A program made the translations under genes and the position numbers. A stretch of DNA of 38,465 nucleotides from Ilumatobacter sp. GTDB taxonomy: Bacteria > Actinomycetota > Acidimicrobiia > Acidimicrobiales > Ilumatobacteraceae. The stretch is from NCBI GenBank assembly GCA_035641795.1, contig DASQTR010000023.1, forward strand, positions 1 to 38,465. The letters are read 5' to 3'. Position 1 is the stretch's first letter; the number at the start of each line of letters is the position of its first letter. Of the stretch, positions 1 to 38,465 are shown piece by piece. The notes beneath the pieces were generated by a model that was not told the DNA's origin, did not search any database, and was given only the letters and a program-made list of their open reading frames with translations.

Positions 1-1
1 G

Positions 2-1300
2 GCCGACGGCCGGCTCGGCGTGCTCACCGTCGGCCTCGGTGCCGTCGCCTCGACATTGATCGCCGGCGTCGAGCTCTTGAAGCGCGGCCTCGGCCAGCCG
101 ATCGGCTCGCTGGCGCTGATGGATCGGATCCGCCTCGGCAAGCGCACCGACGATCGCAACCCGTTGATCCGTGACTTCGTGCCGCTCGCCGGCCTCGACG
201 ACGTCGTGTTCGGCGCGTGGGATCCCTTCCCCGACGACGCCTACGTCGCCGCCCAACGGGCGGGCGTGCTCGAGGGCGGCAGGCACATCGAGCAGGTGTC
301 CGAGGCGCTGCGTGACGTGCGGCCGATGCCGGCAGCGTTCGACCGTGCGTACGTGAAGAACATCGATGCCGACAACGTGCAGAAGTCGGTCGACAAGCGC
401 TCGATGCTGGAGGCGATCCGCGCCGACATCAACCGCTTCCGCGACGAGAAGCGGGTCGACCGCGTCGTCATGATCTGGGCCGCGTCGACCGAGGTCTTCA
501 TCGAGCCCGGCCCGGCGCACATGGACCTCGATGCCTTCGAGAAGGCGATCGACGCCAACGATCCGACGATCGCCCCGTCGATGCTGTACGCCTACGCTGC
601 CCTGCTCGAAGGTGTGCCATTCGCCAACGGCGCACCGAACCTCACCGTCGACACGCCGGTGCTGCGCCAGTTCGCCACCGACAGCGGCATCGCCATCTCC
701 GGCAAGGACTTCAAGACCGGCCAGACGCTGATCAAGACCGTCCTCGCCCCGATGCTCAAGGCCCGCATGCTGGGGCTCTCGGGCTGGTACTCGACCAACA
801 TCCTCGGCAACCGTGACGGCGAGGTGCTCGACGACCCGGAGAGCTTCAAGACCAAGGAGGAGTCGAAGCTCGGCGTGCTCGAGCACATCCTCGAACCCGA
901 GAGCTATCCCGAGCTGTACGGCGACGTGTACCACAAGGTGCGGATCAACTACTACCCCCCGCGTGGTGACAACAAGGAGGGCTGGGACAACATCGACATC
1001 TTCGGCTGGCTCGGCTACCCGATGCAGCTGAAGGTCGACTTCCTGTGCCGCGACTCGATCCTCGCCGCGCCGCTGGCACTCGACCTCGTGCTGTTCTCCG
1101 ACCTTGCGCAGCGTGCAGGCATGAGCGGCATCCAGGAGTGGCTGAGCTTCTACTACAAAGCACCGATGGCGGCGCCCGGCCTCTATCCGGAGCACGACCT
1201 CTTCATCCAGCTCACCAAGCTCAAGAACACGCTGCGCTGGATGATGGGCGAGGAGCAGATCACCCACCTCGGCCGCGAATACTACGAAGAAGACATCTAG
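2..1300 (+). CDS. ino1: myo-inositol-1-phosphate synthase (5'-truncated by the window)
   Basis: Rossmann GLGAVA near N-terminus, GKDFKTGQT, NILGNRDG, GDNKE and DSILAAPLALDL motifs of MIPS. The frame is open from base 2, so the true start probably lies upstream. Confidence 0.92.
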   Translation, partial: ADGRLGVLTVGLGAVASTLIAGVELLKRGLGQPIGSLALMDRIRLGKRTDDRNPLIRDFVPLAGLDDVVFGAWDPFPDDAYVAAQRAGVLEGGRHIEQVSEALRDVRPMPAAFDRAYVKNIDADNVQKSVDKRSMLEAIRADINRFRDEKRVDRVVMIWAASTEVFIEPGPAHMDLDAFEKAIDANDPTIAPSMLYAYAALLEGVPFANGAPNLTVDTPVLRQFATDSGIAISGKDFKTGQTLIKTVLAPMLKARMLGLSGWYSTNILGNRDGEVLDDPESFKTKEESKLGVLEHILEPESYPELYGDVYHKVRINYYPPRGDNKEGWDNIDIFGWLGYPMQLKVDFLCRDSILAAPLALDLVLFSDLAQRAGMSGIQEWLSFYYKAPMAAPGLYPEHDLFIQLTKLKNTLRWMMGEEQITHLGREYYEEDI

Positions 1301-1454
1301 TTCCTTTAGTTCCTCCGACGTCTCGCCCTCGGAACTCCCGCCGCACCGAGCTACTGGCGCGAACCGACGTGGTGCCGTTCTTCGTCTCAGTCGTCGTGAC
1401 GATCTGCGAGACCAAAGGCTGGGGTCCGATCGGCGCGTTCGCTCGGAGCTTGAA

Positions 1455-1501
1455 GCGACGCTGAGGCCTCGGACCCGGCGGTGGTCGGGCCTCAGCGTCG
1501 C
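1455..1501. terminator. 14-bp GC-rich hairpin between convergent genes, probable bidirectional terminator
   Basis: GCGACGCTGAGGCC (1455-1468) is the exact reverse complement of GGCCTCAGCGTCGC (1488-1501); it lies between the stops of ino1 and the surface protein. No U-tract. Confidence 0.65.
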
Positions 1502-1512
1502 GAACTGTTACA

Positions 1513-4218
1513 TCACGACCTGAGCCGGCGACGGCGGTCGACTGCCGCCAACGCGAACCCTGCGAACACAAGGCCCGCAGCGATCGCGACCCGGTTCCAG
1601 ACGTAGCCACCCGTGGGCGGCAGCACCGCGATCTGAACGGTGATCGGCTCCGGATCCTGGTTGTTGCTGGTCGTCGTCTCGGTCGTTGTCGTCGACACGA
1701 CCGCGATGTTGTTGATGGTCGTGCCGGCAGCGGCGGCTGCCACCGTGGTCGACAACGTGAAGGTCCCCGACTCGTTGACCCCCATCGTCGGCTTCGTGCA
1801 CGACAGTTTGCCCGGGTTGCCGGTCACGCTGCCGGAGCAGTCCCAGCCGGCCGGTGCCGTGAACGACACGAGCGTCAGCGCCGCCGGCAGGCTGTCCACG
1901 ATGGTGGCGTTGTCCGCCGGGTTGGGGCCGTTGTTCGTGACGACGAGCGTCCACGTCACGTTGCCGCCGGGCGTCACGACCGTCGGCGTCGCCGTCTTGA
2001 CGACGGCGATGTCGGCGATCGGCGGCGCCTGCTGCTCGACCACATCGTTCGTGATCGCACATGTCACGGCCTGACCGGCAGCGGGCGTGAAGGACGACGC
2101 ACCCACCGTGTTGGTGCCGCCGGTGCAGGTCAACGTCCCGGTGATGAACCCGGCGACGTTGGTCTCCGTGATCGTGTAGCTGGTGCCGGGCACGAGCCCG
2201 TCCCAGCCGACCGTGGGCGCCGCATTCGTAGCCGACTTGGTCGCCGTCTCGCCGGCCGGGACCGGAGCGATGGTGAAGTCGAACGACCACATGACGGCAT
2301 TACCGGCCACCGTCTTGGTGACGTCGACGCTCGCCGCCGGCAGGGTGCAGGTGATGTCGACGGCCGCGCTGTCGGACAGGTCCGTATCGGGCCCGGTCAG
2401 CGTCGCCGTGTTGGTCTCCGTCCGCTGGTTCGTGAAGTTCGTGTAGTCGGACGAAATCCCCGAGCAACGGAAGGTCTCGTCGTAGTCGAACGTCGTCGAC
2501 GACGAGATCGCCTTCGGGAACTGTCCTTCGGTGTCACGATCGTCGTCCACCGTGACGGTGTCGTCGCCGATCACGTTCTCGGTGAACGAGACCGCTACCG
2601 TCGCCGTCTGGTCCGGGTTGCCCGACACTGACACCGTGGCCGTGTTGAGCGTCGCCGAATCGTCCTCGGGCAGCGCCGTGTACTGACACGTCATCGCTCC
2701 GTCCGCCGGCAGCGTGCCGAAGCTCTGATTTCCAGCCGTGGTCGCATCACAATCGACGGCGGCGACGGTGCCGTCGTTGAGCACGTCGGTCACTGTGAAC
2801 GACTGCGGAACCCCAGTCGGGTTGTCGATCGTGATCGAGCCCGTGACCCTGTAGTTGCCGAGCGTCTCGGTCTTCGTCGCCACGACGGTCCACGTCGACG
2901 TGCCGGCGGCATTACCCGCCGTGCCGCTGTGGCTGGTCGGCGCGACCGACTTCTCCAACGTCCACTCGATCGTGCGGTCATAGGTGCCCGCGGCCGTCTT
3001 CGTGGCAGTGACGGGCGCCAGCGAGCATGTGACGGTGACCGTTGCGGAATCGGACAGATTGGTGTTGTCGCCCGTCAACGTGGCGGTGTTCGGGTAGGTG
3101 TCGACGTCAACGCCGTTCGTGTAATCGGCAGGGTTCGACGAGCAAGGGAACGTCTCGTCGTAGTCGAACGTCGTCGAAGTGGAGATTCCGTCCGGGAACT
3201 GGCCCTCGCTGTCGCGATTGTCGTCCACCGTGACGGTGTCGTCGCCGATCACGTTCTCGGTGAACGAGACCGGCGCCGTCGCCGTGACCGCGCCGATCGC
3301 GGAATCAGTCGGTGTCACCACGGCCGTCACCAATGTCGCCAGATCGTTCGCCGGCGTCACCGCATACGTGCAGTTGACGCTTCCGTTGGCGGGCGCAGTG
3401 CCCTCGTTGGGGGTGACGCTGCCCGCGCAGTTCACCGTCACCGGTATCCCGCCGGTGAGCGACTCGGCGACGGCGAAAGCAACGGGAAAGTTGTTGCCGT
3501 TTGTGACGGAGACCGTGCCAGTCACCTGGAAGTTGGAGAGCGTCTGGATCTTGCTGGCGACCACCGTCCACGTCGATGTGCCGGCATCCTCGCCGGCTGC
3601 ACCGGCGTGGCTGGCGGGCGTGACCGACTTGTCCAACGACCACGTGATCGTCCGGGTGAACGTCGCAGTCGCGGTCGTCGTCGCCTGGAGCGCAACCGGC
3701 GGCCGCACAGCTGACAGACAGAAGTCGAGATGACTCACGTCTTGATACGAGTCACCCGATATGTAGCCACTGTGCAACCCGGTGTCGGAGCTGACCGCAC
3801 CGCTGTTCGTCGCCCCCGCTACCGGCGGCGCATACTGGTACAGCAGATAGTTCGAGCCCTTGACGAAGACGTGCGCGGCGACGCCATTGTCGATCGCGAA
3901 GTCGAATGTGTTGTCGGCGTGAACCGTCAGCGTGACGGTCACCGTCGTGCCGCCGATGTCGTAACTTCTCGAGGCTGTCCCTGTCTCGACGCCCTGCGTC
4001 ACGCTCTGGAACTGGTCCTTTACCAGGGTCGTCCCCACGGGACAAGCGCGGTCACCAGGAAACTCCTTTTCCTGTGGGGTCACGTGATGCGTGGTCGTCG
4101 GCGCCAGCGAGCTGGCTGCACTGACTGGCGCCGGCGCCACTCCAACCAGGACACCACTCAACGCGACGATCCCGGCCAACGCGCGCAGCCGGGAAGAGCC
4201 CTGTCTCGGTCCGCCCAT
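1513..4218 (-). CDS. Large secreted cell-surface protein/adhesin with tandem Ig-like repeats, DUF11-like domain and LPXTG sorting signal
   Basis: ATG at 4218 preceded by AGGAGG (4230-4225). Signal peptide ...LAGIVALSGVLVGVAPAPVSA; two ~226-aa repeats; ADIAVVKTATP..WTLVVTNNGPNPADN DUF11-type domain; C-terminal LPPTG, hydrophobic helix and RRRRLRS tail. The ORF-track start at 4722 is an over-extension. Confidence 0.85.
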   Translation of the reverse strand: MGGPRQGSSRLRALAGIVALSGVLVGVAPAPVSAASSLAPTTTHHVTPQEKEFPGDRACPVGTTLVKDQFQSVTQGVETGTASRSYDIGGTTVTVTLTVHADNTFDFAIDNGVAAHVFVKGSNYLLYQYAPPVAGATNSGAVSSDTGLHSGYISGDSYQDVSHLDFCLSAVRPPVALQATTTATATFTRTITWSLDKSVTPASHAGAAGEDAGTSTWTVVASKIQTLSNFQVTGTVSVTNGNNFPVAFAVAESLTGGIPVTVNCAGSVTPNEGTAPANGSVNCTYAVTPANDLATLVTAVVTPTDSAIGAVTATAPVSFTENVIGDDTVTVDDNRDSEGQFPDGISTSTTFDYDETFPCSSNPADYTNGVDVDTYPNTATLTGDNTNLSDSATVTVTCSLAPVTATKTAAGTYDRTIEWTLEKSVAPTSHSGTAGNAAGTSTWTVVATKTETLGNYRVTGSITIDNPTGVPQSFTVTDVLNDGTVAAVDCDATTAGNQSFGTLPADGAMTCQYTALPEDDSATLNTATVSVSGNPDQTATVAVSFTENVIGDDTVTVDDDRDTEGQFPKAISSSTTFDYDETFRCSGISSDYTNFTNQRTETNTATLTGPDTDLSDSAAVDITCTLPAASVDVTKTVAGNAVMWSFDFTIAPVPAGETATKSATNAAPTVGWDGLVPGTSYTITETNVAGFITGTLTCTGGTNTVGASSFTPAAGQAVTCAITNDVVEQQAPPIADIAVVKTATPTVVTPGGNVTWTLVVTNNGPNPADNATIVDSLPAALTLVSFTAPAGWDCSGSVTGNPGKLSCTKPTMGVNESGTFTLSTTVAAAAAGTTINNIAVVSTTTTETTTSNNQDPEPITVQIAVLPPTGGYVWNRVAIAAGLVFAGFALAAVDRRRRLRS

Positions 4219-4319
4219 CGAAAGCCTCCTGTTGCTGTCGGTCCGCGACCGCACAGCCTCACGAAGACAGCAAGCCGACCTCAACGCCGCCGACGAACCG
4301 CTCCACTGAACTTGGTTCA

Positions 4320-4399
4320 GCTGGCGTGCGGTTTCGCCACTCGCTCGACGGGAACCTGGCGACCAAATGTCGGTTCCCGCGTCATCACGTTCCGCCTGC
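4320..4399 (-). ncRNA. Cyclic di-GMP-II class riboswitch aptamer (candidate)
   Basis: Minus strand GGC-GGAA-CG-UGAUGAC-GCGGGAACC-GACA-UUUGG-UCGCC-A-GGUUCCCGU-CGA-GC-GAGU-GGCGA-AACC-GCACGCC. It shows GGAA, a kink-turn-like UGA/GA pair, a 9-bp stem, a UUGG loop with a 6-bp pseudoknot (UCGCCA/UGGCGA), then AGU and AACC, in the order recalled for the c-di-GMP-II consensus. Located in the 5' UTR of a surface protein. Confidence 0.75.
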
Positions 4400-4407
4400 T
4401 GTCGCCG

Positions 4408-4436
4408 AGTTTGCACGGACGTGACGCAATCGTCAA
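4408..4436 (-). promoter_or_regulatory. Sigma-A-like promoter for the riboswitch/adhesin transcript
   Basis: TTGACG (4436-4431), 17-nt spacer, CAAACT (4413-4408); predicts a start near 4401-4403, just before the aptamer. Confidence 0.55.
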
Positions 4437-4503
4437 CCGGTTTTATACGAACGTGACGAGTTTCATACGGTTGCCGCAACAAGCCCCGGCCCCAGAGCGG
4501 AGT

Positions 4504-4555
4504 GGCCAGGGCGTCAGAGTGCGGCATGGTCCGACACTGACGGTTAGAACTGGCC
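4504..4555 (-). terminator. Imperfect hairpin after the cyclo-ligase gene, possible terminator insulating the adhesin promoter
   Basis: GGCCAG/CTGGCC and CGTCAG/CTGACG nested inverted repeats immediately past the stop at 4559. Confidence 0.35.
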
Positions 4556-4558
4556 CCA

Positions 4559-5032
4559 TTACGGGCAATCCGTAACGATCCGGTCGACACGAACGTCGTG
4601 CGGAGCCGCTGGCAGTTGATCGACGACTTGCGGTCCGAACGCGACGCCGATAGTGGCGCAGTCCCCACGCACCGTGCGGAGGAACCGGTCGTACCAACCG
4701 CCGCCCTGGCCGAGCCGATCACCGGCGCGGGTGAAGGCAGTTCCCGGGACGATCACGACGTCGATCGTGCGCGGATCGGGTGGCGGTTCCTCCTCGGGGA
4801 CATGCACGGTCTTGCCCTGCTCGCGGCACCATGCGATGAACGGCGCTGTCAGCGGCTCGCCCGGAACTGAATCGAAGGCCATCACGACCTTCGCCGCCGC
4901 CACCGCCGGCAGCGTCTGCACTCGTTTCCACAGACGCTCCGAACGCTCCTCTTGGTCGGGTAGGGCGCGCCGGAGGGCCCGCATCTCGCGGCGCAGCGCA
5001 CGCTTGCGATCCTCGATCGGACTGTCCTCCAC
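4559..5032 (-). CDS. 5-formyltetrahydrofolate cyclo-ligase
   Basis: KRALRREMRALR N-terminus, DVVIVPGTAF, RLGQGGGWYDRFL and PHDVRVDRIVT motifs. GTG start at 5032 chosen because TACGCT lies 6 nt upstream. Confidence 0.9.
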   Translation of the reverse strand: MEDSPIEDRKRALRREMRALRRALPDQEERSERLWKRVQTLPAVAAAKVVMAFDSVPGEPLTAPFIAWCREQGKTVHVPEEEPPPDPRTIDVVIVPGTAFTRAGDRLGQGGGWYDRFLRTVRGDCATIGVAFGPQVVDQLPAAPHDVRVDRIVTDCP

Positions 5033-5082
5033 GGCGACAGCGTAAGTCCGCTCGCTGTACCCGGCCCCTACCATCGATTGCG

Positions 5083-5598
5083 ATGCCCGACGCGCAAGCC
5101 ATCGATCCGAAGCAGTTCCGCACGGTCCTCGGACACTTCCCGACTGGCGTGACGATCGTGACCGGGATGAGCGGCGATCGCCCGGCCGGATTCACGATCG
5201 GCTCGTTCACCTCGGTGTCGCTCGACCCACCGATGGTCGGTTTCCTTCCGATGACGAACAGCATCACGTGGGAGGCGATCGCGCCCTCGGAGCGGTTCTG
5301 CGTCAACATCCTCTCGCGTGCTCAGTCCGACCTCTGTTGGAAGTTCGCCAAGGCGGGCAACGAGGACGAGCGGTTCGACGACGTCGCGTGGTACGCCGGC
5401 GCCACCGGCTCGCCGATCATCGAGCGCGCCGTCGCCTGGATCGACTGCGAGGTCGAAAGCGTGTACGAGATGGGCGACCACCTGTTCGTGCTCGGTCGCG
5501 TGGTGGCGCTCGATGCCGATGCCGACCACGACGGGGACGGACCGCACCCGTTGCTGTTCTTCAAGGGCACGCTCGGCGGCTTCACGTCGGAGGGCTGA
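5083..5598 (+). CDS. Flavin reductase family protein
   Basis: FRTVLGHFPTGVTIVT, SFTSVSLDPP, GDH and PLLFFKG motifs. Confidence 0.92.
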   Translation: MPDAQAIDPKQFRTVLGHFPTGVTIVTGMSGDRPAGFTIGSFTSVSLDPPMVGFLPMTNSITWEAIAPSERFCVNILSRAQSDLCWKFAKAGNEDERFDDVAWYAGATGSPIIERAVAWIDCEVESVYEMGDHLFVLGRVVALDADADHDGDGPHPLLFFKGTLGGFTSEG

Positions 5599-5601
5599 CC
5601 G

Positions 5602-6000
5602 GTGACCACCCAGAGGCGACTCGCCGCCTACGCGCTCGGTCTCGACGTCCTGTCGGTGATGGTGTTCGTCGCTGTGGGCCGGCGCAGCCATGACGAAGGT
5701 TCCGCTGTCGCCGGTGTGCTCGAGACCGCTGCGCCGTTTCTTATCGGCCTCGGTGCCGCCTGGCTGATCGTGCGCGCCTGGCGGTGGCCGATGGCGCTCC
5801 TCACCGGTCTTGGCATCTGGCCGATCACGTTGCTCGTCGGGATGATGTGCCGCAACCTCATCTTCGGGCGCGATACGCCGGCCAGCTTCGTGATCGTTGC
5901 GACGATCTTCCTCGGCCTCTGCTTTGTCGGCTGGCGCATGGCGGCGCGTGTGCTCGCGCGGCGGCGTCAGAGCTCGGCGCTCACAGCGCGGCGGGCGTGA
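5602..6000 (+). CDS. DUF3054 family membrane protein
   Basis: DV..V.VFVAVGRRSH, TAAPFLIG and SFVIVA..FLG...GWR pattern; four hydrophobic segments. Confidence 0.8.
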   Translation: MTTQRRLAAYALGLDVLSVMVFVAVGRRSHDEGSAVAGVLETAAPFLIGLGAAWLIVRAWRWPMALLTGLGIWPITLLVGMMCRNLIFGRDTPASFVIVATIFLGLCFVGWRMAARVLARRRQSSALTARRA

Positions 6001-7360
6001 TCCGCACCACCTCGTTGGCGAGGCTCCGAACGAGCCAGACCGAGCCGTCGCCGGCTATCGCCATGTCGCCCTGATCAGCGGTGGTCGTCAACGTCCCGAT
6101 CTCTTCGAGCGTGACCGGGTCGAGGACATGCAGGTTGTTGGGTGTCGTCTTCGTATCGACGAGCACACCTGCGCCGCTCACCGCGAGCCCAGTGGGCAAC
6201 GTCGGCTCTCCGGAGCGCTCGAGCGGCGCGCCGAGGGCGGCGCTCGTCCGCTGCTCGCCGGTGCTCAGGTCGGTGCGGGTCACCGTGCCGGTCACGCGGT
6301 CATGGAGATACGTGGCGCCGCCGTACAACGCCGCTCCGGCTATGTCGTCGAGGCCGCTGACTTCGTGCAGCACGGTGCCATCGGTGGTGTCGATGGCCGC
6401 TGCCTCTCCGCCGAGCTGGTTGACGACGAGCAGCACCTCACCCTCGACTCGCAGTAGGTCGGGGCGGACCGGCACGTCGAACCTCGCCGTGATCGTGTCG
6501 GTCGATGGATCGATCCGCATCACGACGCCGGCCTTGTCGCCCACCCAGACAGCATCGCCGCTCGACGCGATGCCGCCGACCTGCGCGAACGACCTTGCGG
6601 CGCCGGGGAGCATCGGCTGGCGATAGCTGTTCTCCAGGATCTCGACACCGGTCGCGATGCGGGCGACTTCGGTGCCGTCGACCAGATCGAGCCGGATGAC
6701 GTCACCCCCGATGGCGTCGGCGACCCAAACGGCGTCGGCGTCCACCGCGAATGGAGATGACTCTGGCACGGTCGCCCGCGCCACGATCTCGCCTGTCTCG
6801 CTATCGAGTCGGACGAGCTCGCCTGCGAGCGACGACACCCACACGTCGTCGGCCGCCCCGACGAAGTAGGGATTGCTCCCCGGATCGACTGCGAACGCGT
6901 CGACGGTCGCGCCGGCGAACGTGGCCTGGAGGGCGGGAACGGTCGTCGCCACCGCCACCTGGCTCGTCGTTTCGACCTCGGCGGGGTTCGTCGTCTCGAC
7001 CGCGACTGGGCTCGTCGTCTCGACCGGCGCAGGGGCGGTGGTCGCGTCCGGGACGGTGTCGGTGGCCGGTGATTCGCCATCGCGCTGCGCGAGCACGAGC
7101 GCCGTTACGACGCCGCCTGCGACGAGTACGACGGCCGCAGCCTTCAACCACGTACGACGGTCGTGCTTCGGGTCGGCTGGGGTTCTGGTCAGGGTCTGCA
7201 ACTCGATCACCTCCGGGTTCGAGAGTGGGTGTGGATCTGGAGCGGTCTCGGCACGCAGCTCGGCGGCAAGGCGCGCCCGCAGACGGGCCTCGAAGTCGGG
7301 GGCAGGCGGGCTCGGCTCGGGCAACTGGCCGAGGAGCTCTTCGATCGATCGCTCAGGCAT
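5981..7360 (-). CDS. Probable membrane anti-sigma factor with extracytoplasmic beta-propeller domain
   Basis: Overlaps the ECF sigma stop. Cytoplasmic N-terminus (PDFEARLRARL), one TM helix, Thr-rich linker with 8-aa VETT repeats, repeated VWV..G.V.R.D blades (YncE/Vgb-like). Confidence 0.65.
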   Translation of the reverse strand: MPERSIEELLGQLPEPSPPAPDFEARLRARLAAELRAETAPDPHPLSNPEVIELQTLTRTPADPKHDRRTWLKAAAVVLVAGGVVTALVLAQRDGESPATDTVPDATTAPAPVETTSPVAVETTNPAEVETTSQVAVATTVPALQATFAGATVDAFAVDPGSNPYFVGAADDVWVSSLAGELVRLDSETGEIVARATVPESSPFAVDADAVWVADAIGGDVIRLDLVDGTEVARIATGVEILENSYRQPMLPGAARSFAQVGGIASSGDAVWVGDKAGVVMRIDPSTDTITARFDVPVRPDLLRVEGEVLLVVNQLGGEAAAIDTTDGTVLHEVSGLDDIAGAALYGGATYLHDRVTGTVTRTDLSTGEQRTSAALGAPLERSGEPTLPTGLAVSGAGVLVDTKTTPNNLHVLDPVTLEEIGTLTTTADQGDMAIAGDGSVWLVRSLANEVVRITPAAL

Positions 7361-7901
7361 CGGCGGTCTCCTCGAACGCGGCGCGGAACTTGCGGCGAGC
7401 GCGCGCCAGTAAGGATTCGGTTGCGCGCGTGCTGCGCCCGATCGAGTCGGCGACGTCGGCCACCGACATCCCATCGAGGTGGTGCATCACCAAGGCGCAG
7501 CGCTCGGCTTCGGCCAGCTCGCTCAGCGCCCTCTCGGTCGCGGCGCCCATGTCCACCGCCGGGTCATCGACGGTGATGCCGCGGCGCGCGCTCGATTCGG
7601 CGGCCGACCACGCCATCGACAGCTTGCGCTCACGGCGCTGTTGCGCTCGCATGTGGTCGATCAGCCGGCTGCGCGCGACGGTGATCAGCCAGCCCGTCGT
7701 GAACCCGCTGAGTTCATCGCCGCGCCGCACCCGCCGTACCAGGTCGACGTACACCTCTTGCGTGAGGTCTTCGGCGGTCTGCCTGTCGCACCGGCGGAGC
7801 AGGAAGCCGTAGACGTGTGGCAACGAGGCGTCGTACAGCTGCCAGAACCTGGCCTCCGCGGACGAGGCGTCGTGCCCGACCGACGCCAGATCTTCGCTCA
7901 C
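7353..7901 (-). CDS. ECF-family RNA polymerase sigma factor
   Basis: AEDLTQEVY and WLITVAR region 2; GMSVADVA..IGRS..ATESLLARARRKFR region 4. Confidence 0.92.
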   Translation of the reverse strand: MSEDLASVGHDASSAEARFWQLYDASLPHVYGFLLRRCDRQTAEDLTQEVYVDLVRRVRRGDELSGFTTGWLITVARSRLIDHMRAQQRRERKLSMAWSAAESSARRGITVDDPAVDMGAATERALSELAEAERCALVMHHLDGMSVADVADSIGRSTRATESLLARARRKFRAAFEETADA

Positions 7902-7949
7902 AACACCCTCAACGAACCGAGATCGACGTTCCCGTCGCGAGAATCGCGA

Positions 7950-8330
7950 TCAGAACTCGACGGCGACGGCCGGAACGTCGTAGCACCAGGCCGGGTACGT
8001 CAGACCGATCGCCGGATCGCCGTCCCACACGTACTTCGCACCCATCACATCGCCCACCCGCCGTCGCTCTTGAGGGTCGGTCACGACGCTCGCGCGGCCC
8101 GCTCGCGTCTCGTGTTCGATGCGCACCGTGACCTCCGGATCAGCGACGACATTTTGGTACCAGTCGGCGGTCGGCCCGTTGCCGGAGATGAGGTAGAGCG
8201 TCGACTCCACGACGCCGAACCAGATCTCGATCTCGTGTGGCTGACCCGATCGGCGACCCGTCGTCGTGAGGTAGCAGCACTCGATCTCGGCATGCTCCTG
8301 CAACCACTCGGCGGGGGACTGATCTGTCAC
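7950..8330 (-). CDS. Deazaflavin (F420)-dependent nitroreductase/quinone reductase family protein
   Basis: LTTTGRRSGQPH and DWYQNVVADPEVTVRI motifs of the Ddn/split-barrel family. GTG start overlaps the upstream RidA stop. Confidence 0.85.
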   Translation of the reverse strand: MTDQSPAEWLQEHAEIECCYLTTTGRRSGQPHEIEIWFGVVESTLYLISGNGPTADWYQNVVADPEVTVRIEHETRAGRASVVTDPQERRRVGDVMGAKYVWDGDPAIGLTYPAWCYDVPAVAVEF

Positions 8331-8713
8331 GGCGCCGCCGCCACGACCGCGATCTCGACGCGCCATTCCGGTCGCGCCAGCGCCGACACCGTCACCAACG
8401 TCGACGCCACGCGACGCCCGTCGAGGAACTCGTCCCGTGCGCGCATGACGGGCGACAGCTCCTCCCCCGCCACCACATAGGTCGTCACCGATACGACGTC
8501 GCCGGCCGACATCTGTGCTTCGGACAGGATGGCGGCGATGTTCGACCAGACCTGAGTCGCCTGTCCCGCGAGATCCGACGGCACGGAGCCGTCAGGCGCG
8601 ATGGGCACGACGCCCGCAGTGTGCAGCCAACGCGCCGGCCCCTCGGTGAGCATCGCATGCGCATAGTTCGCCGCAGGCGGAGCGATCGTGGTCGGCCGGA
8701 TCTCGCGGTTCAC
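8327..8713 (-). CDS. RidA/YjgF family protein
   Basis: YAHA, Q..QVWSNI..IL, STLVTVSALARPEWRVEIAVVAA. Start uncertain (GTG 8713 or ATG 8725). Confidence 0.88.
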   Translation of the reverse strand: MNREIRPTTIAPPAANYAHAMLTEGPARWLHTAGVVPIAPDGSVPSDLAGQATQVWSNIAAILSEAQMSAGDVVSVTTYVVAGEELSPVMRARDEFLDGRRVASTLVTVSALARPEWRVEIAVVAAAP

Positions 8714-8800
8714 GCGCGCCAGCATCGCGCGGCAGAGCCGGTGAACGACCACGTGTCGTGCGGGCCATGACCGCGTCGGTGATCGCGCTCGCACATCGCA

Positions 8801-10078
8801 TCAGCTCTCTTGAAGGGCGCGGACTCGTTGTCGGGCGCGTTCGCAGGTGTCGTGCATGACACGTTCTCGCCGGGTGTTCGACCTGATCTGGATCGGCACG
8901 GTCGCGAACAGGTCACCGTCACGTTGTCGAATCGTCAGCAGTCGATCGGGCGCGAGGTGGAGGCTCCACCCACCTTCGTGGACGACGTGATGGTGATGGC
9001 TGCAGATCGGGATCAGATTCGCGAGATCGGTGGGGCCACCGACCTCCCAGGGGACGAGGTGATGGATCTCGCAGCGGTTGAACGGGACGTCGCAGCCGGC
9101 GAAGCCGCACGTGCGGTACATCGCGCGCAGGGCCCGGCGTTGGACCCGGCTGGCGAGGCGCTGGTCGCGGCCGAGGTCGAGCGGAACACCGTCGGCACCG
9201 ACGAAGATCGGCACGAGCACGCCCTGACAGCACAGGCGGCGCACCGTCTCTGGCGGGAGCGGCACGCCGTTGTCGTACTCGCAGACTGAGTCGTCGTGCA
9301 GGCCGTCGGTGAGCGTGGCTACGTCGATCACGACGCTGATCTCGGCCTCGATCGGACGCACCTGCTGATGTCCCCCGATCGCCAGGTTGGCGAGGGCCTG
9401 GGCGGCGAGGTGCTGGCGGTCGGCGGCTCGATCGCCGCCGGCGGCGACCGACGCCTCGACCTCGAGGTCGATCGCCTTGAACAAGGCCGCACCCAGCTCG
9501 GGATGGAACACGCCCGAGATGTGATGCATCCCGTGGACGTCGATGCGCCGCGAGAGGTGGGTTTCGCGACGTTGCCGCTCCGCGCGTTCGATGCCCTGGT
9601 CGTGTTCGATCTTGGTGAGCAGCCGCTTGCAGCGACGCCGGAAGTCTTCCGGTGAAGACGCCTTCGCGTCGGACAGAAGCTCGGCCTCGTGCTCGAGGAA
9701 CGACGTCTTGGTCGCTTCGTCGAGCTTGGCCGTCGCGTTGGCGAGGGCGTCGGCATGCTCTGCTCCGACCGCGCCGGCAGCGAGCGCATCGGCGAACGAG
9801 GGCGCTTCGTCAAGCGCCTTGGAGCGGCGATCCCTCCGGCGCCCCTCCGCGGCCGACACACCTTGCGATCGACTGAGTGCCTCGGCGGCAGGGGCGCCTG
9901 ACCCGGCGGCGTAGAGGCGGTTGATCTGGGCGCTCAACGAGGCCTCGAACGAATCCAGCCAACCGCGCAGCACACGCAAGCGGCTGCCGGCATCGACCGT
10001 TCCGGCGACGTCCAACGCCGTGACATCACACACCATCAGGCCGGCGAGGGCCAGGCTCGGATCGGCGGTGCGTGACAT
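8801..10078 (-). CDS. DUF222 (13E12 repeat family) protein with C-terminal HNH endonuclease
   Basis: Helical N-terminus; PLDLGR.QRLAS..QRRAL; C.F.GC...C.IHH..PW..GGPTDLANLIPICSHHH..VHEGGW HNH motif. Confidence 0.88.
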   Translation of the reverse strand: MSRTADPSLALAGLMVCDVTALDVAGTVDAGSRLRVLRGWLDSFEASLSAQINRLYAAGSGAPAAEALSRSQGVSAAEGRRRDRRSKALDEAPSFADALAAGAVGAEHADALANATAKLDEATKTSFLEHEAELLSDAKASSPEDFRRRCKRLLTKIEHDQGIERAERQRRETHLSRRIDVHGMHHISGVFHPELGAALFKAIDLEVEASVAAGGDRAADRQHLAAQALANLAIGGHQQVRPIEAEISVVIDVATLTDGLHDDSVCEYDNGVPLPPETVRRLCCQGVLVPIFVGADGVPLDLGRDQRLASRVQRRALRAMYRTCGFAGCDVPFNRCEIHHLVPWEVGGPTDLANLIPICSHHHHVVHEGGWSLHLAPDRLLTIRQRDGDLFATVPIQIRSNTRRERVMHDTCERARQRVRALQES

Positions 10079-10090
10079 GGCGTCACTCTA

Positions 10091-10106
10091 TCGAACATAT
10101 GTTCGA
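10091..10106. promoter_or_regulatory. LexA (SOS) box upstream of the HNH gene, inside a 34-bp perfect palindrome (10082-10115)
   Basis: TCGAACATATGTTCGA matches the actinobacterial TCGAAC-N4-GTTCGA consensus; adjacent to a TAGAGT -10 element 6 nt before the ATG. Confidence 0.88.
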
Positions 10107-10227
10107 TAGAGTGACCTCATCCACAAACTGTTCATCGGACTACGGGCCTAAGAGCGCCGCTTCTCAGCCTTGATCCGCGTCTCGCTGGCCCATGATCACC
10201 ACAGCACCCGAGCAGTACGCTTGCGGC

Positions 10228-11046
10228 ATGGCGATGATCGACCACGACGTCCGCACCATCGACGGCATTCCGTTGACGCCCAAGAGCGAGCTGACGATGC
10301 CGCTGCCGCCGACGTTCGACACCGTCGAGGAGGAGCGCGCTCACCGCAAGGCCAAGCTGGCCGGCGCGCTGCGGATCTTCGGCCGGCTCGGATTCGGCGA
10401 GGGCGTCGCCGGCCACATCACGGTGCGCGACCCAGAGTTCCCCGACCTGTTCTGGGTCAACCCCTTCGGCTACAGCTTCCGCCACATCAAGGCGAGCGAC
10501 CTGATCCTGCTCAATCATGCGGGCGAGGTGGTGCATGGCGACTACCACGTCAACCGGGCCGCGTTCGTCCTCCACTCCGCGATCCACGCCGCTCGCCCCG
10601 ACGTCGTCGCCGCCGCCCACTCGCACTCGATCTACGGCAAGGCGTTCAGTTCCCTCGGCATCCCGCTGGCACCGATCACCCAGGACGCCTGCTACTTCTA
10701 CGAAGACCACACGGTCATTGCCGAGCAGGGCGGCGCAGTGGTGTTCGACGTCGACGCCGGCAAGGAGTTCGCCTCCAGGTTCCCGTCGGGCAAGGCGGCG
10801 ATCCACCAGAACCACGGGCTGTTCACGGTCGGTGAGTCGGTCGACGAGGCGGCGTTCTGGTTCATCACGATGGAGCGTTCGTGCCAGGCGCAGCTGGCGG
10901 CGATGGCAGCGGGAACGCCGAAGGAGATCCGGCCCGAGTACGCGAAGTACACGCACGAGCAGATCGGCTACCCACTCGCCGGCTGGTTCTCGTTCCAGCC
11001 GCTCTGGCAGGAGATCTGCCGCACCGACCCAGAGCTGTTCGACTGA
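10228..11046 (+). CDS. Class II aldolase/adducin family protein
   Basis: EGVAGHITVRDP, FWVNP, AFVLHSAIH, HSHS and NHGL metal-binding motifs. Confidence 0.92.
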   Translation: MAMIDHDVRTIDGIPLTPKSELTMPLPPTFDTVEEERAHRKAKLAGALRIFGRLGFGEGVAGHITVRDPEFPDLFWVNPFGYSFRHIKASDLILLNHAGEVVHGDYHVNRAAFVLHSAIHAARPDVVAAAHSHSIYGKAFSSLGIPLAPITQDACYFYEDHTVIAEQGGAVVFDVDAGKEFASRFPSGKAAIHQNHGLFTVGESVDEAAFWFITMERSCQAQLAAMAAGTPKEIRPEYAKYTHEQIGYPLAGWFSFQPLWQEICRTDPELFD

Positions 11047-11054
11047 CGCCGCGC

Positions 11055-11945
11055 GTGACCGCCCGCAGCGGGCGCGTCGAACGAACCCTCGCCACAGCGC
11101 CGCCCGAGGCGCTGTTCCTGCTGTCCGCGATCTCGCAGTACGTCGGTGCCGCGATCGCGATCTCGCTCTTCGACGAGGTCGAGCCGCAGACCGTCGCCTG
11201 GTTCCGTGTGATGGGAGCGTCGATCGCGCTGCTGGCGATCTCGCCGGGCTTCTACCGCGGATGGACGCGCCGCCATCTCGCAGGCGCGGCCGTGTTCGGT
11301 ATCGCCACAGCGCTGATGAACCTGTTCTTCTATCTCGGCATCAATCACATCGATCTCGGCAAGAGCGTGGCGATCGAGTTCCTCGGACCGATCGCCGTCG
11401 CCGCCGCGACCACGCGGACCACTCGCAACGCCGGCGCGCTGGCGCTCGCCGTCGCTGGCGTGGCCACGCTCGGGGGCGTCGAGCTGGCGGACAACGCGAT
11501 CGGCGTGTTCTTCATCCTGCTCTCGTCCGCCATGTGGGCGCTGTACATCGTCGTCGGGTCACGGGTGGCGCAGGTCCGCCCGGGGGTCGCGGGCCTCGCT
11601 GTCGCATTGTCGATCGGGACGATCGCGATTACGCCGGTCGGCGCGCCGACGAGCGGCCCGGTCTGGTCGTCGGCGACGCTGTTGATCCTGTGCTGCCTGA
11701 CCGGCGTGTTCTCGAACGCGATCGGATACGGCATCGACCAGTACGTGTTGCGCCGGATCCCGGTGCGCCGCTTCTCGGTGCTGCTCGCACTGCTGCCGGT
11801 CACGGCCCTCGTCGTGGGATGGGTCGCGCTCGACCAGCAGCCCTCTGCGCTCGACATCGTCGGGATGCTCGCCGTACTCGCCGGGGTGGCGATGCAAGAG
11901 CGCGAGGAGATAACGACCGCGGTAGCCCACCCCGAGCCGAGTTGA
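11055..11945 (+). CDS. EamA/RhtA-like DMT transporter
   Basis: SQYVGAAIA..LF, MNLFFY, AIEFLGP motifs; about 10 TM segments. Confidence 0.88.
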   Translation: MTARSGRVERTLATAPPEALFLLSAISQYVGAAIAISLFDEVEPQTVAWFRVMGASIALLAISPGFYRGWTRRHLAGAAVFGIATALMNLFFYLGINHIDLGKSVAIEFLGPIAVAAATTRTTRNAGALALAVAGVATLGGVELADNAIGVFFILLSSAMWALYIVVGSRVAQVRPGVAGLAVALSIGTIAITPVGAPTSGPVWSSATLLILCCLTGVFSNAIGYGIDQYVLRRIPVRRFSVLLALLPVTALVVGWVALDQQPSALDIVGMLAVLAGVAMQEREEITTAVAHPEPS

Positions 11946-11956
11946 CCGTGCGAGCG

Positions 11957-13144
11957 TCAGAAGGCCGCAGCGATCGACGTTGCGGCTGCGGCGACACCTG
12001 AACCGCTGATCGGCGCGTCGATCGCGATCAGCGCCGCCTCGACGACGCCCAGCACGCCCAAAATGGAGGCGGCGCTGACGTGACCCATGTGGCCGATGCG
12101 GAAGGCGCAGCCGGCAAGGTGCAGCAGCCCGACACCGAGCGTGACGCCGCCACCGTCACGCGCGATGTCCGACAGGCGGGTCGAGTCGACGGCACCAGTG
12201 GTGATCGTGGTGACCGAGTCACCGCGGTGGGCGGGATCGCGGACGAACAGCGACAGCGCGTCGGGAGCGGACCAGGCGTCGACCGCGGCACGCACCGCGG
12301 CGGCGATCGTCGTGTGCCGCTGCCACCGCGCCTCGAGCCCTTCCTCCTCGATCATGCGCAGTGCCTCCCGGAAGCCGAAGATGTGCGACACGGGGGCGGT
12401 GCCGCAGAAGCGGAGGTACTGCGGCCCCTCCTGGAGCCGGAACGTCCAGTCCCAGTACCGAGTGCGCATGTCGGCCGTCTCGTGGGCGACGAGTGCCCGC
12501 GGCCCGGCCCACACGAAGCCGAGCCCCGGCGGCGTCATCAGTCCCTTCTGCGAAGCGGCCAGCGTGACGTCGACGCCCCACGCGTCCATCTCGTAGCACT
12601 CGCACCCCATCGAGGCGATGCAGTCGACCATCAGCAGCGCGGGGTGATCCGCAGCATCGAGCGCCCGCCTCACTGCGGCCACGTCGTTTCGCACCGACGA
12701 CGCGGTGTCGGTCTGCACCATCAGCACCGCCTTGATCGACCGCTCGGGGTCCGCCCGCAGCCGCGCCTCCACTGCATCGGGGTCGATCGCGGCGCCCTCG
12801 TCGGCGATCATCATCTCCACATCGAGGCCGTCGAACGTGGCCATCTCGCCCCAGAGGCCGGCGAACACGCCACACTCGAGTACCAGCAGGCGATCGCCGC
12901 GCGAGAGCGTGTTGGACAACGCCATCGCCCAGGCACCGTGGCCGTTGCTGACGGTGATGAGACCGGGGCTGCTCGTCCGGGCCAGTGCCGGCAGCCGCTC
13001 GTAGATCTCGTCGGTGACGGTCAGCAGCTCGCCGGAATACAGGTCGGGCATCGGCCGGTGCATTGCCGACAGCACTCGATCGGGGACGATCGTGGGCCCC
13101 GGAATGGCGACGATCTCGGGTCCGGCAGCGAGTGAGTAGGGCAC
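11957..13144 (-). CDS. Class V PLP aminotransferase (alanine/serine-glyoxylate type)
   Basis: IPGPT, DTASSV.ND, VDCIAS, ASQKGLMTPPG (PLP lysine), FRIGHMG. Start trimmed to GTG 13144. Confidence 0.9.
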   Translation of the reverse strand: MPYSLAAGPEIVAIPGPTIVPDRVLSAMHRPMPDLYSGELLTVTDEIYERLPALARTSSPGLITVSNGHGAWAMALSNTLSRGDRLLVLECGVFAGLWGEMATFDGLDVEMMIADEGAAIDPDAVEARLRADPERSIKAVLMVQTDTASSVRNDVAAVRRALDAADHPALLMVDCIASMGCECYEMDAWGVDVTLAASQKGLMTPPGLGFVWAGPRALVAHETADMRTRYWDWTFRLQEGPQYLRFCGTAPVSHIFGFREALRMIEEEGLEARWQRHTTIAAAVRAAVDAWSAPDALSLFVRDPAHRGDSVTTITTGAVDSTRLSDIARDGGGVTLGVGLLHLAGCAFRIGHMGHVSAASILGVLGVVEAALIAIDAPISGSGVAAAATSIAAAF

Positions 13145-13216
13145 CGGGCCAGTCTGACATCTCGACATTCGGTGCGGCCCTGGGAACGAGGACATGCTCG
13201 GTACGATCGCAAGCAC

Positions 13217-13843
13217 ATGCTGCGGCCCAACGTCGATCAACGGAAGTCGGCGATTCTCGAGGCCGCCGTGCAAGTCATCATCGACGTCGGGTTCACCGAG
13301 ATGACCGTCGCCGACGTGGCGAAGGTCGCCGGTGTGTCGACCGCCCTCGTGCACTATCACTTCTCGTCCAAGGTCGACCTGATCACCGCCGCCGTGGGCG
13401 TGGCCTGCGAGGAGGACAAGGAGCTGCGGAACTCGATCGCCGACAGCACGGGGTCGGCGGTGCACCGCCTCGACCGCATGCTCTGCGGAAGCCTGCCATC
13501 CGACCCCAGCGACGCCTCCTGGCTGCTCTGGATCGAGACGTGGGGAGAGACGCGCCGCCTGCCGGCGTTGCGCGAGGCGATGGCCGACCTGACCGAGCAC
13601 GAGATCGAAGTGATCCATCGCCTGTTCGGAGAGGGGTCGGCAGCGGGCGAGTTCGAGTGCCCTGATCCCGTGTCGGCGGCGGCGCGGTTGTCGGCGCTGC
13701 GCGACGGGTTGGCGATCCAGCAGACGCTGTTCGGCGCCGGCCAGTCCCCGGAGATCTTCGTCGACGAGTTCCGCGGCGGCATCTGTAACGAGCTCGGCGT
13801 GTCCCGCGCCGACTACGACCGCCTCACCGCGATCAGCGAGTGA
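13217..13843 (+). CDS. TetR family regulator (BetI-like C-terminus)
   Basis: ILEAA..VI...GF...TVADVAKVAGVSTALVHYHFSSK HTH; divergent from the aminotransferase. Confidence 0.9.
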   Translation: MLRPNVDQRKSAILEAAVQVIIDVGFTEMTVADVAKVAGVSTALVHYHFSSKVDLITAAVGVACEEDKELRNSIADSTGSAVHRLDRMLCGSLPSDPSDASWLLWIETWGETRRLPALREAMADLTEHEIEVIHRLFGEGSAAGEFECPDPVSAAARLSALRDGLAIQQTLFGAGQSPEIFVDEFRGGICNELGVSRADYDRLTAISE

Positions 13844-14763
13844 GAGCCGACCGCGCCACTCGAAGCGGAGCGCTGGTGCCGCTGCTCGCGCTCAGCGCGG
13901 GCGCCTTGTGGAGCTTCGGCACGATCCTCGCCCGCATCGCCGACGGTGCGAACGCGTTCCAGTACCTCATCTGGCGCTCGCTCGGAATCATCGCCGTCGT
14001 CGAAGCGTGGGCGCTCGTCAGCGGAAGGCCGCAGAGCACGCTGCGAGCCTTCACGTCGGGTCGTCGCATGATGGCCGCAAACATGGCGTTGCTGCTGGCG
14101 TCGATCGGCTTCGTGTACGCGGTCAAGACCACCACGCCGGCGAACGCCGCCTTCCTCGGCGCGACAGCGCCGTTGTTCGGCGTCGTCGTCGCTCGTGTCT
14201 TCCTCGGCGAGCGAATCGCGCGGCGCACATACCTGACGATGACGATCGCGCTGATCGGGCTGGCGATCATGGTCGCCGGCGAGCTCAACGTCGAGGGCGC
14301 CGGCGAGGACATCCTCGGTGACCTCGCGGCGCTCGCTTCCGCTGCTGGCTTCGCGTTCTACGCGGCGATAGTGCGTTCCGCTCCGGAGCGCGACTGGACG
14401 CCGGTACTTCCGGGCTATGGGGCGCTGATGATCGTCATCTGCGGCGTTGTCACGTTCTCGAACGGCGACACCTTCGTGCCACCAGCCCCCGACATCGCGC
14501 TGGCGGTCGCCCACGGCGCGGTCTTCATCGTCGGCGGCACGCTTATCTTCAACAGGGCATCCCGCAAGATTCCAGCGGCGCAGATGACCGTCTTCGCCCA
14601 GACCGAGCTCGTCCTCGTCCCCGTGTGGGCGTTCCTTCTCCTCTCCGAACGACCGTCGGCGAGCACGCTGATAGGCGGCACGTTGATCGTGCTGGCGGTG
14701 GTCGGCATGGCGTTGCTCGACGTCCGCGACCAAGCCAGGACCGAAGTGCTCACAGCCGTATGA
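13840..14763 (+). CDS. DMT/EamA family transporter
   Basis: Two EamA-like halves, ARVFLGERI and E.VL.PVWAFLLLSERP; GTGA overlap with the TetR stop. Confidence 0.85.
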   Translation: MRADRATRSGALVPLLALSAGALWSFGTILARIADGANAFQYLIWRSLGIIAVVEAWALVSGRPQSTLRAFTSGRRMMAANMALLLASIGFVYAVKTTTPANAAFLGATAPLFGVVVARVFLGERIARRTYLTMTIALIGLAIMVAGELNVEGAGEDILGDLAALASAAGFAFYAAIVRSAPERDWTPVLPGYGALMIVICGVVTFSNGDTFVPPAPDIALAVAHGAVFIVGGTLIFNRASRKIPAAQMTVFAQTELVLVPVWAFLLLSERPSASTLIGGTLIVLAVVGMALLDVRDQARTEVLTAV

Positions 14764-14772
14764 GCCGATAAA

Positions 14773-14873
14773 GCCGGGATCGGTTTGGGTCCTGGCAAGG
14801 CGCGACGAGCCCTCGTTGCCTTCGGGCAACGAGCGGCACGTCGGAACGCAGCCAGGGCACAAACCGGACCGGC
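14773..14873. repeat. ~100-nt imperfect palindromic element (REP/MITE-like or structured RNA)
   Basis: Nested pairs GCCGG/CCGGC, CGGTTTG/CAAACCG, CCTGGC/GCCAGG, CGACG/CGTCG and CTCGTTGCC/GGCAACGAG, closed by a C(TTCG)G tetraloop. Confidence 0.7.
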
Positions 14874-14901
14874 ACGGGGCCACCGATAGCCTCGGCGCAG
14901 C

Positions 14902-16599
<1,698 letters not shown>

Positions 16600-16651
16600 C
16601 GCGCGGCCCGGGCGGGCACAACCGCGCAAGCTCGAAGGCGAGGCCCGGTCG

Positions 16652-17587
16652 TTACGGCTGGTCGATGCCTGGGCAGTCGATCAGCGTCGCGACCGGCGGC
16701 ATCGCGGGTTCGATCGCCGTGATCGGCCCCGCGCCGTAGACCTCGAGGTCATTGCCGTCGCGCGTGTAACCCGTGTCGATCACCTCGTAGCTGACCCCGT
16801 CTCCGCTGAGCTGCGCCTGGTGGAAGGTCAACAGTCGCGCGCCTTCGACGCTGTCGCATCGCAGGCTCTCTGAATGCGTCACCGATGCGCCGACCGGAAA
16901 CGGCGTGCCGCCACCCATCTCCACGAGCGCGCACTCGTCGAGCCGGAACAGCGAGATGATCGCCGTTGACGCACCGGACCCGGTCTTCACGAAGATCGCA
17001 GGACGCAGCCCGCCCGGCCCCGGGTCGGCGTCGGACCCGATGTACGTGCCCCCGAGCACCACGACAACGCCCGGCGCCGGATCGTCGGGGAGCGCGGGGT
17101 CGTCGGGCAGGGTGAGATCGACGCCTTGCCCGCTGGCGAGCTCCACCCGCAGATGCCAGTCGCCGGCCACGGGCGCACCTCCGACGGAGTACGTGCGCAC
17201 GACGTCGGGCGTGCCGTCGGCGTCGACGTCGATCGACTTGCTGGCCGTTTCGACGGCGTCGACCGGCATCGCCGCGAGGGTCGTGCACTCGGCGGCCGGC
17301 GGCGGTGCCGTCGTGGGAACCACGTTCGGCGTAACGGTGATGGGGGCACCCGTCGCCGGTGGCGCGGTGCTCGCCGGTGCGGCGGCGCTCGCCGCCGGCG
17401 CCGCCGCAGTGCCGGTGGTGGGACCGCTGCTCGTGATCGTCGACGTGGAGGTCGTCGACGTGGAGGTGGATGACGTGCTCACGGTGGACAGCGGCGTCGA
17501 CGCGAGCGGGCTCGACAGTTGGTCGTCGCGGTCGCAACCGCTGATCAACACGACCAAGACGGCCGCCGCTGCCGGCACCTTCCGCAC
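16652..17587 (-). CDS. Hypothetical lipoprotein with S/T/P-rich linker
   Basis: MRK, hydrophobic stretch and ISGC lipobox; low-complexity tether; DVDADGTPD (DxDxDG) loop; duplicated LPDDPA. Confidence 0.7.
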   Translation of the reverse strand: MRKVPAAAAVLVVLISGCDRDDQLSSPLASTPLSTVSTSSTSTSTTSTSTITSSGPTTGTAAAPAASAAAPASTAPPATGAPITVTPNVVPTTAPPPAAECTTLAAMPVDAVETASKSIDVDADGTPDVVRTYSVGGAPVAGDWHLRVELASGQGVDLTLPDDPALPDDPAPGVVVVLGGTYIGSDADPGPGGLRPAIFVKTGSGASTAIISLFRLDECALVEMGGGTPFPVGASVTHSESLRCDSVEGARLLTFHQAQLSGDGVSYEVIDTGYTRDGNDLEVYGAGPITAIEPAMPPVATLIDCPGIDQP

Positions 17588-17615
17588 GGCGGCAGTCTTC
17601 CATGACCGCTGAGGG

Positions 17616-18836
17616 TCAGTCGGGCAGCTTGGGCGTCTCGAACCCGACCTTGCGGCCGAGCAGCGATGCCCGCGTCAGGACGCTGCGTCCGAAACGCTCG
17701 CGCAGCGTGTCGAGCGTCGTGTCGAGCGGCGTCTGGTCCTTGCGGCCGAACGGAAGCAGCAGCTGCTCTGGCATTGCCGCCGCCCCGTCGAGCGACATGA
17801 GGTTGCCGACCGAGAGACCGATCAGCGTCAACCCGCGCTGATCGATCGTGTCGAGCTCGGACTGCAGGATGGAGATGGCGACGCCCGCGATCGGGTTGGT
17901 CGCCGCCGTGGGATGGGTCAGCGAGCGCGCCCGCGTGGCGCGACCGAAGTCGTCGTACCTGAAGCGCAACGTCACCGTTCGACCCGCGCGCCCGGCGCTG
18001 CGCATGCGGCGCGTGACACGGTCGACGATCGCGAGCAGCAACGTCTCGATCGATTCCGTCGACTTCGGACCGCGCCGCAACGCCGACTGCGATCCGATCG
18101 AGCCGCGCCGGCGACCGGTCTCGACGACGCGCGGGTCGCGATTGTGCGCGAGCGCGTGCAACTGCCGCCCCGACGCCACGCCCAGCATCGACACCAGCTG
18201 CGGCCGCGCCAGCCGGGCCACCTCCCCAACGGTGTAGAGGCCGCGCGCGTTGAGCTTGCGCTCGGTGACCTCGCCGACACCCCACAGTTTGCCGACCGGC
18301 AGCGGGTGGAGGAACTCGAGCTCGCGTTCGGGCTCGACCAGCAGCAGCCCGTCGGGCTTGGCAACGCCACTCGCCACCTTCGCCAGGAATTTCGTGCGGG
18401 CGACGCCGACGGTGATCGGCAGGCCCACCCGCTCGCGGACTTCCGCCCGCAGCCGGCGGCCGATGTCGATCGGTTCGCCGGCGATCCGCCGGAGGCCGCT
18501 GACGTCGAGAAAGGCCTCGTCGATCGAGAGCCCCTCGACGATCGGCGTGGTGTCGTCGAAGACCTCGAACACCGCCTTGCTGGCCTCGGTGTACGCCTCG
18601 AACCGAGGAGGTACGACGACCAGGTCGGGACACATCTGGCGTGCCCTGAACTCGGGCATCGGCGTGTACACGCCGTAGCGCTTGGCTTCATAGCTGGCGG
18701 CGAGGACGATGCCGCCACCGACGATGACCGGGCGGTTGCGGAGGCGCGGGTCGTCGCGCTGCTCGACCGAGGCGTAGAACGAATCGAGGTCGGCGTGCAG
18801 GATGGTCGCCGCCCCCGTGATCGTGCAGCGCGTCAT
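17616..18836 (-). CDS. dinB: DNA polymerase IV (Y family)
   Basis: ILHADLDSFYASVEQ, ASYEAK..GV, SIDEAFLD, KFLAKVAS..AKPDG motifs. Confidence 0.95.
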   Translation of the reverse strand: MTRCTITGAATILHADLDSFYASVEQRDDPRLRNRPVIVGGGIVLAASYEAKRYGVYTPMPEFRARQMCPDLVVVPPRFEAYTEASKAVFEVFDDTTPIVEGLSIDEAFLDVSGLRRIAGEPIDIGRRLRAEVRERVGLPITVGVARTKFLAKVASGVAKPDGLLLVEPERELEFLHPLPVGKLWGVGEVTERKLNARGLYTVGEVARLARPQLVSMLGVASGRQLHALAHNRDPRVVETGRRRGSIGSQSALRRGPKSTESIETLLLAIVDRVTRRMRSAGRAGRTVTLRFRYDDFGRATRARSLTHPTAATNPIAGVAISILQSELDTIDQRGLTLIGLSVGNLMSLDGAAAMPEQLLLPFGRKDQTPLDTTLDTLRERFGRSVLTRASLLGRKVGFETPKLPD

Positions 18837-18851
18837 CGAACATATGTTCGC
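18836..18851. promoter_or_regulatory. LexA (SOS) box at the dinB start
   Basis: TCGAACATATGTTCGC, 15/16 identical to the box at 10091. Confidence 0.85.
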
Positions 18852-18890
18852 AGGCGGGCGATGTGAACACAAGCCCGTCATACTGAGCGA

Positions 18891-19676
18891 GTGACCACCC
18901 CCGACGCGTGTGCCGGAGAGCGCGCGGCCTCAGCGCCCGAGACCGACACGGAGCTTGCCGCACGGCTCGCGGACCAGGCCGGCCGGCTGCTGATGGACCT
19001 ACGTCGGGACCTGAACGGCCAGGGCACGCCGATGTGGGATGTGATGGACCACGGTGATGCGGCCAGCCACCGCTTCATAGCCGACGAACTCCGCGAGCAT
19101 CGACCCGACGACGCCGTGCTCGACGAGGAGGGCGCCGAGGACCCGCGCCGATTCGAGGCCGAACGCGTGTGGATCATCGATCCCCTCGACGGCACCCGCG
19201 AGTACGGCGAGGGTCGTCACGACTGGGCCGTCCATGTCGCCCTGTGGGGCCGCGACCGGTTCATCGCCGGAGCAGTGGCGCTGCCGGCGCTCGACCGCGT
19301 GCTCGCCACCGATCCGGCCCCGGTGGTACCCGCCTTCGACCGCGAGCGGCCGCGCCTGGTGACATCGCGGACACGCGCGCCGTACGCCGCCGTCGTCGTC
19401 GCCAACGCGCTCGGCGCCGAGCCCCTTCGCATGGGTTCTGCGGGCGCGAAGGCGATGGCGGTCGTGCTCGGCGAGGCCGACATCTACCTGCACGACGGCG
19501 GCATGTACCAGTGGGACTCGGCGGCGCCTGCGGCGGTGGCCATCGCCGCCGGGCTACACGTGAGCCGAGTCGACGGTTCGGCGCTCGTCTACAACGAGCG
19601 CAGCGAGTGGCTCCCCGACTTCCTGGTCTGCCGTCCGGAGCTGAGCCAGCCCGTGCTCGACGCCCTGTGGCGATGA
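18891..19676 (+). CDS. cysQ: 3'(2'),5'-bisphosphate nucleotidase CysQ / inositol monophosphatase family
   Basis: WIIDPLDGTREY, DWAVHVALW, MGSAGAK, YQWDSAAP and SRVDGS.LVYN, as in actinobacterial CysQ. Confidence 0.82.
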   Translation: MTTPDACAGERAASAPETDTELAARLADQAGRLLMDLRRDLNGQGTPMWDVMDHGDAASHRFIADELREHRPDDAVLDEEGAEDPRRFEAERVWIIDPLDGTREYGEGRHDWAVHVALWGRDRFIAGAVALPALDRVLATDPAPVVPAFDRERPRLVTSRTRAPYAAVVVANALGAEPLRMGSAGAKAMAVVLGEADIYLHDGGMYQWDSAAPAAVAIAAGLHVSRVDGSALVYNERSEWLPDFLVCRPELSQPVLDALWR

Positions 19677-19697
19677 CCCACCCGTAGAGTCTTCCCA

Positions 19698-21614
19698 ATG
19701 GACAAGACGGGCGGTGCGGCCGACAACAGGCTCGCGATCGCGTCGATCGCGTCTGCGGCCGGCGGCGTGCTGCACGCCACGGCGGCCGGTATCCATGCCG
19801 AGCACGCGGAGCTGTCGCGCGTCTTCGTCGTGCTTGCTGTCGCCCAGATGGGTGCCGCCGTCGTCGGCTTCGTGCGTCCGGGGCGCTCAGCGGCCGCTCT
19901 GCTCGGCGCCGTCAATGCCGTGGCATTGACTGGGTGGATCGCGACCCGGGCCACCGGGATCTCGTGGATCGAGGGCCTCGAGCGCGCCGAGCGTGCGCAA
20001 CCGGCCGACACGATCGCGGCGCTGTTCGCTGCCGTAGCGCTGGTGATGGCGACCATCGCGTTCACGACACGCCGCGTCGCGGTGTCGGGGCGAGCAGTCG
20101 CGGCCGTCGCGGTGGCCGCCGGCGTGCTTGTTGTTCCGGGCCTGTCAAACGCGACGAGCCACGACCACGCATCCCACGAGCTTTCCAGTGCGGAGGTCGG
20201 CGACGGACAGGCCCACGACCACGCGGGCGATGAGGTAACAGCAGCCGGCGTCGCCCAGGGTGCTGCGTCGGCTGCCATCGCCGACGGTGACGGTCATGAT
20301 CACGACGATTCGAGCGCGCCCACACCGGATTCGGCCGGTTCGACCTCCACGGACGCCGGCAGCGCACCGACCTGGCCACGGCCGTGGGATCCCATGGCGC
20401 CGATCGACTTCTCCGGAGTGTCGGGCGCGACCGCCGCGCAGCAAGCCCGCGCCGAGCAACTCGTGCGAGACACGCTCCGCGACCTTCCGGCATTCGCCGA
20501 CGTGAGCACGATCGGAGCGCTCGGGTATCGGTCGATCGGCGACGCCGCCTCCGGCTTCGAGCACTTCGTCAACTACGAGCTCCTGATGGACGACAAGAGC
20601 CTCGACCCCACCGCGCCCGAGTCGCTCGTGTTCCGCGTCGACGGCGAGCAGCGCACGCTCGTGTCGGCGATGTTCATCGTCACCAACACACCGATCGACG
20701 ACCCGGAGCTCGTCGACTTCGGCGGGCCACTGATGCAGTGGCACGTACACGACAACCTGTGCTGGGGTCTCGACGAGAACGGCCAGCCCAAGGTGAAGGC
20801 CGTGCTGACGTCGCCCGGCGACACGTGCCCGCCCGGGACGATCAACACCGGCGGCGACAACCCGATGGTGCATGTCTGGATCACACCCCACGAATGCGGC
20901 CCGTTCGCGGCGCTCGAGGGGCACGGCGCCGGCCAGGCCGACGCCGGCGACGGCACGCGAGTCGATCAATGCGCGCACGACCACGATTCCTCGGCGCACA
21001 GCGACGTCAAGACGCAGCCGTACGACCCCAGTTTGCCGATCGATCTCGGCGGGGTGCCGGGCGTCACGCCCGAACAGCAGGCGTTCGCCGAGAACCTGGT
21101 CGCAGCGACGGTTCGCGACCTCCCGCAGTGGTCGGACCTGGCCGTCGTCGAGGCCGCAGGGTTCCATTCGATCGGCGACGCCATCACGGGCCACGAGCAC
21201 TACATCCAATGGGAGTGGATCGACGACGACGTGTGGCTCGACCCCGATCGGCCGGAGAGCCTCGTCTTCGAGCCTCAGCCAGACGGGTCGAAGAAGCTCG
21301 TGTCGGCGATGTTCATGCTCCCGAGCGGACACTCGCTCGACGACGTGCCTGACTGGGGAGGGTCGCTGATGCAGTGGCACGTCCACGGTGACCTCTGCTT
21401 CACCGACGATCCCGTCGCGCCGCAGGTGGCCGGGCTCAAGCCGACCGGCGGCACGTGCCAGCCGCCGCTCGTCGACTTCCTGCTCTCACCGATGATCCAC
21501 GTCTGGATCACGCCCACGCCGTGCGGCCCGTTCGCCGCTCTCGAAGGCATCGGCGGGGGGCAGGTCCCGGAGGGCGAGCAGGTGCTCTGCGACCACGCCC
21601 ACGGGTCGCCGTGA
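19698..21614 (+). CDS. Membrane-anchored His-rich protein with two tandem copies of an uncharacterised extracytoplasmic domain
   Basis: About 5 N-terminal TM helices, HDH linkers, and a duplicated ~190-aa domain containing EH, LDP..PESLVF, LVSAMF, MQWHVH..LC and M.HVWI...CGPFAALEG. Confidence 0.8.
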   Translation: MDKTGGAADNRLAIASIASAAGGVLHATAAGIHAEHAELSRVFVVLAVAQMGAAVVGFVRPGRSAAALLGAVNAVALTGWIATRATGISWIEGLERAERAQPADTIAALFAAVALVMATIAFTTRRVAVSGRAVAAVAVAAGVLVVPGLSNATSHDHASHELSSAEVGDGQAHDHAGDEVTAAGVAQGAASAAIADGDGHDHDDSSAPTPDSAGSTSTDAGSAPTWPRPWDPMAPIDFSGVSGATAAQQARAEQLVRDTLRDLPAFADVSTIGALGYRSIGDAASGFEHFVNYELLMDDKSLDPTAPESLVFRVDGEQRTLVSAMFIVTNTPIDDPELVDFGGPLMQWHVHDNLCWGLDENGQPKVKAVLTSPGDTCPPGTINTGGDNPMVHVWITPHECGPFAALEGHGAGQADAGDGTRVDQCAHDHDSSAHSDVKTQPYDPSLPIDLGGVPGVTPEQQAFAENLVAATVRDLPQWSDLAVVEAAGFHSIGDAITGHEHYIQWEWIDDDVWLDPDRPESLVFEPQPDGSKKLVSAMFMLPSGHSLDDVPDWGGSLMQWHVHGDLCFTDDPVAPQVAGLKPTGGTCQPPLVDFLLSPMIHVWITPTPCGPFAALEGIGGGQVPEGEQVLCDHAHGSP

Positions 21615-23200
21615 ACACCGAGCCCGCGGACCGCGTGTGGGGTGCGTTCGAGACGGACGCGCCCTGGGTGCTCGACCGAGATGACATCGCATGGCTGCCA
21701 GGAGCCGAGCAACTGCGTGGCGCGGCACGTCGCGAAGTACCGCTCCTGACGAAGCCGTCACGCTTGCCGCCCGGCCGGCGCGTCGTCACCGTCGTCGCCC
21801 GTCTGTCCTGGGCGATCGGGCCCTGGTGGTGGCGCCGGCGGCGCGGTAAGTACGCCGGCCCCGAGGTCGGTCGCGCCGATATCTCACGCAGGCTGCGTGT
21901 GGCGGCCGAGGAATTGGGACCGAGTTACATCAAGCTCGGGCAGATCATCTCGTCCGGCGAGGGCTTGTTCCCCGGCGAGTTGGTCGCGGAGTTCAAGAAG
22001 TGTCGCGACCAGGTGCAGCCCGAGTCGTTCGACGCCGTGCGGGCCACGATCGAGGAGGATCTCGGACGCCCGCTGAGCGAGGTGTTCGAGTGGATCGACG
22101 AGACCGCGCTGGCGGCGGCGTCGATCGCGCAGGTCCACGCCGCCCGCCTGCGCACGGGCGAAGAGGTCGTGGTGAAGGTCCAGCGACCCGACGTCGCCCG
22201 CCTGGTGCGCACTGACCTGAAGGCGATGGCATGGATCGCGCCGCACCTCGTGGGGCGGATCCCGGTAGCGGCACTCGCCAACCCGCCCGCACTCGTCGAG
22301 TTGTTCGCCGAGACGATCGTCGAGGAGCTCGACTTCCGGCTCGAGGCGGCGAACATGCTCGACATCGCCACCGTCCTGCGCGATCTCGGCCAGGACGGCT
22401 ATGTCGTCCCCCGCCCGCACCCGCGACTGGTGACGCGGCGCGTGCTCGTGATGGAGCGCCTGTCGGGGTTCAACTTCGACGATGTCGCCGGCATGCAGGG
22501 AGCCGGCATCGACACCGAGGCGGTGATCAGAACCGGGATGGTCGCCTTCATGGAAGGCGCGATGGTGCACGGGATCTTCCACGGCGACCTGCACGGCGGG
22601 AACCTGTTCGTCCTGCCCGACGGACGAACCGCGCTGCTCGACTTCGGCATCGTCGCGCGGCTTTCACAAGAGCGCCGACTCGCGTTCCTGCGCCTGATGC
22701 TGGGCGCCACCACCAATGACGTCCGCGGCCAGCTGGCGGCGCTGCGCGACCTCGGGGCGCTACCGCGTGACACCGACCTCGACGCCGTGATCCGCGACCT
22801 CGGCCTCGATCGTCCGCCGATCGACCCGACGACGCTGACCGGTGACGAGATGGTGAAGGAGGTGCAACGTGTCGTCAAGGCGTTGCTCGGCTACGGCGCC
22901 CGGCTGCCGAAGGAGCTCATGTTGTACGTCAAGAACATGGTGTTCCTCGACGGAGCCATCGCCCGCCTCGCGCCCGACCTCGACATCCTCGCAGAGATCG
23001 CCACGATCTCGATGTGGTTCGCCCAGCGCCACGGCGAACGCCTCAGCAGGGAGCTCGGCATCGACCCGGAGTCGGTCGAGTTCGACTTCGAGGGCATGAA
23101 GGCCGGATTCGGGCTCGACTCCGATGTCGACCGGCTGACCTATCGCGATCTGCAAGCGCGCCGGCAGCTGATCCAGAAGCGGATGCGCAGCGCGCGTTAA
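21611..23200 (+). CDS. ABC1/UbiB/AarF family atypical kinase
   Basis: LGPSYIKLGQ, AAASIAQVH, VVVKVQRP, EELDFRLEA, FHGDLHGGN and LLDFG motifs; GTGA overlap with the upstream gene. Confidence 0.92.
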   Translation: MNTEPADRVWGAFETDAPWVLDRDDIAWLPGAEQLRGAARREVPLLTKPSRLPPGRRVVTVVARLSWAIGPWWWRRRRGKYAGPEVGRADISRRLRVAAEELGPSYIKLGQIISSGEGLFPGELVAEFKKCRDQVQPESFDAVRATIEEDLGRPLSEVFEWIDETALAAASIAQVHAARLRTGEEVVVKVQRPDVARLVRTDLKAMAWIAPHLVGRIPVAALANPPALVELFAETIVEELDFRLEAANMLDIATVLRDLGQDGYVVPRPHPRLVTRRVLVMERLSGFNFDDVAGMQGAGIDTEAVIRTGMVAFMEGAMVHGIFHGDLHGGNLFVLPDGRTALLDFGIVARLSQERRLAFLRLMLGATTNDVRGQLAALRDLGALPRDTDLDAVIRDLGLDRPPIDPTTLTGDEMVKEVQRVVKALLGYGARLPKELMLYVKNMVFLDGAIARLAPDLDILAEIATISMWFAQRHGERLSRELGIDPESVEFDFEGMKAGFGLDSDVDRLTYRDLQARRQLIQKRMRSAR

Positions 23201-23209
23201 CGTCGACCC

Positions 23210-23869
23210 GTGCGGCTCGTGATCGCCCGATGCTCCGTCGATTACGCCGGGCGGCTGACCGCGCACCTCCCCGAGGCGACCCGCCTGATCATGGTGAAGG
23301 CCGACGGTTGCGTTGCGATCCACGCCGACGGCGGTGCGTACAAGCCGCTGAACTGGATGAACGCGCCGAACATCCTGAAGGACAACGGCGACCACTGGGT
23401 GGTGTCGAACCCCAACGGCGAGACGCTCACGATCACGTTGCACGAAGTGTTGACCGACTCCGACCACCCGTTCGGCGACGACCCGGGGCTCACCAAGGAC
23501 GGCGTCGAGGCCCACCTGCAGGAGTTGCTGGCGGCGGCACCCGAAGCGATCGAGCCCGGATTGCGGCTCGTGCGTCGCGAATACCCCACCGCTATCGGCC
23601 CCATCGACCTGGTGTGCCGCGACGGCGCCGATCAAGTCGTGGCGGTCGAGGTCAAGCGCCGGGGTGAGATCGACGGCGTCGAGCAGCTGGCGCGATACAT
23701 CGAGCGGCTCGCGCTCGACTCGTCGCTCGGCGACGTTCGAGGCGTGTTCGTCGCCCAGTCGATCAAGCCGCAGGCGAAGGTGCTCGCGGAGGCCCGCGGC
23801 TTCCGCTGGGTCGAGGTCGACTACGAGCAACTCCGCGGCCTCGCCCCAGACGAGCTGCGTCTGTTCTAG
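23210..23869 (+). CDS. nucS: Mismatch-specific endonuclease NucS/EndoMS
   Basis: [52 protein letters not shown] and [10 protein letters not shown]. Confidence 0.96.
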
Positions 23870-23881
23870 TCCGGCGACGGG

Positions 23882-23957
23882 CGGTGTCAGGCACCCAGTG
23901 GTCGATGATGCGGCGGGTGCCGATCTCCCGACACAGAGCGCTGGGTGCCAGACACCG
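23882..23957. repeat. Inverted-repeat element with GGTGYCAGRCACC palindromic units (REP-like)
   Basis: CGGTGTCAGGCACCCAG (23882-23898) versus CTGGGTGCCAGACACCG (23941-23957): 17-bp inverted repeat with one mismatch. Confidence 0.65.
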
Positions 23958-23973
23958 TGTACCTTCGCGGGCC

Positions 23974-25062
23974 ATGCCTCAGCACGTTCAGGGAGTCGTG
24001 GCCCGCGCCAAGGGTGAACCGGTCAGCATCGAAACGATCGTCGTGCCCGATCCCGGGCCGGGCGAGGCGATCGTGCAGATCCAGGCCTGCGGGGTGTGCC
24101 ACACGGACCTTCACTACCGCGAGGGCGGCATCAACGACGACTTCCCGTTCCTGCTCGGCCACGAGGCGGCGGGCATCGTCGAGTCGGTCGGCGACGGCGT
24201 GAGCAACGTCAAGCCCGGCGACTACGTGATCCTCAACTGGCGGGCCGTATGCGGCAATTGCCGCAGCTGCCGCAAGGGGAAGCCCTGGATCTGCTTCTCG
24301 ACGTACAACGCCTCGCAGAAGATGACGCTCACCGACGGCACCGTGCTGTCCGCCGCGCTGGGCATCGGCGCCTTCGTCGAGAAGACGCTGGTCCACTCCG
24401 GGCAGTGCACGCCGGTCGACCCGAAGGCGCCGCCCACCGCGGCCGGCCTGCTCGGGTGCGGCGTGATGGCCGGGCTCGGGGCGGCGATGAACACCGGCGG
24501 CGTCAGCCGGGGCGACTCCGTCGCCGTGTTCGGGTGTGGCGGCGTGGGCGACGCCGCCATCGCCGGTGCTCGCCTTGCGGGCGCTTCCAAGGTGATCGCG
24601 GTCGACATCGACGACCAGAAGCTCGAGTGGGCGAAGGATTTCGGCGCTACCCACACCGTCAACTCGAAGAGCGCAGACGCGGTGGAGTACATCAAGTCGG
24701 TCACCGACGGCAACGGTGCCGACGTGTGCATCGAGGCGGTCGGCAACCCCGCCGTTTACCAACTGGCGTTCGCTGCCCGCGACCTCGCCGGAACCGTCGT
24801 GCTGGTGGGCGTACCGAACCCGACCGTGACACTCGAGCTTCCGTTCATCGAGGTGTTCGGCCGGGGCGGGGCGCTCAAGTCGTCGTGGTACGGCGACTGC
24901 CTCCCGAGCCGCGACTTCCCGATGCTGATCGACCTCTACCTGCAGGGGCGGCTCGACCTCGACCGCTTCGTGTCGGAGACGATCTCGATCGAGGACGTCG
25001 AGGAAGCGTTCCACAAGATGGAGCGGGGCGAAGTCCTTCGCAGCGTCGTCGTCATGTCGTGA
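23974..25062 (+). CDS. mscR: S-(hydroxymethyl)mycothiol dehydrogenase / S-nitrosomycothiol reductase
   Basis: [51 protein letters not shown] and GEVLRSVV, typical of MscR/AdhE2. Confidence 0.92.
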
Positions 25063-25069
25063 GGCGGGC

Positions 25070-25699
25070 ATGCCATTAGAGCTGGTGACGACCGACGGGA
25101 TCTTCGCTCTCGACGGCGGCGAGTGGGCGGTGACGAACAACATCTGGTTGGTCGGCGACGACCGCGAGGTGCTCGTGTTCGACGCCGCCCATGATCACGC
25201 CCCGATCGTGGAGGCGATCGACGGGCGCCGTGTCGTCGCCATCGTCCTGACGCACTGTCACAACGACCACATCAACGCCGCCGTGCCGTTGCGCGACACG
25301 GTCGACGCGCCGGTGCTCGCCCACCCCGACGACCAGATGCTGTGGGATGCGGTGTGGCCCCACGACTCGCTCGACGGCGCGCTCTCCGTCGACGTCGTGC
25401 TGCGCGCCGGCGGGCACGAGATGAACGTGTTGCACACCCCCGGACACTCCCCCGGGTGCTGCTGCTTCCACGACGCCGGCTCGGGCATGCTGTTCTCCGG
25501 TGACACGTTGTTCTGCGGCGGCCCCGGCGCGACCGGCCGCAGCTACAGCGACGAGCGCACGATCCTGCGCTCGATCATGTCGGAGCTGCTGACGCTGCCC
25601 TCCGAGACCATCGTGCACACCGGCCACGGCGAGTCGACGACGATCGCCGCCGAGCGAGACGGCGTCTTGGACCGCGCCGCCGCGCTCGGGCTCGTGTGA
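25070..25699 (+). CDS. MBL-fold hydrolase partnering MscR (probable S-formylmycothiol hydrolase)
   Basis: F.LDGG.W.V.NN.W, THCHNDH, HTPGHSPG, FSGDTLF.GGPGATGRS and TGHG; conserved position after mscR. Confidence 0.85.
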   Translation: MPLELVTTDGIFALDGGEWAVTNNIWLVGDDREVLVFDAAHDHAPIVEAIDGRRVVAIVLTHCHNDHINAAVPLRDTVDAPVLAHPDDQMLWDAVWPHDSLDGALSVDVVLRAGGHEMNVLHTPGHSPGCCCFHDAGSGMLFSGDTLFCGGPGATGRSYSDERTILRSIMSELLTLPSETIVHTGHGESTTIAAERDGVLDRAAALGLV

Positions 25700-26578
25700 C
25701 TAGCAGCCGTCACCAGGGAGGAGCGGCTTCACGGTCAGTTGATAGGTGATGCCGCCTTCGGCGAAGAACGTGAGCTGGTTGGCATCTGTGAACAGGCCGG
25801 CGACCTCGGCAGCCGGAACAGCAGCGCACTCGCTCGCATCGGCGAGCCGCACCGACGCGTCGGCCGGCCAGTCGACCACCGTCGGCTCGATGTCGCCCGT
25901 GTAGTCGCCGACCTCCGAGGCCCGGATCAGGAACGTGTCGCTGGAATACGGCTGCTCCGGCCCGAGCTCGGGATTGTCGGCGTACAGCCAGTCGCCGGTC
26001 GCCTCGGCCACGAAGTCGGCGAGGGCCGCCCGCGCAGGGTCGGTCTCCGCGTCGAGACCCAGCGCGTACGCGCGGTGGACGAACGTTCCGCCGTTCGCTG
26101 AGATCTCGACCACGGTGTCGGGTGCATCGGCGATGTTCGTCGGATTGGTGTACTCCACGTCGGAGAGCAGGCCGTTGTCCTCGGCCAGCCGCAACAGATC
26201 CTGGATCCCGGCCTCCGAGACGGCTCGCACCTGCATGTTCGGCAGCAACGGCCCGGGGTAGATCTCGATGATGGGACCCTGGACGACGGCATGACCGTCA
26301 CCGGTCACGAGCAGCGTCGGCAGGTTGAGGAACGCCACCTCGGCCGGCACGAATCCGCCTTCGTAGGCGATGCGCACGACGATGTCGTCTGCGCCACTTG
26401 GGTGCCCGATCCCGCTCGGCGCCGTCGTAGGCGGTGGGGTGGTCGCGGGCGGTGACGTGTCGACCGGAGCGACGGTATCGGTTGGGGCTTCACCGCTCGG
26501 GGAATCGTCGCCACATGCGGCGAGCAGTAGTGCGGCGGATGCCAGCAAAGCGACGTAAGGGGTTTGCTTGCGACTCAT
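25700..26578 (-). CDS. Hypothetical lipoprotein
   Basis: LLLAAC lipobox, Pro/Thr tether, YEGGFVP...IYPGPLLPN and IADAP segments. Confidence 0.78.
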   Translation of the reverse strand: MSRKQTPYVALLASAALLLAACGDDSPSGEAPTDTVAPVDTSPPATTPPPTTAPSGIGHPSGADDIVVRIAYEGGFVPAEVAFLNLPTLLVTGDGHAVVQGPIIEIYPGPLLPNMQVRAVSEAGIQDLLRLAEDNGLLSDVEYTNPTNIADAPDTVVEISANGGTFVHRAYALGLDAETDPARAALADFVAEATGDWLYADNPELGPEQPYSSDTFLIRASEVGDYTGDIEPTVVDWPADASVRLADASECAAVPAAEVAGLFTDANQLTFFAEGGITYQLTVKPLLPGDGC

Positions 26579-26586
26579 GTCCGTTG

Positions 26587-26612
26587 GACGCCGCCGACGC
26601 CGATCCGGTTCC
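26587..26612 (-). promoter_or_regulatory. ECF-sigma-type promoter of the lipoprotein gene
   Basis: GGAACC (26612-26607), 16-nt spacer, CGTC (26590-26587), 8 nt before the ATG. Confidence 0.55.
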
Positions 26613-26648
26613 CCACAGTAGGGTCGCCCCGATGCAGGACGTGGCGTG

Positions 26649-27626
26649 ATGCACGACGTCGCTGTGCACGATGTGGAAGGCGTCGTGCAGCACTACGCGT
26701 GGGGCGACCCGACGTTCATCCCCACGCTGCTCGGCGTCGAGCCCGATGGGCAGCCATGGGCGGAGCTCTGGCTCGGGACTCACCCCAACGGGCCGACGCA
26801 CCTTCGCGACGGTCGCCTGCTCAGCGAGCTGACGGGCGAGCTGCCATACCTGCTGAAGGTGCTGGCGGCCGCTCAACCGCTGTCACTGCAGACGCACCCG
26901 AACGCCGAGCAGGCGCGCCAAGGGCATGCCCGCGGCCACTACGTCGATCCCAACCCGAAACCCGAACTGCTGTGCGCGCTCACCGTTTTCGAGGCGTTCT
27001 GCGGTGTGCGACCGGTCGACGACACGCTGGTGCTGCTCCATGAGTTGGACTTGCACGCGCTGGCTCGGATGTTGACGGCGGACGGGGTCGGCGCCGTGGT
27101 GGAGGGCTTGTACCGCGGGTCGATCGACGCCCATCCAGTGATCGCCGCCTGCGTGGAGAGTGAGCGCGCAGAGGCACGTTGGGTGGGCGAGCTGCACGGC
27201 ATGTATCCCGACGATCCCACCGTGGCGGTGACGTTGCTGCTCAACCTCGTCACGCTTGCGCCGGGGCAGACGATCCGCCTCGACGCCGGCAATCTGCACG
27301 CCTACCTGCACGGCGCCGGGATCGAGCTGATGGGCGCCTCCGACAACGTCGTGCGAGGGGGCCTCACGGTCAAGGAGGTCGACGCCGACGAGTTGTTGCG
27401 CGTGTTCGACCCCACGCCGCTTGCCGATCCTGTGCTACCGGCGAGTGGGCGATTCGACTTACCGGCCGCCGGGGTCAGCCTGCTGTGCCTGGCGTCGGGC
27501 GACCGGCACGTCGCCACGGGTCATGAGCTCAGCATCGACATGAACGGCAGAACGCGTTACGCCGCGCCTGGCCAAGAACTCGTCGCCGATGCCACCACCT
27601 ACGTCGCGACGCCGCTCGCCGTCTGA
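26649..27626 (+). CDS. manA: Mannose-6-phosphate isomerase, class I
   Basis: QHYAWG, AELWLGTHP, LPYLLKVLAA..PLSLQTHP, KPEL, HAYLHG and ASDNVVRGGLT.K. Start could be 26649 or 26664. Confidence 0.92.
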   Translation: MHDVAVHDVEGVVQHYAWGDPTFIPTLLGVEPDGQPWAELWLGTHPNGPTHLRDGRLLSELTGELPYLLKVLAAAQPLSLQTHPNAEQARQGHARGHYVDPNPKPELLCALTVFEAFCGVRPVDDTLVLLHELDLHALARMLTADGVGAVVEGLYRGSIDAHPVIAACVESERAEARWVGELHGMYPDDPTVAVTLLLNLVTLAPGQTIRLDAGNLHAYLHGAGIELMGASDNVVRGGLTVKEVDADELLRVFDPTPLADPVLPASGRFDLPAAGVSLLCLASGDRHVATGHELSIDMNGRTRYAAPGQELVADATTYVATPLAV

Positions 27627-28348
27627 AGTGCGACGTGCATGGCGTCGGTGCCGGCGATCAACGCCGCCGACTGCTGCTCGGTGAGCGTGGCGAACGGACC
27701 GGCGAGCGCGTCGTTGGTCAGTTCTTCGGCACGCGCATGTAACGCACGCGCCTCGTCGGTGACTACCGGCGGATCGTCACCCCAACCGAACAGCTCGACA
27801 TCCTCGGGCCGCTTGATCGCGTGGGCGACCGACGTCGGCAGCCCGACGGCGGTGATCGCCGCGAGATGGGCGCTGCCGCGCATCTCGCGTAGCACCATCG
27901 CCTGGTGGATCGCCGCCGCCGGCGCGTCGTCGGGCAGCGGCTCGGCCCGGACGCCGGCGAACAGCGCCATCGCGCCGCCGTCGACAGCGACGATCACGTT
28001 CGTGGCAGCGTCGACGTACGCGCCGAGTCCGTCGACATCGGCAAACATGCGACGTCCGAACGCGTGGCCACACTCGATGAACGCCTGGGCCGCGTTGTGC
28101 GGCTCGATCCGCTTGCGCGCCGAGTTCCACATGCGCGCGATCACCGCCGGATGGAAGTACCCGAAGGCGCTGTGGATCACCGCCGGATCGACGTCGCCGA
28201 GCACCCCGCCGCGACCCACGAAATAGAACCGGTATCCGTCGAGGCCGAGCTCCTTGCCGCGCGCCAACGTGTCGGGTGCGAAGTAGAACGATGCGCCGAT
28301 GTCGCCGGTCTTCTTCGCGATCGCGGACATGACGTCACGTGACTGCAT
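27599..28348 (-). CDS. Conserved actinobacterial protein (SCO6745-like)
   Basis: FYFVGRGGVLG, AFGYFHP and LREMRGSAH motifs, plus AEELT. Confidence 0.72.
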   Translation of the reverse strand: MQSRDVMSAIAKKTGDIGASFYFAPDTLARGKELGLDGYRFYFVGRGGVLGDVDPAVIHSAFGYFHPAVIARMWNSARKRIEPHNAAQAFIECGHAFGRRMFADVDGLGAYVDAATNVIVAVDGGAMALFAGVRAEPLPDDAPAAAIHQAMVLREMRGSAHLAAITAVGLPTSVAHAIKRPEDVELFGWGDDPPVVTDEARALHARAEELTNDALAGPFATLTEQQSAALIAGTDAMHVALQTASGVAT

Positions 28349-28401
28349 CAGCCCATCGTTGCAGACACCGGCTCCAGCGCCTCGAAGACCGCGAAACGCT
28401 T

Positions 28402-28437
28402 GGTGTTGGACACCACTTCGTGGTGGTGTCAGACACC
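28402..28437. repeat. Palindromic REP-like hairpin overlapping the ispG stop, possible terminator
   Basis: GGTGTTGGACACC and GGTGTCAGACACC units; GACACCAC/GTGGTGTC stem. Confidence 0.6.
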
Positions 28438-29658
28438 GGAGATCTTGCGGATCTCGACGATCTTCTCGGCGGCGTGGTTGGCGTCGTCGCCCTGGGCGCT
28501 CAACAGGGCGGAGCGATCCTTGGCGGCCTCGCGCTCGGCGAGCGCGGTGTCGGCCTTGGCGATCGCCGCCTCGATGCCGTGCTCGTTGATGAACTCCGCC
28601 CACTCGACGAGGGCCTCGACCATCTCTGACTCGGGCACGACGGCGATGTTGCGACCCTTCACGAACAAATGGCCGCGCTTGTTGCCGGCGGCGATGCCGA
28701 GATCGGCTTCGCGTGCCTCGCCCGGGCCGTTGACGACGCATCCCATCACGGCGACCTGCAGCGGCAGCTCGCGCTCGCCGAACGCCTCCATCGCCCGCCG
28801 CGCGACATCGATCACGTCGACCTCGGCGCGGCCGCACGACGGGCACGCGATCAGATCGACGTTCTTGCGCTCGCGCAGCCCAAGCGCCTCGAGCAGCTGC
28901 CGGCCGGCGCGCGCCTCCTCGACGGGATCGGCGGTCAGCGAGTACCGGATCGTGTCACCGATGCCCTCCATCAGCAGCGTGGCGATTCCCGCGGTCGCCT
29001 TGAGCAGCCCGGCCGGCGGTGGCCCGGCCTCGGTCACCCCCAGGTGGAGCGGATGATCGGTGACCTCGCTGAGCTGGCGGTAGGCCTCGACCATCAGCGG
29101 CACGCTGGAGGCCTTTACCGAGATCTTGATCAGGTCGAATCCGACCTCGTCGAAGTAGGCGATCTCCTGCAACGCCGACTCGACCATCGCCTCGGGCGTC
29201 GGCCCGCCGTGCTTCTCGTACAGCGCCGGATCGAGTGAGCCGGCGTTGACGCCGATGCGGATCGGCAGGCCACGATCGCGCGCTTCGGTCGCAACCGCCT
29301 TGATGTGCTCCGGCCGGCGGATGTTGCCGGGGTTGAGTCGTAGCCCGTGCACGCCGGCCTCGATCGCCGCCATCGCCATCTTGTACTGATGGTGGATGTC
29401 GGCGATCACGGGGATCGGCGAGCGCGGCACGATCTGGGCGAGACCCTCGGCGGCCTCTTGCTCGTTGCACGTGCAACGAACGATGTCGCAACCCGCCGCG
29501 GCAAGTGCGTAGATCTGCTGCAGGGTGCCCTCGACGTCAGACGTCTTGGTGATCGTCATCGACTGCACCGTGACCGGCGCTCCCCCACCAACGGCAACCC
29601 CACCAACGTGAATCTGCCGCGTCTTACGCCGCTCCGAGATCCAGCTGGTGACTTCCAC
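28429..29658 (-). CDS. ispG: (E)-4-hydroxy-3-methylbut-2-enyl-diphosphate synthase
   Basis: VQSMT, RLNPGNI, RIGVNAGSL, HLGVTEAG, ACPSCGR and AVMGCVVNGPGEA. Confidence 0.97.
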   Translation of the reverse strand: MEVTSWISERRKTRQIHVGGVAVGGGAPVTVQSMTITKTSDVEGTLQQIYALAAAGCDIVRCTCNEQEAAEGLAQIVPRSPIPVIADIHHQYKMAMAAIEAGVHGLRLNPGNIRRPEHIKAVATEARDRGLPIRIGVNAGSLDPALYEKHGGPTPEAMVESALQEIAYFDEVGFDLIKISVKASSVPLMVEAYRQLSEVTDHPLHLGVTEAGPPPAGLLKATAGIATLLMEGIGDTIRYSLTADPVEEARAGRQLLEALGLRERKNVDLIACPSCGRAEVDVIDVARRAMEAFGERELPLQVAVMGCVVNGPGEAREADLGIAAGNKRGHLFVKGRNIAVVPESEMVEALVEWAEFINEHGIEAAIAKADTALAEREAAKDRSALLSAQGDDANHAAEKIVEIRKISGV

Positions 29659-29659
29659 G

Positions 29660-30967
29660 TCAACCCACCGGCTGCGTGATGTCCAAATACAGTCCTGCCA
29701 TGAAGAGGAACATGAGCATCGTGATGACTGCCATCGCGAACGGCATCATCTTCGAGACGTCGGCGTGGTAGCGCTGACCGTTGCGCTCACGCAGCCGCTC
29801 GTAGGTGGCGATCGCGGCGTGTCCACCGTCGAGCGGTAGCAGCGGGAACATGTTGAACACGCCGACGAACACGTTGAGTATCGCAAGCAGGAAGAGGATG
29901 CCGATGAAGCCCGCGGAGTCGCCGACGTCGTCGCTCACCGAGGTGACGCCGACGAGGGTGGTCGGCCGGGTCTCGAGGTCTTCATTGGTGCCGGCAAGGT
30001 GGGTCGCGATGTTGACCGGGTTGAGCACCTTGACGACGCCCTTGGTCATCTCCCACGACGTGGGCACGATGTCGATCACGGCATTGACGGCGGCGGCCGG
30101 GACCGAATGGTCGATCGTCTCGAAGGCGCGGCTGCTGGACACGCCGATGTAGGGCTTGCCATACAGCGGCGACGACCGGTCGGCGTTGGCGGCGATCACG
30201 ACCGGAACCGCGACGCGGGCGCCGTCGCGCAGGACAACCACATCGAGCGTGTCACCCGCACGGCTGGCTTGAACCACAGTGCCGAGATCCTCTGGTTCCT
30301 CCAACCGTTCGCCGTCGATGGCGACGATCACGTCGTCGGAGCGCAACCCCGCCGTGGCGGCCGGGCTGGCGACGAGCACCTGGCGGACCTCGACACCGTC
30401 GGTCGGCGTGATCTCGCCGTCGGCCACGTACACCGTGAACAGCAGCACGATCGCGATCAGCATGTGCATCAGCGACCCGGCGGAGATCACCAGCATCCGC
30501 CGCGGGTAGCTCTTCGAGCGGTACGTGCGCGACTCGTCCTCGGGCGGCACCTCGTCCATGTTGTTCATCCCGATGATGCGGACGAAGGCACCGAGCGGCA
30601 ACGCCCGCACGCCATATTCGGTCTCGCCCTTGCGGAAGCTCCACAGCCGGGGCCCGAAGCCGATGAAGAACTGCGTCGCCTTCATCCCCGTCCAGCGCGC
30701 TGTCATGTAGTGCCCGAGCTCGTGCATGAAGATCGAGATCAGCACGCCGACCACGAACACGAGCCACCAGAGGTTGAACAACCCGAGCACGCCGATCAGG
30801 GCCACGACGCCGATCACGCCGACCAGGCCGCGAACACCGCCGACCAGCTCGTCGTCGGCCTTCTCGACAACCGAGCCGCCCGCCATGACCTCGCTCGTCA
30901 GGCGGCCCGTGCGCCGCGCCGGAGCCTCTGGTACGGGCGGGGGCGGGAGCTGCTGATCAGTCGTCAT
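29660..30967 (-). CDS. rseP: RIP (site-2) zinc metalloprotease with PDZ domain
   Basis: HELGH, F.IGFGP, PLG.FV.I.GM, PDZ segment and N.FPLLPLDGGH; between dxr and ispG. Confidence 0.93.
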   Translation of the reverse strand: MTTDQQLPPPPVPEAPARRTGRLTSEVMAGGSVVEKADDELVGGVRGLVGVIGVVALIGVLGLFNLWWLVFVVGVLISIFMHELGHYMTARWTGMKATQFFIGFGPRLWSFRKGETEYGVRALPLGAFVRIIGMNNMDEVPPEDESRTYRSKSYPRRMLVISAGSLMHMLIAIVLLFTVYVADGEITPTDGVEVRQVLVASPAATAGLRSDDVIVAIDGERLEEPEDLGTVVQASRAGDTLDVVVLRDGARVAVPVVIAANADRSSPLYGKPYIGVSSSRAFETIDHSVPAAAVNAVIDIVPTSWEMTKGVVKVLNPVNIATHLAGTNEDLETRPTTLVGVTSVSDDVGDSAGFIGILFLLAILNVFVGVFNMFPLLPLDGGHAAIATYERLRERNGQRYHADVSKMMPFAMAVITMLMFLFMAGLYLDITQPVG

Positions 30968-32127
30968 GTGCGTGCGAAGGTGTCGATGAAGTCGGTCGCC
31001 CGGCGCCGTGCCTCGGCGTCAGCGGCGATCACGTCGTCGACGGTATCGGGCGATGCGCCGTCATGGGCGTCGAGGACTGCAACGGATACATCGGCGATCT
31101 GATTCCAGGAGATGAGTCCGCCGAGAAAGGCCTCCACAGCGACCTCGTTGGCCCCGCTCAACCAGGCCGGTGCGGTCCCCCCAGCGCGCCCTGCCGCGTA
31201 GGCCAGCAAGAGGCAGCGGAACGTCGTCGTGTCCGGCGGCTCGAAGTCGAGCCGGCGCAACGCTGCCCAGTCGATGCGCCCGAAGGGTGTGCCGATGCGG
31301 TGCGGGTACGCCAGCGCGTACCCGATCGGCAACCGCATGTCGGGCATGCTGAGCTGCGCAATCGTGGATCCGTCGGTGAACTCTGCCATCGAGTGCACGA
31401 CCGACTGGGGGTGCACGACCACCTCGATGCGGTCGTAGTCGACGCCGAACAGCTCATGGGCCTCGATCACCTCGAGCCCCTTGTTCATGAGGGTGCTCGA
31501 ATCGACGGTGATCTTCGGCCCCATCGCCCATGTCGGGTGGGCGAGCGCTTCCGCCACCGTGACGTGCGCCAGCTCGTCGGCTGCGCGGCCGCGGAACGGG
31601 CCGCCGCTGGCGGTGATGACGATCCGCGCAACCTCGCCGGGGGTCCCGGAACGTAGGCATTGGTGGACTGCGCAGTGCTCGCTGTCGACGGGGATCAGTT
31701 CCGCGCCGGGCGTGGCGCGCAACGGTTGGACGACCGGGCCGGCGGCGATCAGGCTCTCCTTGTTGGCCAGCCCCAGCCGGCGACCGCTGCGCAGCGTTTG
31801 GATCGTCACCGCCAGACCGGCGAAGCCGACGACGCCGTTGATGACGACGTCTGCGAGTTCGACCACGTCGGCCTGGTCGGCGACCACGTCGATGCCGAGC
31901 GGCTGCAGTGCGTCGGCGACTTCGGCGCGCGCTCGCGCGTCGGCGACGGCGACCACCGCGGGACGGAACTCCTTCGCCTGCTCGACCAGCGTCTGTGCCG
32001 AGGATCCCGCGCCCAACGCCACGACTTCGTACCGGTCGCGCCCTTCGGCGCGCACGACGTCGAGCGTCTGTGTCCCGATCGATCCCGTCGAACCGGCGAT
32101 CGCGACTCGAACGGGCGCCGAGCTCAT
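30964..32127 (-). CDS. dxr: 1-deoxy-D-xylulose 5-phosphate reductoisomerase
   Basis: GSTGSIGTQT, LANKESL, PVDSEH, HPTWAMGPKIT and NKGLEVIEAH. Confidence 0.97.
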   Translation of the reverse strand: MSSAPVRVAIAGSTGSIGTQTLDVVRAEGRDRYEVVALGAGSSAQTLVEQAKEFRPAVVAVADARARAEVADALQPLGIDVVADQADVVELADVVINGVVGFAGLAVTIQTLRSGRRLGLANKESLIAAGPVVQPLRATPGAELIPVDSEHCAVHQCLRSGTPGEVARIVITASGGPFRGRAADELAHVTVAEALAHPTWAMGPKITVDSSTLMNKGLEVIEAHELFGVDYDRIEVVVHPQSVVHSMAEFTDGSTIAQLSMPDMRLPIGYALAYPHRIGTPFGRIDWAALRRLDFEPPDTTTFRCLLLAYAAGRAGGTAPAWLSGANEVAVEAFLGGLISWNQIADVSVAVLDAHDGASPDTVDDVIAADAEARRRATDFIDTFART

Positions 32128-32147
32128 CGTCTCGCCTATGGGCTCGG

Positions 32148-33578
32148 CTATCCGGCGCGGACGACGGTCCAGGGTTCGAGCACCATGGTCAGGTAGTAGA
32201 CGGCCGGCAAGGCGAACAGGAAGCCGTCGAAGCGGTCGAGCACGCCGCCGTGGCCCTTGACGATCGACCCGAAGTCCTTGGTGTCGAGGTTGCGCTTGAA
32301 CATGCTCTCGACGAGGTCGCCGAGCGGGGCGAAGACCGAGATCACGATCGCAAGTGCGAACAGGTGCTTCTGCGACTTCCAGGTGTCACTCCACTCGCCG
32401 ATGCCGACGACCACCATCGCGACGATCGTCATCAAGGCGCCGCCGATCAGCCCCTCGACGGTCTTGTTGGGGCTGATCCACGGTCGCAGCGGCGTGCGGC
32501 CGGCAGCGGAGCCGACGAACAGCGCGCCGATGTCGTTGACGACCACGCCGAGCGCGAGCAGGAACAGCGTGTCGGTGCCTCGGTTGGACGCGCCCGGCAG
32601 GTCGCTGCCGGAGTTCGTGGACAACCGCAGGATCAGCATTGCGAATGATCCCAGCAGGCCGATCCATATGATCCCCAACGTCGTGATCGACACGTTCGGC
32701 ATCGGACCCGCCTCGACGCTGCGGGCGCCGATGAATGTGATCGACGTCGCCATGAACGCGAACACGATCGCGAGCGGGAGCGTGCCGTCACCGAGCCAGT
32801 ACGCGGCTGCGGGCGCCGCCACGCACCCGACGATGCCGGGGATCACTGCCGGCCGGTAGCCCTTCTCCGACACCTTGTCGTAGAACTCGACCGCGCCGAG
32901 ACCGATCACGATGCAGATCAGCACGGCCAACGTCCACGGTTCGTACATCAGCGCGGCGAGGAACACCGCCGCCAGCAGCAGACCGACGGCGATCGCGACC
33001 GGCATGTCACGTCCCGACTTGGGCGGCGGCGCGCTACGCGTCCGGGACGTGCTAGGCGGGGGCGCGCCACGCCGCCGGCTCGTCGGCGGCCGGCGCGGGA
33101 TGCCCGACGGATCGGTGCCGATCGTGATCCGGCTGGGCTCGCGGGTGACGACGTCGGACTCGCCCGACACGCGGCGGTGCTGACCGCTGACCTTCGACGC
33201 GTCGTCGGTGACGCGACGCTGCTGCCCGGTACGGCGGTCGCTCGCCGGCGCCTGCGCCTCGATCGGCTCGTCGTCCTGCCACACCGGCGACTCGGACGAG
33301 AACGACGACCACACGTCGAGCTCGGCATCGTCGACGTCCTCGACGCCCTCCTCGACGTCGAGCCGCGGCACCTCACCGGTGGGCGGATCGGTCCAGTGCG
33401 GGAGGTTGCCGGTATCGCTGGCGCCGAAGCTGATCGACTCGTTCTCCTTACTCTCCTTGGCGGCTTTCTTGCCCCGCACCTCGTCGATGTTCTGGGTGGG
33501 CTCGGCGTCGTCGAACAGTGAGCCGTACTCGCTGAAATCGTCTCGGTCCCGGCGCTCGCGCCACATGTCGTCGCTCAT
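32148..33578 (-). CDS. cdsA: Phosphatidate cytidylyltransferase with long N-terminal extension
   Basis: ISPNKTVEG, GDLVESMFKR...KDFG....GHGGVLDRFD; GAAAGGA precedes the ATG at 33578. Confidence 0.93.
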   Translation of the reverse strand: MSDDMWRERRDRDDFSEYGSLFDDAEPTQNIDEVRGKKAAKESKENESISFGASDTGNLPHWTDPPTGEVPRLDVEEGVEDVDDAELDVWSSFSSESPVWQDDEPIEAQAPASDRRTGQQRRVTDDASKVSGQHRRVSGESDVVTREPSRITIGTDPSGIPRRPPTSRRRGAPPPSTSRTRSAPPPKSGRDMPVAIAVGLLLAAVFLAALMYEPWTLAVLICIVIGLGAVEFYDKVSEKGYRPAVIPGIVGCVAAPAAAYWLGDGTLPLAIVFAFMATSITFIGARSVEAGPMPNVSITTLGIIWIGLLGSFAMLILRLSTNSGSDLPGASNRGTDTLFLLALGVVVNDIGALFVGSAAGRTPLRPWISPNKTVEGLIGGALMTIVAMVVVGIGEWSDTWKSQKHLFALAIVISVFAPLGDLVESMFKRNLDTKDFGSIVKGHGGVLDRFDGFLFALPAVYYLTMVLEPWTVVRAG

Positions 33579-33633
33579 GCCTGTTCCTTTCCCCAAGTCC
33601 CTTGCCGGCCCGTGTCGCCCTGCGCCGCCGAAC

Positions 33634-34191
33634 CTAGACCTCGAGCAGTTCGGATTCCTTGCGGCCGAACGCCTTGTCGATCCGCTCGACGTGGTCGTGG
33701 GTGACCTTCTCGAGCTCCTTCTCGGCGCGGTCGAGGTCGTCGCGGGAGATGACGCCCTCCTTCTCGGCGGCCTCGAGGTGCTTGCGCGCGTCGCGCCGGA
33801 TGTTGCGGACCGCGACGCGGCCCTCCTCGGCCATGTGCTTGACGACCTTCACGTACTCGCGGCGGCGCTCCTCGGTGAGCGGTGGGAAGTTGAGGCGGAT
33901 CACGACCCCGTCGTTGTTGGGCGACACGCCGAGGTCACTGTCGCGTATCGCCTTCTCGATCGGTGCCAGCGCCCCACGCTCGTGGGGCTTCACCATCAGC
34001 GAGCGGGCCTCCGGGACCTGGATCGAGGCCAGCTGCTGCAGTGGCACCGGAGCGCCGTAGTAGTCGACGAGCAGGCGCTCGAGCAGCGCCGGCGCGGCAC
34101 GGCCGGTACGTACCGTGGCGAAGTCGTTCTGGACGTGCTCGACCGCCTTGTCCATCTTTTCCATGGCGTCGAGCATGGTGTCGTCGATCAC
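33634..34191 (-). CDS. frr: Ribosome recycling factor
   Basis: RTGRA, VDYYG, PPLTEERR and VRNIRRDA; GTG start gives 185 aa. Confidence 0.97.
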   Translation of the reverse strand: MIDDTMLDAMEKMDKAVEHVQNDFATVRTGRAAPALLERLLVDYYGAPVPLQQLASIQVPEARSLMVKPHERGALAPIEKAIRDSDLGVSPNNDGVVIRLNFPPLTEERRREYVKVVKHMAEEGRVAVRNIRRDARKHLEAAEKEGVISRDDLDRAEKELEKVTHDHVERIDKAFGRKESELLEV

Positions 34192-34267
34192 CACCACAGA
34201 GTAACCACCGGTCGTCCACAGCGGGAACATGCCGATCGACCCGGCACGTGGCCGCTTAGCAGGTGAT

Positions 34268-34993
34268 TCAGGACACGATCGTGCCGACGTGCCCGCCGGT
34301 GAGGATCGAGCGCAATGCGCCCGCCGCCGACATGCCGAACACGACGATCGGGATCTTGTTGTCGCGGCAGAACGCGATCGCCGTGGCGTCCATCACCTTC
34401 AGGTCGCGGTTCATCACGTCCATGTAGCTGATCTCGTCGAACCGAACCGCCTCCGGGTTGCTGCGCGGGTCGGCGTCGTACACGCCGTCGACCCCCGAGT
34501 GCGTGCCCTTGAGCAGCGCCTCGGCCTCGAGCTCGGCGGCACGTAGCGCGGCCGCGGTGTCGGTGGTGAAGAACGGATTGCCGGTGCCGGCGGCAAAGAT
34601 CACGACCCGGCCCTTCTCGAGATGGCGCACCGCGCGGCGACGGATGTACGGCTCGGCAATCCGCGGCATCTCGATCGCGGACTGCACGCGAGTCGCTTGG
34701 CCGCGGCGCTCGAGCGCATCCTGGAGGGCGAGCGCGTTCATGACCGTGCCGAGCATGCCGATGTGGTCGCTCTGGGTGGCGTCCATGCCCTCCATGGCGC
34801 CGGTGCGGCCGCGCCAGAAGTTGCCGCCACCGACGACAACGGCGACGTCGACGTCGAGATTCTGGCGGATGTCGGTGATCTCGGCCGCCGTCTGGTCGAG
34901 CGTCGGGCCGTCGAGCCCCCGCCCGGTCGGGCCGGCGAGCGCCTCACCCGACGGCTTGAAGACGATTCGCTTCCAGCGCGGCCGCTCCGTCAC
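34268..34993 (-). CDS. pyrH: UMP kinase
   Basis: [33 protein letters not shown] and DGVYDADP. Confidence 0.96.
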
Positions 34994-35070
34994 AAGATGT
35001 GAGTCTGCCAGACGCTGCCATCGCCGCTTCCATTTAGGAGTTTGGGACCTGAATCGAGATCTGGCTCGAA

Positions 35071-35859
35071 TCAGCCGATCTCGACTTGGGCGTAGCGGAT
35101 GACGGTGGCCTTGCCGAGGATCTGCTTGATCGACTGCTTGTCGTCCTTGGCGTATGGCTGCTCGAGCAGACACACATCCTTGAAGAAGCCGTTCAGGCGA
35201 CCCTCGACGATCTTGGGCAGCGCCGCCTCTGGCTTGCCCTCGTTGCGCGTGATCGTCTCGAGCGTCTTGCGCTCGGCCTCGACGACGTCGGCCGGCACGT
35301 CGTCGGGACGCAGGTACTTGGGCCGCGCGAACGCGATGTGTACGGCGATGTCGTGGGCCAGCTCGTCGCCACCGTCGGCGAGCTCGACCAGCACACCGTT
35401 GACACCACGTCCGCCCTGCACGTGCTCGTAGTGGCCGATCACATTGCCGGGGGCGGCCTCGAAGCGCACGACCTCGCCGAGCTCGATGTTCTCCTTGAGC
35501 ACGATCTTGAGTTGCTCGAGCTCGGGTGCGCGCTCTGCCACGGCGTCGGTGCCCTTGGCGGCGACGAGGTCGACGAGCGTGTCGGCCTCGGCCTTGAACT
35601 GCTCGCTGCCCGCGACGAAGTCGGTCTCGGACTTGAGCTGCACGATCGCCCCGACGCCACCGTCGACCTTGAGCGCCACGACACCCTGGTTGTTCTCGCG
35701 GTCGTCGCGCTTGGCGCTGGCGGCCAGACCCTTCTCGCGGAGCAACTGCTTGGCGGCGTCGATGTCGCCATCGGTCTCCTGGAGCGCCCTCTTGCAGTCC
35801 ATCATGCCGGCGCCGGTGCTGTCCCGCAGCGCCTTCACGTCCTGTGCGGTGAATGCCAT
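35071..35859 (-). CDS. tsf: Elongation factor Ts
   Basis: [24 protein letters not shown] and KIVEGRL; start trimmed to MAFTA. Confidence 0.97.
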
Positions 35860-35920
35860 GTCGATGTTGTTCCTGAAACTGGGTGTGGGGGTTGAATCGT
35901 CGAAGGTTGTGTGAAGCGAA

Positions 35921-37054
35921 TCACGCCTCGTCGTTGTCGGCACTGTCGTTGTCGGCACTGTCGTTGTCGGCCGTCTCGGCAGCAGTGTCGTTGTCGGGAG
36001 TGTCGTCGTCGGCCGGCGCCTCGCCGTTGGCGACATCGGCAGCCTCCATGTCGGCGGCCGGCGCCACGTCCTCGGGAGCCGTTGGCTCGGCGGCGCGCTC
36101 GTCGGCACCAGGCTCCTCGGCTGGCGGCTCCTCGGCGCGCAGCTCGTCGGCCGGCGCCGCCTCGGCCGGCGTCTCGTCGACCGCCGAGGCAGATGCCGGT
36201 GCGGCCGGGCGCTTGGCGGCGGTCAGTCGTGCTTCGCGATCGGCCTGTGCCTTGGCGGCGGCGTTGCGCGCCTCGGTCTGCGCCTGCGCGAAGGCGGCCT
36301 CCTCCTCTGGACTGCGCTCTGGGCGCGCAGGCGTTTCGTCGACGGCGGCCGTGGGGCGCGGGCGGCGGGAGGCGATGTAACGGCCCTCCTCGACGGCCTC
36401 GGCGATCACGCGGACGAGCAGGCCGTTGGCGCGGATGGCGTCGTCGTTGCCGGGGATCGGGTACTGGATCACGTCGGGGTCGACGTTGGTGTCGACGACG
36501 GCGACGACAGGGATGCCGAGCTTGTTGGCCTCGGTGACGGCGATGTGCTCCTTCTTGGTGTCGATCACGAACACCGCGTCGGGAAGCTTCTTCATGTCTC
36601 GGAGGCCACCGAGGTTGCGCTGCAACTTGCCGAGCTCGCGGTCGAGGATGAGCGCCTCCTTCTTGAGCATCGCATCGAACTCACCCGACGCCTTCATGCG
36701 CTCGTACTCCAGCATCTTGCCGACGCGCTTGGAGATCGTCTCGAAGTTGGTGAGCATGCCACCCAGCCAGCGCTCGTTGACGTAGGGCATGCCGACCTTC
36801 TCGGCGTAGCTCTGAACCGGATCTTGGGCCTGCTTCTTGGTGCCGACGAACAGCACGGTGCCGCCCTTGGCCGTCAGCTCTCGGATGAAGTTGTACGCAA
36901 CCTCGACCCGGCTCAGCGTCTGCTCGAGATCGATGATGTAGATCCCGTTGCGCTCACCGAAGATGAATCGCTTCATCTTCGGGTTCCACCGGCGGGTCTG
37001 GTGTCCGAAGTGGACACCGGCTTCCAGCATCTGACGCATGCTGATGACGGCCAT
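35921..37054 (-). CDS. rpsB: 30S ribosomal protein S2 with long acidic C-terminal extension
   Basis: [27 protein letters not shown] and PGNDDAIR; GAGGAG RBS. Confidence 0.98.
35931..35971. repeat. 15-bp tandem repeat within the rpsB tail (ADNDS units)
   Basis: TCGTTGTCGGCACTG twice plus an 11-bp partial copy. Confidence 0.85.
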
Positions 37055-37059
37055 TCGTT

Positions 37060-37125
37060 GCTCCTCGTGCGGTTGCAGACCGTCCCGGGCGCCGAAGCGA
37101 CCGCAGCGGGGACGGTTGTTGACTC
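37060..37125 (-). promoter_or_regulatory. Structured rpsB 5' leader (putative S2 autoregulatory element)
   Basis: ACCGTCCC/GGGACGGT stem (37116-37109 with 37086-37079) flanked by CAAC motifs just before the RBS; rpsB leaders are known autoregulatory sites. Confidence 0.45.
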
Positions 37126-37162
37126 GATTCGACGACTGCCGGTCGACAGCCGGTCGGCAATG

Positions 37163-37717
37163 CTAGCTGGTGGTCTTCGCGATTCCGACAGATGGCTCCG
37201 TGGCGCAGACGAGCCGCGGCGGACCAGCCGGCGCGGCGGCGCTGCCGTCGGCCGGCACGAGGCGTACGACACCGGCGAGACGTCCGATCGACGGCGCCGG
37301 GTCGACGTAGCGCTCTCCTTCACGAAGCCCGAAGTGGAACGCGCCCGCGGCGTGGCCGACGACCGCCCCCGTTGCGATCACGTCACCCTGCGCGTGAAGC
37401 CGATCGGAGAGGTTGCCGTATGTCGCCCGCCTGCCGTCGGGATGCCGGATCACGATGTACCTGCGCCCGGCGACGGTGCCGCTGAACGTGACCTCACCTG
37501 ACGTGACCGCTGTGATCGCGTCGCCCGTGTGCGTGGCGTATTCGATGCCGCGGTTGCCGGGGCACCATCGGCAGGCCGGCTCGCGGAACGGATCGGACAC
37601 GGGCGCCGAGACAGGGGGTCGCCAGCACGCGGCCGCGAGCGCCGGCGAAACAGCGGCTACTGGCCACAACAGCGCGACGACGAGCGCGGCGGCCAACCGG
37701 TGTGCTGCCGCGTTCAT
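37163..37717 (-). CDS. M23 peptidase-like secreted protein (degenerate active site)
   Basis: Signal peptide, G.VTFSG.VAG, V..G.VVG and HFGLR...YVDP; syntenic position upstream of rpsB. Confidence 0.82.
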   Translation of the reverse strand: MNAAAHRLAAALVVALLWPVAAVSPALAAACWRPPVSAPVSDPFREPACRWCPGNRGIEYATHTGDAITAVTSGEVTFSGTVAGRRYIVIRHPDGRRATYGNLSDRLHAQGDVIATGAVVGHAAGAFHFGLREGERYVDPAPSIGRLAGVVRLVPADGSAAAPAGPPRLVCATEPSVGIAKTTS

Positions 37718-37736
37718 CAGGGGGCCGTACGGGTCG

Positions 37737-38465
37737 TCAGCCGACGCCGGCGGCGGCGAGGCGGGAACGCAGGTGCAGCACCGACTTGGTGTGGATCTGC
37801 GAGACGCGACTCTCCGTGACGCTGAGCACCTGGCCGATCTCGGCAAGCGTGAGGCCCTCGTCGTAGTAGAGCGAGAGGACGAGTTTCTCGCGCTCGGGGA
37901 GGCGCTTGATCTCGGCGCGCATGATGTCGCGCAATTCACGGTCTTCGGTCGCCGCCACCGGCGACTCCATGCCGACCGATGTCATCGCCTCGGGCTCGTA
38001 ACCGGCGGCAACCGCACGGTCGAGTGGGCCGATCGTCGTGGCCGCGATCGACGCCAACCACTTCGCCAGCTCCTGGGCGTCGATGCGCAGATGAGCCCCC
38101 AGCTCCTCGTCGCTGGGCGATCGACCGAGCGAGTGCTCGAGCTCGGAGAAGGCGCGCTCGACCTCGCGGGCACGGCTGCGCACCGAGCGCGGCACCCAGT
38201 CGAGCTGGCGCAGGCCGTCATAGATGGCGCCCCTGATGCGGGGCGCCGCGAACGTCTCGAACTTGACGCCGCGGTCGGGATCGAAACGGTCGATGGCATC
38301 GATCAGGCCGAACACGCCTGAGCTCACGAGATCACCCGGGTCGACGCTGCTCGGGAGCCCGGCACCGACACGACCGGCCACGAACTTCACGAGCGGGGAG
38401 TAATGGACGATCAGATGATCGCGAGAGGCCGTGTTCTTGCGTTGCAACCAACGCGTCCAGTGCAT
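37737..38465 (-). CDS. whiG: FliA/WhiG family sigma factor (start may lie beyond the window)
   Basis: LIVHYSPLVKFVAGRV..GLP, KFETFA..RIRGAI.D.LR..DWVPRSVR, LYYDEGLTLAEIG.VL.VTESRVSQIH; same neighbourhood as Streptomyces whiG. Confidence 0.88.
   Translation of the reverse strand: MHWTRWLQRKNTASRDHLIVHYSPLVKFVAGRVGAGLPSSVDPGDLVSSGVFGLIDAIDRFDPDRGVKFETFAAPRIRGAIYDGLRQLDWVPRSVRSRAREVERAFSELEHSLGRSPSDEELGAHLRIDAQELAKWLASIAATTIGPLDRAVAAGYEPEAMTSVGMESPVAATEDRELRDIMRAEIKRLPEREKLVLSLYYDEGLTLAEIGQVLSVTESRVSQIHTKSVLHLRSRLAAAGVG

What the first reader, a model, noticed from the sequence alone, without database searches (positions are those of the whole stretch)
1513..4436. Candidate c-di-GMP riboswitch-controlled, sortase-type adhesin module in an Acidimicrobiia-like actinobacterium
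Seen: promoter, c-di-GMP-II-like aptamer, switchable leader, AGGAGG and a 901-aa LPPTG surface protein form one self-contained unit, bounded by hairpins and set between housekeeping genes. Established: c-di-GMP-II riboswitches switch on adhesins and pili in Clostridioides difficile, whereas actinobacterial c-di-GMP signalling is known mainly through protein effectors (BldD, RsiG-WhiG). Inference: an RNA-level c-di-GMP switch for surface attachment in this lineage, which I do not recall being described.
Basis: partly seen in the sequence, partly recalled or inferred. Interest (0 to 1): 0.85.

Follow-up and report, generated by a model that had tools for sequence, protein, structure and literature searches.

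The report
Riboswitch ahead of actinobacterial surface adhesin
An RNA sensor of the known c-di-GMP-II riboswitch clan sits directly in front of a long surface-protein gene and likely switches on this predicted wall-anchored adhesin when c-di-GMP is high; the same sensor occurs in about a third of sampled genomes of this little-studied actinobacterial class, so this is a real but widespread arrangement rather than a one-off.

Summary
A c-di-GMP-II-clan aptamer lies at 4401-4318 (-): RF03169 54.5 bits (cut-off 40), RF03170 53.0, canonical RF01786 49.3 (below its 53.5 cut-off). It keeps the canonical U37:A69/A70/G73 pocket, but its P1 top is atypical. A 100-nt leader can refold into an anti-aptamer (coupling -14.6 vs -4.0 kcal/mol in shuffles). 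AGGAGG follows, then a 901-aa all-beta protein: signal peptide, two unnamed repeats, SpaA-like, CLIPPER/DUF11, LPPTG tail. The genome has 11 GGDEF, 8 EAL and 5 sortase matches, plus WhiG and RsiG. The module is an accessory insertion between ino1 and a 5-FTHF cyclo-ligase gene. ON/OFF direction, promoter and ligand are unproven, and the 5' hairpin is not conserved. It is no one-off: 54 of 151 class genomes and 39 of 151 phylum genomes carry the aptamer, and in pattern-found loci it mostly precedes secreted proteins. A published survey already counts 77 c-di-GMP riboswitches in Actinomycetota. I found no experimental study. This scan found the arrangement before on other DNA. Verdict: new member of a known kind. 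Best side lead: a sister family whose only cyclase candidate is a REC-GGDDF protein.

The parts
4408..4436 (-). Candidate sigma-A-type promoter TTGACG-17 nt-CAAACT; predicted start about 4403-4400
   Evidence: Sequence; not called by the consensus scan; similar sites lie 40-100 nt before the aptamer core in 28 of 119 loci vs 3 of 119 in a distal control window
4318..4401 (-). c-di-GMP-II-clan aptamer (CL00127) with canonical pocket A13 (4390), U37 (4365), G39 (4363), A61 (4341), A69/A70/C71/C72/G73 (4333-4329); atypical P1 top and C at position 74 (4328)
4291..4311 (-). Anti-aptamer strand GUUCAGUGGAGCGGUUCGUCG, predicted to pair with P1 3' strand, pocket and P4 3' strand in the ligand-free fold
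   Evidence: Folding; coupling control
4263..4275 (-). Switch strand GCUUGCUGUCUUC: predicted to pair with the P1 5' strand (4403-4394) plus SD core when free, or with GACAGCAA (4239-4232) when P1 is held
   Evidence: Folding (prediction only)
4225..4230 (-). Shine-Dalgarno AGGAGG, 6 nt before ATG
   Evidence: Sequence
1513..4218 (-). 901-aa secreted, predicted sortase-anchored fibrillar surface protein
4114..4218 (-). Signal-peptide-like N-terminus (about residues 1-35)
   Evidence: Sequence; hydropathy 2.48; no dedicated predictor run
3709..4101 (-). Unnamed N-terminal beta domain (residues about 40-170, Cys59/Cys167); candidate tip domain
   Evidence: AF2 model; no Pfam family; Atlas first hit 0.85, hypothetical, a lead only
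2341..3684 (-). Two tandem unnamed repeats of about 222 aa (179-400, 402-626), 55% identical, predicted beta-rich stalk
   Evidence: pLDDT mostly above 90; Atlas clusters hypothetical, score 0.94
2047..2325 (-). SpaA-like prealbumin-fold domain (632-724), below Pfam cut-off
1654..2013 (-). DUF11/CLIPPER domain (736-855) with invariant K741, D775, N837
   Evidence: Pfam E 2.5e-20; VIA-align Z 13.6, rmsd 2.5, 120 aligned to 9IFR
1516..1623 (-). LPPTG sorting signal, transmembrane helix, basic tail
   Evidence: Sequence
1455..1501 (.). Strong hairpin between convergent ino1 and adhesin genes, likely a shared terminator
   Evidence: z -6.4, z -4.3 on the + strand

Best explanation
This is a class II cyclic-dinucleotide riboswitch aptamer in the leader of a gene for a long beta-rich surface protein, and it likely binds c-di-GMP and likely turns on translation of this predicted sortase-anchored adhesin. 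Shown: the aptamer, its conserved pairings and pocket bases, the SD, the ORF anatomy, and the cyclases, phosphodiesterases and sortases in the genome. Inferred: transcription would start at the aptamer's 5' end and P1 would form first. Without ligand, strand 4311-4291 would unzip the aptamer. The freed P1 5' strand would then capture GCUUGCUGUC (4275-4266), and CUUC (4266-4263) would cover the GGAG core of the SD. With c-di-GMP bound, P1 would hold, the switch strand would pair with GACAGCAA just upstream of the SD, and the SD would be easier to open. The protein would be exported, anchored by one of the unlinked sortases and displayed on a stalk of repeats. My odds: functional c-di-GMP riboswitch about 0.8, translational about 0.75, ON about 0.65, wall-anchored about 0.85, adhesive about 0.65.
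For: Three clan models hit the same 84 nt. 9 of the 13 ligand-contact bases listed for PDB 3Q3Z (PMC7288161) are identical under my mapping, and three of the four differences are in covarying pairs. In 36 homologues 92% of cells pair, and 13 of 17 pairs change on both sides; slid controls pair at 37-50%. P1 is predicted until about 4312 and is then displaced. Coupling energy is -14.6 vs -4.0 +/- 3.2 kcal/mol; 1 of 100 shuffles matched it. There is no intrinsic terminator in the leader. Across 63 homologous leaders the real aptamer blocks the RBS more than shuffled aptamers in 38 (Wilcoxon p 0.004, kin not independent). 95 of 125 downstream ORFs have a hydrophobic N-terminus vs 142 of 800 background ORFs; Pfam hits include SpaA/SdrD/Ig, S8 protease, camelysin/TasA-like and sugar transferases. 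G000 has 7 proteins with an intact GGDEF motif among 11 matches, 8 EAL and 5 sortases with catalytic His/Cys. The four C. difficile class II switches are ON switches, two of them ahead of sortase-anchored adhesins (PMC6366702).
Against: Direction is not resolved for this leader. The RBS is harder to open in the free fold in 23 of 25 settings for the -15..+3 window, but in only 11 of 25 for an SD-sized window and 10 of 25 for -20..+13. The free-state value (9.4) lies inside the shuffled-aptamer range (8.5 +/- 1.2; 15 of 60 at least as high). The P1-closing G-C pair found in 31 of 36 homologues is missing, and position 74 is C (4 of 128 pattern hits). RF01786 is below cut-off. No ligand-binding domain was identified in the protein. 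There are no RNA reads over the leader. GGDEF co-occurrence does not discriminate: 46 of 46 carriers vs 16 of 17 non-carriers.
Confidence: 0.58

Rival explanations
1. Same aptamer and ligand, but an OFF switch or control at transcription: with P1 held, GAGGUC/GGCUU extend the downstream hairpin over the SD and spacer, or the long hairpin acts as a U-less or Rho-linked terminator.
For: In constrained folds the SD is mostly paired in the bound ensemble too (unpaired probability 0.10-0.18). One bound-state MFE buries SD and spacer in a long hairpin. 12 of 63 homologous leaders lean OFF by more than 1 kcal/mol.
Against: The isolated SD hairpin is no more stable than shuffles (z -0.61). No terminator was called in the leader. 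The family trend and C. difficile precedent are ON.
Confidence: 0.22
2. A decaying or very weak aptamer: the accessory gene arrived with its leader, and the P1-junction changes have cut affinity so expression is constitutive or set by a protein regulator at the repeats over the promoter.
For: Atypical P1 top and C74; single copy in G000; the module is absent from the ino1 locus of 29 genus relatives; CGTCACGT repeats and a palindrome overlap the -35.
Against: All core pocket bases and all P2-P4 pairs are intact. A strong anti-aptamer is present. A strain 99.1% identical has no change in 4416-3526 while the adjacent upstream DNA is rearranged; this is weak evidence, as only about 1% divergence is expected.
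Confidence: 0.12
3. The aptamer senses another cyclic dinucleotide (3',3'-cGAMP, c-di-AMP or an unknown one), as the best-scoring models are the pocket-variant families.
For: Best scores are to the variant models RF03169 and RF03170; the ligand tests in the paper that defined them could not be read.
Against: The window has the canonical U37:A69/A70/G73 set, not C37:G69 or C70. G000 has ordinary GGDEF cyclases and lacks the REC-GGDDF enzyme.
Confidence: 0.08

Closest known systems
Rfam clan CL00127: c-di-GMP-II (RF01786), c-di-GMP-II-GAG (RF03169), c-di-GMP-II-GCG (RF03170)
   Same: Same P1-P2-kink-P3 scaffold and P4 pseudoknot; passes the cut-offs of RF03169 and RF03170; canonical pocket bases
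   Different: Below the RF01786 cut-off; lacks the G69 of the GAG consensus and the G69/C70 of the GCG consensus; atypical P1 junction and C74
C. difficile Cdi-2-3/CD2831 and Cdi-2-1/CD3246 (class II switches ahead of sortase-anchored adhesins; PMC6366702, PMC11477304)
   Same: Class II aptamer directly ahead of a sortase-substrate surface protein
   Different: Different phylum; no intrinsic terminator or group I intron here, so control is likely at the SD; unrelated adhesin domains
CLIPPER (DUF11, PF01345) fibrillar adhesins (bioRxiv 10.1101/2025.04.25.650565; PDB 9IFR)
   Same: Signal peptide, repeated beta-rich stalk, CLIPPER domain with conserved Lys/Asp/Asn, LPxTG anchor
   Different: Stalk is built mainly of an unnamed 222-aa repeat; N-terminal domain has no known adhesive family
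Actinobacterial protein effectors RsiG-WhiG and BldD (PMC10118264)
   Same: Same messenger; RsiG and WhiG homologues are present in this genome
   Different: Here the sensor is the mRNA itself; BldD was not searched

Membership tests
c-di-GMP-II clan CL00127 | Covariance-model match over a family cut-off | tested here: met
   RF03169 54.5 vs 40; RF03170 53.0 vs 47.9
c-di-GMP-II clan CL00127 | P2, P3 and P4 pseudoknot pairings with covariation | tested here: met
   All P2/P3 pairs form; P4 UCGCC/GGCGA; covariation in 36 homologues
c-di-GMP-II clan CL00127 | Canonical P1 closing pair and purine at position 74 | tested here: not met
   A-A mismatch at the P1 top and C74; these positions vary in the family
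c-di-GMP-II clan CL00127 | Binds c-di-GMP and changes expression | not testable with these tools
   Needs probing and reporter assays
c-di-GMP-II (RF01786, canonical) | Score of at least 53.5 bits | tested here: not met
   49.3 bits, E 1.2e-9
c-di-GMP-II (RF01786, canonical) | Pocket bases A13, U37, G39, A61, A69, A70, C71, C72, G73 | tested here: met
   numbering from PMC7288161 mapped by me onto the consensus with a constant offset of one
c-di-GMP-II-GAG (RF03169) | G at position 69 (with C37); my reading of the consensus, defining paper not read | tested here: not met
   Window has U37:A69; filed at clan level only
c-di-GMP-II-GCG (RF03170) | G69 and C70; my reading of the consensus | tested here: not met
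   Window has A69, A70
Sortase substrates | LPxTG + hydrophobic helix + basic tail, N-terminal export signal | tested here: met
Sortase substrates | Cognate sortase in the genome | tested here: inconclusive
   5 sortases with His/Cys, none adjacent; which one acts is unknown
CLIPPER fibrillar adhesins | CLIPPER/DUF11 fold with isopeptide Lys, Asp, Asn | tested here: met
   Pfam, Z 13.6 to 9IFR, K741/D775/N837 invariant in 12 sequences; bond geometry not checked
CLIPPER fibrillar adhesins | Recognised adhesive domain at the tip | tested here: inconclusive
   N-terminal domain unnamed; whole-model fold search barely tested it
C. difficile-type transcriptional class II ON switch | Intrinsic terminator in the leader | tested here: not met
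   None called between 4318 and 4218

The most novel reading that the evidence does not exclude
Deep-branching Actinomycetota run a surface and matrix regulon through class II riboswitches of two pocket types that read two different signals. The U37:A69 type, as in this window, reads c-di-GMP. The C37:G69 type, kept in a family whose near-complete genomes often have no ordinary cyclase, no EAL and a single conserved REC-GGDDF enzyme, reads a different cyclic dinucleotide made by that enzyme.
Probability: 0.1. Interest if true: 0.85.

Novelty: new member of a known kind. Interest (0 to 1): 0.45.

Why it matters
Experimental c-di-GMP work in Actinomycetota has centred on Streptomyces and Mycobacterium (PMC10746217) and on protein effectors. 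If this switch works as predicted, it is a compact, testable example of RNA-level c-di-GMP control in a class where about a third of sampled genomes use the same aptamer, with secreted stalk proteins, TasA-like proteins, proteases and sugar transferases as typical downstream genes. It would point to the attachment and biofilm genes of abundant uncultured bacteria, most of them unannotated, and supply GC-rich, likely translational class II switches. The logic itself (class II switch ahead of a sortase adhesin) is known from C. difficile, so the advance is in range and platform, not in kind.

Tried and rejected
Papers that define the families (Weinberg 2017 PNAS, Smith 2011 PNAS, Lee 2010 Science) are not held, so what they say about the ligand and taxa of the GAG/GCG variants was not seen. 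The supplement of McCown 2017 could not be read; it may show c-di-GMP-II in Actinobacteria. The sigma-70 scan found no promoter. The 5' hairpin was rejected as a boundary. Single-sequence folding was poor (pLDDT 41). Whole-protein Foldseek gave only generic Ig-repeat matches with TM at most 0.15, and the repeats and tip domain were barely tested, so no claim of a new fold is made. No further aptamer copy was found in G000, which is 90.5% complete. The c-di-GMP-I search rang nowhere, controls included, so it is uninformative. Sequencing runs were contigs only, with one RNA contig over 3900-4031 and nothing on the leader or the start. The idea that C37:G69 aptamers always go with the REC-GGDDF enzyme failed: several C37:G69 carriers lack it (f76 0 of 4, G486, G246, G273, G338) and U37:A69 carriers of f45 have it (5 of 5). 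GGDEF presence does not separate carriers from non-carriers. Homologues of the repeat region in two family genomes have no upstream aptamer; a distant metagenome homologue has a sub-threshold one (33 bits).
Full report
Observation. The whole-window Rfam scan gave one hit: 4401-4318 (-), c-di-GMP-II-GAG (RF03169), 54.5 bits against a cut-off of 40. The same bases score 53.0 with RF03170 (cut-off 47.9) and 49.3 with canonical RF01786 (cut-off 53.5, E 1.2e-9). No second copy was found in the 90.5%-complete genome by these models or by my own profile. AGGAGG (4230-4225) lies 6 nt before ATG 4218, and the ORF runs to 1513, giving 901 aa. The 3' hairpin (1501-1455) is strong. The 5' hairpin is weak and is partly deleted in a 99.1%-identical metagenome contig whose bases 4416-3526 are unchanged. 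The promoter TTGACG-17-CAAACT is below the scan threshold. It would start RNA at the aptamer's 5' end, and similar sites lie 40-100 nt before the aptamer core in 28 of 119 loci with enough flank, against 3 of 119 in a distal window.

Which aptamer. A review lists the contacts in PDB 3Q3Z as A13, A14, U37, G39, U60, A61, C68, A69, A70, C71, C72, G73, A74 (PMC7288161, passages). These map onto the RF01786 consensus with a constant offset of one; the mapping is mine. The window keeps 9 of 13. Positions 14, 60 and 68 differ as parts of covarying pairs. Position 74 is C, seen in 4 of 128 pattern hits. The P1-closing G-C pair is absent. Across fetched loci, positions 37 and 69 covary: U:A in 95 and C:G in 82 of 183 distinct matches (kin not independent). 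The window is U:A, the canonical type, so I file it at clan level and not as the GAG variant, even though that model scores best. In an alignment of 36 aptamers, 92% of cells pair and 13 of 17 pairs change on both sides, against 37-50% paired for slid controls.

Expression platform. Equilibrium folds at growing lengths show P1 until about 4312 and then displacement by strand 4311-4291, which pairs with P1, the pocket and P4. Aptamer-leader coupling is -14.6 kcal/mol versus -4.0 +/- 3.2 for shuffled leaders (1 of 100 as low). In the free fold the P1 5' strand takes GCUUGCUGUC and CUUC covers GGAG. With the aptamer held, that strand pairs with GACAGCAA upstream of the SD. No intrinsic terminator lies in the leader, and Actinomycetota favour translational platforms (PMC12452182, passages). 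Direction is not settled. The free fold is harder to open in 23 of 25 settings for one RBS window but in only 11 and 10 of 25 for two others, and 15 of 60 shuffled aptamers block as much. At family level I took 64 of 125 ORF-called loci (filters: SD strength, leader up to 130 nt, hydrophobic N-terminus, no long insert) and could score 63. The real aptamer blocked the RBS more than its shuffles in 38 (p 0.004, overstated by kinship). I therefore favour ON, modestly.

Protein. Pfam finds DUF11 at 736-855 and weak SpaA-like hits at 632-724. Two 222-aa repeats are 55% identical. An AF2 model from 67 sequences has mean pLDDT 82 and is almost all beta. Its last domain matches the CLIPPER domain 9IFR (Z 13.6, rmsd 2.5, 120 residues), tied with pilin domains. 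CLIPPER domains typically form stalks of fibrillar adhesins (bioRxiv 10.1101/2025.04.25.650565, abstract and passages). The repeats and tip domain match only hypothetical clusters. The 164 homologues have varied termini, many without a sorting signal. G000 has a 70%-identical paralogue cut by a contig end, and six ORFs pass my LPxTG filter, one doubtful. Adhesion is inferred from architecture, not shown.

Context. Ino1 is 80% identical to that of an Ilumatobacteraceae MAG and 60-67% to two other Acidimicrobiia (3 of 5 genomes matched), so the lineage is likely Ilumatobacteraceae. The 5-FTHF cyclo-ligase gene lies within 1.5 kb of ino1 in 16 of 29 genus loci (11 of the 15 closest), and none carries this adhesin. 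The repeat region is found in 4 of 201 family genomes. The module is thus an accessory insertion. G000 has 11 GGDEF matches, 7 with the intact motif, 8 EAL, 5 sortases, a FliA/WhiG sigma factor at the window's end and RsiG.

Distribution. RF03169 matches 7 of 41 relatives, 54 of 151 class genomes (47 over cut-off) and 39 of 151 phylum genomes (37 over cut-off). These draws are even across groups and only part of the candidates was scored, so they are not species frequencies. One non-carrier (G244) is unpublished; it affects only denominators. Rfam confirmed the pattern site in 19 of 20 Acidimicrobiia loci and 15 of 20 others tested. 95 of 125 downstream ORFs have a hydrophobic N-terminus versus 142 of 800 background ORFs (heuristic starts). 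I scanned 62 of them with Pfam: many had no family; hits include SpaA/SdrD/Ig domains, five S8 proteases, two camelysin/TasA-like proteins and sugar transferases.

What is known. In C. difficile four class II switches are ON switches, two ahead of sortase-anchored adhesins (PMC6366702, PMC11477304, passages). Ten full-text searches (nine on the riboswitch or c-di-GMP) listed no study of a class II switch in Actinomycetota. Most hits were seen as listings only. Table S14 of PMC12452182 counts 77 c-di-GMP riboswitches among 10,982 in that phylum, six models pooled. The papers defining the class and its variants were not available, and they or their supplements may already list actinobacterial examples. 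Two earlier notes of this scan describe the same arrangement in other Acidimicrobiia.

Side lead. In family f19 of the same class, 13 of 15 genomes carry the aptamer, and the best hits I read are C37:G69 type. Nine of the 13 carriers, 94-100% complete, have a single weak GGDEF match. In the five examined it is a REC-GGDDF protein that keeps the Asp/Lys/Asn/Asp catalytic pattern, and four of those five lack EAL. A GGDDF enzyme can be active (PMC8835794, passages). The simplest reading is a one-enzyme c-di-GMP system. A different ligand is possible, but the enzyme and the pocket type do not track each other elsewhere.

Verdict. A real riboswitch-adhesin unit and a new member of a known kind. Most likely it is a c-di-GMP translational ON switch (0.58 for the whole chain). 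Interest 0.45: valuable as a testable entry to an unstudied class-wide regulon, but neither the RNA nor the logic is new.

Noticed in passing
L208-L212 (G453, G413, G493, G260, G427; family f19): Near-complete genomes with C37:G69 aptamers whose only GGDEF-like protein is a conserved REC-GGDDF enzyme, next to rpe in the loci where the neighbour was read; 4 of 5 lack EAL. A minimal c-di-GMP system or another signal.
   Followed up: partly
L017, L023, L025, L042, L043, L048, L093: Long-insert aptamer variant (30-45 extra nt with GCACGGAGA in the P3 loop) in Frankiales/Actinomycetes; several precede a 72-85 aa secreted peptide followed by an Lrp/AsnC-like gene.
   Followed up: no
window 4458-4415: Direct repeats CGTCACGT(T/C)CGT 32 bp apart and a palindrome TGACG-N4-CGTCA over the candidate -35; the GTCACGT cores are kept in strain L148. 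Possible operator.
   Followed up: no
window 37737-38465 and G000:C50:1653-2117: FliA/WhiG sigma factor beside an M23 peptidase and rpsB-tsf, and a two-repeat RsiG elsewhere: protein-level c-di-GMP control likely coexists with the riboswitch.
   Followed up: partly
L007 and L013, upstream of the aptamers: Sigma-28-like sites (TCAAG/TAAAG ... CGAT) seen by eye; some of these switches may be transcribed by WhiG, stacking two c-di-GMP layers.
   Followed up: no
L050, L045, L073/L074, L087-L089, G309, G486: Several aptamers in one locus, one per gene, ahead of clustered secreted-protein genes; L013 precedes a TasA-like gene followed by a SipW-like peptidase.
   Followed up: no
L220, L222, L229: The ino1 / cyclo-ligase junction holds other accessory envelope genes in other genus members, suggesting an insertion hot spot.
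   Followed up: partly
G000:C73:17568-18854: Paralogue 70% identical with the same LPPTG tail; its 5' end and leader are cut off by the contig end.
   Followed up: partly
L034: Pattern match in a euryarchaeal chromosome; no Rfam hit at cut-off.
   Followed up: partly
window 8801-10078 and 5981-7901: DUF222-HNH gene; an ECF-type sigma factor followed by a membrane-anchored beta-propeller protein.
   Followed up: no
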